Of a DNA stretch of 37,148 bases, positions 1 through 37,148 are shown one piece after another. Origin of the DNA: Candidatus Hydrothermarchaeota archaeon (lineage in GTDB: Archaea; CAYFZR01). The stretch's first letter is position 1. Every line of letters begins with the position of its first letter. The notes below the pieces were generated by a model. That model made no database searches and had not been told where the DNA came from. It was given only the letters and a program-made list of their open reading frames with translations. The stretch is taken from positions 1 to 37,148 of the forward strand of contig JBHIEG010000019.1 of NCBI GenBank assembly GCA_046760505.1, given 5' to 3'. The position numbers were made by a program, and so were the translations under genes.

Positions 1-51
1 TTTTAAGAGCGAGAAAGAGCAGAAAACGGTCTTACATCGTTAATAAAATAA

Positions 52-156
52 TTTTGGATAGATTTGCGGATGCAACGAGCCACGTTGCGTGGAGCGAGCC
101 ACGCTCCATCGAACTTTTCCTAAAAGTTCGTTGCGGATGGATGGGTAACGCTCCAT
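52..156. repeat. Cluster of three adjacent hairpins with short direct repeats (REP/MITE-like intergenic element)
   Basis: GCAACG-AGCCA-CGTTGC (72-88), TGGAGCG-AGCCA-CGCTCCA (90-108), CGAACTTTT-CCT-AAAAGTTCG (110-130). TTGCGGATG at 64 and 131; ACGCTCCAT at 101 and 148. Confidence 0.7.
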
Positions 157-193
157 GAAAACAAATAAATGTGAGCCCCCTACCAATGGTTCT

Positions 194-2242
194 ATGAAAA
201 GCATACTCATCATCACAGAGAAACCAAAGAGCAGTTTGAGGATTGCGAGTGCATTAGCTGATGAAAAGCCCATAAAAAGAATAGAAAAAAAGGTACCGTA
301 CTACGAATTTTACAGAAATGGAAATAAAATCTTTGTTTGTTCGGCAATTGGCCATCTCTTTACGCTAAAACAGTCTTCTTCAAAATGGGATTATCCTGTG
401 TTCGATGTGGAGTGGATACCAAGATATCAGGTAAATAAAAGGGACTCTTATGTAAAGAATTACGCTAACCTAATAAAAAAATTAGCCAAGAAGGCTGACG
501 AATACATTATAGCAACTGATTACGATATTGAGGGAGAACTCCTAGGATACAACATACTTCGGTTTTTGTGTGACGAAAAAAAATCATTGAGAATGCATTT
601 TTCCACTCTCACAAAGCCTGAACTAATTAAAGCATTCAATAACCTAGAAAATCTTAATTACAGACTTGCAGATGCTGGAGAATGTAGGCACATGTTAGAT
701 TGGTTTTACGGAATAAACATTTCCAGAGCACTATCATTATCTCTAAAAAGAAGTTCAAATCATTTTGCAATACTGAGTACAGGGAGAGTTCAAGGTCCAT
801 GTCTCAAAATATTGGCTGAAAGAGAGAAAGAAATAAAGAGATTTAAGCCTAAGCCCTTTTGGGTAATTTATCTTGTATTTTCTTCAAATGGCGATGAATT
901 CCTGGCAAAGCATGAAAAAAATATTTTTACTGAAAGAGAAGAAGCAGAAAAAGTATTAAAGGAATGTGTATCCAAAACTGCTCGCGTCACAGAAGTTTCA
1001 AAAAAGAGTTTCAAACAAAGCCCTCCGTATCCCTTTGATCTTACGTCTCTGCAGGGCGAGGCGTACTCAAAGTTAGGATTATCCCCAACCAAGACTTTAA
1101 GTACTGCTCAGTCCCTCTATGAATCTGGTCTAATATCTTATCCTAGAACTGCGTCTCAGAAACTTCCTCCCACCATAGATTATGGGCGTATCATCAAATC
1201 CATACACAAGAATCCTATGTTTAACGAATTTACAGCAAAACTTATTTCAAAAGAATTAAAACCAAATGAGGGTAAAAAAGAAGACCCTGCTCATCCCTCT
1301 ATTTACCCTACCGGTGAAATGCCCGTTGATTTAAGAAGAGACGAACTAAGATTATACAAGTTAATAGTACATAGATTCCTGAGTGTTTTTGGAGATCCAG
1401 CCATAAAGGAAAGTGTAAACATAGTACTGGAACTGGATGGTCATAAATTTTATCTAAAGGGCATCAATTTAATAGAAGAGGGTTGGTTAGCTCTTTATGG
1501 AGAATTTGCAAAGAAGGAAGAAGCAGTCTTGCCTGATTTAAACACTGGTGACGAGATACTAGTTAAAAAGGTAGAAATTCAAGAAAAAATGACAAAACCA
1601 CCTTCAAGGTACAATCCTGCAAGTATCATACGCGAATTGGAAAAAAGAGGGCTTGGAACAAAGGCAACAAGAGCAATGATATTGGATACACTTTTTAAAC
1701 GAGGTTACATCAGAGGCAGGCAAATTGAGGTAACTGAATTAGGCGAAGCGGTCGTTGAAGTCTTGCTGAAACACGTCCCTGAGATCGTTAGCGAAGAATT
1801 GACAAGAGAATTTGAAAAGAAAATGAATGCAATAGAGAGTGGTGGTCTAAGAAAAGAGGATGTAATCGACGAAGCCAAAGAAAAACTGACTTCAATACTG
1901 GAAAAGTATAAACAAAAAGAAACGAAAATCGGAGAAGAACTTGGAAGAGCAATAAACTCGTATTACGCGAAAAGGTACATCTTAGGAAAATGTCACAAAT
2001 GCAATGGAAACCTTAGGATAGTGAGATCAAGAAAAACAAAAAAGCGCTTTATCGGATGCTCAAATTATCCAGAATGCAATGAGAGTTATCCACTGCCTCA
2101 GAGGGGAAGATTAAGCACTGCCAACAAAAACTGTCCCCGGTGTAATCTTCCTATGATTAGGACTGGTGGGAGAAAAATTAAGGAGATTTGCCCAAATCCC
2201 TTTTGCGATTCAAATAAAGACTCTGTATCACAAAAATTTTAG
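194..2242 (+). CDS. topA: DNA topoisomerase I (type IA), archaeal, with C-terminal zinc ribbons
   Basis: TOPRIM motifs IITEKP, GHL, ATDYDIEGE; STGRVQGP; catalytic ISYPRT; GLGTKATRA; C-terminal CxxC pairs. ORF is open from 155, but ATG 194 (MKSILIITEKP) fits the family N-terminus. Confidence 0.96.
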   Translation: MKSILIITEKPKSSLRIASALADEKPIKRIEKKVPYYEFYRNGNKIFVCSAIGHLFTLKQSSSKWDYPVFDVEWIPRYQVNKRDSYVKNYANLIKKLAKKADEYIIATDYDIEGELLGYNILRFLCDEKKSLRMHFSTLTKPELIKAFNNLENLNYRLADAGECRHMLDWFYGINISRALSLSLKRSSNHFAILSTGRVQGPCLKILAEREKEIKRFKPKPFWVIYLVFSSNGDEFLAKHEKNIFTEREEAEKVLKECVSKTARVTEVSKKSFKQSPPYPFDLTSLQGEAYSKLGLSPTKTLSTAQSLYESGLISYPRTASQKLPPTIDYGRIIKSIHKNPMFNEFTAKLISKELKPNEGKKEDPAHPSIYPTGEMPVDLRRDELRLYKLIVHRFLSVFGDPAIKESVNIVLELDGHKFYLKGINLIEEGWLALYGEFAKKEEAVLPDLNTGDEILVKKVEIQEKMTKPPSRYNPASIIRELEKRGLGTKATRAMILDTLFKRGYIRGRQIEVTELGEAVVEVLLKHVPEIVSEELTREFEKKMNAIESGGLRKEDVIDEAKEKLTSILEKYKQKETKIGEELGRAINSYYAKRYILGKCHKCNGNLRIVRSRKTKKRFIGCSNYPECNESYPLPQRGRLSTANKNCPRCNLPMIRTGGRKIKEICPNPFCDSNKDSVSQKF

Positions 2243-2784
2243 TCCAGATTTTCCAAGAGATAAAGATTATCCCTTATGTTCTTCATTATTTTTACCTCAT
2301 CGCCAACGAAGACCGGTATCTTGCTTGCATTGCAGAATTTTGCCGCGTCCTCTTCTATCTCCTTTGAGAATATCCATCCTTTTCCGAGAACATCATAAAA
2401 TTTGCTCCACGTTGCCATTGCCTCTCTTAAGTTCAAATAGTCCACGTACTCCACGAGTATGTTTCTTGTTCTAGATTTTTGTTTTTCAATTTTAAGAAAG
2501 AAATTGTGCAGAACTCCTGACTTCCCCTGAACTCTTGGAAACATCTCCACGTTGTATCCTAAACGCCCAAAGAATTCCTCCCAGTCTCCTAGAATTCCAT
2601 TAAAATCATTTCTATCATTTTCAGGTACAACTGTATCTTCCCAGCCGTCTAATTCAGCAAATTTTAAGTTACTGGCTCCCACTTCATAGAGGGATCTTGG
2701 AATCTTTTCTACCTTATATGCCCCCTTGACCTTACTCTTCACATGGTATAATCCTTCTTTCTTATTCCATAACAAGTTTTTCAC
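2239..2784 (-). CDS. Hypothetical protein with degenerate restriction-endonuclease-like (PD-(D/E)xK) C-terminal domain
   Basis: FFGRLGYNVE...VQGKSGVLHNF resembles the archaeal Mrr-like G-x-S-G-x-x-H-x-F-D motif; ends with A-x-x-F-C...I-P-V as in Mrr-like domains. Confidence 0.5.
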   Translation of the reverse strand: MKNLLWNKKEGLYHVKSKVKGAYKVEKIPRSLYEVGASNLKFAELDGWEDTVVPENDRNDFNGILGDWEEFFGRLGYNVEMFPRVQGKSGVLHNFFLKIEKQKSRTRNILVEYVDYLNLREAMATWSKFYDVLGKGWIFSKEIEEDAAKFCNASKIPVFVGDEVKIMKNIRDNLYLLENLD

Positions 2785-3098
2785 CCAACAGAAAATAATG
2801 AGGGACTAATATTTAATTATTTCCCCTAATATTCATTTATTTATGACATACGTCTGACATTAGAAAGAAAATTGGAAAAGAGCCAAGAATTTTAATACAA
2901 TCCATATTCTATCCCATGCAAGCACTTACAAGATTTATGGAAATCCTTGAATAAGTAAAACAGGTCCAAACTAATATAACTCACTTTTAGAATAATCATT
3001 CTTTTTTATACAAAAAGCATTCATATAATGAATGAGAGGGATACAAAAATCTATATATCCTAAATTATAAAATAGTATAGTACTGTGGGTGTACAGAA

Positions 3099-3824
3099 AT
3101 GAAAAAGATTTCCTCGGGTATTTCAGGGTTCGATCAAATATTGGGTGGTGGATTGCCAAAAAACAGATCAATCTTGATAACCGGAAGTACTGGGACTGGA
3201 AAGAGTATATTCTCCACTCAATTCTTGTACAAGGGCGCTCTTCTAGGAGAGCCTGGAGTGCTTGTAACATTAGAGGAAAGACCTCGGACCATACGGGAAA
3301 ACATGTTACAGTTTGGATGGGACTTAAAGGAACTTGAAAAACAGAAATTATTTGCGATTATAGATGCCTCAGCCGCTAGAGTCGGAATTCCGACGGATGA
3401 GACCTATGTTGAGATGAGACCTTTTGAACTGGATGGATTGTTGGAGACAATAAAGAAGGTAATTTCTGAAATATACGCTGAAAGATTGGTTGTAGATTCC
3501 CTAAATGCCATAGCACTCCAATACGATACGGAATTTACAATGAGAAGAGAACTGCTTCGCTTCATATCAATTATTGAAGATTTCGGTTGTACTGCCCTGT
3601 TCACCACGGAAACTGAGCCCCAAACAAGGAGTCTATCAAAACATGGGATAGAGGAGTACATAGTCTCAGGGGTTGTTCAACTGCTTCTCCGTGAAAAAGG
3701 TGGCAAGTTAAGGAGAAGCCTTTTAATTCACAAAATGAGGGGAGTAGGACATAGCCTAAAGAGACATCCTTTTGAAATAACGAACGAGGGAATCGTGGTT
3801 TATCCCGAGGAAGAAGTTTACTGA
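3099..3824 (+). CDS. KaiC-like RecA-superfamily ATPase (single domain)
   Basis: SGISGFDQILGGGLP, Walker A GSTGTGKS, TLEE, Walker B LVVDS, KMRG, FEITNEGI. Confidence 0.93.
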   Translation: MKKISSGISGFDQILGGGLPKNRSILITGSTGTGKSIFSTQFLYKGALLGEPGVLVTLEERPRTIRENMLQFGWDLKELEKQKLFAIIDASAARVGIPTDETYVEMRPFELDGLLETIKKVISEIYAERLVVDSLNAIALQYDTEFTMRRELLRFISIIEDFGCTALFTTETEPQTRSLSKHGIEEYIVSGVVQLLLREKGGKLRRSLLIHKMRGVGHSLKRHPFEITNEGIVVYPEEEVY

Positions 3825-3836
3825 CTTTTGAGAACT

Positions 3837-4106
3837 ATGGTAAAGATAGAAGTTTTTACTTCTCCAACTTGCGTTTATTGCCCATATGCTTTAGACATCG
3901 TGACAAAAGTTGCATCGAAATTTAAGAATGTCTCAGTGGAAGAAGTCGACATTTCTGATCCGATTGGCAGGATAAGAGCCATCAGCTACGGTATCGACGT
4001 TACTCCAACAATAGTGGTAGATGGAATCGTTAGATTTGTGGGAGTACCTGATCCTACTGAATTGGCCCGTGTCTGTGAACAAGAGCTTAAGAAGAGAAAG
4101 AAATAA
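3837..4106 (+). CDS. Small thioredoxin/glutaredoxin-like protein
   Basis: IEVFTSPTCVYCP (CxxC), cis-Pro motif VTPTIVVDG, RFVGVP. ATG 3837 preferred over TTG 3828. Confidence 0.9.
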   Translation: MVKIEVFTSPTCVYCPYALDIVTKVASKFKNVSVEEVDISDPIGRIRAISYGIDVTPTIVVDGIVRFVGVPDPTELARVCEQELKKRKK

Positions 4107-4154
4107 TCGAAAGATATTTATTCGAATCTTATTAAATCTCTTATGTGATCTTTA

Positions 4155-5471
4155 ATGAGATGGTTATTCCTGTTGATTTTGTTAATTGGCTTTGCCTATG
4201 CTAAGCCAGAAATTGTGGTGAAAAAGCATATTTCTGACGATTCTATTAAAGTAAATGGGTCTACTCAAGTTACAGTAAGAATTTCAAACGAAGGAGACGA
4301 TACCGCTTTAGATATAAATGTTAATGACCCAATACCTGATGATTTTGAGCTGAACGGTGAAAGGGCTTGGCCTGACAAATTAGAGGCAGGCAAAACAGTG
4401 GAGATCGTTTACTTCTTGAAGGCCTTAGCCGAAGGTTCTTATCATGTGAGTCCAACTAGCATTAAATACGAGGATTCCAGAGGCAATGAATACACCTCAG
4501 TATCAGAACCCTCCGACATAAGAGTCTGGAGCAGAGATACGGTTTTCACCATAATGAAGAAGGTTGATAAAAAGGAGGTGCCAAAGGGAGAGAAATTAAC
4601 CGTTATTATAGAACTTGAGAACCTAGGAAATAGGAGAATAGAGAATATCAACGTAGAGGACACCGTGCCAGAGGAATTTGAGATCTTGGAAACAGATTTA
4701 GGTGCCATTAAAATAAATTTTATCGGGAGAAAAGGCACTGCCAGAGCGGATTTTGATCCTTTAAACTACAAAGAGATTCGATATACTTTAATGGCTAAAT
4801 CAGAAGGCTCTATAACGCTTGAACCTGCCGTAGTAAGGTATGAATATGCTGGGGAAACTATTGAAGAAGAGTCAAATAAGGTTACAGTGACGGTAGGTCC
4901 TTATAAACCCCCGGAAGAGGAAAAACCTGAAGAAAAACCCAAGAAAAACATCACCAAACCAATAAAAAAAGAAGCAAACATAATTGTAATGAAACAGGTG
5001 GAAAAAAACATAATTGAAAAGGGCAATAGCGTTAGGGTGACGATAAAGATAAGAAATGATGGCACTGGAGAAGCGAAAGGATTAAGAGTACTGGACACTG
5101 TTCCAGAGGGATTCAGTCTGATATCAGGATCTACAACAAAGACATATTCCTCGCTAATGCCAGGGTCTGAAGTGGAGTTTAGCTACCTCGTTGAATGTGA
5201 CAAACCCATGAACTACACCCTCCCAACTGCTCAAGTGGTCTTCAACGATGAATTAGGGACTCATAGCGTAAAATCAAATGAATTAGAAATATCGGTGATC
5301 GAAACAGGAATAAAACTCCCAGAAATACCATGGAAGAGGATTGGGATCGGTGTAGTGGTTGTGGCCCTAGCACTGGGCATTGTTTTAGGAATAACAAGAA
5401 TGTCGACTCAGAAGAGGCCAAAATACGGATATAGGAAGACTAGAAGACCGCCAGGCCTAGGGAGAAGGTGA
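4155..5471 (+). CDS. Membrane-anchored cell-surface protein with three DUF11/BatD-like Ig-type repeats
   Basis: Signal peptide (AYA), three repeats of K...V-T-V/I-x-I-x-N-x-G...V-x-D-x-V/I-P-x-x-F, a Pro/Glu/Lys linker, C-terminal TM helix and basic tail. Confidence 0.82.
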   Translation: MRWLFLLILLIGFAYAKPEIVVKKHISDDSIKVNGSTQVTVRISNEGDDTALDINVNDPIPDDFELNGERAWPDKLEAGKTVEIVYFLKALAEGSYHVSPTSIKYEDSRGNEYTSVSEPSDIRVWSRDTVFTIMKKVDKKEVPKGEKLTVIIELENLGNRRIENINVEDTVPEEFEILETDLGAIKINFIGRKGTARADFDPLNYKEIRYTLMAKSEGSITLEPAVVRYEYAGETIEEESNKVTVTVGPYKPPEEEKPEEKPKKNITKPIKKEANIIVMKQVEKNIIEKGNSVRVTIKIRNDGTGEAKGLRVLDTVPEGFSLISGSTTKTYSSLMPGSEVEFSYLVECDKPMNYTLPTAQVVFNDELGTHSVKSNELEISVIETGIKLPEIPWKRIGIGVVVVALALGIVLGITRMSTQKRPKYGYRKTRRPPGLGRR

Positions 5472-6536
5472 TATATAGGATTTTAAATAAGAAAACAAGT
5501 CTTTGAACAGGAAAATTATTTTATTTAACAACCTTTTTCTTCTCATTACTACGCTGCTTGTCTTTTCTTCCGCTTCTTTCCTGGCTGATTCTGCCAAATC
5601 GTACGCAGTATCTGCTATAGCCTTCGCGCTATCGTACTCTCCATTCATGTAGGCATCATATGCCTGGGTGTGCCTCTCTTCTGCCATAGAGAGTTGTTTT
5701 TCTGCTAGGGAAACATCAATTTTTCTTTGCTTTGCCTCGCTTATAGCGCCTCTAGCCTCAAATATCTTGTTTTTTGCCCTTTCCAATGCATTGCTTGCAT
5801 CAGCTATTTTTGCCCTTAATTGTTCTTTTTCCTTTCCAACTTCTATTTGCTCATATTTAACGTATATTCTATCTAGGCGGGGAGAACTGTATCTGAAGTA
5901 AGGTGGATTTAGTTGAATTGTTTCCGGTTTATCGTAGATGTCCTTAGGGATAACGTCCGGAGGCAGTACGAGGTCAAATTGTTTAATTTCAGGCATATCT
6001 TCTCCATTGTACTTCACGTAGCCTGGCAGGTATATGTGGCGGGAAAATGTTTCGTAGATCTTTGATGTATCGAAGTATGCAGTATTTTCTACCTTTTTAA
6101 CTGCGTTTAACAGTGTGTACTCCCAGTATAGTCTTTTATTTTTATCATCGAATACTAACAATGGTTTTTTTATTTCTAAAATTTTTTTGAGCTCTTGATA
6201 TCCTATGCTTTCAGTGTAAGGACCTCTGTTAAGATTGTTGTAGTCTTCTGCGCTTAAGAATGAGCTCACTCTGACCTCAGCCGCTCCGGTTTCGGATAGG
6301 TGAACGCTCACTATGATGGTATAATCTCCCTTAACATCCGAATTTCCACCGTATGGTGAATACGCAATCGAACAACCTATCAAAAATAATATAGTGATGA
6401 ATTGACAAAACCTATGAGTTAGGCGTGAGATGATAATGGAGAATGAGATGGAAGAATATGAAAAATCCCTCAAGTATTTTTTTACTGGATTTTTTTCTTT
6501 CTTCCTAGTTTTTGGCCTAATAACCACGAAGACCAC
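5457..6536 (-). CDS. Hypothetical secreted/surface protein with C-terminal helical coiled-coil; true start uncertain (probably about 6380-6420)
   Basis: Long ORF; hydrophobic signal-like FITILFLIGCSIA; Ala-rich helical segment (AEKQLSMAEE...NGEYDSAKAIA). The first ~35 codons overlap the divergent gene and are probably not translated. Confidence 0.7.
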   Translation of the reverse strand: MVFVVIRPKTRKKEKNPVKKYLRDFSYSSISFSIIISRLTHRFCQFITILFLIGCSIAYSPYGGNSDVKGDYTIIVSVHLSETGAAEVRVSSFLSAEDYNNLNRGPYTESIGYQELKKILEIKKPLLVFDDKNKRLYWEYTLLNAVKKVENTAYFDTSKIYETFSRHIYLPGYVKYNGEDMPEIKQFDLVLPPDVIPKDIYDKPETIQLNPPYFRYSSPRLDRIYVKYEQIEVGKEKEQLRAKIADASNALERAKNKIFEARGAISEAKQRKIDVSLAEKQLSMAEERHTQAYDAYMNGEYDSAKAIADTAYDLAESARKEAEEKTSSVVMRRKRLLNKIIFLFKDLFSYLKSYISPSP

Positions 6537-7149
6537 CCTTTTATACAGTCTCTTATATGGTTACGTGGAGAGCAGGATTGTGGAACCTATATCTAGTATT
6601 GGAGAAGATGTCCTCTCTCTTTTTCTTTATATATCACTAAACAATGTTTTCGTAGTATTTATGCTTATTGTAGGTTCGATTTCCTTTCTATCTCTTGAGT
6701 TTTGGCTCATGAAATTCGAGACTTTTAGAAAGTATGGAAGAGGATCTTTGAGGGTAAGAGAAGAAATTCTTTTAATGGCGAGAAGAATCTCCCCAGATAT
6801 AAAAGATTACAAAGATGTTATCCTTTACGTTACACCAGCGACAATTCTCTTCCTGAATGGAGGTATTTTGGGAGGTTTGTTCGGATGTGTCCTTGTTCAG
6901 GAAGGCATCTCTGAGTTGATAAGATCATTTTTAACATTGTTTCCTCACGGTCTTATTGAGATACCTGCGATAATTATCGCTGGAGGCAGGGGGTTCATCA
7001 ATGCAAAGAACTTCAGCTCATATGATAAACCGGAACATTTTTTACATCGCGCAAAAATTTATTATAGAAAAAGTTTCTGGAAAGATTCATTTCCCATAGT
7101 ATGTTTGATATTGATTGGAAGTGCATTAGAAGCAATTAAGGCTAGCTAA
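6430..7149 (+). CDS. SpoIIM-like (DUF95) integral membrane protein
   Basis: ISLNN, FLNGGILG, FPHGLIEIPAIIIAG family motifs; multiple TM helices. Confidence 0.85.
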   Translation: MIMENEMEEYEKSLKYFFTGFFSFFLVFGLITTKTTLLYSLLYGYVESRIVEPISSIGEDVLSLFLYISLNNVFVVFMLIVGSISFLSLEFWLMKFETFRKYGRGSLRVREEILLMARRISPDIKDYKDVILYVTPATILFLNGGILGGLFGCVLVQEGISELIRSFLTLFPHGLIEIPAIIIAGGRGFINAKNFSSYDKPEHFLHRAKIYYRKSFWKDSFPIVCLILIGSALEAIKAS

Positions 7150-7152
7150 ACG

Positions 7153-7746
7153 GTGATTATCATGAAAGTGGATCTCCATGTTCATACGACAAAAGGCTCG
7201 CCCTGTTCAAAGTTAACGCCAAAAGAACTTGTCCTAAGAGCCAGAGAACTTGGACTGGATGGAGTGTGTATAACTGAGCATGGTAACTTTAATGGAAAGA
7301 AGATAAGAAGTTCTGACCAAGATTTGATCATATTGTACGGTGTGGAGATAAGAAGTAACCAAGGAGACTTCTTAGTCTATGGATTAGAGGATAGCATACC
7401 CTTTGGAGATGCCCAAACAGTTATAGATGAATGCAAAGGCATGGGATGTGCTATATTCGTGGCCCATCCTTACAGGTTCTCGGTACCCAGCCTTGGAGAT
7501 CTCATATACGAACTAAAGGACTACGACGGAATAGAAGTTCTAAATGGGAATGCAACTAAAGATCAAAATTTTTCCGCTAAAAAAGCACAAAAAGACCTGA
7601 AATGTAAGGGTATAGGCGGAAGCGATGCTCATGACAAAAAAAAGATCGCTAAATACGTTACTGTTTTTGAAAACGAAATAAAAAACGAGGATGACCTAGT
7701 AACCGAGTTGATTAAAGGAAAATATTATCCAAAGCCATTTTTTTAA
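7153..7746 (+). CDS. PHP-domain metal-dependent phosphoesterase
   Basis: DLHVHT, ITEH, GVEI, AHPYR, IEVLNG, GGSDAH. Confidence 0.92.
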   Translation: MIIMKVDLHVHTTKGSPCSKLTPKELVLRARELGLDGVCITEHGNFNGKKIRSSDQDLIILYGVEIRSNQGDFLVYGLEDSIPFGDAQTVIDECKGMGCAIFVAHPYRFSVPSLGDLIYELKDYDGIEVLNGNATKDQNFSAKKAQKDLKCKGIGGSDAHDKKKIAKYVTVFENEIKNEDDLVTELIKGKYYPKPFF

Positions 7747-8594
7747 TGAATCCCTTCAATAATATTTTTAAGGAAGTAATAACCTTTCTTTGCCCTTAAT
7801 CCACCATTTACGTGTCCATTCAAGATTTCGGGTATTACAGAGATGTTCCTCTCTAAATCTTTAATTTTTGAGAAAAATTCCTCAAAATTCACCTCTCCTG
7901 TATTTGGCATGAGTCCTTCATTGCTTAAGCCTCTTGCATCCGATGCATGGATATGAACTATCCACTTTTTCAGTTCTTCAACGTAACTTATCAGATCTTT
8001 GTTCTCATAATTACAGTGCAATTTAGCATGCGATATATCAAAGGTAAGATAGAATTCATGGAGCTCGGTTATCACATTCATGTCCTCCGCATTTAAAATG
8101 AAATTCCCCTGCCAAAGTTCATTGTTCCACATCCTGTATAAATTTGGTAGATTCTCCAGTGTCATAATCACTTCATTCGTGCTAAAAAACGATATTGATT
8201 CTAAAAAATTTTTTATAAGGATTCGTTTATCAATTTTTTCATTATAAATCCCTCCAGGATGTATTACAATTAAAACATTGGATGAAAATAATTTTGACAA
8301 TCTTTCCCCGATTTTTATTGTCCTTTGAACTAAGAAGATACTTTTTTCCTTTATCCGTTCGTTTTCAGAGGAAAGATCAACTAAGACGCCTTTGTGGATG
8401 TACTCTGGTACATGAACCGCTAAAACATCTATGTTATAGTTAATGACTTTTTTTAAACGAGATAATTGTTTTTCAAAGAACTCGGTCAAGTCTTCTGAAT
8501 TCTGATGTAGTTCCACAACCTGAGGCTTTATTTTTAAGTATTCGTCTATATCTCCCGGTCTCCAATGAACCTTAAACCCGAGTAAGAACTCCAT
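7743..8594 (-). CDS. Sugar-phosphate isomerase/epimerase / AP-endonuclease-2 family TIM-barrel protein
   Basis: VHVP, VIHPG, LENL, FDISH, HIHASD, EGL-x-P-x-x-G-E-V-N-F. Confidence 0.85.
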   Translation of the reverse strand: MEFLLGFKVHWRPGDIDEYLKIKPQVVELHQNSEDLTEFFEKQLSRLKKVINYNIDVLAVHVPEYIHKGVLVDLSSENERIKEKSIFLVQRTIKIGERLSKLFSSNVLIVIHPGGIYNEKIDKRILIKNFLESISFFSTNEVIMTLENLPNLYRMWNNELWQGNFILNAEDMNVITELHEFYLTFDISHAKLHCNYENKDLISYVEELKKWIVHIHASDARGLSNEGLMPNTGEVNFEEFFSKIKDLERNISVIPEILNGHVNGGLRAKKGYYFLKNIIEGIH

Positions 8595-8644
8595 GCATAG
8601 TTGTTATAAAAAAGTTTATTTATCTTTTGAGCCTGAGTTAAAAC

Positions 8645-9547
8645 ATGAACAGAATTACAAAAATAATCATAGCAACAAGCGTTTTTATCCTAATAATCCT
8701 ATTATCCCTCAGCGCGATTATAGTATCTAAGCAAAATCCAATCTTCCAAGAATCTATTGTGATAATACCGATAGAAGGTACCATATCAACCTCCTCCTCA
8801 CAATCTTTATTCGCTTCAGTCGCAAGCGATGAAAAGATAGTAAAAGAGATAGAGAAAGCAAATAAAGATCGAAACATCAAGGCGATTATACTCTCCATAA
8901 ACAGCGGAGGAGGCTCAGCTGTGGCGAGTGCTGAAATAGAAAGAGCCATTAAAAGAAGTGAAAAGCCTACAGTTGCTTTAATAAGAGATGTTTGTGCTTC
9001 AGGTGCTTACTGGATTGCGTCCGCAAGCGATAAGATTGTTGCAGATCCTAACTCAATAGTCGGGAGTATTGGAGTAATCTACATTCATCCAGATTATTCA
9101 AGGCTTTTCAATGAAACGTTGAAGATGCGATATGAGATAGTGAAAGGAGGGGAATACAAAGATATGTCCTTACCTTTTAGATCTATGACTGAAGAAGAGA
9201 AAGAGATGTGGGAATCCATGGTACAGGGGATCTATGATAATTTCATTGAGACTGTTGCAAAAAATAGGAAAATGGATGAATCTGTAGTAAGAGAAATAGC
9301 CGAAGGCAAGTTGTACTCGGGTGAGCAAGCGAAAGAAATCGGATTGGTAGATGAACTAGGTGGAGAGAAAGAGGCTATAGAAATAGCCAAAAAGCTTGGT
9401 AATATCAAGGGAAAACCTTACATTAAGCGTGTGGGTAAGAGGACTCCCTTGGAGGTATTTTTAGGTGCATTCGCCTATTATCTAGGATTGGGAATTGGAG
9501 ACAGTATCCTCAATCACAATATCGATTTTAACCGCTTTATCGTTTGA
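8645..9547 (+). CDS. sppA: Signal peptide peptidase SppA (36K type, peptidase S49)
   Basis: N-terminal TM, INSGGGS, CASGAYWIASASD, GSIGV, GEYKD, GLVDELG. Confidence 0.94.
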   Translation: MNRITKIIIATSVFILIILLSLSAIIVSKQNPIFQESIVIIPIEGTISTSSSQSLFASVASDEKIVKEIEKANKDRNIKAIILSINSGGGSAVASAEIERAIKRSEKPTVALIRDVCASGAYWIASASDKIVADPNSIVGSIGVIYIHPDYSRLFNETLKMRYEIVKGGEYKDMSLPFRSMTEEEKEMWESMVQGIYDNFIETVAKNRKMDESVVREIAEGKLYSGEQAKEIGLVDELGGEKEAIEIAKKLGNIKGKPYIKRVGKRTPLEVFLGAFAYYLGLGIGDSILNHNIDFNRFIV

Positions 9548-9551
9548 TCTC

Positions 9552-10880
9552 TCACATCCCGATGGTCTTCCTAAATCTCATACCCCTAAAGTGAATCTTT
9601 TTGATCTCTCTGTATGCGATTTCTCTTGCTTCTTCTAAAGTTTTTCCTCTTGCAACAAGGGTAAGGACTCTTCCGCCGGTGGTATATATTTTCCCATCTT
9701 CATTAAATGCAGTTCCATTATGAAAAATCAGGCAATTCTTATCAACCTTCTCCAGCCCGGTTATTAGTTGATTTGTATGGTGTCTCCCTGGATAACCTTC
9801 AAACCTTCCTATTCTTCCGCTTACAGCACAAATACCCAAATGATAAGTGGGATCCCATTCTAGGTTTATTTTATTTAGTTTACCTTCCAAAATAGCCTCT
9901 GAGATGTCACACATGTCTGTTTTCAATCTGGGAAGTATTACCTGCGCCTCAGGATCTCCCATTCTAACGTTTATTTCTAAAACATAGGGGTTCTTCTCTC
10001 CATTCTCTTTACAGATCATAAGGCCAAAGTAAATGATTCCTTTGTACTCAATTCCCTTCAATTCTCTAAACTTTTTAATTGTTGGTATTGCTATTTTTTC
10101 CATTATTTTATCTTTCAATTCTTCATCCAACCATGGATGAGGTGAGTAACCACCCATTCCCCCTGTATTGGGATTTCGATTACCAAAAGATCTCATTGAC
10201 AATCTATCATCTTCATCAAAAGCGCGCTTGTAGTCTTGAGCAGCCTCCATGGGAAGAATTGTTTTGCCATCGGTAAATGCGAAGAACATCAGTTCCTCTC
10301 CATACAATCTTTCTTCGATATCAACCTTATTTCCTGCATCGCCAAATATTCTTTCGACCATTATCTCATCTATGGCGAGCAAGGCATCATCTAACGAATT
10401 GCACACAATTGATCCCTTTCCAGCAGCCAGTCCATCTGCTTTTACAACAACGTTTTTTCCTGTCTCACTGATAAATTCCCTAACATAGTCCTTTGCATCC
10501 TCTGGATTGTCAAAGTTCTTGTATCGAGCGATCGGAACTCCTATTTCTTTTAAAAAATCCTTGGTAAAGCACTTGCTTCCTTCAAGTATGGTGGCCTCTT
10601 TGGTAGGTCCTACGATGGGTAAACCTGCATCTTCGAATACATTAACGATACCTTTCGAGAGATAGCCTTCTGGACCAACAAATGTTATATCTATGTCTTT
10701 TTTGAGTGCAAAATTTACCATTTCATCGATTGATTCGATGGGAACCTGCTCACACTTTCTTAAAAGAGAGCTGCCCGCATTTCCCGGCGCAACGTACACT
10801 TTTGACACTCTAGGACTTCTTGCGAAAGAATAGGCAATTGCATTTCCTCTTCCGCCCTTATCAACAACCATGATGCGCAA
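9552..10880 (-). CDS. purD: Phosphoribosylamine--glycine ligase
   Basis: APGNAG, VGPE, LEGSK, VVKADGLAAGKG, QDYKR, PNTGGMG, EINVRMGDPE, GGRVL. Confidence 0.96.
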   Translation of the reverse strand: MRIMVVDKGGRGNAIAYSFARSPRVSKVYVAPGNAGSSLLRKCEQVPIESIDEMVNFALKKDIDITFVGPEGYLSKGIVNVFEDAGLPIVGPTKEATILEGSKCFTKDFLKEIGVPIARYKNFDNPEDAKDYVREFISETGKNVVVKADGLAAGKGSIVCNSLDDALLAIDEIMVERIFGDAGNKVDIEERLYGEELMFFAFTDGKTILPMEAAQDYKRAFDEDDRLSMRSFGNRNPNTGGMGGYSPHPWLDEELKDKIMEKIAIPTIKKFRELKGIEYKGIIYFGLMICKENGEKNPYVLEINVRMGDPEAQVILPRLKTDMCDISEAILEGKLNKINLEWDPTYHLGICAVSGRIGRFEGYPGRHHTNQLITGLEKVDKNCLIFHNGTAFNEDGKIYTTGGRVLTLVARGKTLEEAREIAYREIKKIHFRGMRFRKTIGM

Positions 10881-11098
10881 GTCGCTACCGCTCCTTCTTC
10901 AAGGGCGTTTTTAACTAAATATATTACCCCACTTAATACTATACTACCCTACTACCCCGGCAAGACTACTCTAACCGTAACATACTCCAATTATACTAAC
11001 TAGCTTAGCGCACGAAGTTTGGATTTTTTATAACAATAGACGATATTAAATTTTTCTGTTAGAGATTTTAATTTTGAACATAGGAAATTTAATGATAC

Positions 11099-11644
11099 TC
11101 ATAATTTCAGGTTACTCTGAAATGCCTTAAATAATTCATCATCGTATCCTACAAGGATTACTTTACTGAATGCTCCTTCATTTTTCTCCAAAAAATCAAC
11201 TATTTCTTCAATCATGAGTTTCGCTACTTTATTTTTTTCTAGTCCTCCGACTCCTGTTCCCATGCCTGGTATTGCCATTGTCTTTATATTTTTTTTCAGA
11301 GCGCAATTTAAAGAGGCTCTTAATGCTTTTTTCACATTCCCATAGGTTGTTGGCATGCTCGGCTCTTCCATAGTTGGAGCATGAATTATGATTTTGGCCC
11401 TAAGTTTTCCGGCAGGAGTGCATATAGCAGACCCTACCTCTATAGGGGCTCTCTCCATTGCTAACATTTCTATTTCATCGCCACCCTTATTCTTTATGGC
11501 AAGTGCCACTCCACCACCCATTGTTCCATAAGAATTTGCTGGATTTACTATTGCCTCTACGTCTAATTCAGTAATGTCGCCTTTTAAAACAGAAATTTCC
11601 GTTCCCTTCACGATCATATGATTCCCGATATCTACTGTATCCAC
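11099..11644 (-). CDS. Macro-domain (ADP-ribose binding/processing) protein
   Basis: GDIT, AIVNPAN, GGGVALAI, IIHAP, PGMGTGVGG. Confidence 0.93.
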   Translation of the reverse strand: MDTVDIGNHMIVKGTEISVLKGDITELDVEAIVNPANSYGTMGGGVALAIKNKGGDEIEMLAMERAPIEVGSAICTPAGKLRAKIIIHAPTMEEPSMPTTYGNVKKALRASLNCALKKNIKTMAIPGMGTGVGGLEKNKVAKLMIEEIVDFLEKNEGAFSKVILVGYDDELFKAFQSNLKL

Positions 11645-11662
11645 CCTAAATCAAAAATAAAT

Positions 11663-12091
11663 TTAAAGAGAGTAAACCTCTTCAGGCGTCAATAACCTGA
11701 AGTTGGCTTCGATCAGGATGTTCTTTGCTTTCTCTATATTGTCAACTCGGGCTATTAGCACCGCTTTGTTCGCCTCCCTCTCAAGGAGTGCATAGGCATA
11801 TTCTATGTTTATTTGGCTGTCTCCTAATATTCCTGCTACCTCAGCAAGGCTTCCTGGTTCATCTCCCATTTCTACTGCGAGAACATCAGTTATAGCAGAT
11901 GTGTAACCTTTTTCTCTTAATATATAATTTGCTTTTTCTGGGTCGTTCACGATGAGCCTGACAATTCCAAATTCACCTACCTCCGCGACAGAAAAAGCTC
12001 TTATGTTAATTTTTTCATCTCCCAGAGCCTTGCTGACTTTTGCCAAGGTTCCGGGTTTGTTTTCAACAAACACAGAGACTTGCTTGACCAA
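11663..12091 (-). CDS. Tandem ACT-domain protein (paaK/ior-associated)
   Basis: QVSVFVENKPGTL, INIRAFSVAE, D-x-PGSL, INIEYAY; RBS GGAGGTG upstream. Confidence 0.92.
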   Translation of the reverse strand: MVKQVSVFVENKPGTLAKVSKALGDEKINIRAFSVAEVGEFGIVRLIVNDPEKANYILREKGYTSAITDVLAVEMGDEPGSLAEVAGILGDSQINIEYAYALLEREANKAVLIARVDNIEKAKNILIEANFRLLTPEEVYSL

Positions 12092-12106
12092 CTTTACACC
12101 TCCGTA

Positions 12107-13414
12107 TCAGAATAATTTTTCCTTCCTTAGATCAATTACTCTAACAGCCTTTCCTTCAGATCTAGGTATGCTCCCGGGTTCCACGAGTTCCACTTCAGTA
12201 GAGACGCCTAAAACATCCTCTAGTTCGGACTCCACTTTTTTCTCAAACTTGATTAAATCATCAAGTTTATCGCTAAAGGTTTCTTCTGTTACCTCTACCT
12301 TCACTAAAAGTCTATCGAGGATATCCTTATCTACTATTATCTGATAGTTCTCCCCGATCCCAGGTATCTTCATGAGAACCTGCTCTATCTGACTGGGAAA
12401 AACATTCACACCGCGTATTATTAGCATATCGTCACTTCTTCCCTGAACCCTTAGCATTCTTGGATGATAGCGACCGCATGCACATTCTTCCTCATCAATT
12501 ACAGAAATGTCCCTTGATCTGAAACGCAAAAGGGGCACGGCTTCTCTCGTTAGCGTGGTAAAGACTAACTCTCCTCTCTCACCACTTTCAAGAATCTCGC
12601 CGGTTTCAGGGTCTATTATCTCTGCTATGAAATGGTCTCCCCAAACATGAAGTCCTCTCTGCTCCTCGCACTCCATCGCAACTCCGGGACCCCAGATCTC
12701 AGATAGCCCATAGACATCTATCGCAGTAAGATTCAGAGCATCTTCTATCTTTTTTCTGGCAGCCTCAGACCAGGGTTCGGCTCCAAAGATTCCTATTCTA
12801 AGTTTAAGATCTTTTTTGGGATCTACCCCTTCTTCTTTGGCTACTTCGGCTAGGTAGAGGGAGTAAGATGGAGTGCACGCAAGTGCGGTGGAGCCCATAT
12901 CGCGCATTAGGGTAACCTGTCTTTTCGTGCCTCCAGCGCTAGCAGGAATTATTTTACATCCAAGTAATTCTGCTCCGTAGTGAAAACCTAAACCTCCCGT
13001 AAACAGTCCATAACCATAAGATATCTGAAGAATGTCCTCTTTTGTAACTCCTGCAGTGACTAATCCTCTTGCCATAAGTCTAGACCAAGTCTCTATGTCT
13101 TTTCGAGTATAGCTTACTACAGTGGGTTTTCCTGTAGTTCCAGAACTTGCATGGAACCTCACTATTTCGCTCAACGGTACTGCTTGGATCCCATACGGAT
13201 AGTGAGCTCGCAAATCGTCTTTAACCGTGAATGGAATTTTACTCAAATCATTTAAACCTTTTATGTCGTCCGGATCAATACCGCATTCCTTAAATTTCCT
13301 TCTGTACATGGGTATTTTCTGATAGCAATACTTTACTACCTTCTTCAATCTCTCTTCCTGTAGATTTTTTATATCTTCCAGCCTCATCTTCTCAAGTTCT
13401 GGCTCGAAATACAC
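12107..13414 (-). CDS. paaK: Phenylacetate/aryl-acid--CoA ligase
   Basis: [59 protein letters not shown]. Confidence 0.94.
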
Positions 13415-13753
13415 AGGAATTCCTCCATACTAAATTTTTCTAAGATCTAATATACGCTGTGCCTTTCCTTCTGAGCGAGGAATTGATCCCGGCTCAACCA
13501 AGTTAACTTTTGCTCTTACGCCAAGAGCGTTCTTCAGATTTTCCTCTACTTTTTCCTTTATTCTTAGCAAGTTATCTCTCTCCCCAGTAAAAATCTTTTC
13601 GTTTACCTCTATATTTATTTTCAACTGATCTAGCATGCCAGACCTATCAACGATGATCTGGTAATGATCTTCTACACCTGGAATACGCATAAGAACCTGC
13701 TCTATCTGACTGGGAAAAACATTCACACCGCGTATTATTAGCATATCGTCACT
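12375..13753. repeat. 62-bp perfect direct repeat between the two paaK paralogs (12375-12436 and 13692-13753)
   Basis: AGAACCTGCTCTATCTGACTGGGAAAAACATTCACACCGCGTATTATTAGCATATCGTCACT is identical in both genes. Confidence 0.9.
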
Positions 13754-14740
13754 CCTCCCAATGAGTCTCGATATCTTGGGATGAGTTCTCATGCAACCGC
13801 ACCTGTCCTCATCGTATAGAAAGGATATGTCTCCTGTCCGGTATCTCAGAAGAGGCATGGCTTCCTTTGTAAGGGTTGTAAAAACGAGTTCTCCCTCTTC
13901 ATTTGTATCTAAAACTTCCCCGGTTTCAGGATCAACGACTTCCAAGAGAAAATGATCCGTCCAGACGTGCATCCCATCCCTCTCTTCACACTCTACGGAG
14001 ACTCCAGGACCGCAAAGCTCTGACAGTCCATAGTTGTCATATGCTACAATTCCATAGGCGTCTTCGATCTTTTTACGCATGCTCTCAGACCAAGGTTCTG
14101 CACCAAATATAGCCCTTTTGACGTTAAATTCAGATACATCAATCCCTTCGTTTCTTGCATATTCTGCTAAATAGAGAGCATATGAAGGTGTGGAAGAAAA
14201 GGCTGTAACACCGAGATCTCGCATCGTCATTATCTGCCTTGCTGTATTCCCAACGCCAGAGGGAACCACCGCTGCTCCTATTTTTTCAGCACCATAGTGA
14301 AAGCCCAATCCGCCTGTAAAGAATGCATAGTTGTAAATTAACTGGAGTATATCCTCTTTTTTAATTCCTGCGCACGTTAAAACTCGGGCCATAAGCTCTG
14401 TCCAGTTATTAATATCCTCTTTCGTATACGTGACCAACACAGGTTTGCCGGTTGTCCCTGAAGATGCGTGAAACCTCACGATCTCTGATATCGGTACTGC
14501 AAGGAAACCATAGGGATAACTCGATCTAAGATCTTCCTTGGTTGTAAAAGGAATTTTTGAGAGGTCTTCAAGTTTCTTTATACTTGAGGGATCTAAACCT
14601 ATCCTGTCGAATAGATTTTTATAAAAGGGCGAATTTTTATAGGCGTAACCCACGATTCTTCTCAGTCTTTTCTCCTGCAATTCCCTAAGTTCTTTGCTAG
14701 GGAGTGTCTCCATACTCTTGTTCCAGAACATGGGTACCAC
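13430..14740 (-). CDS. paaK: Phenylacetate/aryl-acid--CoA ligase (second paralog)
   Basis: Same motifs plus RYRTGD; the substrate loop differs (YNYAFFTGG vs YGYGLFTGG). Confidence 0.94.
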   Translation of the reverse strand: MVPMFWNKSMETLPSKELRELQEKRLRRIVGYAYKNSPFYKNLFDRIGLDPSSIKKLEDLSKIPFTTKEDLRSSYPYGFLAVPISEIVRFHASSGTTGKPVLVTYTKEDINNWTELMARVLTCAGIKKEDILQLIYNYAFFTGGLGFHYGAEKIGAAVVPSGVGNTARQIMTMRDLGVTAFSSTPSYALYLAEYARNEGIDVSEFNVKRAIFGAEPWSESMRKKIEDAYGIVAYDNYGLSELCGPGVSVECEERDGMHVWTDHFLLEVVDPETGEVLDTNEEGELVFTTLTKEAMPLLRYRTGDISFLYDEDRCGCMRTHPKISRLIGRSDDMLIIRGVNVFPSQIEQVLMRIPGVEDHYQIIVDRSGMLDQLKINIEVNEKIFTGERDNLLRIKEKVEENLKNALGVRAKVNLVEPGSIPRSEGKAQRILDLRKI

Positions 14741-14864
14741 TCTCTATGAGCCGAAATTAACCTATAAATAATATTTGGGGTGCTCGATGAAATAATTTTT
14801 AATAAAATAATCTTTATAATCTTTATGTAATAAGAAAAAGAAAATAAAGATAAAGAGGAATTGA

Positions 14865-15899
14865 ATGGCGAGAAAAGATCGATTTATCAATGCATGCTGG
14901 CAAGAACAAGTAGACTGTACGCCAGTATGGATTATGCGCCAGTCAGGAAGATATTTGAAAGAATATCGGGATATACGCAAAAAATACTCATTTATGACTA
15001 TGTGCAAAACGCCGTCATTGGCTACTACCCTCACCCTGCTCCCTGTTTATAAAATCGAGGTTGATGCAGCGATCCTATTTTCCGATATACTCATCCCTCT
15101 TGAGGCAATGGGAGTTGAAATAAGATTTATCGACGGAAAGGGTCCAGTTATACTGAATCCAGTTCGAAAAAGCGAGGATTTAGACTCCTTAAGGATTATT
15201 GATGCCCAACAAGATGTACCCTTTGTAATTGAAACCATAAAGTTAGTTCTGAACAAATTAGATGGAGAAGTGCCTCTAATAGGATTTTCAGGGGCTCCAT
15301 TTACGCTCGCAAGTTATCTGGTGGAAGGCGGTTCGTCTCGCCACTATCTAAAGATAAAAAGTATGATGTACAATGACCCTGTAACCTATGAAACCATGAT
15401 GGATAAAGTAGTGGAGACGATAATATCCTATTTAAACGCCCAGATTAAAGCAGGAGTGCAAGCAATTCAAATTTTTGATTCCTGGATAGGTTGCTTTTCT
15501 CCGCAAGATTATGAGAAGTACGTGATGCCTTACACTAAGAGAGTCATTGAAGGTTTGGAGAGAGATGATGTGCCAGTAATCCATTTTGCAACGGGAAGTG
15601 CCACGCTCCTTGAGTTCATGAAAAAAGCTGGCGGCGAAGTCATAGGCATAGATTGGCGAATAAACATAGATGATGCATGGAAGATTATAGGCTACGACAA
15701 GGCAATCCAAGGAAATCTAGATCCGGCGGTCCTCTTTGCATCTAAGGATGAAGTAGAAGAAAGGGTGAGAGACATATTAATGCGCGTAAACAACAGACCG
15801 GGACATATTTTCAATCTAGGTCATGGAGTCCTTCCTAAAACGCCAGTAGAAAACGTTATCACCATGGTTAGAGCAGTTCATAAGTATAGCGCTAGGTAG
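14865..15899 (+). CDS. hemE: Uroporphyrinogen decarboxylase (bacterial type)
   Basis: PVWIMRQSGRYL, DAAILFSDIL, IGFSGAPFTLASY, QIFDSW, QGNLDP, IFNLGHG. Confidence 0.95.
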   Translation: MARKDRFINACWQEQVDCTPVWIMRQSGRYLKEYRDIRKKYSFMTMCKTPSLATTLTLLPVYKIEVDAAILFSDILIPLEAMGVEIRFIDGKGPVILNPVRKSEDLDSLRIIDAQQDVPFVIETIKLVLNKLDGEVPLIGFSGAPFTLASYLVEGGSSRHYLKIKSMMYNDPVTYETMMDKVVETIISYLNAQIKAGVQAIQIFDSWIGCFSPQDYEKYVMPYTKRVIEGLERDDVPVIHFATGSATLLEFMKKAGGEVIGIDWRINIDDAWKIIGYDKAIQGNLDPAVLFASKDEVEERVRDILMRVNNRPGHIFNLGHGVLPKTPVENVITMVRAVHKYSAR

Positions 15900-15914
15900 C
15901 GATAGATTATATTA

Positions 15915-16871
15915 GTGAGGAAAAAAATGAAAAAGGACAAGAAAAATACGATAGCTGTTCTCTTACTGGGCTTTGGTGCACCAGATTCTCCCCTAGCGAT
16001 AGAGCCCTTCTTGAGAAATGTTTTTTCTCATGCAAAGGTTGAAATTACTGATGAAAAAATCAGAGAAACACATCGAAAATACGAATTAATTGGTGGCAGT
16101 TCTCCTCTTCTTAAAATCACAAGAGAACAAGCCTCATTGCTCGAGAAAAAACTTAATTCTGAGGGTGGAAATTTCAAGGTTTATATAGGCATGCGTTACT
16201 GGCACCCTTTTATTCATGAAACTGTAAAGGAAATCATCAACGACGAAATCACCAATATCATTGCCTTAAGTTTATCTCCTTTTTATTCGAAAATAACGAC
16301 TGGGTCAAACATAAGAGAACTAAAAAGAGTTCTTTCAAAATATGAAAAAGAGATTAAAATCACCTACATAGATAGCTGGTACGACAACCGATCTTATCTT
16401 AATGCTCTATCTGAAAAACTAAGGGAAGGATTATCTCTATTTCCGGAGGATAGGCGCAGTAATGTTCAGGTAATATTCAGTGCTCATAGCCTACCAAAAA
16501 AAGTGATTGAAGAAGGAGATCCATATTTAAGACAACTGGAAACCACTATTAAAGAAATTATTAAGCAAACAGGTCCTATTTCATGGCATCTCTCCTTTCA
16601 AAGTCGAGGCGCTTCCGGAGAATGGCTAGAACCCGAAACCGACGTATTAATCGAAAAACTCGCTGAAAAAAATTGCAGAGAAATTTTATTGGTTCCAATA
16701 AGTTTCATATCTGATAACATAGAAATATTGTACGATATTGATATAGTTTTTCAAAAATTGGCAGAATCTAGGGGAATTACACTTTGTAGAACCTCGTGCT
16801 TCAACTCTTCACCAGAATTCATCGATGTTCTCCATAATGTGGTGATTGAGCATATTGATAGAAATAGGTGA
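15915..16871 (+). CDS. hemH: Ferrochelatase (HemH/CpfC family)
   Basis: AVLLLGFGAP, IGGSSPL, GMRYWHP, FSAHSLP, FQSR, WLEP, PISFISDNIEILYDID. Confidence 0.94.
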   Translation: MRKKMKKDKKNTIAVLLLGFGAPDSPLAIEPFLRNVFSHAKVEITDEKIRETHRKYELIGGSSPLLKITREQASLLEKKLNSEGGNFKVYIGMRYWHPFIHETVKEIINDEITNIIALSLSPFYSKITTGSNIRELKRVLSKYEKEIKITYIDSWYDNRSYLNALSEKLREGLSLFPEDRRSNVQVIFSAHSLPKKVIEEGDPYLRQLETTIKEIIKQTGPISWHLSFQSRGASGEWLEPETDVLIEKLAEKNCREILLVPISFISDNIEILYDIDIVFQKLAESRGITLCRTSCFNSSPEFIDVLHNVVIEHIDRNR

Positions 16872-16880
16872 TACGTTCAG

Positions 16881-18308
16881 ATGAAAAATATGAGGAAGGT
16901 AATCATTATCGGCGCGGGTATCACTGGCTTATCAACCGCGTATTATCTCCAAGAAAAAGCTGGAGATGAAATTGACTTTATTATTCTAGAAAAAAGAGAT
17001 CGACCTGGGGGCGTAATAGTAACAGAAAGGATTGATGGTTTTATAATAGAAGGAGGTCCTGATACATTTGTAAGCGAAAAACCTTGGACAGTAAAGCTCA
17101 GCAAAGAATTAGGCATCGAAGATCGACTTCTTAACAGTAACGAAGATATTAGAAAGACTTTTATTTTTTCCGATGGAAAGCTCAGAGAATTGCCCGAAGG
17201 AATCATGATGATGGTTCCGATAAAAGTAATCCCATTCCTTAAAAGTGATCTGATATCATGGCCAGGCAAAATTCGCGCCTGCTTAGATCTCTTTTTGCCA
17301 AGAAAAAACTATGAAGATGAAAGCCTTGAAAGTTTTGTCAAAAGACGTCTTGGTAAAGAAATCCTCGAAAAAATAGCTGAACCTCTTATAGCAGGAATTC
17401 ACGCATGCGAACCTGAGAATATGAGTCTTAAGAGTACATTTCCAAGATTTATAGAATATGAGAAGAACTATGGAAGTCTTATAAGAGGAATGCTTGCTGC
17501 AAAGAAAGAAATGGAAACTTGGAAGAATAACAAATCAGAGAAAAAATTGACATTCTTCATGTCCTTTAAAGGCGGAATGCAAGAACTCGTCGATGCTCTG
17601 GTCTCTGCATTAGCCAAAAATATCTTTTTGAATAAAAAGGTGACCCGGGTCGATAAAATAGAAACTTCTGAGACAATCAAATACCTTGTGCATGTCGAAG
17701 GAAACTCTCCAATTTTAGCAGACGCTGTTGTTTTTACGACGCCCTCTTACATAACTGCTAAAATTCTGGGCGAACTTGATAAATCTCTGGCAAATAAACT
17801 CAACGAAATAACATGGGTTTCTTCTGCGACAATATCTCTGGGGTACAAGAAATCTGATATAAACCATCCGCTCAAAGGATTTGGATTTGTTGTACCCAGA
17901 GTTGAGAATCGAAAAATCAAGGCAGTGAGCTGGAATACTTCAAAATTCAATTACAGAGCACCAGAAGGACATGTCCTGCTTAGATGTTTTATTGGAGGTC
18001 CTAGAAAAGAGGATTACGTTGATCTTGATGATGAATCTCTGATAAAACTTGCTAGAGAAGAGTTAAAAGAAATTATGGGCATAGATGCTGAACCCGTTAT
18101 AACCAGAGTATACCGATGGAAAAAAGAAATGCCCCAGTACAAAGTTGGTCATAGCGAAAGGGTCAAGGCAATCGAGGAGATGTCAAGCAAGCATCCAGGA
18201 CTATACATTACGGGAAGTTCATATTATGGAGTTGGAATAGGTGATTGCATTCGATGCGGAGAATTAACCGCTGAAAAAATTATAGAACAGTTTAAAAAAT
18301 CCCTGTAA
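16881..18308 (+). CDS. hemY: Flavin-dependent (co/proto)porphyrinogen oxidase, HemY/CgoX family
   Basis: IIGAGITGL, EGGPD, EPLIAGIHA, GFGFVVP, MPQYKVGH, GVGIGDCI. Confidence 0.94.
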   Translation: MKNMRKVIIIGAGITGLSTAYYLQEKAGDEIDFIILEKRDRPGGVIVTERIDGFIIEGGPDTFVSEKPWTVKLSKELGIEDRLLNSNEDIRKTFIFSDGKLRELPEGIMMMVPIKVIPFLKSDLISWPGKIRACLDLFLPRKNYEDESLESFVKRRLGKEILEKIAEPLIAGIHACEPENMSLKSTFPRFIEYEKNYGSLIRGMLAAKKEMETWKNNKSEKKLTFFMSFKGGMQELVDALVSALAKNIFLNKKVTRVDKIETSETIKYLVHVEGNSPILADAVVFTTPSYITAKILGELDKSLANKLNEITWVSSATISLGYKKSDINHPLKGFGFVVPRVENRKIKAVSWNTSKFNYRAPEGHVLLRCFIGGPRKEDYVDLDDESLIKLAREELKEIMGIDAEPVITRVYRWKKEMPQYKVGHSERVKAIEEMSSKHPGLYITGSSYYGVGIGDCIRCGELTAEKIIEQFKKSL

Positions 18309-18434
18309 CATTTTTGTCATCATTTATTATTATGAACACCGAAATTTATTTATAAATTTTCAGTTTCTTTAGTTAGCAGCATGCTATGGTTTATCATAGC
18401 ACGTTCTGAAAAAAAAGGTGAGGAGGTGTAAGGA

Positions 18435-19748
18435 TTGAAAAATAGATCAAAACTAGCGATAGCAGCCTTGGTAATAACGAGCGTCATTCTATCGGGTTGT
18501 GTAGCCCCAACGGAAGTGCCAGGAAAAATAAAAATAGGCATAGTGGCTCCATTGACCGGAAAAGCAAGTACAACCGGAGATGATATGTGGAACTGTGCTC
18601 AACTAGCTGCTGAGGAGATAAATAAGGCAGGAGGAGTTTTTGTAAAGGAAAAAAATGCTAAACTTCAAATTGAACTAATCCCGGGGGACACAGAATCCAC
18701 CGTAGATGGCGGAGTCAAGGCGGTAACTAAACTCATAACGGAAGACAAAGTTGACATTTTGGTTGGAGGATTTTCCAGTGCAATAACTCTAGCTGATCAA
18801 AAAATAGCAATTGAACACAACGTTCCTTTCGTCATAACCGGTGCCTCTGCCCCGCAGGTAACAAGGAGAACTGACCTCGATACCTCATACATGTTCCACC
18901 ACTGTCCTACAACGGATGATTATCCTGAAGAGACTTTACTTTTCGTTAATGAAGTAATTAAGCCTGCTATTGATAAAAAGTTTGGATTTCCGAAGGATAG
19001 AAAGTTAAGGCTGGCAGTCCTGTATCAGGATAGTGGATATGGAAGAGGAGTGAAGGCCGGCATTGAGAAGGCGATAGAGAAGCATAATCTACCCATTGAA
19101 ATAGTCGCTTCAGAAGCATTCAAAATGGGAGAAACAGATTTTCGAGCACCACTTACTGTAATAAAGGCGGCTAAACCAGACGTAGTTTATCCTGCTGGTT
19201 TCCTGAATGAGCAGGCCCCAATCGTGATCCAGGGAAGAAAAGATGTTGGTCTAGATACGATTTACTTATCTGTGGAGTGCAACGACGATCCAGATTACTA
19301 CAAGGCCGTAGGAAAATGGGGTGAATACTCAATTCAAGAAAGCCGATTTAGCCCGTACACAACTCCAGCCGGAACCATTAAAGATTCTGTAACTAAGTTC
19401 AAGAGCAATTATAGAGCCAAATACGGCAAAGAGCCAAGCATGATGGGAGCCTCTACCTATGAGGGAGTTTACATTGCAGCAAAGGCGATTGAAATTGCAG
19501 GTAGCTTGGATAAAACAAAGATTCGCGAAGCGCTAACAACTCTAGAAGTACCTCAGATGGTTGAAGCTATGCAGGGTGGAAAAATTAAATTCTCACCTGA
19601 TTACAGAGAAACCAAGTTCCAGCTCTACATGGAACAACTATTCTGGAACGAAACCTTGGGAGAATGCAGGCCGAAGATAGTATGGCCGGATAATCTAAAA
19701 GAAGCTGACTTCGTACTTCCGGAGTGGTACAAACCCGGAAGCCCATAA
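18435..19748 (+). CDS. livK: HAAT/branched-chain-type ABC transporter substrate-binding lipoprotein
   Basis: Lipobox LSGC, IKIGIVAPLTG, LAAEEINKAGG, GGFSS, TDFR. Confidence 0.88.
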   Translation: MKNRSKLAIAALVITSVILSGCVAPTEVPGKIKIGIVAPLTGKASTTGDDMWNCAQLAAEEINKAGGVFVKEKNAKLQIELIPGDTESTVDGGVKAVTKLITEDKVDILVGGFSSAITLADQKIAIEHNVPFVITGASAPQVTRRTDLDTSYMFHHCPTTDDYPEETLLFVNEVIKPAIDKKFGFPKDRKLRLAVLYQDSGYGRGVKAGIEKAIEKHNLPIEIVASEAFKMGETDFRAPLTVIKAAKPDVVYPAGFLNEQAPIVIQGRKDVGLDTIYLSVECNDDPDYYKAVGKWGEYSIQESRFSPYTTPAGTIKDSVTKFKSNYRAKYGKEPSMMGASTYEGVYIAAKAIEIAGSLDKTKIREALTTLEVPQMVEAMQGGKIKFSPDYRETKFQLYMEQLFWNETLGECRPKIVWPDNLKEADFVLPEWYKPGSP

Positions 19749-19749
19749 T

Positions 19750-19768
19750 CTTTATTTTTTTTATTTTT
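19750..19768 (+). terminator. T-rich tract after the binding-protein gene (possible archaeal terminator/attenuator)
   Basis: CTTTATTTTTTTTATTTTT immediately after the stop codon. Confidence 0.35.
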
Positions 19769-19781
19769 CGTTGTTGGATGT

Positions 19782-20669
19782 GTGAATATGTCATTTGATG
19801 CCGGGATATTATTTCAAGTTGTTTTTTGGGGTCTTTATGCTGGTTGTATTTATATACTCCTAGCCACAGGATTGACCATTATTTTTGGTGTTATGAAGAT
19901 AGTTAACTTTGCACACGGAGAACTGCTAATGCTAGGATCCTATGTAACATTCTGGGCTGTTACTTTGTTAGGAATCAACCCATATCTTGCTATGATATTC
20001 TCGATGATAACGCTAGGAATCCTAGGGATTGGAATTGAAAGACTTTGTTTCAGGCCAATTCTAGGTACAGGCAAGCTTAATGAAATTTTTCTGAGTTTAG
20101 GGTTGATTTTCTTCTTCCAAAATCTGGCTGCAAAGTTATGGGGCGCAGATTTTAGGAGCATACATAGTCCTTATGAGTCCATATTGATTCCCATAGGGTC
20201 CGCGAATCTTCCATTTGACTATCTGGTAATTATGATAGTTACTTCCTTTATACTTTTGATTCTTCACATTTTTCTTAAAAAAACTTCAATTGGAAGAGCA
20301 ATCCGGGCTACAAGTCAAAATAGGAAAGCCGCAATGCTCATGGGAATAAATGTAGAGCGCGTGGATATGCTTACCTTTGGTTTGGGCTCTGCATTGGCAG
20401 CCGCTGCGGGAAGTTTATGGGTTGTAGGGGGACTCTCGTTCAATCCTTACATGGGGACTACTCCAGCGATTAAGGCATTTGCAGTCATAATTCTGGGTGG
20501 ATTAGGAAGTATTCCAGGCGCTATAGCTGGTGGGCTTACATTAGGTCTTGCAGAGAATATAGCCGCTTACTTAGGGGGCGGTGCTTGGAAAGACGCAACA
20601 TCTTTCGCTATTTTAATTGCTGTACTGGTAATAAGACCGACCGGCATATTTGGTGAGAGGGAGGAATGA
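19782..20669 (+). CDS. livH: Branched-chain-type ABC transporter permease
   Basis: GLTIIFGVMKIVNFAHGE, GRAIRATSQN, IILGGLGSIPGA, RPTGIFG. Confidence 0.92.
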   Translation: MNMSFDAGILFQVVFWGLYAGCIYILLATGLTIIFGVMKIVNFAHGELLMLGSYVTFWAVTLLGINPYLAMIFSMITLGILGIGIERLCFRPILGTGKLNEIFLSLGLIFFFQNLAAKLWGADFRSIHSPYESILIPIGSANLPFDYLVIMIVTSFILLILHIFLKKTSIGRAIRATSQNRKAAMLMGINVERVDMLTFGLGSALAAAAGSLWVVGGLSFNPYMGTTPAIKAFAVIILGGLGSIPGAIAGGLTLGLAENIAAYLGGGAWKDATSFAILIAVLVIRPTGIFGEREE

Positions 20670-21628
20670 TCTTTATGAAAATAGATAAGAGACTTTACCT
20701 GGGTTTAATGGCTCTTTTAACAGGACTCCTTGCACCCTTCATCACCAATATGAGTCCTCATATAATAAGAGTTCTGACCATAATGCTTATTTTCATCATG
20801 TTCTCAACTGCATGGAACCTATTGACATACTCAGGGCAAGCATCATTGGGTCACGCTGCATTTTTTGGTATTGGAGGATATACATCGGCTTTAATCGCAA
20901 AGAATTTAGGCCTGCCCCCTTTTTTTACCGTTTTGATTGGTGGGTTATTAGCAGGCATCGCGGGAATCCTAGTTGGACTTACATGCATTAGGTTAAGAGA
21001 ATGGTTTTTGGCCATGGTTACATTCGGTTTTGCGATAATTGCGCAACCTTTAGCAGGTATACAATTTGAGAGATGGACCGGGGGTTGGGATGGTATGTCT
21101 GCACCACGGTTTGTTGCGGCTTCAAATCCTCTTTACTACGTTTATGAATACTACATAATCCTCGCCTTTACCCTAGGGGTGATAATTTTAGCATATGTTA
21201 TAATGAAATCGAAAATCGGAATTGCATTTTCCGCGATTAGAGAAAACGAATTAGAGGCGAAAACCATAGGAATAGACGTTACAAAATATAAACTTCTTGC
21301 TTTTGCAATAAGTACATCAATAGCAGGAGTTGCAGGAGCCTTTCAAACCCATAATTTTTCTTACATAACTCCGGGGATATTTGGCATTGATATCTCTTTT
21401 TGGCCTGTAATTTACTGCATCAGCGGAGGGCTGAATACCCTGGAAGGTCCGATAATAGGTACAATAGTAATAACATTTATATGGGAGGGTCTTAAGACCC
21501 TGGGCTGGACATTTGAACGTTTTATCCTTATAGGCATTATATTGATACTGGTGGTCATATTTTTACCTAAGGGCTTTGTCTCTGTTTTAAAAAAACCTAA
21601 GGAAATAAAAACTTACATTCCAAGATAG
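20666..21628 (+). CDS. livM: Branched-chain-type ABC transporter permease
   Basis: GQASLGHAAFFGIGGY, TGGWDG, AIRENE, GPIIG. Confidence 0.92.
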   Translation: MIFMKIDKRLYLGLMALLTGLLAPFITNMSPHIIRVLTIMLIFIMFSTAWNLLTYSGQASLGHAAFFGIGGYTSALIAKNLGLPPFFTVLIGGLLAGIAGILVGLTCIRLREWFLAMVTFGFAIIAQPLAGIQFERWTGGWDGMSAPRFVAASNPLYYVYEYYIILAFTLGVIILAYVIMKSKIGIAFSAIRENELEAKTIGIDVTKYKLLAFAISTSIAGVAGAFQTHNFSYITPGIFGIDISFWPVIYCISGGLNTLEGPIIGTIVITFIWEGLKTLGWTFERFILIGIILILVVIFLPKGFVSVLKKPKEIKTYIPR

Positions 21629-22317
21629 GCTTCCTTTATGTGATCATTTTTCAGCAGTTCCTTTCCCTTTCCTTCCATGATGATTCTACCTGATTCTAGC
21701 ACATATCCTCTATCAGCAAGTTCTAGGGATTGGAACACGTTTTGTTCAGAAAGTAAAATTGTTACCCCTTCCCTATTAAGCCTCTCAAGCTGTCTATAGA
21801 CCTCATGAACCATTATGGGTGCCAGCCCGAGAGATGGCTCATCCAAAATGAGGAATTTGGGTCTTAACATTAAACTTCTTGCTATTGCCAGCATTTGTTG
21901 TTCTCCACCGCTCAGGGTACCAGCGAGCTGGTTTTTCCTTTCTTCTAGCACTGGAAAGATCTCAAAAACCCAATCAAGAATTTCTTTGACTTTCCGATCA
22001 TCTTTGATAGTGTATGCGCCCAAAAGGAGATTTTCTATTACTTTCAGGTTGGGAAAGAGGCTTCTACCCTCTGGAACTAAGGAAATTCCTTTTTTAACAA
22101 TGCTATAGGTTGGTAATTTGCTTATCTCTTCGTTGAGGAATTTTATTCGCCCGGTAGTAGGTTTAAGAATTCCCAGAAGAGTATTAATTATTGTGGTCTT
22201 CCCAGCGCCGTTGGACCCTATTATGGAGACAACTTCTCCCTCGTAAACTCTGAATGAAACGCCCCAGAGGACCTGAATGTTGCCGTAGTGTACATCTATG
22301 TTCTCGACCTCTAACAA
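21613..22317 (-). CDS. livF: Branched-chain-type ABC transporter ATPase
   Basis: GSNGAGKTT, VPEGR, AGTLSGGEQQMLAIAR, LDEPSLGLAP, EQN. Confidence 0.94.
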   Translation of the reverse strand: MLEVENIDVHYGNIQVLWGVSFRVYEGEVVSIIGSNGAGKTTIINTLLGILKPTTGRIKFLNEEISKLPTYSIVKKGISLVPEGRSLFPNLKVIENLLLGAYTIKDDRKVKEILDWVFEIFPVLEERKNQLAGTLSGGEQQMLAIARSLMLRPKFLILDEPSLGLAPIMVHEVYRQLERLNREGVTILLSEQNVFQSLELADRGYVLESGRIIMEGKGKELLKNDHIKEAYLGM

Positions 22318-22344
22318 ATTTAATTCCTCCGAATCCGAGTCAAT

Positions 22345-23082
22345 TCACCATAAAAATCTCTCTCCCAAGTAGGATTCAATAACTCTCTCATCAGTAGAAA
22401 CCTCCTTTGGAGTTCCCTCCGCTATCTTTTCTCCCTGGCTAAGTACTACTATTCTATCCGAAACTCCCATGATTATCCTCATTATGTGCTCAATCATAAG
22501 TATTGTGATGCCTCTCTTCCGTATTTTGTGAATTAACTTCACAGCACTGGCTCCTTCCGTAGGATTTAATCCTGTCGTGACTTCATCTAAGAGCATGAGA
22601 TCAGGATCTGTTGCTAATGCTCTTGCCAGTTGAATGCTTTTCAACTCAACAAAGTTTAAGTTACCTACCGGAAGATCGACCTTTTCGTTTGGAAATCCTA
22701 TAAATTCTAAGATCTCGTAGGCTCTTTCTCTTGCTTCTTCCTTACTGATTTCCTCAGATCTTCCAAAAAGGGATCCCAACATAACGTTTTCAATAGCACT
22801 CATCTCCGTAAATGTCTGAACTGACTGAAAAGTTCTTGCAATTCCTTTTTTACAGATCTGATTTGGCTTCAGTCCGCTGATTTTTTCTCCCTTAAACAAT
22901 ACCTCGCCTGAATCAGGCCGGTATATTCCGCTTATTATGTTCACCAACGTAGTCTTGCCTGCGCCATTTGGTCCTACTAGTCCGATTATTTCTCCCTCAT
23001 TTATTTTGAGGGAAACATTGTTTACAGCTATAAGTCCACCAAACCTCTTTGTAACACCTTTAACTTCGAGCAACCAGCGCAC
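22345..23082 (-). CDS. livG: Branched-chain-type ABC transporter ATPase
   Basis: KRFGGL, GPNGAGKTT, GIARTFQ, LLDE, IEH, V-x-x-x-YLG. Confidence 0.93.
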   Translation of the reverse strand: MRWLLEVKGVTKRFGGLIAVNNVSLKINEGEIIGLVGPNGAGKTTLVNIISGIYRPDSGEVLFKGEKISGLKPNQICKKGIARTFQSVQTFTEMSAIENVMLGSLFGRSEEISKEEARERAYEILEFIGFPNEKVDLPVGNLNFVELKSIQLARALATDPDLMLLDEVTTGLNPTEGASAVKLIHKIRKRGITILMIEHIMRIIMGVSDRIVVLSQGEKIAEGTPKEVSTDERVIESYLGERFLW

Positions 23083-23247
23083 CTTTCTTCAAAATTTACT
23101 AACTTAAAATAAAAAATTTTCTGTGCATTTCATTTGGAGAATAATCTTTTTTTAGCCCTACTTTTAATTCAGAATACATGAGCCAGAGCATTTTTCTGCG
23201 TGAAGTTTACATATGTGATCTTAAGAAGTTAGGAAGGGGAAGAGAAA

Positions 23248-25068
23248 ATGGCAAGACCAGACATTTTGAATGGGGAAACTGGAGAGAAGGTATTTTTGCT
23301 TGGAAATGAGGCAATAGCAAGAGGCGCTATTGAGGCTGGCGTAAAAGTTGTGGCTTCATATCCCGGGACTCCGTCTTCTGAAATTCTCGAATCAATAGCA
23401 CGCGTAGCCAAGGAACTCAATATCCACGCTGAGTGGAGTGTGAATGAAAAAGCTGCCTTAGAAATTGCTGCCGGCGCCTCATATTCTGGAGTAAGGGCGA
23501 TGGCATCAATGAAACACGTTGGAGTTAACGTTGCATTGGATGCCCTAGTTACACTCGCCTATACAGGCGTTAGAGGTGGACTGGTTATCGTTTCGGCCGA
23601 TGATCCTTCTGCTCATAGCTCACAAAACGAGCAGGACAATAGACTCATTGCAAGATTTGCCAAAATATTTTGCCTCGAGCCTTATGACCCACAGAGCGCT
23701 AAGGATTACACTAAAAAAGCCTTTGAAATTTCAGAGAGATTCGAAATACCTGTTATGCTCAGAACAACCACAAGGGTAAGTCATGCGAGAGGAGACGTAG
23801 AGTTCGGTGAAGTTATCCACCAAAAAAAGGCAAATTTTAAGAAAGATCCTAAGAGATTTGTTTGCGTGCCAGCACATTCCAGACCGCTTCATGCAAATCT
23901 TAACAAAAAACTTAAGGACATGGAGAAATATTCAGAGGAAAGCGAGCTCAATTACTCAGAAATCAACGATAAACTTGGTGTTATCTCGTCTGGTGTTTCT
24001 AGGAACTATGTGAGAGAAGCTCTCCATCTACTAGGATTAAAGGCATCTGTATTCGAAATAGGTATAACCCACCCCCTTCCAAGGAAAAGGCTTATAGATT
24101 TTCTGAACAATGTTGAAAGAGTTTTGATTGTCGAAGAACTCGAACCTTACATCGAAGAATATGTAAAATCCCTTGGTACCGGAATTAAGATAGATGGTAA
24201 ATCTCTATTGCCAAGAGAATTCGAATTAAGCGTGGATATAGTCAAAAAAGCCATATCCGGTTTAGTAGGCATAAGCCATAAGGAGAGTAAAATAGATGTA
24301 ATTGATATCCCCTCAAGACCTCCTGTAATGTGTGCAGGATGCCCGCACAGGGCTGTTTTCTACGCTCTAAAGAAAATAACAAAGAAGAAGATTTATTCCG
24401 GTGATATAGGGTGCTATACCTTGGGTGTATCAGAGCCTCTAAAGACTATAGACACCTGTCTATGCATGGGCGCTGGAATAAGTCTCGGAGCAGGATTGTA
24501 TCACGCTGGAGTAGAAGATAAAATTGTAGCAATAATCGGAGATTCAACATTTTTACATGCAGGAATGACAGGTTTGCTAAACGCGGTATACAACAATGCA
24601 AACATTACCATCGTCATATTGGATAATATGGGCTCTGCCATGACCGGGCACCAGCCCCACCCGGCGGTTGGAGTTACCGCAACCGGAGAAAAAACTTTTA
24701 AGGTAGATTTCGAGCAGATTGCAAAGGCGCTTGGTGCAGGTTTTGTTGCAAAAATAAAACCATTTGATCTCGAAGATTCTATAGAAACCCTTAGAAAGGC
24801 ATTAGATTTTAATGGCGTTTCAGTGGTCATCGCAGAAGAGCCCTGTGCATTGGTAGCGAAAAAGCTTAACCTGTGGAAGAGCCCTTATCGTGTTGATAGA
24901 GATAAATGCGATGGATATCTCTGCCATGAATGTAGAGCATGTGTATTTTTGATCGACTGTCCAGCGATAAATTGGGAAAATGGGAAGGCAAAAGTAATAA
25001 GGGAACTTTGTAGTGGATGCGGCTTGTGCTTCAAGATATGTCCAAACAATGCGTTTGTGGTGGATTAA
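23248..25068 (+). CDS. iorA: Indolepyruvate:ferredoxin oxidoreductase alpha subunit
   Basis: LGNEAIARGA, YPGTPSSE, MKHVGVNVA, SSQNEQD, CAGCPHR, GDIGCY, GDSTFLHAG, C-terminal ferredoxin. Confidence 0.96.
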   Translation: MARPDILNGETGEKVFLLGNEAIARGAIEAGVKVVASYPGTPSSEILESIARVAKELNIHAEWSVNEKAALEIAAGASYSGVRAMASMKHVGVNVALDALVTLAYTGVRGGLVIVSADDPSAHSSQNEQDNRLIARFAKIFCLEPYDPQSAKDYTKKAFEISERFEIPVMLRTTTRVSHARGDVEFGEVIHQKKANFKKDPKRFVCVPAHSRPLHANLNKKLKDMEKYSEESELNYSEINDKLGVISSGVSRNYVREALHLLGLKASVFEIGITHPLPRKRLIDFLNNVERVLIVEELEPYIEEYVKSLGTGIKIDGKSLLPREFELSVDIVKKAISGLVGISHKESKIDVIDIPSRPPVMCAGCPHRAVFYALKKITKKKIYSGDIGCYTLGVSEPLKTIDTCLCMGAGISLGAGLYHAGVEDKIVAIIGDSTFLHAGMTGLLNAVYNNANITIVILDNMGSAMTGHQPHPAVGVTATGEKTFKVDFEQIAKALGAGFVAKIKPFDLEDSIETLRKALDFNGVSVVIAEEPCALVAKKLNLWKSPYRVDRDKCDGYLCHECRACVFLIDCPAINWENGKAKVIRELCSGCGLCFKICPNNAFVVD

Positions 25069-25069
25069 A

Positions 25070-25669
25070 ATGAAAACAGGCTCGAAGACAGATATATTAA
25101 TAGCAGGCGTAGGTGGACAGGGAATACTTCTTACCGCAAACATGATAGGTCGCACAGCGGTAAAGATGGGTTTCAAAGTTAGAGGCGCTGAAACCCATGG
25201 CATGGCCCAAAGGGGGGGGAGCGTGGTTTCCCATATCAGAATCGGAAATATCGCAAGTCCGCTCATTCCTCAAGGGGAATGTGACTTTATGCTTGGTTTC
25301 GAGCCTGTCGAAGCGCTTAGAAACGTCTATTTTTTGAATAAAAACGCTAAGGCAATAGTTAATAGAGAAATGATCCCGCCTGCATCACTAAGAGACCCGT
25401 GGAAGTATCCAAGGTTAGAGGATGTGATTAAAAATCTCTCCGAATACTGCGAGTTAATTCTCCTAGATGCATCGTCTATTGCTTCAAAAACAGGAAATCC
25501 ACTCTTCATAAACATGGTCATGCTTGGAGCACTTTCCTTATTTCTGGAGTCTATCATCCCTGAAGAGAAACTCAGGGAAACGATAGAAGAAATAATACCA
25601 AAAAAGACGGTTGATGCTAACCTAAAGGCCTTTGACCTCGGAAGAGAAGAGGTGAGAAAAAAACTCTGA
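25070..25669 (+). CDS. iorB: Indolepyruvate:ferredoxin oxidoreductase beta subunit
   Basis: AGVGGQG, ETHGMAQRGGSV, N-x-V-MLGA, NLKAF. ATG 25070 directly follows the iorA stop. Confidence 0.95.
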   Translation: MKTGSKTDILIAGVGGQGILLTANMIGRTAVKMGFKVRGAETHGMAQRGGSVVSHIRIGNIASPLIPQGECDFMLGFEPVEALRNVYFLNKNAKAIVNREMIPPASLRDPWKYPRLEDVIKNLSEYCELILLDASSIASKTGNPLFINMVMLGALSLFLESIIPEEKLRETIEEIIPKKTVDANLKAFDLGREEVRKKL

Positions 25670-25678
25670 GGTATCTTT

Positions 25679-26773
25679 ATGGTGACAGCGTTTGTAGGGC
25701 TTCCCTGTCAGATTCAAGCGTTGAAAAAGGCTAATATCATGTTAAATAAGTTCAAGGATACTTTTTCAATTGGACTCTTCTGCAGGGAAAACTGGTGCTA
25801 CTCTTGCATGCGCGCGTTAGTGGAAGGAGACCATGGCATAGACCTCAGTTCTGTTAAAAAGTTCGAGATAAAAGGAAACAGTATGCTAATAAGCTATAAC
25901 AGAGAGGTAATTGAGATACCACTATCCGAATCAAGGCCATATGTAAGATTATGCTGCCAAGTTTGCTTAGATTTTTCTTCTGAACTTTCAGACGTTTCCG
26001 TAGGATCATTAGGCTCGCCTAACGGCTGGTCAACCCTTATTCTACGAACAGACTATGGAATTAAAATAGTGGAGGGCGCAAAAAAAGAGGGTTACATCGA
26101 AGTAAGATCAATAAAAGATTCCGGAATCAGATCAATACGTAATATATCCCGAGAAAAAAAGGAAGAAAGTCTAAAAGAGGCTAAAGTGATGGAAAAGAGT
26201 GGAATAAATGTTCCTCACATCCTTACGAAGGATGATATAGATCTGGAAGATTTTAAATACTATTCTAAAGATAAAAATTTTTCTGATTTGGAATTTAATG
26301 TCGTAGATAATGGCTTCTGCGTTTCATGCGGTACATGCGCTGCTATTTGCCCATATGACGTCCTCGAATTGCCCAATGAAAGACCTCGTTTATTAAAAGC
26401 ATGTCCAAGTGGATGCAACCTTTGTTATCTCGCTTGTCCAAGAACCTCTTTCCAGATACCTGCAATAGAAGAGAAAATTGAATTTGCCTCTAGAATCAGG
26501 GATGAAGACCTTGGTTATTATGCAAAAATCCTAGCAGCAAGAACCAAGGTTAGTTCCATTAAAGGACAGGACGGCGGCGTAGTGACCTCTCTCTTAATGT
26601 ATGCTTTAGACTCAGGGCTGATAGAAAGTGCAGTTACCGTAACTCATGGAGACATGCCTTGGAAACCAAAGGCTACAATCGTAAAAAATAAGATAGAACT
26701 GCTCAAAACTTCTGGAAGTATTTACTCGGTGTCCACTACAATGCAGAGTTTAAGAGACTCTTTTATTAAATAA
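25679..26773 (+). CDS. FrhB/FdhB-family (F420-interacting) flavo-iron-sulfur protein with circularly permuted domain order
   Basis: Starts with C-domain motifs (VGLPCQ, IGLFC, CxxCxDF, DVSVGSLGSP-x-GWS), then a 2x[4Fe-4S] ferredoxin (from aa 214), then the N-domain (QDGGVVT at aa 297, GSIY). Confidence 0.88.
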   Translation: MVTAFVGLPCQIQALKKANIMLNKFKDTFSIGLFCRENWCYSCMRALVEGDHGIDLSSVKKFEIKGNSMLISYNREVIEIPLSESRPYVRLCCQVCLDFSSELSDVSVGSLGSPNGWSTLILRTDYGIKIVEGAKKEGYIEVRSIKDSGIRSIRNISREKKEESLKEAKVMEKSGINVPHILTKDDIDLEDFKYYSKDKNFSDLEFNVVDNGFCVSCGTCAAICPYDVLELPNERPRLLKACPSGCNLCYLACPRTSFQIPAIEEKIEFASRIRDEDLGYYAKILAARTKVSSIKGQDGGVVTSLLMYALDSGLIESAVTVTHGDMPWKPKATIVKNKIELLKTSGSIYSVSTTMQSLRDSFIK

Positions 26774-26975
26774 GTAGATAGATTGTGCTTTTTGGTTAAA
26801 TCTCATTTCAAGAGGGTTATGTTAACTATCTTTCAACACATAAATTCTAAAATAAATATAAATTTAATGTAAAATTAATAGAGAAAACAGCAAGATATTT
26901 ATGAATTTAATCACAAACTATTTTTAAGAGATTGTTAATACAATCTCAAAAAAAACAAAATTTAAAAAGGAGGTT

Positions 26976-27305
26976 GTGGCCTTGGGAGAAGAATGGTGGA
27001 AAATTCCAAGTCCAAGTTTCACATTCCTAGTCGCTTTATTAGTTGGCTTACTCGGAGGAAAATTATTTACCAGCCTTACGGCAGCAACAATCAGCATTCC
27101 TCTGAGCGTAAGTACAAATATTCATGGTCTCGTATTTAAGACGGTTATACTTTTTGTATACGGTGCTCTTTTCGTTTTCCTATTTGGAGGTCATGAAAAA
27201 GAGGAAATATACTTGTTTATAAGAAACTTAAAGCCAACGATCCTTCACGGAGCAATATTAGGTATCGTTCCAATAATCGTGCCTGTCATCATTGGTCTGC
27301 TTTAA
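26976..27305 (+). CDS. Small hypothetical membrane protein (about 3 TM)
   Basis: RBS AGGAGGT before GTG; hydrophobic segments; 27 bp upstream of the Rieske gene. Confidence 0.75.
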   Translation: MALGEEWWKIPSPSFTFLVALLVGLLGGKLFTSLTAATISIPLSVSTNIHGLVFKTVILFVYGALFVFLFGGHEKEEIYLFIRNLKPTILHGAILGIVPIIVPVIIGLL

Positions 27306-27332
27306 CGCCTACAAAATTCAGGGAGGAATTAC

Positions 27333-27818
27333 ATGGCTAGAAAAGGGATAACCCGAAGATACTTCCTGTATTTACTTGGAGGCGGTGCCATTGCATCGTA
27401 TGCAATGGCTTTTACGGGTGCTTTAATAAAATTTGCTTGGTCACCAAAGTTACGAGCAACGGCATCCCAAAGTGAAGTTGAAATTGCAAAATCTGGAGAA
27501 ATTCCGGTAGGTGAAGCAAAGCTTTTCAAGTTCCAGGGTAAGCCCTCTATACTCATCCATCTAAGCGATGGCTATTATGCATTTGGAGCAGTTTGCACGC
27601 ATCTTGGCTGTGTTGCCAAATGGAAAGATCTGGAAAACAACGAGGTCATATACTGTCCGTGCCACATAGGAAAAATAGACCCAAGAACTGGAGAGGTTCT
27701 TGCAGGTCCAATACCAAGCCCATATCCTAAAATAATTATCGAAGAAAAGGAAGGGGCTATATTCGCCAAGGGATGGAAAGATCCCGAGTACGTTAAATCG
27801 CTCCCCATGTATGCATAA
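27333..27818 (+). CDS. Rieske [2Fe-2S] protein with Tat signal/anchor (QcrA/PetC-like)
   Basis: TRRYFL twin-arginine motif, TM helix, CTHLGC and CPCH boxes, GP-x-P-x-P; RBS GGAGG. Confidence 0.93.
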   Translation: MARKGITRRYFLYLLGGGAIASYAMAFTGALIKFAWSPKLRATASQSEVEIAKSGEIPVGEAKLFKFQGKPSILIHLSDGYYAFGAVCTHLGCVAKWKDLENNEVIYCPCHIGKIDPRTGEVLAGPIPSPYPKIIIEEKEGAIFAKGWKDPEYVKSLPMYA

Positions 27819-27944
27819 ACCAAACCTTTTTATTTTTTTAAATCTTAAAGTATTTTGAAATAATCGTAAAAAATATCTCAATTTTGGTTCAAAAAAAGAA
27901 AAATTGATAGTATAAGAGATAGAAATTAGTTATTGGGAATTGAA

Positions 27945-28049
27945 ATGGCAATAAATGGGAAATATTTTGTTCTTGGCTTAGCAGGATTGGCAATGGTAAC
28001 GTACGCCCTTGCTTTAACAGGCATCCTCATAAGATTTCTGTTTACCTGA
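27945..28049 (+). CDS. 34-aa single-TM microprotein paralogous to the Rieske anchor helix (not in ORF track)
   Basis: Hand translation MAINGKYFVLGLAGLAMVTYALALTGILIRFLFT; 13/26 ungapped identities to the Rieske N-terminal anchor; followed by a T-rich tract. Confidence 0.7.
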   Translation: MAINGKYFVLGLAGLAMVTYALALTGILIRFLFT

Positions 28050-28089
28050 AAGAGTCAATTTAAATTTATTTTATTTTTTATCAATCTTT

Positions 28090-28362
28090 TTAACTCGTTC
28101 TTGTTTTGTTAAATAGTTCCTCCCCATCTTCTGTTAATCTATAAAACTTAATTCTCTTAAAATCTGATTCAACCTCTTCTATCAGTCCTTCTCTCTTTAA
28201 AAGTTCTATTTCATACTTTACGGTACCCCATTGCATGCCTATTCTGTTAGAAATCTGGTTTATATTTAATAGGCCATAATCTGAGTTTTTCAAGGCCCTC
28301 AAAATATTGATTCTTGTCGACCCACCTCCGCTTATAAGAAGTGTCAATTTTGACTTGGTCAA
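28090..28362 (-). CDS. Winged-helix (ArsR-like) transcriptional regulator, paralog 1
   Basis: GG-x-TR-x-x-IL-x-AL, NQIS...WGTVKYEIELLKREGLIEEV, YRLTEDG. Confidence 0.88.
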   Translation of the reverse strand: MTKSKLTLLISGGGSTRINILRALKNSDYGLLNINQISNRIGMQWGTVKYEIELLKREGLIEEVESDFKRIKFYRLTEDGEELFNKTRTS

Positions 28363-28488
28363 ATCGACTCCCCCATCACATCTTGTATAAATTGTAATTA
28401 ATTTTAATACAATTTCACACTCATTTTATATAAATTTTGTTATTACAAATTTTACAAGTTTAATTAGGGCATGTATAAAAGATTTTTA

Positions 28489-28575
28489 ATAAGCGAGTTA
28501 TAATGGAGCTTCTTTTATTATAAGCGGCTTATATTTTTTCTTAAAAATAAAAAAAGTCAAATATAACAAAGTTAT
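28489..28575. promoter_or_regulatory. Three copies of a 13-bp ATAA-N5-TTAT palindrome (candidate operator)
   Basis: ATAAGCGAGTTAT (28489), ATAAGCGGCTTAT (28520, extends to TATAAGC-G-GCTTATA), ATAACAAAGTTAT (28563). Confidence 0.55.
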
Positions 28576-28586
28576 TTTTGTGATGT

Positions 28587-28751
28587 ATGAAAAAGAAACG
28601 CTGTGCGGTGTGTGGCGAAGTGGTCGGAAGAAGAACTGGTACCCACTATGCCAATAGGCTCATTCATAAGCGATGTGTGGGCATGGCTATCATAATTCAG
28701 AAGTGTCAAATGACAAGAAAAGGTGATCTTACTCTCACGTATACGTTATAA
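28587..28751 (+). CDS. 54-aa CxxC-x17-HxxC zinc-finger microprotein (not in ORF track)
   Basis: Hand translation MKKKRCAVCGEVVGRRTGTHYANRLIHKRCVGMAIIIQKCQMTRKGDLTLTYTL; a GC-richer stretch within an AT-rich spacer. Confidence 0.65.
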   Translation: MKKKRCAVCGEVVGRRTGTHYANRLIHKRCVGMAIIIQKCQMTRKGDLTLTYTL

Positions 28752-28808
28752 GACCTGATACCATCACACATCATTCAACAATGTCTATGAATCCAAAATA
28801 AAACTCAT

Positions 28809-29084
28809 TCAGGAAGTTGAGGTCTTTTTCAGCAATTGCTTACAGTTTTCTGTTAATCGATAGAACTTAGTTCTCTTATGATCTGTTTTCACTTCTTCTA
28901 TCAGTCCTTCCCTCTTTAAAAGTTCTATTTCATACTTTACAGTGCCCCACTCCATGCCTATTCTGTTAGAAATCTGGTTTGTATTCAGTAGACCGAATTC
29001 CGAATTGTTTAGTGCCTTAAGTATCTTCAATCGGGTCTCTCCACCTCTACTCAGAAGGACTATTTTTGATCTGATGTGATCCAA
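28809..29084 (-). CDS. Winged-helix (ArsR-like) transcriptional regulator, paralog 2
   Basis: SRGGETR, identical WGTVKYEIELLKREGLIEEV core. Confidence 0.88.
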   Translation of the reverse strand: MDHIRSKIVLLSRGGETRLKILKALNNSEFGLLNTNQISNRIGMEWGTVKYEIELLKREGLIEEVKTDHKRTKFYRLTENCKQLLKKTSTS

Positions 29085-29249
29085 TGTCTCTCCCCTTATT
29101 TTTATATTTGTTCAAAATAACTTATCGATTATTTTTATTTATAGATTTATTTTATGAATGATTAGTTTAGAGCCATTTCAGGTTCTTTTTAAGAATTTTT
29201 AAGTTAGTTGATCTACTTTGAAGGCATTTTTTATCGCTATTAATGAGTA

Positions 29250-29639
29250 TCAATCAACCTTGGATAAGATTGAATGGAAATTACAGGTATTACACCTCTG
29301 TACGCATATTTCAGCATGAATTTTGCAAAATTCTTCGCTTGATCTGATTATTTCACACACTTCGCAAATTTTAGACAGGGAAATCATTGGATCAAACTTC
29401 TCACTCATTATATTTTCTTCAATTTCATGGATAAGATTTAGGACCTCTTCTTTTTTTGCAATTTCAGTCCAAAATGCATGTTTTCCACTCATATAGTGAC
29501 ATATGGCTGGTTGTGTGACTCCTAATTTCTCAGATACTTCATTTTGTGACATCCCGTATTTTTGAATCAAGTCTCTTGTTATTATAGACCTTATGGTAGG
29601 AAGCACCTTCTTTACAACAATTTCACACGGAGGTCTCAT
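29250..29639 (-). CDS. Archaeal HTH transcriptional regulator with PPCE N-terminus and Cys/His-rich C-terminus
   Basis: MRPPCE...LPTIR, SQNEVSEKLGVTQPAICHY HTH, CxxC...CxxH...CxxxCxxC; RBS GGAGGT. Confidence 0.88.
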   Translation of the reverse strand: MRPPCEIVVKKVLPTIRSIITRDLIQKYGMSQNEVSEKLGVTQPAICHYMSGKHAFWTEIAKKEEVLNLIHEIEENIMSEKFDPMISLSKICEVCEIIRSSEEFCKIHAEICVQRCNTCNFHSILSKVD

Positions 29640-29815
29640 ACCCTACCTCCATTTTTGTATATATTTTAACAATAAATTGTAATAAAAAATTTTATTATAT
29701 AATTTTGTTAGAGAATTTTAACAATAAAAGGGTTTAGTTTTTTAGGAATAATTTTAAAATGATTTTAAATTCTTTTTTCACTTTTTCAGAATTTAATAGA
29801 CGTAAAAGTCAGGCA

Positions 29816-29959
29816 TTAAATGCCTTGCATTTTCCTTATACTTCCAAGACCTTTGACTAATGTAGGGCCGGAACATTCCGGACATGGAGCATTTCGGAGT
29901 AACAAACTACCTGCGGATTGACTGAATTCATATCCGCATCTTTTACATTGAAATATCAA
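29816..29959 (-). CDS. 47-aa zinc-ribbon microprotein (not in ORF track)
   Basis: Hand translation MIFQCKRCGYEFSQSAGSLLLRNAPCPECSGPTLVKGLGSIRKMQGI (TTG start, RBS AGGTG); CxxCG-x-x-F...CPxC. Confidence 0.75.
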   Translation of the reverse strand: MIFQCKRCGYEFSQSAGSLLLRNAPCPECSGPTLVKGLGSIRKMQGI

Positions 29960-30184
29960 ATTCCACACCTTTGATTTATTTATTAAACAACAAATTGTAG
30001 TAAATTTTAATAAGATTTTAGAACGTATATAGGTTTAGTTTATTTTAAATGAGTTTAGATGATTTTTTTAATTATTTTAGAATTTTTAACAATTCAAAAA
30101 GTATTTTTCAACTCAGAAAAAAATCAAAATAATCTTCTTTTCCTTTTAAATTGTATTATTTTTTTTAAATTTTTTAAAAAACTG

Positions 30185-30233
30185 ATAACAGAGTTATAAA
30201 AGAAATAATAAAGTTATAGGAAAGCTTATAAAC
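30185..30233 (+). promoter_or_regulatory. Two ATAA-N5-TTAT palindromes followed by a BRE/TATA-like element
   Basis: ATAACAGAGTTAT (30185), ATAATAAAGTTAT (30205), then GGAAAG-CTTATAAA about 27-40 bp before the ORF at 30260. Confidence 0.55.
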
Positions 30234-30259
30234 TAGAATCTCCATAATTCTGGTAGTGA

Positions 30260-30628
30260 GTGGATAAATTGCCAAGTACTTCAGGTGAACATTTGGAGTT
30301 AAGGAAGTTGCTGAAAACCACAGGAGAATACCCTGAGAAGCCAAACAAAGAGAACTTCTGTTCAGTATATCTCATAACAGGAGAAATCATACATGGCCAG
30401 ATTGACAGCGAGAGTGAGTACCCTTATATCCATGTGACAACGCCCGAGAAAATTTATTTCATTCATGATAATTCCATCATAAAGATAGAGATGCCGACGG
30501 ATGAGCATCTGGATGAATACAAGAAAGAAATAGAAAACATGGATAAAGAAGAAAATGGTTCTCAAGGTAAAGAAGATACAGACAAAGAGAATAAAGAACC
30601 TTTCCGACCAGAACTCATATTCGAGTAA
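30260..30628 (+). CDS. Hypothetical protein with probable Sm/Hfq-like fold and acidic tail
   Basis: CSVYLITGEIIHGQIDS resembles the Hfq Sm1 motif; FIHDNSIIKIE sits in the Sm2 position; D/E-rich C-terminus. Confidence 0.6.
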   Translation: MDKLPSTSGEHLELRKLLKTTGEYPEKPNKENFCSVYLITGEIIHGQIDSESEYPYIHVTTPEKIYFIHDNSIIKIEMPTDEHLDEYKKEIENMDKEENGSQGKEDTDKENKEPFRPELIFE

Positions 30629-30715
30629 TACAAATTCCCACGGATGTAAAATTTTTTGATTGATATGAGTCTCAAGTAAACTAAATTATTTGACAAGACG
30701 AATCACTGATTTAGG

Positions 30716-30988
30716 TTAATCTGATATTCTTTTGGATAATTCCTTCCCTATATCTGTCAACGTGTAAAATTTGGTTCGGTGGTGTGATTCAACCTCTTCT
30801 ATCAGTCCTTCTCTCTTTAAAAGTTCTATTTCATACTTTACGGTACCCCACTCCATGCCTATCTTGTTAGAAATCTGGTTTGTATTCAGTAGACCGAATT
30901 CCGAATTGTTTAGTGCCTTAAGTATTTTGGCTCGGGTCTCTCCACCTCTGCTCACGAGAAGAATTACCTTGGGTCTTATCGGATCCAT
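30716..30988 (-). CDS. Winged-helix (ArsR-like) transcriptional regulator, paralog 3
   Basis: SRGGETR, identical WGTVKYEIELLKREGLIEEV core, YTLTDIG. Confidence 0.88.
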   Translation of the reverse strand: MDPIRPKVILLVSRGGETRAKILKALNNSEFGLLNTNQISNKIGMEWGTVKYEIELLKREGLIEEVESHHRTKFYTLTDIGKELSKRISD

Positions 30989-31218
30989 AACATTCCCCCA
31001 ATTGCGATTGTTGCGAAAATTTTACAACAATTCGTTATGATTTCAACATATTTTATCGATTAATTTCTATTTATAGGTTCATTTTATAAATGGTGAGTTG
31101 TAAACGTTTTTTTATCAATTACAAAACTTTTTTATATTATTTTCAGAAAAATTTCCCAAAACCCGGTTATACAAAAACTAACTGACAAAGAATATGCACA
31201 AATTTTGCGTGATCAATC

Positions 31219-31371
31219 TTATTTACTGGCAAGTTCTTCTAAAACTTCTCTTGGCAATTTTTTCGCTATATCTATCTTCTTGGGACACTTTCCCAACTTT
31301 ATATTTCTTTCTTTCGCTGCCTGCTTAAGATCTGCCATCTTAACATTTTTTATCAGTTTCTCAATATCCAT
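31219..31371 (-). CDS. 50-aa basic helical microprotein (not in ORF track)
   Basis: Hand translation MDIEKLIKNVKMADLKQAAKERNIKLGKCPKKIDIAKKLPREVLEELASK; strong RBS GGAGGT 6 nt before ATG. Confidence 0.8.
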   Translation of the reverse strand: MDIEKLIKNVKMADLKQAAKERNIKLGKCPKKIDIAKKLPREVLEELASK

Positions 31372-31460
31372 TTGTAAACCTCCAATCTTGTCAAATCTTG
31401 TAAGTCAAATCTTATAAACAATTTTCAATATTAAAATCTTGAGTCTCTCATATTAGGTTT

Positions 31461-32444
31461 CTAGTATAAGGATCTAGAGATTATCGGAACCAAAGCCATT
31501 AAAACACACTGTTCAGTCAAAGAAAGACGATCTGTTATTCCCTTAGAAAGAAAACCTATGGCTCCTTCTTTTTCTCCAATTTTATTTATACCTGATACTT
31601 TTTCCATAATCTCTTCCATCTCTTTACCATTCAAAATCTCATCGATAACTCTTTTGGGTACCTCAAACCCAGGACTGCTGCCCACAAATACCTTGCCTTC
31701 CTTGTCTATTATGGCACACCACTGAACATCAACGTAACCTGTGCTCGCATGAGGATTTTTTGTTAACCCGGCTTCTATTCCAACACCAAAATCAGCACCA
31801 GTCTTGTTTAACGCTTCTTTTCCTCTCTTTATTGCATTTATCAATATCTCATCGTTAAAGGGTTGAAGCGGAGTATCAACCCTGCAAGAGATAATTTCCA
31901 CATTTTCAAATACTCTTTTAAAAATTTTTCTGGTTGCTTCTATTTTCACGGGATTTTTTGAGCCTACCGCAACTTTTATTTTGTTGTTTCTGTCAAGAAT
32001 TATGTTGCCTTTCTCATCTATCTCGCCCTTCCTTATTCTGGTAGTGGATATTGGATTTCCATTTTTTGCCTTTACCATTCCAACTTTTATAATTTCCAAA
32101 GGTTTAAGCCCTCTTTCTGCCCTAACCCTGTTTACCTTAACTCCTTCCATATATGTTTCCTCAGAAACTATTAAGACGTCAAAATCACCTCCTTTAGTTA
32201 ATTTAAGTGGATCTTTTAATTCAATGATTTCATATTTACCGGAATACCCTTTATGGTCCAAAAATTTCTCTAGATTCTTTTTTCTTTCATTATAATTATG
32301 GATTAAATGGTTTTTTTCTATTAACTCATCGGCTAACAGGCCTATTGTCAAAAAATCTCCCACTTCAAATGCCTTATTAAATAATTTTTCATGTCCTAGA
32401 TGAATTATATCAAATGTGCCTCCAATAACGACTTTTTTCATCAT
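31461..32444 (-). CDS. coaD: Fusion: archaeal phosphopantetheine adenylyltransferase (CoaD) + non-canonical purine NTPase (YjjX-type inosine/xanthosine triphosphatase)
   Basis: N-half GGTFDIIHLGH, VSEET, ISTTRIRKGEID; C-half VGSKNPVKIEA, QPF, GIEAG, GAIGFLS, R-x-x-L...MAL. Confidence 0.88.
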   Translation of the reverse strand: MMKKVVIGGTFDIIHLGHEKLFNKAFEVGDFLTIGLLADELIEKNHLIHNYNERKKNLEKFLDHKGYSGKYEIIELKDPLKLTKGGDFDVLIVSEETYMEGVKVNRVRAERGLKPLEIIKVGMVKAKNGNPISTTRIRKGEIDEKGNIILDRNNKIKVAVGSKNPVKIEATRKIFKRVFENVEIISCRVDTPLQPFNDEILINAIKRGKEALNKTGADFGVGIEAGLTKNPHASTGYVDVQWCAIIDKEGKVFVGSSPGFEVPKRVIDEILNGKEMEEIMEKVSGINKIGEKEGAIGFLSKGITDRLSLTEQCVLMALVPIISRSLY

Positions 32445-32445
32445 A

Positions 32446-33465
32446 TCACCTTAAGATTGAGTATATCTGTTTTAAAGCTTGTCCAGGCTCCATTATACCT
32501 GCTCTTGTTTTTCTCAGAATCCTCTGAATGGAATATCTTCTGAGATGAGGATGTTTTTTATGTACTTCTCTAAGAAGGGGGCAGGCATACCCAAAACTAG
32601 GAATTTCTATACCTATTTTCTTGAGTAATTCTTCACCCTGCCCTTTTTTTAGAGAAAGAGCCGCCAATAAATTTATTCTAACCAAATCTCTATTTATTAC
32701 CTTTATAGCCTGAGTTCCAGTTGGTAGAAGGTTCCCGAACATTATCAATGGAATTTTTTCCCTGATGTTGTATTCGTAGAGGCTTTTCTTGAGTTCAGCA
32801 TGACATCTCCCGCATGGATGAATATGTCCCTTCAAAGCCTTTTCCCATATTTCTTCCAAGGAATGGGGAGGATCCAGATAATAATGGGGAACATCTAACT
32901 CCTTAACAACGAATTCAATATTCTCCTTTAATTGAGAAGGAAGCACAATGGTTCCAGGATCCATGGTTATGGCGATGGGGTTCATACCTGCCATTTTTGC
33001 TATGGCTAATGTGCTTGAACTGTCTCCTCCCCCAGAGAGAGCTATCGTAGTCAAATGACTTTCACTCTCTTCATTCACAGGAAGATCAGGAAAAAAATCT
33101 GCATTTTCCAACAAAGGTAATACATAATTTTTAAGACTAAACTTGACCTTCTTAGACACATCAGAATTAAGAACTTCCTTTAATTTACCTATAGATTCTT
33201 CTATTCTTATCCTTCTTACTATCAGATCTGTCTCTGCTTCTACATGGATCTGACCTATGTTTAACATTTCTTTTAATCTTCCAACTACCCATCCTCCTGG
33301 ACCTATGATTACCGCCTTGTCGGATCTATCTGTAGCTACAATCAACAGTAAATCTTTATCCTCATTGTATTCGACCCTTGAAATACTGGGGGTAGAAGAT
33401 GCTATCATGCCTAATTCTTTCCTAATATCATCTATTAGTCCAAGAATCTCTTCCTTTGAGTACAT
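32446..33465 (-). CDS. Archaeal PP-loop ATPase with N-terminal KH-like domain
   Basis: DRSDKAVIIGPGGWVVG, PP-loop ALSGGGDSS, HPCGRCH, YACPLL, GIMEPG. Confidence 0.85.
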   Translation of the reverse strand: MYSKEEILGLIDDIRKELGMIASSTPSISRVEYNEDKDLLLIVATDRSDKAVIIGPGGWVVGRLKEMLNIGQIHVEAETDLIVRRIRIEESIGKLKEVLNSDVSKKVKFSLKNYVLPLLENADFFPDLPVNEESESHLTTIALSGGGDSSSTLAIAKMAGMNPIAITMDPGTIVLPSQLKENIEFVVKELDVPHYYLDPPHSLEEIWEKALKGHIHPCGRCHAELKKSLYEYNIREKIPLIMFGNLLPTGTQAIKVINRDLVRINLLAALSLKKGQGEELLKKIGIEIPSFGYACPLLREVHKKHPHLRRYSIQRILRKTRAGIMEPGQALKQIYSILR

Positions 33466-33555
33466 CGTATATTTTTGTACTCCTTTTACCTCTTATATTT
33501 TCACCTTGCATAATTATCTAAAGATGAAAAATAAGTTTGATCAAACGCAAAATTT

Positions 33556-35589
33556 TTATACTCTCTTTATATGCCCTCTTTTAGGCTCAAAAATCTCTCC
33601 TCTCTGTCTGAGAATCTCAATTATCTCCTTTGTCCTTTCTTTATCAATGCCCCTATTTTCTGCCTCCGCGATTATCTCTTCAACAGGCAGTATCTCTCCC
33701 AGACTTTCTTCCAACTCTTTGATGATTTCATGAATTACTTTGATCCTGTCTCTCTGTGTTTTTGTCGTTCCTACCATTATCTTATCTATATCTATTTCCC
33801 CAGTCTCTGGATCGATGCCTATTTCCTTTAAGCAATGTTCCACTATTCTAATTACCCTCTCTACATCTTCCACTCTCACGAAATTATCAAGGCGGGCACG
33901 TGCTGATGCCTCAGCAAGTCTTATAACTGCTTCTAGCTGTCTGGCTGTTATAGAGATAGCTGCTTCCTCTTTTTCTCCTTTTTTTCTCATTTTTACGTAA
34001 AAATCTTCTAGAATCTTTGCCGCATCATCCGTTAATACGGGTTTAATTCTTTTGGAGTAGGCTATGTATTTCCTTAAAAGATCTATCGGGATGGGGGGTT
34101 TTATTTCCTCTTCGCCCATTTGATGTACCTTTATTATATGTCTGGCTAGCGCCCGATCCCTCTCTTCATCAGGACGGTCTGAAAGTGCAAATATGAGATC
34201 GAATCTACTCAATAAAGTGGGTGGAAGGTTTATTTGGTCGGCTATTGGTAAATAGGGATCAAATCTACCATATTTTGGATTTGCTGCGGCTAATACTGCA
34301 CATCTTGCATTTAGAGTAGCCATTATACCTGCCTTGGCAACGGACACCGTCTGCTGCTCTAAAGTTTCATGCATAGCAGATCTATCTTCGTTTCTCATCT
34401 TATCAATTTCATCTATGCAGGCGATTCCTTTGTCTGCTAAAACCAATGCTCCTGCTTCTAAAGTCCATGAACCTTCTCCAAAATCATCTTTTATTGCAGA
34501 AGCAGTTAATCCTGCACCAGTAGCACCTCTTCCTGATGTATAGATACCTTTTGGTGCTAAATGGCTTACATAACGTAGTAATTGAGACTTTGCAATGCCT
34601 GGATCTCCTATTAAAAATATGTGGATGTCTCCTCTAATTTTTGTATCATCAGGTAACTTCTTAGGAACTCCTCCAAATAACTGGAGGATAATGGCTTCCT
34701 TTGCCATCTCGAATCCGAATATGGAGGGTGCAATAGAATCGAGGATTCTCTGGTATATATCTGGCTCTGATGCGAGTTCTTTTATCACTCTTTCGTCTCC
34801 CTCACTTATCTCCAATTCTTCAAACTCTTGTTCTATTGGCTCAATGTAATTTGCCTCTAGGAAAAGTTCAAAAACAGTAGATCTCCTCCCTCTAACCGAT
34901 GTCCTGAGAACGCCGTTTACTATAACCTTATCTCCGGGTGATGCCACTCCAGTGAGATCGTCCTCGACGAAAACATCGATCTGAATAGGATGTTCCCCTC
35001 CGGGTAGATCCTCAAAAGATTCTTGGACTCTTAACTTTTGAGAGTCCACGAACTTAGACTTATTGACCATCAATCTGAAGGGGCCCCTTCTTCCACACTC
35101 GCACTCATATGGCTGTTTTATTTGACCTGTAGTTTGAATTACGGTTATTTCGGAGCCACACCTCTGACACTCAAAAACGCCCTCAACTAATTTCGGTCTG
35201 ATATCCGTGACCTTTCTCACAAGCGATTCAAATGATATGAAGGTTTCAATGTCTTTGTTTCTCAGATCTCGAAGCTTCTTTTTCTTAGGTAAATTTTCAA
35301 ATCTGATGTTTATTTCGACGTCTTCCTCTTCAATGGGCAGATTAAGTTCCTTTAAGGCTAGTTTTGCTGCCTCAATCGTGACGTCTGGGGCCCTGATCAA
35401 ATCATCCGTTAGCGTGGCATCGTATCTATCCAAGTCGTTACAGTTTATTACCAGGGAACGTTTTTCCGGATAACTTTTAGCCACCTCTAGTATTGCTCCA
35501 TAGTAGTATCTTCTGAAAAATTCCTCGAACTTCGGGATCAGGTCCTCTTTTTCAATAAAGGACTCTTCATACGCAGATATTTCGCTCAT
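33556..35589 (-). CDS. mcm: Replicative helicase MCM
   Basis: Zn finger CQRC...CECG, Walker A GDPGIAKSQ, CIDEIDKM, AAANPKYGRFD, LLSRFDL, TARQLE, C-terminal wHTH; no intein. Confidence 0.98.
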   Translation of the reverse strand: MSEISAYEESFIEKEDLIPKFEEFFRRYYYGAILEVAKSYPEKRSLVINCNDLDRYDATLTDDLIRAPDVTIEAAKLALKELNLPIEEEDVEINIRFENLPKKKKLRDLRNKDIETFISFESLVRKVTDIRPKLVEGVFECQRCGSEITVIQTTGQIKQPYECECGRRGPFRLMVNKSKFVDSQKLRVQESFEDLPGGEHPIQIDVFVEDDLTGVASPGDKVIVNGVLRTSVRGRRSTVFELFLEANYIEPIEQEFEELEISEGDERVIKELASEPDIYQRILDSIAPSIFGFEMAKEAIILQLFGGVPKKLPDDTKIRGDIHIFLIGDPGIAKSQLLRYVSHLAPKGIYTSGRGATGAGLTASAIKDDFGEGSWTLEAGALVLADKGIACIDEIDKMRNEDRSAMHETLEQQTVSVAKAGIMATLNARCAVLAAANPKYGRFDPYLPIADQINLPPTLLSRFDLIFALSDRPDEERDRALARHIIKVHQMGEEEIKPPIPIDLLRKYIAYSKRIKPVLTDDAAKILEDFYVKMRKKGEKEEAAISITARQLEAVIRLAEASARARLDNFVRVEDVERVIRIVEHCLKEIGIDPETGEIDIDKIMVGTTKTQRDRIKVIHEIIKELEESLGEILPVEEIIAEAENRGIDKERTKEIIEILRQRGEIFEPKRGHIKRV

Positions 35590-35730
35590 GCATATCCACT
35601 TAAACCCGCTACTAATTAATGTTTACTGCGATTATATTAAATTTTCCTTTCTTTCAAGATTATAAATTACAGAAGATTATAATTGAGTAATTTTTCGGAT
35701 CTTTTCCATGAACGAAGGAAAAAAAATGTT

Positions 35731-36987
35731 TTACCCCTTAATCCTTCTGAACAAGCCAAACACGATCATGGAACCCAATATTAAACCAATACCGCTCTTC
35801 CATATTTTTGCTTTCATAGAAAGATCTTCTAGTTCTTTTTGTTTTTGCAGTATCTTCGTCTGATATACTTCGTACCAGTCCCTATACAGTCTAGTATCGT
35901 TTTTGTAATAATCCGCCAATCTTTTTTTATCGTTTGCCTTCTTCATGAGTTCGTACATCTCTTTTTGTTTACTCTCAACCCGTTGGGAATAATAATAGAC
36001 TTCTTTCTGATATTGGATCAATCTAGATTCGTAAAATGTTTTTTTAACATTTTCTGTAGTATCCAAAGTTGTTTTTGCCCAAGAAATTGCTTTAATATAG
36101 TCACCTTTTTCAAAAGAACTTAATGAAACCTTCAACTGATACTCCGCTCTGGATAGTTCTTCATCGACCTCGCCAACATTCTCTCCGCTCTTTTTTGCTC
36201 TTTCCACTGACTGTTTCAGTGCCCATACCGCTCCACTCGCCTCATCCACAAAATTTTTAGCGTAGATTCTTTCATCCTCTTTAAGCGAATTATATGCCTC
36301 TTCAGCAAGGGAACTGGCCTTCTTATATTCCTGTGCAGCATTTACAAGGTCATCTTTTTCAAAAAGTGTCTCCGCTGTCAAAAATATTTTTTTAGCTGAA
36401 CTTATCAACTCTCTAGGCTTAGATGTCGTTATTCCTACGTTTCTCACGCTCATTATCTCTCTTTCCACTCTATCAATGTTTGTCTTCGCAAGATCCCTTA
36501 AAAAAATGACAGCCTCTGGCGAAGTATCCAAAATTTTTTTCGAATCAGACAACCTTATGGGTATTCCACCAGATTTTAGTTCCTGCTGAATAAAATAATC
36601 CGTGTTCTGTTTAATTTCATCATAACCTAATAGATGGATACGTTTGTCTATCACAACATAAGGAACAATAAGCCCTGGATTATTCTTTTTATACGAACTT
36701 ATGAAGTAGTCCTTGTTTTCTGGTATGTCTGTGTTGATTTTTCTCACTACAACGTTATCTCCCCATCTATCCTGAAGTTTTTCAAAGAACATCTCTTTTG
36801 CAAGGAGTTTACACGCTGCGCATTCCTCATTCCAGAAGTATTCCACCAAAACTGCGTTTTTAATTTCTTCATAATTTTCTCCAGAAATCCAGTCCATAGT
36901 TGAGCTTGAATCTTTTCCATGGTGATGTACCTGAGCATAGGCGATGCTGATAGCAAGCAGAAGCGAAATTAGGATTTCTTTATTAAT
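35731..36987 (-). CDS. Membrane-anchored exported protein: thioredoxin-like CxxC domain + coiled coil + C-terminal TM; probable ATT start at 36987 (first ATG at 36897)
   Basis: EYFWNEECAAC, VPYVVID, LLGYDEI; in-frame upstream signal peptide INKEILISLLLAISIAYA after RBS GGGGGT; C-terminal GIGLILGSMIVFGLFRR. Confidence 0.78.
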   Translation of the reverse strand: MNKEILISLLLAISIAYAQVHHHGKDSSSTMDWISGENYEEIKNAVLVEYFWNEECAACKLLAKEMFFEKLQDRWGDNVVVRKINTDIPENKDYFISSYKKNNPGLIVPYVVIDKRIHLLGYDEIKQNTDYFIQQELKSGGIPIRLSDSKKILDTSPEAVIFLRDLAKTNIDRVEREIMSVRNVGITTSKPRELISSAKKIFLTAETLFEKDDLVNAAQEYKKASSLAEEAYNSLKEDERIYAKNFVDEASGAVWALKQSVERAKKSGENVGEVDEELSRAEYQLKVSLSSFEKGDYIKAISWAKTTLDTTENVKKTFYESRLIQYQKEVYYYSQRVESKQKEMYELMKKANDKKRLADYYKNDTRLYRDWYEVYQTKILQKQKELEDLSMKAKIWKSGIGLILGSMIVFGLFRRIKG

Positions 36988-37148
36988 TTCACTACCCCCT
37001 TTTAAACTAAATTTTTATAAATATACTATCTAAGCATAAGATAATTGTCTATTCATAAATAAGATATTTATAGGTAGCGATATTTTTTTGAATAATATAT
37101 ATCTCTCGAATGAAGAATATAATAGATAGATAACTACACGGTAGATAA

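What the first reader, a model, noticed from the sequence alone, without database searches (positions are those of the whole stretch)
25679..26773. Circularly permuted FrhB/FpoF-family protein
Seen: the order is C-domain (VGLPCQ at aa 6-11, IGLFC, DVSVGS), then ferredoxin (aa 214 on), then N-domain (QDGGVVT aa 297, GSIY). Established: the canonical order is ferredoxin, N-domain, C-domain, with the GSKY segment running via one helix into VGxPCQ. Here the chain ends at GSIYSVSTTMQSLRDSFIK and begins at MVTAFVGLPCQ, so it is cut at exactly that junction with all parts retained. Extra cysteines occur (ENWCYSC, LCCQVC). Inference: a functional permutant, probably from tandem duplication and trimming, perhaps adapted to dock on IOR. 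I cannot confirm whether this architecture is already described.
Basis: partly seen in the sequence, partly recalled or inferred. Interest (0 to 1): 0.8.

Follow-up and report, generated by a model that had tools for sequence, protein, structure and literature searches.

The report
Permuted F420-type flavoprotein behind IOR genes
The gene encodes an intact, rearranged (circularly permuted) relative of the protein that archaea use to pass electrons to coenzyme F420; the rearrangement is old, widespread and already noted in print, and only its position behind an amino-acid-degrading enzyme (IOR) is new.

Summary
ORF 25679-26773 (364 aa) reads FrhB_FdhB_C, then 2x[4Fe-4S], then FrhB_FdhB_N. It matches every solved FrhB-type chain in two swapped pieces.

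It is not a local oddity or an assembly error. 133 of the 267 proteins I stored share this order, with conserved termini. They come from Methanobacteria, Hydrothermarchaeota and others.

The Methanothermobacter member is the putative 'subunit 4 of F420-dependent glutamate synthase'. Its swapped alignment was noted in a figure legend (Mills 2013, eLife). This scan also met the family earlier, in a nap operon (e1-3083219).

Partners vary:
- 80 genome loci: 53 in glutamate synthase operons, 19 directly before porGDAB, 3 before mtd.
- About 22 permuted metagenome loci: 11 porGDAB, 6 mtd.
- None sits by IOR.

Here the gene lies 9 bp behind iorAB, in an F420-making, McrA-less archaeon. The only congener keeps iorAB but retains just a ~19-codon remnant of this gene.

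Best reading (0.5): an F420-reducing outlet for electrons from IOR, like the proven F420-reducing CODH and Fwd, but accessory. F420 use and docking are both inferred. I class it as a new member of a known kind, of moderate interest.

The parts
23248..25068 (+). iorA, indolepyruvate:ferredoxin oxidoreductase alpha subunit (606 aa) with a C-terminal 2x[4Fe-4S] ferredoxin domain
   Evidence: TIGR03336 IOR_alpha scores 810.5 bits against a cut-off of 650.9. Pfam finds POR_N, TPP_enzyme_C and Fer4 at aa 556-603.
25070..25669 (+). iorB, IOR beta subunit (199 aa from the ATG at 25070; the listed ORF starts earlier, at a GTG at 25013)
   Evidence: TIGR03334 IOR_beta scores 209.2 bits against a cut-off of 205.8. 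Pfam POR scores 7.9e-42. The choice of start is my inference from the end of iorA.
25669..25678 (+). 9-bp spacer between the iorB stop codon and the permuted gene's ATG. A GAGG(T) run overlaps the stop codon, so the two genes are probably translated as one unit.
   Evidence: Sequence read. The ribosome-site reading is inference.
25679..26773 (+). Circularly permuted FrhB-family iron-sulfur flavoprotein (364 aa, P0001), order C-domain / 2x[4Fe-4S] / N-domain
25688..26119 (+). FrhB_FdhB_C module (aa 4-147). It carries the four ligands of the core [4Fe-4S] cluster (C10, C35, C93, C96) and the DVSVGSLG loop that lies near F420 in FrhB.
26120..26299 (+). Long helix (aa 147-173), equivalent to the C-terminal surface helix of FrhB, followed by a ~25-residue linker that joins the old C-terminus to the ferredoxin domain
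   Evidence: DSSP on the model. Query 4-175 aligns to 8riu_B 179-351 and query 200 onwards to 8riu_B residue 8 onwards.
26300..26446 (+). 2x[4Fe-4S] ferredoxin module (aa 208-256) with eight Cys: 214, 217, 220, 224, 242, 246, 249, 253
   Evidence: Fer4 Pfam models. Cluster-1 Cys are present in 127 of 127 family members and cluster-2 Cys in 93-113 of 127.
26531..26752 (+). FrhB_FdhB_N module (aa 285-358) with QDGGVVT (the helix N-terminus that binds the FAD pyrophosphate in FrhB) and GSIY (the Lys-Tyr loop of FrhB, Lys replaced by Ile)
   Evidence: Pfam 7.5e-20. D298, G299, G300, T303, G346 and Y349 are invariant in A1. The FrhB features are from Mills 2013.
26789..26793 (+). T5 run 16 bp after the stop codon, at the start of a 200-bp A+T-rich spacer. 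This is the probable end of the iorA-iorB-permuted-FrhB transcript.
   Evidence: Sequence read. The terminator reading is inference only.

Best explanation
The gene encodes a complete, working FrhB-type module. It holds two ferredoxin-type [4Fe-4S] clusters, the core [4Fe-4S] cluster, FAD and a pocket for coenzyme F420. The chain starts at the C-domain and ends after the N-domain.

It is co-expressed with indolepyruvate:ferredoxin oxidoreductase (IOR). Electrons released when IOR oxidises aryl-pyruvates (made from imported amino acids) leave through the ferredoxin domain of IorA. They reach the permuted protein's own clusters either directly or through a free ferredoxin. FAD collects them in pairs and passes them to F420 as a hydride.

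The resulting F420H2 can feed Mtd and Mer of the organism's H4MPT-type Wood-Ljungdahl pathway.

Shown here: the gene's integrity, its family, the cofactor ligands, the operon position, and the organism's F420 genes. Inferred: FAD and F420 binding, the direction of electron flow, and any physical contact with IOR. The module is accessory to IOR, not essential.
For: Operon:
- There are 9 bp between the iorB stop and the ATG, with a GAGG run. A T-run and a 200-bp spacer follow the gene.
- iorA and iorB both pass NCBI's equivalog cut-offs.

Module integrity:
- All 12 cluster Cys are present.
- 53 of 58 columns that are at least 90% conserved in 127 family members are kept.
- The model has pLDDT 90.7 and pTM 0.90.
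- The one in-gene variant between runs is a third-position A>G in an Arg codon.

Precedent:
- The best solved relative (3.1e-50) is the zeta subunit that makes CO dehydrogenase reduce F420. 8rja_E does the same for Fwd (passages of PMC11493965).
- FrhB paralogues in PFOR gene clusters were proposed to do this for pyruvate oxidation (passages of PMC9012536).

Family habit:
- 19 of 80 genome loci and 11 of about 22 permuted metagenome loci have the permuted gene directly before porG-D-A-B, roughly 7-59 bp away by HSP coordinates.
- PorA of L011 passes PorA_Arch at 607 bits against 550.
- So a second kind of 2-oxoacid oxidoreductase is a regular neighbour.

F420 link:
- The closest relatives (53-55% identity) sit 8-35 bp before mtd.
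- 7 of 7 sampled genomes holding the permuted protein have CofH over the cut-off, against 10 of 34 genomes without it. These genomes are kin and not independent.
- The own genome has CofH, Mer, Mtd and CdhC.
- It has no McrA, no FrhA over the cut-off and no NuoD-type complex.

Context: livKHMGF and two paaK-like ligases with an ACT gene lie upstream, which fits aromatic amino-acid turnover.
Against: - IOR stands beside none of the 80 genome loci and none of the roughly 22 permuted metagenome loci. The pairing is seen in this one genus only.
- The same-genus genome G001 is syntenic on both sides and its IorA is 82% identical. It retains only the first ~19 codons of this gene (12 identical) followed by a stop, in a 727-bp spacer instead of 1119 bp. 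IOR therefore works without the gene.
- No permuted member has been shown biochemically to use F420. Kaster 2011 says the glutamate synthase case 'remains to be proven'.
- The Lys of FrhB's Lys-Tyr loop is Ile here. The lysine-rich turn near F420 (IGKGK in FrhB) has a single Lys here.
- P0001 departs from the family at 5 of 58 conserved columns (median 1), ranking 116th of 127. All five changes are mild except R171M.
- Packing of the N-domain on the C-domain was not checked by superposition, because the structure searches aligned only residues 1-266.
- Some family members stand alone (L007).
Confidence: 0.5

Rival explanations
1. It is a free-standing soluble ferredoxin:F420 oxidoreductase with no special tie to IOR. 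It balances the ferredoxin and F420 pools for the whole cell, and its place behind iorAB is an accident of gene order.
For: - Partners in the family change freely: glutamate synthase, POR, Mtd, Nap.
- Some members have no obvious partner (L007).
- The closest relatives sit by mtd, not by an oxidoreductase.
- The sister species lost the gene without losing IOR.
- Soluble FpoF of Methanosarcina mazei is reported to act in this way (recalled, not seen in any call).
Against: - The 9-bp coupling to iorB.
- A remnant at the same spot in G001 shows the arrangement was stable in the genus ancestor.
- The tight, repeated pairing with porGDAB in other lineages suggests dedicated partners.
Confidence: 0.22
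2. It uses an acceptor or donor other than F420, such as a pyridine nucleotide or a small organic substrate. The FrhB-fold enzymes HCAR and BciB do this.
For: - The PF04432 control search hits Synechococcus and Bacteroides.
- F420 use is unproven for any permuted member.
- The Lys of the Lys-Tyr loop and most lysines of the turn near F420 are missing here.
Against: - Sequence similarity to proven F420 enzymes is far higher (8riu_B 3e-50, Fsr 1e-49, FrhB 7e-46) than to HCAR (3e-4).
- All 7 sampled holders of the permuted protein have CofH.
- Near relatives are neighbours of mtd.
Confidence: 0.1
3. It runs in reverse. F420H2 would feed IOR for reductive carboxylation of aryl-acetyl-CoA to aryl-pyruvate, which is amino-acid synthesis from aryl acids.
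For: - Two paaK-like aryl-acid CoA ligases lie nearby.
- IOR serves this anabolic route in some methanogens (recalled).
- In the glutamate synthase operons the family is thought to take electrons from F420H2.
Against: - F420H2, at about -340 mV (passage), is too weak a reductant for 2-oxoacid synthesis near -500 mV (recalled value).
- The same objection is made in print for PFOR.
Confidence: 0.06
4. It is a relic on its way out and no longer functional in this genome either.
For: - The sister species has already lost it.
- P0001 is among the more deviant family members, with 5 of 58 conserved columns changed against a median of 1.
Against: - The frame is open over 364 codons.
- Every cofactor ligand is kept.
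- The fold prediction is confident.
- It has a start codon and a ribosome site.
- The only in-gene variant among four runs is synonymous.
Confidence: 0.05

Closest known systems
MTBMA_c06440 / MTH193-type protein of Methanobacteria ('subunit 4 of F420-dependent glutamate synthase'; FGltS(II)-alpha of Susanti & Mukhopadhyay 2012)
   Same: - Same permuted order C / Fer4 / N over the full length: 37-41% identity and 98% coverage (P0100, P0117).
- Same termini.
- Same cofactor ligands.
- The swap was noted for the M. marburgensis protein in Mills 2013, Fig. 9 legend.
   Different: - That protein lies inside the split glutamate synthase operon in 53 of 80 genome loci and is thought to oxidise F420H2.
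- The window's protein lies behind iorAB and probably reduces F420.
- In the tree it belongs to the other main branch, with the POR- and Mtd-linked forms.
Permuted FrhB genes directly before porGDAB (Hydrothermarchaeota, Pyrohabitans and others) and before mtd (closest relatives)
   Same: - Same clade: a 9-row group with SH-aLRT 96. P0001 is sister to the Mtd-linked P0009 at 98.
- 41-55% identity.
- The neighbour is a 2-oxoacid:ferredoxin oxidoreductase of the same superfamily as IOR.
   Different: - There the gene comes first and the partner is a four-subunit pyruvate oxidoreductase or Mtd.
- Here it comes last and the partner is two-subunit IOR.
- I found no paper on these loci. Chadwick 2022 describes FrhB6 with PFOR in ANME-1 without giving its domain order.
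[quoted passage not shown] Ethanoperedens
   Same: - Best solved sequence relatives, at 3.1e-50 and 6.7e-46.
- Same cofactor set: two ferredoxin clusters, a core cluster and FAD.
- Same proposed job: diverting electrons of a ferredoxin-type enzyme to F420.
   Different: - Those have the canonical Fer4-N-C order and a C-terminal dimerising tail.
- Their docking and activity are proven. Here both are inferred.
FrhB, FpoF/FqoF, Fsr-N and FdhB
   Same: - Same fold and ligands.
   Different: - It falls below every NCBIfam cut-off: frhB 184 against 331.5, FpoF 108 against 475.
- No FrhA over the cut-off and no NuoD-type partner was found in the genome.
- The domain order differs from all of them.

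Membership tests
FrhB/FdhB superfamily (Pfam PF04422 + PF04432) | Both Pfam domains score over their gathering cut-offs | tested here: met
   FrhB_FdhB_C scores 130.5 bits (cut-off 23.3). FrhB_FdhB_N scores 71.3 bits (cut-off 22).
FrhB/FdhB superfamily (Pfam PF04422 + PF04432) | Four cysteines ligate the core [4Fe-4S] cluster (Cys104/134/192/195 of M. marburgensis FrhB; Mills 2013) | tested here: met
   C10, C35, C93 and C96 align to them. They are Cys in 126-127 of 127 permuted members.
FrhB/FdhB superfamily (Pfam PF04422 + PF04432) | FAD site: a conserved helix N-terminus at the pyrophosphate and the Lys-Tyr loop | tested here: inconclusive
   QDGGVVT and Y349 are kept, and these columns are invariant in A1. 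The Lys is Ile here (GSIY), as it is Asn in 8riu_B. No cofactor was modelled.
FrhB/FdhB superfamily (Pfam PF04422 + PF04432) | F420 pocket: the small-residue loop (S209-V210 of FrhB) and the lysine-rich turn (IGKGK) | tested here: inconclusive
   The loop reads G109-S110-L111-G112, and the family has Val at 111 in 92% of members. The turn has one Lys here and is variable in the family.
FrhB/FdhB superfamily (Pfam PF04422 + PF04432) | Domain order N-domain before C-domain | tested here: not met
   The C-domain is at aa 4-147 and the N-domain at aa 285-358. The protein is a circular permutant of the fold. This is a difference in chain order, not in parts.
Permuted subfamily (MTH193 / FGltS(II)-alpha type) | Order C / Fer4 / N with the chain starting just before VGxPCQ and ending 10-22 residues after GSxY | tested here: met
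   - 11 of 11 sampled homologues have the order.
- 133 of 267 stored proteins have it.
- Counts of 57, 16 and 18 of 127 have 6, 7 or 2 residues before the conserved Gly.
- 120 of 127 have 10-22 residues after the Tyr.
Permuted subfamily (MTH193 / FGltS(II)-alpha type) | Encoded within the split glutamate synthase operon | tested here: not met
   The window has iorAB upstream and a membrane protein plus a Rieske protein downstream. This lowers 'glutamate synthase subunit' as a label. It does not lower membership of the permuted clade.
FpoF/FqoF (F420H2 dehydrogenase input subunit) | NCBIfam NF040616 over its cut-off, and an Fpo/Fqo (Nuo-like) complex in the genome | tested here: not met
   The score is 107.8 bits against 475. 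No Complex1_49kDa match was found in the genome, which is estimated 100% complete.
FrhB of F420-reducing hydrogenase | TIGR03289 over its cut-off, and an FrhA partner | tested here: not met
   The score is 183.9 bits against 331.5. The best FrhA-like match scores 189 bits against 392.5 and lies on another contig.
F420-reducing add-on subunits of ferredoxin-dependent oxidoreductases (8RIU zeta, 8RJA) | Stable docking on the partner enzyme and partner-dependent F420 reduction | not testable with these tools
   Only gene adjacency and sequence kinship are available.

The most novel reading that the evidence does not exclude
IOR in this archaeon is an F420-reducing aryl-pyruvate oxidoreductase. 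The permuted FrhB module docks on the ferredoxin domain of IorA, so that aromatic amino-acid oxidation yields F420H2 directly for the H4MPT Wood-Ljungdahl pathway.

Together with the porGDAB-linked relatives, this would define a class of F420-coupled 2-oxoacid oxidoreductases built with the permuted module.

A side point also follows. All three cyclic orders of the same three modules exist in nature: Fer4-N-C, N-C-Fer4 (FdhB) and C-Fer4-N.
Probability: 0.3. Interest if true: 0.6.

Novelty: new member of a known kind. Interest (0 to 1): 0.35.

Why it matters
Two enzymes long held to be ferredoxin-dependent, CO dehydrogenase and formylmethanofuran dehydrogenase, were recently shown to reduce F420 when they carry an FrhB-like subunit.

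The loci gathered here suggest the same trick is used for 2-oxoacid oxidoreductases. Pyruvate oxidoreductase carries it in Hydrothermarchaeota, and IOR carries it in this rare lineage. In these cases the module is the permuted form.

It would also give protein engineers a natural, well-populated example of a circularly permuted redox module that plugs into several different partners.

The permutation itself is not new.

Tried and rejected
**Complex prediction.** Complex prediction of IorA with the permuted protein returned 'no answer' (scores 0.01 and 0.00, mark 0.32). This is neither support nor evidence against binding.

**Expression.** No RNA holder was listed among the sequencing runs, so expression could not be examined.

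**First genome search.** The search for related loci with the single protein in genome contigs found nothing. The alignment query succeeded.

**Assembly error: rejected.**
- Contigs of four runs bridge the whole gene and both junctions. The runs come from one study and may be the source of the DNA.
- 133 homologues share the order.

**Split or mis-started gene: rejected.**
- iorB ends 9 bp upstream.
- No N-domain lies upstream and no C-domain lies downstream.
- The termini are conserved in the family.

**'The permutation arose to fit IOR': rejected**.

**Single or multiple origin: left open.**
- FastTree on 187 rows put 48 of 51 permuted rows in one clade with support 0.53, and three (P0123, P0149, P0221) apart.
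- IQ-TREE quick on 63 chosen rows made all 22 permuted rows one side of a branch, with SH-aLRT of only 29.
- For the 63-row tree I kept 22 of 49 permuted and 41 of 131 canonical well-filled rows. 11 of the canonical rows were chosen because they neighboured the outliers, 2 were the genome's own paralogues, and the rest were drawn at random.

**Structure searches.** They are sequence-order bound and aligned only model residues 1-266. The 3D position of the N-domain was not compared with FrhB.

**Literature.**
- 'FrhB' + 'circular permutation': 0 papers.
- 'FrhB' + 'permut': 11 papers. By title they are ecology or statistics papers. I saw the listing only.
- 'indolepyruvate' + 'FrhB': 4 papers, 3 of them listed. 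I saw the listing only.
- Figures and supplements of the cited papers were not seen. Fig. 6 of Susanti & Mukhopadhyay and Fig. 9 of Mills may draw the order explicitly.
Full report
**1. What is there**

ORF 25679-26773 (+) encodes 364 residues. Pfam places FrhB_FdhB_C at residues 4-147 (6.2e-38), 4Fe-4S ferredoxin models at 208-256, and FrhB_FdhB_N at 285-358 (7.5e-20).

No NCBIfam model is passed:
- PRK09325: 218 bits against 269.
- frhB: 184 against 331.5.
- FpoF: 108 against 475.
- The first two of these match in two pieces.

Against the sequences of solved structures the protein always aligns in two swapped stretches. The best hit is 8riu_B (3.1e-50), where query 200-352 matches chain 8-161 and query 4-175 matches chain 179-351. 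Fsr (7np8), FrhB (6qii_B, 3zfs_C, 9r51_B) and 8rja_E behave the same way.

The chain is therefore cut in the short connector between the N- and C-domains. The old C-terminal helix is joined through about 25 residues to the ferredoxin domain, and nothing is missing. The two 'extra' cysteines are C40 and C92, which are private to this protein or nearly so.

**2. It is a family, not an accident**

The word-index search gave 1368 proteins at E <= 1e-3 among 3437 candidates. Nearly all of the best 120 cover 98-100% of the query at 350-380 residues, down to 37% identity. Three are truncated.

- Eleven of eleven sampled homologues have the C-domain before the N-domain.
- In the exhaustive search of 50%-identity representatives (3072 hits at E <= 1e-3, 273 at <= 1e-30), 16 of the best 150 clusters are permuted.
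- The termini are conserved. The commonest lead before the conserved Gly of VGxPCQ is 6 residues (57 of 127, this protein included), and 120 of 127 end 10-22 residues after the Tyr of GSxY.
- The four ligands of the core cluster and the four of the first ferredoxin cluster are Cys in 126-127 of 127. The second ferredoxin cluster is lost in a minority (Cys in 93-113 of 127) but is complete here.

The AlphaFold2 model built on 36 sequences has mean pLDDT 90.7 and pTM 0.90.
- These aligners respect chain order, so the position of the N-domain was not compared.

Contigs of four DNA runs bridge 24800-27100 with 0-2 differences. The runs come from one study and may be the source of this DNA.

**3. 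It is already in print, in passing**

- The legend of Fig. 9 in Mills et al. [quoted passage not shown]
- Kaster et al. 2011 (PMC3087415; passages) call it subunit 4 of an F420-dependent glutamate synthase that 'remains to be proven'.
- Susanti & Mukhopadhyay 2012 (PMC3448663; passages) name it FGltS(II)-alpha, 'an FdhB homolog' that 'departs significantly' in primary sequence.
- None of the passages I read uses the word permutation, and 'FrhB' with 'circular permutation' finds no paper.
- An earlier report of this scan (e1-3083219) described the same permuted family in an archaeal nap operon. I saw that context myself in L083, which has NapD directly upstream and a multihaem cytochrome downstream.

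**4. Partners**

Of 80 loci from species genomes, scored by tblastn with checked neighbour proteins:
- 53 lie inside the split glutamate synthase operon of Methanobacteria (GATase, GXGXG, permuted gene, FMN/Fer4 subunit, often an ammonium transporter).
- 19 lie directly before porG-porD-porA-porB (Hydrothermarchaeota, Pyrohabitans and unnamed archaea). PorA of L011 passes PorA_Arch.
- 3 lie directly before mtd. These include the two closest relatives, at 53% identity.
- 5 are other: three are cut by contig ends, L007 has no evident partner, and L083 is in the nap context.

Of 80 metagenome loci, about 22 are permuted:
- 20 show a full-length match and 2 are truncated.
- 11 are followed by porGDAB.
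- 6 are followed by mtd, four of them within 20 bp.
- 5 are other or cut.
- Some of these duplicate the genome loci.

True IOR was found beside none of them.

In a 63-row tree the window's protein is sister to the Mtd-linked P0009 (SH-aLRT 98). It lies in a 9-row clade with the POR-linked forms (96), separate from the glutamate synthase branch.

**5. This locus and this organism**

- iorA and iorB pass NCBI's IOR equivalog cut-offs.
- The permuted gene starts 9 bp after the iorB stop, behind a GAGG run. It is followed by a T-run and a 200-bp A+T-rich spacer.
- Upstream lie a Liv-type amino-acid ABC transporter, two paaK-like ligases and an ACT protein.
- The genome (2.17 Mb, 142 contigs, estimated complete, 5.7% contamination) has CofH with a CofG-like neighbour, Mer, Mtd and CdhC.
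- It has no McrA, no FrhA over the cut-off and no NuoD-type subunit.
- It is therefore an F420-making, non-methanogenic archaeon with an H4MPT-type Wood-Ljungdahl pathway.
- It has two further FrhB paralogues, both of canonical order. One of them lies between a multihaem cytochrome and mtd.
- The tool's phylum-level set held only this genome and one congener.

The congener G001 is syntenic on both sides, and its IorA is 82% identical. It has only the two canonical paralogues. Directly after its iorB stop, the first ~19 codons of the permuted gene are still recognisable (12 identical). A stop follows, and then unrelated sequence in a 727-bp spacer instead of 1119 bp. The arrangement therefore predates the two species, and one of them has discarded the gene.

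**6. Mechanism**

The best-supported reading is that the protein is a self-contained module of Fe-S clusters, FAD and an F420 site, and that it receives the electrons IOR releases and hands them to F420.

This rests on:
- the operon coupling;
- the full set of cofactor ligands;
- the kinship with the proven F420-reducing add-on subunits of CO dehydrogenase and Fwd;
- the repeated pairing of the same clade with another 2-oxoacid oxidoreductase;
- the mtd neighbourhood of its nearest relatives;
- the restriction of the permuted protein to CofH-bearing genomes, 7 of 7 holders against 10 of 34 others (the genomes are kin).

The oxidative direction is inferred from redox potentials. F420 lies near -340 mV (passage), and 2-oxoacid couples lie near -500 mV (recalled).

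Several things are not shown: FAD or F420 binding, contact with IOR, and expression.

Against the reading:
- The IOR pairing is unique to this genus, and the congener has dispensed with the gene.
- No permuted member has been characterised biochemically.
- The Lys of the Lys-Tyr loop and most lysines of the turn near F420 are absent here.
- The protein deviates at 5 of 58 conserved columns against a median of 1.

The main rival is a free ferredoxin:F420 oxidoreductase with no dedicated partner. Lesser rivals are another substrate, reverse operation, and a gene in decay.

**7. Verdict**

The 'new architecture' is an old, populous family that has been noticed before, both in the literature and in this scan. 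The IOR context is new, and it adds one more candidate to the growing set of F420-coupled 'ferredoxin' enzymes. I class it as a new member of a known kind, with interest 0.35.

Noticed in passing
window 14865-18308 (+): A hemE (URO-D), hemH (ferrochelatase) and hemY-like (Amino_oxidase/protoporphyrinogen oxidase family) cluster sits in an archaeal genome; MCM and other archaeal genes share the window. From recall, archaea are usually described as making haem by the sirohaem (Ahb) route. A bacterial-type late haem pathway here may be a transfer, and it fits the multihaem cytochromes of this genome.
   Followed up: no
G000 and G001 (whole genomes): The phylum-level search set contained only the window's genome and one congener, so the window comes from a very sparsely sampled archaeal lineage. 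The runs that hold it are labelled hydrothermal vent metagenome.
   Followed up: partly
L002 288-2871 (G000 contig C21): A canonical Fer4-N-C FrhB paralogue (1012-2001) lies between a cytochrome with about ten CxxCH motifs (288-986) and mtd (2035-2871). In the closest relatives of the window's protein, the slot before mtd is filled by the permuted form instead.
   Followed up: partly
model m398a6b1027da versus 8rvu_E / 7bkb_E: The C-domain plus ferredoxin domain (residues 1-266) superposes in chain order on FdhB (N/C/Fer4). The ferredoxin plus N-domain aligns in chain order with Fer4/N/C proteins by sequence. So all three cyclic rotations of the same three modules occur in nature. FdhB and FpoF-type proteins may themselves be circular permutants of one another rather than independent ferredoxin additions.
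   Followed up: partly
L064 3111-6630: A canonical-order FrhB paralogue (two pieces, 26-28% identity) lies about 1.3 kb upstream of the permuted gene, which is itself followed by porGDA. Both forms occur in one locus.
   Followed up: no
P0122 (487 aa); L092 (G025:C104, open frame 544 aa): These are longer permuted forms with about 30-180 extra residues. They may be fusions or mis-called starts.
   Followed up: no
window 28090-28362 (-) and 28809-29084 (-): Two paralogous ~90-aa proteins have nearly identical C-terminal halves and no Pfam match. The surrounding DNA is repeated within the window and in G001: blastn gives multiple hits to about 28090-28350, 28890-29080 and 30710-31150.
   Followed up: no
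window 26976-27818 (+): Downstream of the operon lie a 109-aa hydrophobic protein without a Pfam match and a 161-aa Rieske protein with a twin-arginine-like N-terminus. The Rieske protein scores below the cut-off for b6f/bc1 Rieske models. The pair is syntenic in G001.
   Followed up: no
L004 5785-7089: The database entry P0009 (434 aa, named 'hydrogenase') starts about 70 codons upstream of the conserved family start. This is probably a mis-called start.
   Followed up: no

Follow-up and report, generated by a model that had tools for sequence, protein, structure and literature searches.

In the genome of an uncultured deep-branching archaeon, the DNA between an FrhB-like gene and coaD is occupied by tiny genes only. 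A sequence-only reading of the window (the whole 37,148-nt stretch of DNA that was analysed) had taken them for a redox- or metal-responsive module, a multi-layer circuit around a respiratory Rieske protein. Do these genes form one system? We lean slightly toward a conserved feature of the genus, small chromosomal genes that lie clustered but have separate promoters, rather than a demonstrated single system. The earlier observation was partly confirmed, and its interpretation partly supported. The genes look real and conserved: beyond their presence, the data directly show purifying selection, synteny with one congener, a pattern of paralogy and conserved palindromes.

Extent and conservation of the small-gene region

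To place the region in its genome, stretches without any ORF of at least 165 aa were ranked across the 2.17-Mb assembly (n=1343). The region at 26774-31460 (4687 nt) is the longest of them (rank 1 of 1343); the next-longest internal gap is 2810 nt. All 11 of the proposed small ORFs were found, the largest being 161 aa (Table 1). The long AT-rich spacers were recovered as well (27-291 nt, GC 0.227). The notion of a compositional island was not borne out: coding GC is 0.385, compared with 0.382 genome-wide and 0.396 across 27 large window ORFs, and the AT-richness therefore reflects low coding density, not foreign DNA. The window also holds hemE, hemH and a hemY-like gene, which were counted in support of a conserved chromosomal cluster.

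Table 1. Genes and candidate promoter elements of the small-gene region and its flanks
Feature	Position	Strand	Description
FrhB-like gene	25679-26773		left flank
Palindrome, membrane-protein/Rieske operon promoter region	26928..26947	.	20 nt; 8-nt arms, 4-nt spacer, ATTGT/ACAAT core
Small membrane protein	26976..27305	+	109 aa as listed; three hydrophobic stretches, read by eye
Rieske [2Fe-2S] protein	27333..27818	+	161 aa; twin-arginine N-terminus, hydrophobic anchor
Anchor-only Rieske paralog (pep38)	27933..28049	+	38 aa from TTG; no twin arginines
wHTH A	28090..28362	-	90 aa, A/D subtype; HTH_24 22.3 bits, HTH_5 22.0 bits
Operator-like palindrome of wHTH A	28389..28415	.	ATTGTA-N11-TACAAT core
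zn54, Cys/His microprotein	28587..28751	+	54 aa; CxxC ... H ... HxxC
wHTH B	28809..29084	-	91 aa, B/C subtype; HTH_5 25.6 bits
wHTH B promoter block	29111..29167	.	TATA-like box and TTATCGATTA; common to wHTH C
Cys-rich HTH	29250..29639	-	129 aa; N-terminal MRPPCE, then CxxC, CxxH, CxxC
zn50, zinc-ribbon-like microprotein	29816..29968	-	50 aa; CxxC ... CxxC
Orphan protein	30260..30628	+	122 aa as listed; beta-rich core at about residues 33-77, acidic tail
wHTH C	30716..30988	-	90 aa, B/C subtype; HTH_5 24.2 bits
wHTH C upstream region	31007..31099	.	ATTGT-N15-ACAAT palindrome (31007-31031) and block shared with B (31042-31099)
Lys-rich ORF	31219..31371	-	50 aa; GGAGGT upstream; known from this species alone
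coaD	31461-32444		right flank

Synteny was assessed against the sole other genome of the phylum, a congener (G001), and thus rests on a single comparison. The genes proved to be linked there, as the earlier reading had expected: 10 of the 11 ORFs are collinear, over 26843-31154. For eight of these 10, dN/dS is 0.01-0.25, and for the other two synonymous sites are saturated; Fisher p values for purifying selection on the ORFs range from 1e-3 to 3e-18. The order of the block is unchanged across a divergence with near-saturated synonymous sites, and the block is older than the species split. Co-location by pure chance does not predict a kept order, which counts against a loose cluster. Both borders differ between the species. 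On the left, the FrhB-like gene is missing in the congener; on the right, wHTH C is followed there by wHTH D and UbiA, and here by the 50-aa ORF and coaD; the congener's DNA downstream of coaD is different.

The unlike borders are among the points that could speak for an integrated plasmid or virus whose domesticated remains make up the right-hand part of the region (wHTH, HTH, Zn-ribbon microproteins and orphans). Tiny wHTH and zinc-ribbon genes abound in archaeal plasmids and viruses, the wHTH family, membrane protein and 122-aa protein are restricted to the two congeners, and the wHTH and HTH proteins have weak PHROG matches to phage regulators. Nevertheless, such an origin seems quite improbable, given the genome-like coding GC and the age of the block. 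Among 11 island, three flanking and 26 larger window ORFs, we found no integrase or transposase, as the sequence-only reading had noted, and no replication or capsid gene; the scan found no tRNA. Inverted repeats are AT-rich only and 72-94% complementary, none convincingly bracketing the block, and the wHTH family has no relative in a viral contig collection.

The probable Rieske operon and the microproteins

The leftmost genes, for a 3-TM protein and a Rieske Fe-S protein exported via Tat, would form an operon, and are followed by what appears to be a truncated, anchor-only Rieske copy. The first two genes probably share a transcript, since the gap between them is just 27 nt. The membrane protein, recognized as such in the earlier reading, has no Pfam or NCBIfam family match. 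Its likely start is TTG 26982 (107 aa), preceded by GGAGGT at 26969-26974; it is 87% identical in the congener (dN/dS 0.13), and a search of 5.8 billion proteins matched just two, both of 107 aa. The Rieske label was upheld by PF00355 (41.9 bits, cut-off 20.3) and by the CTHLGC and CPCH boxes. The protein is 86% identical in the congener and 76% identical to a paralog on contig C101.

The genome's single cytochrome b locus, of the split b6/subunit-IV type with a monohaem cytochrome c, lies on another contig and has no adjacent Rieske gene; two Rieske genes lie elsewhere. The nearest Rieske outside (G019, 49% identical) is encoded directly upstream of cytochrome b. Most likely, the island Rieske serves the split cytochrome b locus.

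The peptide that had been described as an anchor mimic is indeed related to the Rieske N-terminus, with 42% identity to residues 5-39 (tblastn E 2e-4 against the genome). An alternative start, ATG 27945, would give 34 aa, and it is this start that the congener keeps. The peptide's 117 nt align there without a single indel, against 20-30 gapped columns in either flanking spacer; dN/dS is 0.25 (Fisher one-sided p 1e-3). The two proposed Zn-finger microproteins likewise hold, with ligand patterns kept in the congener and family matches below cut-off. zn54 is 80% identical there (dN/dS 0.13, Fisher one-sided p 2e-6); no Pfam or NCBIfam family matched it above cut-off, and an Atlas feature score of 0.94 to unnamed clusters of about 55 aa is a lead only. 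Its mRNA may be leaderless, judging from a TATA-like box some 25 nt upstream. zn50 is 81% identical (dN/dS 0.09, Fisher one-sided p 4e-9), and scores 23.5 bits to Zn_ribbon_8 and 20.8 bits to the FmdB type, both below cut-off. Thus pep38, zn54 and zn50 evolve like coding sequence, as expected of real genes; the 50-aa basic ORF is present as described, and as a query gave no match in the congener at E <= 1.

The orphan protein probably starts at TTG 30269 (119 aa), as in the congener, whose ortholog (dN/dS 0.09) is the sole genuine match among 1.84 billion representatives, a second match being a repeat artefact. Its earlier Sm/Hfq-like label found no backing: no family matched at E <= 0.1, the AF2 model (five strands and a helix) has a pLDDT of 45, and Atlas leads fall below the bar.

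Paralogous regulators and candidate operators

The rest of the region would consist of transcription-factor genes that arose mostly by local duplication. The three wHTH proteins are paralogs, as proposed, with 66-80% mutual identity. Three copies are local here and four in the congener; the fourth copy of this genome, D, and an HTH paralog lie outside the island on contig C4, in the neighbourhood of HdrA and ThiI. In the wHTH tree, A/D and B/C form separate clades (support 100/99), and B and C each group with their ortholog from the other species. This lineage-specific, 90-aa ArsR-like family has thus split into two subtypes; relatives outside the two congeners were not found in protein, species-genome or viral collections. 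Identity to the congener's orthologs is 82% for A (pN 0.10 vs pS 0.78), 95% in the matrix or 93% by tblastn for B (dN/dS 0.01), and 92% for C (dN/dS 0.02). The putative recognition helix is near-invariant in all eight proteins, and its first varying position is Q in A/D (MQWG) and E in B/C (MEWG). The wHTH proteins lend no support to the metal response that had been proposed for the module, because they have no invariant Cys or His and an ArsR-type metal site is not evident.

A TATA-like box of wHTH A precedes the palindrome by about 10 nt. The palindrome's 23-nt core is identical upstream of the unlinked wHTH D, whose protein is 82% identical to A, and has one further, unrelated match in the genome. 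In the congener the core is kept for A and has two changes for D, and the flanks have diverged; the element is footprinted across four promoters. The wHTH B block is 84% identical to 31042-31099 (direct repeats D4 and D9) and almost invariant in the congener, in which the wHTH C upstream region is conserved up to about 31154. Each wHTH would most likely repress its own promoter. Regulator sites had been expected within the island, and operator-like palindromes do occur there, as candidate sites predicted from sequence.

Could the wHTH instead be abundant chromatin or nucleoid-type proteins, and the palindromes ordinary promoter features? Such a role would suit small proteins with several paralogs, of which B and C are extremely conserved (dN/dS 0.01-0.02), and weak NCBIfam rows for the Sso10a/Lrs14 families point the same way. 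These scores, however, are far below cut-off (17.8-21.5 bits, cut-off 60; 14.1 bits, cut-off 90), and the promoter elements particular to each subtype change together with Q/E in the helix, which fits specific recognition. We consider this role highly improbable.

The Cys-rich HTH label was retained, with HTH_3 at 23.7 bits (cut-off 23). In an alignment of 69 sequences, C5, C92 and C95 never vary, and conservation reaches 90% or more at C105, H108, C116 and C119; the protein probably binds a metal or Fe-S centre via C5, the two CxxC pairs and CxxH. Its AF2 model (pLDDT 81) is all-helical, and matches to solved structures are limited to the HTH part (VIA-align Z <= 7.2); for the C-terminal helical Cys domain there was no clear solved counterpart, and Foldseek gave zero matches at E <= 0.001. 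The island HTH is a lineage-specific duplicate of a widespread archaeal Cys-rich family, with paralogs on C4 (50%) and C100 (34%) and 292 relatives in metagenome contigs; no other regulator of the island is widely distributed. Around these relatives lie genes for ThiI, PUA-domain proteins and further sulfur or amidotransferase functions (nine ThiI-type and eight PUA-domain among 27 downstream neighbours scanned). The C4 paralog also lies beside ThiI, and the ancestral-type copy would be the one sitting with ThiI and sulfur-transfer genes.

If the island were one module, the wHTH and HTH regulators, perhaps with the microproteins and the anchor-only peptide, would control Rieske synthesis or assembly by redox or metals. 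The sole hint of such a Rieske-centred circuit is the palindrome at the Rieske promoter, whose ATTGT/ACAAT half-site is common to the wHTH A/D and C elements; a wHTH-to-Rieske link is therefore possible. Its GATTGT..ACAATC form is unique in the genome, and 19 of 20 bases are kept in the congener, within a block of about 95% conservation. Of the nine ATTGT-N4-16-ACAAT palindromes in the genome's non-ORF DNA (234 kb), three fall within the 2.2 kb belonging to the island, where 0.06 would be expected (Poisson p 3e-5, a post hoc value for a motif picked after looking). Collinearity of the block, the conserved Cys/His set of the HTH and the constraint on the anchor-only peptide also favour one module. 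Against it, half-site spacing differs among the three palindromes (4, 13 and 15 nt), and the other six lie near unrelated genes (L7Ae, HAD phosphatase, AAA ATPase, radical SAM, two unnamed ORFs beside the PGK gene) or, in one case, between convergent gene ends. An AATTGTA-N0-TACAATT site adjoins an MNT-HEPN pair, and no such palindrome was visible by eye upstream of the cytochrome c/b operon. Among the neighbourhoods examined, HTH relatives were never beside Rieske genes, and other island genes were near them in two of 80 metagenome loci, both G001-like. With wHTH D and an HTH paralog outside the island, Rieske paralogs among different neighbours, borders that differ, wHTH devoid of invariant Cys or His and an RNA-level (Sm/Hfq) layer that is only putative, a single circuit around the Rieske protein was not supported and appears unlikely. 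The favoured cluster of separately promoted genes faces a further objection: ATAAC-N3-GTTAT, which has 12 occurrences in the genome, precedes zn54 as well as the orphan gene, and these two sites are unchanged in the congener.

Comparison with known systems

Like PetC/QcrA of b6f/bc complexes, the island Rieske has a Rieske domain in which both boxes that bind the cluster are present, and an N-terminal anchor of twin-arginine type, in a genome that encodes the matching type of cytochrome b and a monohaem cytochrome c. Its best NCBIfam rows are b6f/bc1 Rieske subunits, but it scores far below every equivalog cut-off (52.9 vs 250 bits), and it is encoded away from cytochrome b, paired with a 3-TM protein and then an anchor-only paralog. 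b6f complexes contain the small single-helix subunits PetG/L/M/N. The 34-38-aa peptide, whose gene adjoins that of the Rieske protein, resembles these as a single hydrophobic helix, but its paralogy is to the Rieske anchor and to none of the Pet subunits.

The island wHTH resemble stand-alone ArsR/SmtB-type repressors in size (about 90 aa) and in HTH_5 scores at or just above cut-off, but differ in having no evident metal site. By sequence, the nearest solved proteins are PH1932 and HlyU (PDB matches, E 0.007-0.05). The wHTH part of Csa3/CARF models also matches, although the island proteins have no CARF domain. As in autorepressors, their palindromes overlap their own promoters. The Cys-rich HTH shares the HTH_3 domain of the XRE family and the Cys/His pattern of the archaeal 'MRPPCE ... 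CxxC ... CxxC' family, from which it differs as a 50%-identical duplicate situated away from the typical ThiI/PUA/sulfur-transfer neighbourhood.

Extent and coding capacity of the island

Eleven ORFs of 38–161 aa lie between the FrhB-like gene and the coaD/NTPase fusion gene (see table). The 4,687-nt gap between these two genes is the longest of the 1,343 stretches of the assembly (2.17 Mb, GC 0.38; 142 contigs, of which the window is C19 in full, 37,148 nt) that hold no ORF of at least 165 aa, and the runner-up among internal stretches spans 2,810 nt. Thus, the island of about 11 tiny genes noted in the sequence-only reading is real and is an extreme of this genome. The island had also been called AT-rich. 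This holds for its spacers, which cover 36% of the stretch and have a GC content of 0.227; the eleven ORFs have a native GC content (0.385 vs 0.396 in 27 large ORFs of the window), so the low value of the island is due to the spacers and no compositional island exists. That the island is the remnant of a domesticated mobile element is very doubtful: as the earlier reading had stated, no integrase or transposase was present among the ORFs scanned, no tRNA was found in the island, and its coding GC is close to that of the large ORFs of the window. Neither these features nor an att border or foreign composition, which would mark an integrated element or provirus, was detected. A search of Rfam gave no match at the gathering score in the window and none with E ≤ 1 in positions 26700–31500. 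Among the anti-phage models of PADLOC, only the wHTH/HTH parts of Csa3/CARF, CasR and candidate PDC models were matched, and seven of the 11 island proteins had no match.

Positions of the features discussed, with starts revised by comparison with the congener and one-sided Fisher tests of synonymous vs non-synonymous differences (window coordinates unless a contig is given)
Feature	Position	Strand	Revised start	Fisher p
Late haem genes	14865–18308			
Spacer upstream of ABC transporter gene	18309–18434			
FrhB-like gene	25679–26773			
Block collinear with G001	26843–31154			
20-nt palindrome, Rieske operon promoter	26928–26947			
Membrane protein	26976–27305	+	TTG 26982	5e-12
Rieske protein	27333–27818	+		
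Anchor peptide (38 aa)	27933–28049	+	ATG 27945 (34 aa)	1e-3
wHTH A	28090–28362	-		
ATAAC-N3-GTTAT upstream of zn54	28563–28575			
zn54	28587–28751	+		2e-6
wHTH B	28809–29084	-		
Cys-rich HTH	29250–29639	-		5e-9
zn50	29816–29968	-		4e-9
ATAAC-N3-GTTAT upstream of orphan	30185–30197			
122-aa orphan	30260–30628	+	TTG 30269	3e-18
Variable stretch, orphan–wHTH C spacer	30647–30729			
wHTH C	30716–30988	-		
50-aa Lys-rich ORF	31219–31371	-		
coaD/NTPase fusion	31461–32444			
Cys-rich HTH paralog	C4 2249–2614			
wHTH D locus	C4 7690–9036			

The phylum is represented in the genome collection by this genome and one congener (G001), and island synteny is therefore a single comparison. The synteny check that had been proposed showed contig C6 of G001 to be collinear with most of the island (see table). 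Between the two species, the island ORFs had a pS of 0.42–0.78, with synonymous sites near saturation, and a pN of 0.03–0.16; dN/dS was 0.01–0.25 wherever computable. Indels were absent or few in the peptide ORFs and many in the adjoining spacers. When the sequence was read directly, a Shine-Dalgarno-like GGAGG or GGGGGA was seen before most island starts. Three starts were shifted by the comparison, and the membrane protein is 107 aa long in the protein database. The eleventh ORF, encoding the 50-aa Lys-rich protein, is preceded by a strong GGAGGT, and a search of G001 for a counterpart gave none at E ≤ 1. The other ten, among them peptides of 34–54 aa, are apparently real and constrained genes in a phylum known from two genomes. 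The value of the island findings lies mainly in annotation. No publications on the island genes surfaced in a limited literature search, which does not imply their absence from print.

Both borders of the island differ in G001. The FrhB-like gene, whose product has permuted domains (FrhB_FdhB_C at residues 4–147, 4Fe-4S dicluster, FrhB_FdhB_N at 285–358), is absent at this place, where a 116-aa ORF of no family lies on the opposite strand. The DNA 3' of coaD also differs: a short opposite-strand ORF with two CxxC pairs, rubredoxin-like by eye (L031 and L115 1–247, retrieved loci on G001 contig C42), takes the place of the Lys-rich ORF. The island stretch is contained in four DNA runs of one study, with no RNA run listed for it, and is next to absent from three further runs of the same samples. 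Logan contigs of the four runs break within the wHTH repeats, so that they confirm the segments and not their order across the repeats; the order rests on the original assemblies, which are concordant between the two species. The spacer between the orphan and wHTH C varies among strains: in the contigs of two runs it has lost 29 nt at 30684, gained 1 nt at 30647 and carries four substitutions. The same spacer cannot be aligned with G001. We rejected the idea that intergenic conservation is peculiar to the island, since its spacers span 0–80% identity and three control spacers taken elsewhere in the window were 79%, 49% and 24% identical to G001. The first of these controls carries a conserved palindrome (AGCATGCTATG ... 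CATAGCAC) and precedes the gene for the substrate-binding protein of an ABC transporter of the branched-chain amino-acid type.

Two of the peptides had been read as Zn-finger microproteins. Their Cys/His patterns are indeed conserved, and no family match exceeded its cut-off. In zn50, two CxxC pairs are present and conserved in G001, and its scores against FmdB/Zn_ribbon_8 were 23.5 bits vs a cut-off of 34.4 (Pfam) and 20.8 vs 31.3 (TIGR02605). The conserved C2-H-HC pattern of zn54 belongs to no family, with only feature-level leads in the Atlas. For the 122-aa orphan, whose earlier description as Sm/Hfq-like is tentative, no row was returned by Pfam or NCBIfam at E ≤ 0.1. Its AF2 model (five strands, then a helix) had a pLDDT of 45, too poor for a fold search, and its Atlas lead, an unnamed cluster with an Sm_like domain in the aligned part, had a TM score of 0.52, which is under the bar. 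A search of representative proteins returned only the G001 ortholog and an 899-aa Ig-repeat protein, which was treated as an artefact of eight weak stretches. An ATAAC-N3-GTTAT element occurs upstream of both zn54 and the orphan (two of the 12 copies in the genome); neither copy shows any change in G001, and their distances to the starts differ. A TAATACAAT site upstream of the orphan gene was set aside because it is not kept in G001, as was the sharing of spacer 8-mers, whose enrichment relative to the genome as a whole is exaggerated by the high AT content of the spacers.

The winged-helix family and its promoters

The three wHTH paralogs recognized earlier (A, B and C, 90–91 aa) score at or just above the cut-offs of HTH_5/HTH_24, with 22.0, 25.6 and 24.2 bits, respectively, for Pfam HTH_5 (cut-off 22). 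With 19.6–24.3 bits for NCBIfam NF033788 (cut-off 55), they are, judging by these scores, generic winged-helix proteins. No relatives were found beyond the two congeners: a search of 5.8 billion proteins returned four, all from the two congeners, and a search of 185,579 species genomes returned two loci, both in G001, with none in viral contigs. A fourth member, wHTH D, lies on contig C4 of this genome, flanked by a polyferredoxin/HdrA pair on one side and by a UbiA-type gene on the other (L015). In the G001 lineage, wHTH D and the UbiA-type prenyltransferase gene directly follow wHTH C; there the end of contig C16 overlaps the start of C6 (L027, L013), and an independent metagenome contig (L032, 1–1860) bridges both. 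This arrangement suggests that the family probably arose as a local array, from which a rearrangement separates D in this species. The rearrangement breakpoint falls at the paralog array. In a tree of the wHTH proteins, two clades, A/D and B/C, were obtained with support of 100/99. Across the two species, B groups with B and C with C; A and D are not separated, a pattern compatible with gene conversion.

The promoters follow the same division. Those of wHTH A and D share a 23-nt ATTGTA-N11-TACAAT element, identical at these two unlinked promoters in this genome. The element follows a TATA-like box at a distance of about 10 nt, and G001 retains it even though its flanks diverge. The promoters of wHTH B and C have in common a TATA-like box plus TTATCGATTA, and the leader of wHTH C holds an additional ATTGT-N15-ACAAT palindrome. 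The helix region is nearly invariant in the eight wHTH proteins of the two species, save for one residue, Q in A/D and E in B/C. From these patterns we infer that the wHTH proteins are autoregulated repressors, whose specificity would have diverged together with that of their operators; that they are instead of a chromatin type seems barely credible. With four paralogs and two kinds of promoter element that change in step with a single helix residue, the family would offer a compact natural case of regulator/operator divergence after duplication.

The Rieske operon, its anchor peptide and cytochrome b

The Rieske label was borne out, with 41.9 bits for PF00355 (cut-off 20.3) and the boxes CTHLGC and CPCH in the translation, both kept in G001. 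The consensus of the Rieske cluster-binding boxes is CxHxGC and CxCH. The 161-aa protein has an RR-containing N-terminus and a hydrophobic anchor, and the gene of its 3-TM partner lies 27 nt upstream. No relatives of this membrane protein beyond the two congeners were found in a protein database search. A putative paralog on contig C35 (30%, E 0.002) was dismissed, as it falls inside unrelated larger ORFs.

This genome has two Rieske genes, the island copy and a 76% paralog on contig C101. A single cytochrome b locus (PF13631, 157.7 bits) was found, on contig C23, and no second one; it encodes a b6-like protein of 233 aa, a subunit-IV-like protein of 148 aa, a membrane protein of 86 aa and a CxxCH protein of 104 aa, with no Rieske gene beside it. 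In the genome with the closest outside Rieske gene (G019), that gene is directly upstream of cytochrome b. Taken together, these arrangements make it a natural inference that the island Rieske protein serves in a dispersed Rieske/cytochrome b complex. In G001, a second cluster (L122, contig C7) is compact and comprises genes for a CxxCH protein of dihaem type, a membrane protein of 77 aa, a Rieske protein of 184 aa and a cytochrome b. Elsewhere in G001 (L014 3217–4706, C84), two Rieske genes stand in tandem, and the gene after them encodes a 54-aa membrane peptide whose tail is rich in Cys and His. In the window, three neighboring genes have matches to URO-D (HemE), ferrochelatase (HemH) and a HemY-type flavin amine-oxidase; by these matches they would encode late haem steps of bacterial type, as opposed to the sirohaem route that is usual in archaea, which fits the cytochrome b and c genes of this genome.

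The anchor peptide (34–38 aa) aligns to the Rieske N-terminus with 42% identity and has GK or EK at the position of RR. On this alignment, it is an anchor-only Rieske paralog that has lost the Tat motif. It lacks the cluster domain as well, yet it is under purifying selection, and it would be of bioenergetic interest if it binds the complex. One could then picture a lineage-specific control unit for the dispersed Rieske/cytochrome b6 complex, in which the wHTH family would recognize ATTGT/ACAAT palindromes, including that of the Rieske operon promoter, and the anchor-only paralog would occupy or guard the Rieske anchor site on cytochrome b. We consider this a long shot; if true, it would mean that a micropeptide regulates how a respiratory complex is assembled.

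The Cys-rich HTH family and the island as a whole

The Cys-rich HTH of the earlier reading is an XRE-type protein by its HTH_3 score (PF01381, 23.7 bits vs a cut-off of 23), and the same family is precomputed for two of its relatives. The 129-aa protein belongs to an archaeal family of about 128 aa with an N-terminal MRPPCE followed by CxxC, CxxH and CxxC. An alignment of 69 sequences shows no variation at C5, C92 and C95 and conservation of at least 90% at C105, H108, C116 and C119. Its AF2 model (pLDDT 81) is all-helical, and solved structures match the HTH part only. The family is widespread, with 292 relatives in a metagenome scan, from which 80 loci were kept, 42 with usable flanks were picked and 27 with a same-strand downstream gene were scanned. 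The downstream gene was ThiI-type in nine, PUA-domain in eight, asparagine-synthase-like in three and glutamine synthetase in two; a class-V aminotransferase, Thi4, an integrase, an FMN oxidoreductase and an unnamed gene occurred once each. Eleven more hand-picked neighbors, nine upstream and two downstream of the copy in locus L034, included two ThiF, three hexapeptide transferases and one SepSecS/aminotransferase-like gene. Because related samples contributed several near-duplicate loci, the counts make the loci look more independent than they are. Cysteine-desulfurase-like genes also occur near relatives (L035–L111). In this genome, a 50% paralog on contig C4 (L015) adjoins ThiI and PP-loop ATPase genes. 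Thus, the island copy is a displaced duplicate of a regulator otherwise associated with sulfur-transfer genes, and the MRPPCE family is a candidate sulfur-related regulator that is widespread, adjoins ThiI and other sulfur-transfer genes and, according to a limited literature search, appears unstudied.

The sequence-only reading had proposed a multi-layer redox/metal circuit around the Rieske protein. Several observations point that way: the island block is collinear with G001, and a 20-nt palindrome conserved at the promoter of the Rieske operon has the ATTGT/ACAAT half-site seen at wHTH A/D and C. Of the nine palindromes of this kind in the 234 kb of non-ORF DNA, three come from the 2.2 kb that belong to the island, where 0.06 would be expected (p 3e-5, for a motif chosen post hoc). 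However, the half-site spacings are unequal (4, 13 and 15 nt), and the six other palindromes and one related AATTGTA/TACAATT site adjoin unrelated genes or lie where two gene ends converge. Relatives of the Cys-rich HTH never accompany Rieske genes, and other island proteins occur in only two of its 80 metagenome loci, both G001-like. Moreover, the regulator and Rieske paralogs occupy other contexts, the island borders are not shared by the two species, and promoter blocks are conserved outside the island too. The integrated circuit was therefore not borne out and is unlikely. These arguments against a link favor another reading, towards which we lean: a cluster of small genes with independent promoters that local duplication has shaped.

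Set against known systems, these findings do not amount to a new kind of system. The top NCBIfam rows of its Rieske protein are the b6f/bc1 subunits PetC and QcrA, but the scores are far under the equivalog cut-offs (52.9 bits vs 250 for NF045928; 52.5 vs 97.4 for TIGR01416). ArsR/SmtB metalloregulators conserve metal-ligand Cys/His, whereas the 47 invariant columns of the eight wHTH sequences hold none, so that an ArsR-type metal site is not evident. wHTH A, B and C also resemble the wHTH part of Csa3.

Follow-up and report, generated by a model that had tools for sequence, protein, structure and literature searches.

A 34-residue paralogue of the Rieske anchor, most likely a genus-restricted microprotein, beside a Rieske gene of a hydrothermarchaeotal genome

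A 34-codon ORF lying 3′ of the gene for a Rieske [2Fe-2S] protein in a rare vent archaeon (Candidatus Hydrothermarchaeota) encodes a peptide that, by sequence comparison, is a paralogue of the Rieske anchor helix, with a similarity that goes beyond amino acid composition. We regard a real, genus-restricted microprotein derived from that anchor as the most likely identity of the peptide. The explanation that we favour goes further, and as a whole we give it an even chance: a genuine, lineage-restricted, single-pass membrane microprotein of 34 residues, which goes back to a duplication of the Rieske anchor that predates the separation of the two known species in the genus and which is a putative accessory or placeholder of cytochrome b6/subunit IV. 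According to this explanation, the uncleaved Tat signal-anchor of the Rieske protein would have been partly duplicated as a separate gene, the copy keeping the anchor helix and losing the entire cluster-binding head as well as the twin-arginine motif. The features on which the argument draws are listed here, with positions in the window, that is, the whole stretch of 37,148 nt that was analysed.

26976..27305, plus strand: 109-aa multi-helix membrane protein with no family assigned, directly 5′ of the Rieske gene
27333..27818, plus strand: Rieske [2Fe-2S] protein of 161 aa, parent-type (Pfam PF00355, E 9.6e-11)
27827..27839, plus strand: T-tract directly 3′ of the Rieske stop codon; a T-run is found in the sister genome too
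27888..27911, plus strand: 24-nt block, 100% conserved between the two species, 34–57 nt 5′ of the ATG in the alignment
27935..27941, plus strand: Shine-Dalgarno-like GGGAATT, 7 nt 5′ of the ATG and identical in the sister genome
27945..28049, plus strand: small ORF, 34 codons from ATG to TGA, coding for the hydrophobic, single-helix paralogue of the Rieske signal-anchor, without twin arginines
28065..28079, plus strand: T-rich run 3′ of the small ORF, inside the 40-nt gap before the convergent gene
28090..28362, minus strand: intact winged-helix regulator of 90 aa, convergent, forming the boundary of the locus; same arrangement in the sister genome

The small ORF and its surroundings

The ORF begins with an ATG at 27945 and ends with a TGA at 28047–28049, and its product, read directly from the sequence, is MAINGKYFVLGLAGLAMVTYALALTGILIRFLFT (34 aa). 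In the ORF listing the same frame opens at an upstream TTG, giving 38 aa. The sister genome has an in-frame TAG just 5′ of the ATG, and the ATG is thus the start common to both species. A short polar head is followed by a single hydrophobic helix of ~23 residues (GRAVY 1.51), and the translation contains neither Cys nor His. Searches of Pfam (E ≤ 0.01) and NCBIfam assigned the peptide to no family, the PetG, PetL, PetM and PetN profiles included. The C-x-H ... C-x-x-H beta-sandwich head of PF00355 is present in the adjacent Rieske gene and absent from the peptide, and the best ESM Atlas score of the peptide was 0.85, below the bar of 0.9. The earlier note had described the peptide as unannotated. 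This is right in that no name is attached to it, but the exact peptide and its sister-species version are already in public predicted-protein collections, nameless there.

Several features suggest that the small ORF has its own expression signals. At the same distance from the start as its Shine-Dalgarno-like motif, GGAGGAATT or GAGGAATTGA precedes further genes of the window, the Rieske gene being one of them. The ORF is separated from the Rieske stop codon by a spacer of 126 nt, which includes the T-tract at 27827..27839. This tract is a putative archaeal termination signal, in which case the small ORF would likely be a separate transcription unit, and the 24-nt block further downstream in the spacer is a candidate promoter or operator of the small gene. 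No second copy of the block was found in the genome at up to three mismatches, so that no regulon can be inferred from it. The spacer and the T-rich run at 28065..28079 are as the earlier note had described them. Between the stop codon and the convergent winged-helix gene there are 40 nt, which leave no room for a longer ancestral reading frame; nowhere else in the locus is conservation so low, and two indels, of 24 and 6 nt, separate the two genomes here. The sequencing runs listed for the locus are four DNA runs of one study, three of them possibly the source of this DNA, and include no RNA run; the DNA contigs show no variant in the ORF.

The Rieske gene itself has a T-R-R-x-F-L Tat motif, an N-terminal anchor helix and the ligand motifs C-T-H-L-G-C and C-P-C-H; among the NCBIfam models it aligns best with b6f PetC, over residues 5–151 and below the curated cut-off. 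The 109-aa gene precedes the Rieske gene in the sister genome as well. Its product matched no family in Pfam or NCBIfam and only nameless clusters in the ESM Atlas.

Further out, a gene for a 364-aa FrhB/FdhB-like protein (25679–26773, plus strand) lies between iorB and the 109-aa gene and is not there in the sister genome. Its Pfam order is swapped, with FrhB_FdhB_C at residues 4–147, 4Fe-4S at ~208–256 and FrhB_FdhB_N at 285–358. On the other side of the locus, three paralogous winged-helix genes of ~90 aa are found on the minus strand (28090–28362, 28809–29084 and 30716–30988), with a 54-aa CxxC ORF at 28587–28751 among them, and the stretch 28090–31000 has a low GC of 0.31–0.33. In the sister genome the first two winged-helix genes and the CxxC ORF stand in the same order. 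Summed contig depth over 28114–28335 rises up to ~9-fold in three of the DNA runs and to a smaller extent in the remaining one, which suggests a repeated family in the community.

Resemblance to the Rieske anchor and origin of the copy

BLASTP aligned residues 2–34 of the peptide with residues 5–37 of the Rieske protein without gaps (14/33 identical, 22/33 positive, E 3e-8 for this single comparison), and none of 20000 composition-preserving shuffles had as many identities with Rieske residues 1–45, or as high a BLOSUM62 score, as the peptide itself. When the 2.17-Mb genome was searched in six frames with the peptide, there were three matches at E ≤ 10, one being its own ORF and the other two the N-terminus of each Rieske paralogue, and a two-row profile of the peptide and its sister-species version gave the same outcome. 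The earlier note had pointed to a 34-aa peptide resembling the Rieske anchor minus its twin arginines and had counted 13 identities in a 26-residue ungapped alignment; the resemblance stands on the figures above, and a recount by eye gave the same 13/26. Its two further readings of the alignment were also borne out: T-R-R-Y of the Rieske protein is replaced by N-G-K-Y, and the ORF stops where the hydrophobic stretch of the Rieske protein ends (FLFT aligned to FAWS). In the sister species, E-K stands in place of G-K. Seven residues (F8, G14, A16, Y20, A23, T25 and F31) are invariant between the peptide and four full-length anchors. They do not lie on one face of the helix, the moment of the invariant columns being not above that of shuffles (P 0.66).

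The Tat signal consensus is S/T-R-R-x-F-L before a hydrophobic core. All four full-length anchors have the R-R, whereas the corresponding residues are N-G-K-Y-F-V in the peptide and R-E-K-Y-F-V in its sister version. This bears on a reading of the peptide as a Tat modulator, in which it would mimic the hydrophobic core of the Rieske signal in the TatBC cavity or on a signal-binding chaperone and so tune how the two Rieske paralogues are exported. In favour of this reading are the match of the peptide to the h-region of a Tat signal and the presence of TatC in this genome. However, the twin arginines are the main determinant of TatC recognition and have been replaced by G-K and E-K, and we consider a Tat modulator very unlikely.

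At the DNA level, the 32 codons of the small ORF that align with Rieske residues 6–37 (27348–27443) are identical to the Rieske codons at 51 of 96 nt, divided as 20, 21 and 10 of 32 over codon positions 1, 2 and 3. Identity is thus 64% at positions 1 and 2 and 31%, about the random level, at position 3. The skew is significant for this pair (Fisher P 0.0023), and P is <0.05 in six of the eight peptide-by-Rieske pairs, with values of 0.064 and 0.135 in the remaining two. The claim that the DNA had diverged while the protein pattern was kept therefore describes the data well. Since synonymous sites are close to random while positions 1 and 2 are 64% identical, the duplication is old, and the same contrast argues that the copy was constrained for most of its history. 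Recent gene conversion has left no sign.

The nearest homologues of the Rieske protein outside the genus are of the Methanoperedens type (48–53% identical overall), and their anchors do not match the peptide, which points to a copy made within this lineage. Over the 32 aligned residues, identities of 11–17 do not separate the type of paralogue that was the source. A tblastn search for anchor-only ORFs beside more distant Rieske genes, including 9 genome-contig and 25 metagenome loci, found none beyond the genus. We conclude that the ORF most likely originated by partial duplication of the Rieske anchor, before the split of the two known species.

Such an origin would also be compatible with a functionless relic, left by a partial tandem duplication or by a second Rieske gene cut by the regulator cluster, whose frame has stayed open by inertia and chance. 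The ORF adjoins the low-GC stretch with its repeated winged-helix genes, and both the Tat motif and the head are absent, as a relic would have it. Against this, the identity of 64% at positions 1 and 2 and 31% at position 3 speaks for long constraint. In addition, when the Rieske protein was searched against the entire genome (E ≤ 10), only the Rieske gene, its 76% identical paralogue and the small ORF came up, with no decayed head anywhere. The earlier note had named decayed Rieske sequence downstream as the finding that would make the ORF a simple truncated pseudogene, and it is absent there as well as genome-wide. A fresh truncated pseudogene with remains was therefore rejected. An older relic has to be weighed against the comparison with the sister species.

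Conservation and selection between the two species

In the collection searched, the phylum consists of two genomes of one genus, and every lineage-specific feature rests on one comparison. Among the 41 genomes searched with the Rieske protein, close homologues were found only in the sister genome (G001). The gene order there is a 107-aa membrane protein, the Rieske protein (86% identical), the small ORF, a convergent winged-helix gene, a 53-aa CxxC ORF and a second winged-helix gene, so that the arrangement is conserved and the small ORF lies beside the Rieske gene in both genomes. A metagenome contig (L036) that carries the sister peptide is identical to the sister genome at 1540 of 1544 positions and thus is not independent. 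When a profile of the two peptides was run on 1.84 billion representative proteins, four hits reached E ≤ 0.001, one being the peptide itself and the others three long proteins (581–6246 aa). The long proteins match over 14–17 profile positions only and were rejected as relatives, these short stretches being read as composition matches, and no further family member was found in that collection.

The small ORF of the sister genome has 34 codons, shares 24 of 34 amino acids, starts at the same ATG and stops at the same codon (TGA in one species, TAA in the other). The 25 nucleotide differences between the two ORFs are split 4/5/16 by codon position (binomial P 0.0016 for at least 16 at the third), and the amino acid replacements are more conservative than those produced by random changes matched in codon-position counts (P 0.03). 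For this one species pair, the dN/dS of the small ORF is 0.20–0.22, compared with 0.02–0.07 for the Rieske gene, 0.12–0.16 for the 109-aa gene and, according to method, 0.03–0.17 for the Rieske anchor; being several-fold above that of the anchor, it indicates that constraint has been relaxed. In a 2.9-kb global alignment of the two genomes no gap event falls in the 105 nt of the small ORF and two fall in 1920 nt of other coding sequence, while the seven spacers have 16 in 815 nt, with at least one in each. At the spacer rate, 2.1 events would be expected in 105 nt, and the probability of none is ~0.13. In neutral simulations with 26 substitutions, start, frame and stop survived together in 6.6%.

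Two of the checks proposed in the earlier note, conservation in relatives and dN/dS, came out in favour of a gene: the ORF is kept in the sole relative with the same length, start and stop, and a dN/dS of ~0.2 is a signature of purifying selection, again for one species pair. By its conserved ORF, start, stop and frame, its synonymous excess and its lack of indels, the small ORF is classed, for this species pair, as a protein-coding gene under purifying selection, and we think that it is probably a translated gene under selection.

A relic would account for the confinement of the ORF to one genus and for a dN/dS above that of the parent, and neither the 6.6% of neutral simulations that keep the ORF nor the probability of ~0.13 for no indel is extreme alone. 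The excess of third-position differences (16/25), the conservative replacements and the conserved start, stop and Shine-Dalgarno-like motif argue against it. Together with the lack of any other Rieske remnant and the long constraint seen in the comparison with the Rieske codons, these make a relic, in our judgement, rather unlikely. If the ORF is a relic, it would still serve as a warning: with no more than two genomes to compare, an ORF of 34 codons can pass several tests of conservation.

The codon-position test alone does not pick the strand, because both genomes have an open antisense frame of 28–34 codons with the same wobble position. The constraint might then be on this frame, or on regulatory DNA or RNA, and not on the sense ORF, and the strong conservation of the upstream DNA would fit a regulatory element. 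However, the sister genome has ATA in place of the antisense ATG found here and its antisense stop lies elsewhere, and antisense replacements are harsher, with a mean BLOSUM62 of −0.36 against +0.3 for the sense frame. The homology with the Rieske anchor backs the sense frame independently. The sense strand was chosen for these reasons: start and stop are conserved in sense only, its replacements are milder, and it is the one with Rieske homology. An RNA element was rejected after no Rfam family matched and no stable fold was predicted (z +1.23). Constraint on anything other than the sense ORF appears extremely unlikely.

Partner genes and possible roles

This genome encodes a single cytochrome b6 (233 aa) and a single subunit IV (148 aa), in an operon on contig C23 (L035 2505–7060, minus strand) that contains no Rieske gene. 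The small ORF and cytochrome b6 are thus on different contigs and unlinked. Two membrane proteins, one of 104 aa with CxxCH and one of 86 aa, precede cytochrome b6, and a FAD oxidase (482 aa) and a CCG-domain protein (386 aa) follow cytochrome b6 and subunit IV; on our reading of the sequences, these last two are a GlcD-like FAD oxidase and an HdrD-like protein. The flanks of the operon also include a 66-aa membrane protein. Such a partner set is unusual for a Rieske/cytochrome b complex. In Methanoperedens-type loci the order is multiheme cytochrome, a ~117-aa protein, a 93-aa membrane protein, Rieske, cytochrome b6, subunit IV and a ~85-aa membrane protein, the Rieske gene lying directly before cytochrome b6. 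This order indicates that the Rieske protein studied here belongs to a family of Rieske/cytochrome b6 complexes in which additional small membrane subunits occur. Neither the 93-aa (Methanoperedens) nor the 86-aa (contig C23) small membrane protein resembles the 109-aa neighbour.

Only two Rieske-domain genes were found in this genome, the window copy and a paralogue on the 2.6-kb contig C101 (161 aa, 76% identical; L002 1080–1565, minus strand). No small anchor-like ORF accompanies the paralogue on that contig, and its gene context differs from that of its counterpart in the sister genome. The sister genome also has a tandem Rieske pair of 171 and 190 aa (contig C84, L015) and a further Rieske and cytochrome b pair (contig C7; L021, L066), whose cytochrome b is 51% identical. 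Neither was found in the window's genome with the same queries, which reflects either a real difference in gene content or gaps in the 142-contig assembly.

Lacking twin arginines, the peptide would have to enter the membrane without Tat and, lacking the cluster-binding head, it would not itself transfer electrons. Because residues of the Rieske helix are preserved in it, the peptide may pack on a partner surface of the kind that this helix uses, most likely that of the cytochrome b6/subunit IV core, coded on another contig with no Rieske gene of its own. There the peptide might serve as a small accessory or placeholder subunit, with a competitor or decoy as a special case. It is possible, though not probable, that the peptide acts on the Rieske/cytochrome b6 complex at all, and we doubt that it specifically competes for the Rieske slot. 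A fuller version, in which a headless, Tat-independent anchor paralogue sits in the Rieske slot as an assembly placeholder, or as a competitor that sets the number or choice of the two Rieske isoforms, seems similarly improbable. A complex prediction with two copies each of cytochrome b6, subunit IV and the peptide, made from shallow alignments and without controls, scored 0.00, a value that speaks neither for nor against binding. The earlier note had interpreted the peptide as a decoy or placeholder for the Rieske slot; the Rieske-anchor origin, own translation signals and, in one species pair, selection signature behind that interpretation are supported, while binding to cytochrome b, TatC or the 109-aa neighbour and a decoy or regulatory action are hypothetical. 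A decoy or placeholder, a plain accessory subunit and a slowly decaying relic appear about as likely as one another.

The peptide might also be a genuine small membrane protein that acts outside the Rieske/cytochrome b6 complex, such as a modulator (for example of the 109-aa neighbour) or a type I toxin-like peptide. Consistent with this, the T-tract 3′ of the Rieske gene and the conserved block upstream of the ORF make it look like a transcription unit of its own, the invariant residues form no single binding face, and the ORF is not linked to the cytochrome b6 genes. As to a type I toxin-like arrangement, the convergent gene ends 40 nt downstream, which makes antisense overlap possible, and no RNA family matched. 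However, the ORF has been retained beside the Rieske gene in both species, the seven invariant residues are shared with four full-length anchors, and no toxin-like family was matched in Pfam or NCBIfam. An unrelated role is, in our view, unlikely.

The favoured reading, a membrane microprotein derived from the Rieske anchor, can be set beside several known systems. The closest is the uncleaved Tat signal-anchor of PetC/QcrA-type Rieske proteins of bc1 and b6f complexes, to which the peptide is homologous and with which it shares the length of the hydrophobic helix and a K/R-F flank at its end. It differs in having no twin arginine, hinge or [2Fe-2S] domain and in being encoded by a separate 34-codon gene. 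Subunit 9 of the bovine cytochrome bc1 complex is the cleaved Rieske presequence, kept in the complex. Like the peptide, it is a Rieske-derived N-terminal segment present as a separate small component, but it is a proteolysis product of a matrix-targeting presequence, whereas the peptide has its own gene and derives from a membrane anchor. PetG, PetL, PetM and PetN are one-helix stoichiometric subunits of cytochrome b6f, with ~30–40 residues. With these and with CydX, all of them parts of complexes that oxidize or reduce quinols, the peptide has at most a functional analogy as a small, one-helix hydrophobic protein. CydX is described as a small one-helix subunit of cytochrome bd oxidase (PMC6005532). 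The peptide is unrelated in sequence to PetG/L/M/N and CydX, which, unlike it, are not known to derive from the anchor of another subunit, and its membership of a complex is putative. On the sequence features given above, it is not a Rieske protein, a Tat signal or a member of the PetG/L/M/N families.

The logic of the decoy idea is that of eukaryotic 'microProteins'. These are fragment paralogues, such as LITTLE ZIPPER and the ID proteins, which titrate the partners of their parents. Both they and the peptide consist of an interaction module alone, from partial duplication. The eukaryotic examples, however, are soluble transcription-factor fragments of plants and animals for which dominant-negative action has been shown, while in the peptide the module is a predicted membrane helix of an archaeon, whose action is hypothetical. 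A full-text literature search, judged by listings and abstract openings, returned neither a prokaryotic respiratory example of a microProtein nor a description of a stand-alone Rieske-anchor peptide.

Small one-helix proteins are more and more known as parts or regulators of respiratory complexes, and their origin is seldom clear. Here the origin can be read directly: the Rieske anchor appears to have been copied, stripped of its export motif and catalytic head, and apparently kept by selection. If it does take the Rieske slot as a placeholder or competitor, the peptide would extend the eukaryotic 'microProtein' principle to a respiratory complex, as its prokaryotic counterpart embedded in the membrane. 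If it sits in or near the Rieske site, it would provide a natural tool for the study of how the Rieske helix is recognized by the cytochrome b core and of the exchange of Rieske isoforms, as well as an example of regulation by a fragment paralogue in archaea.
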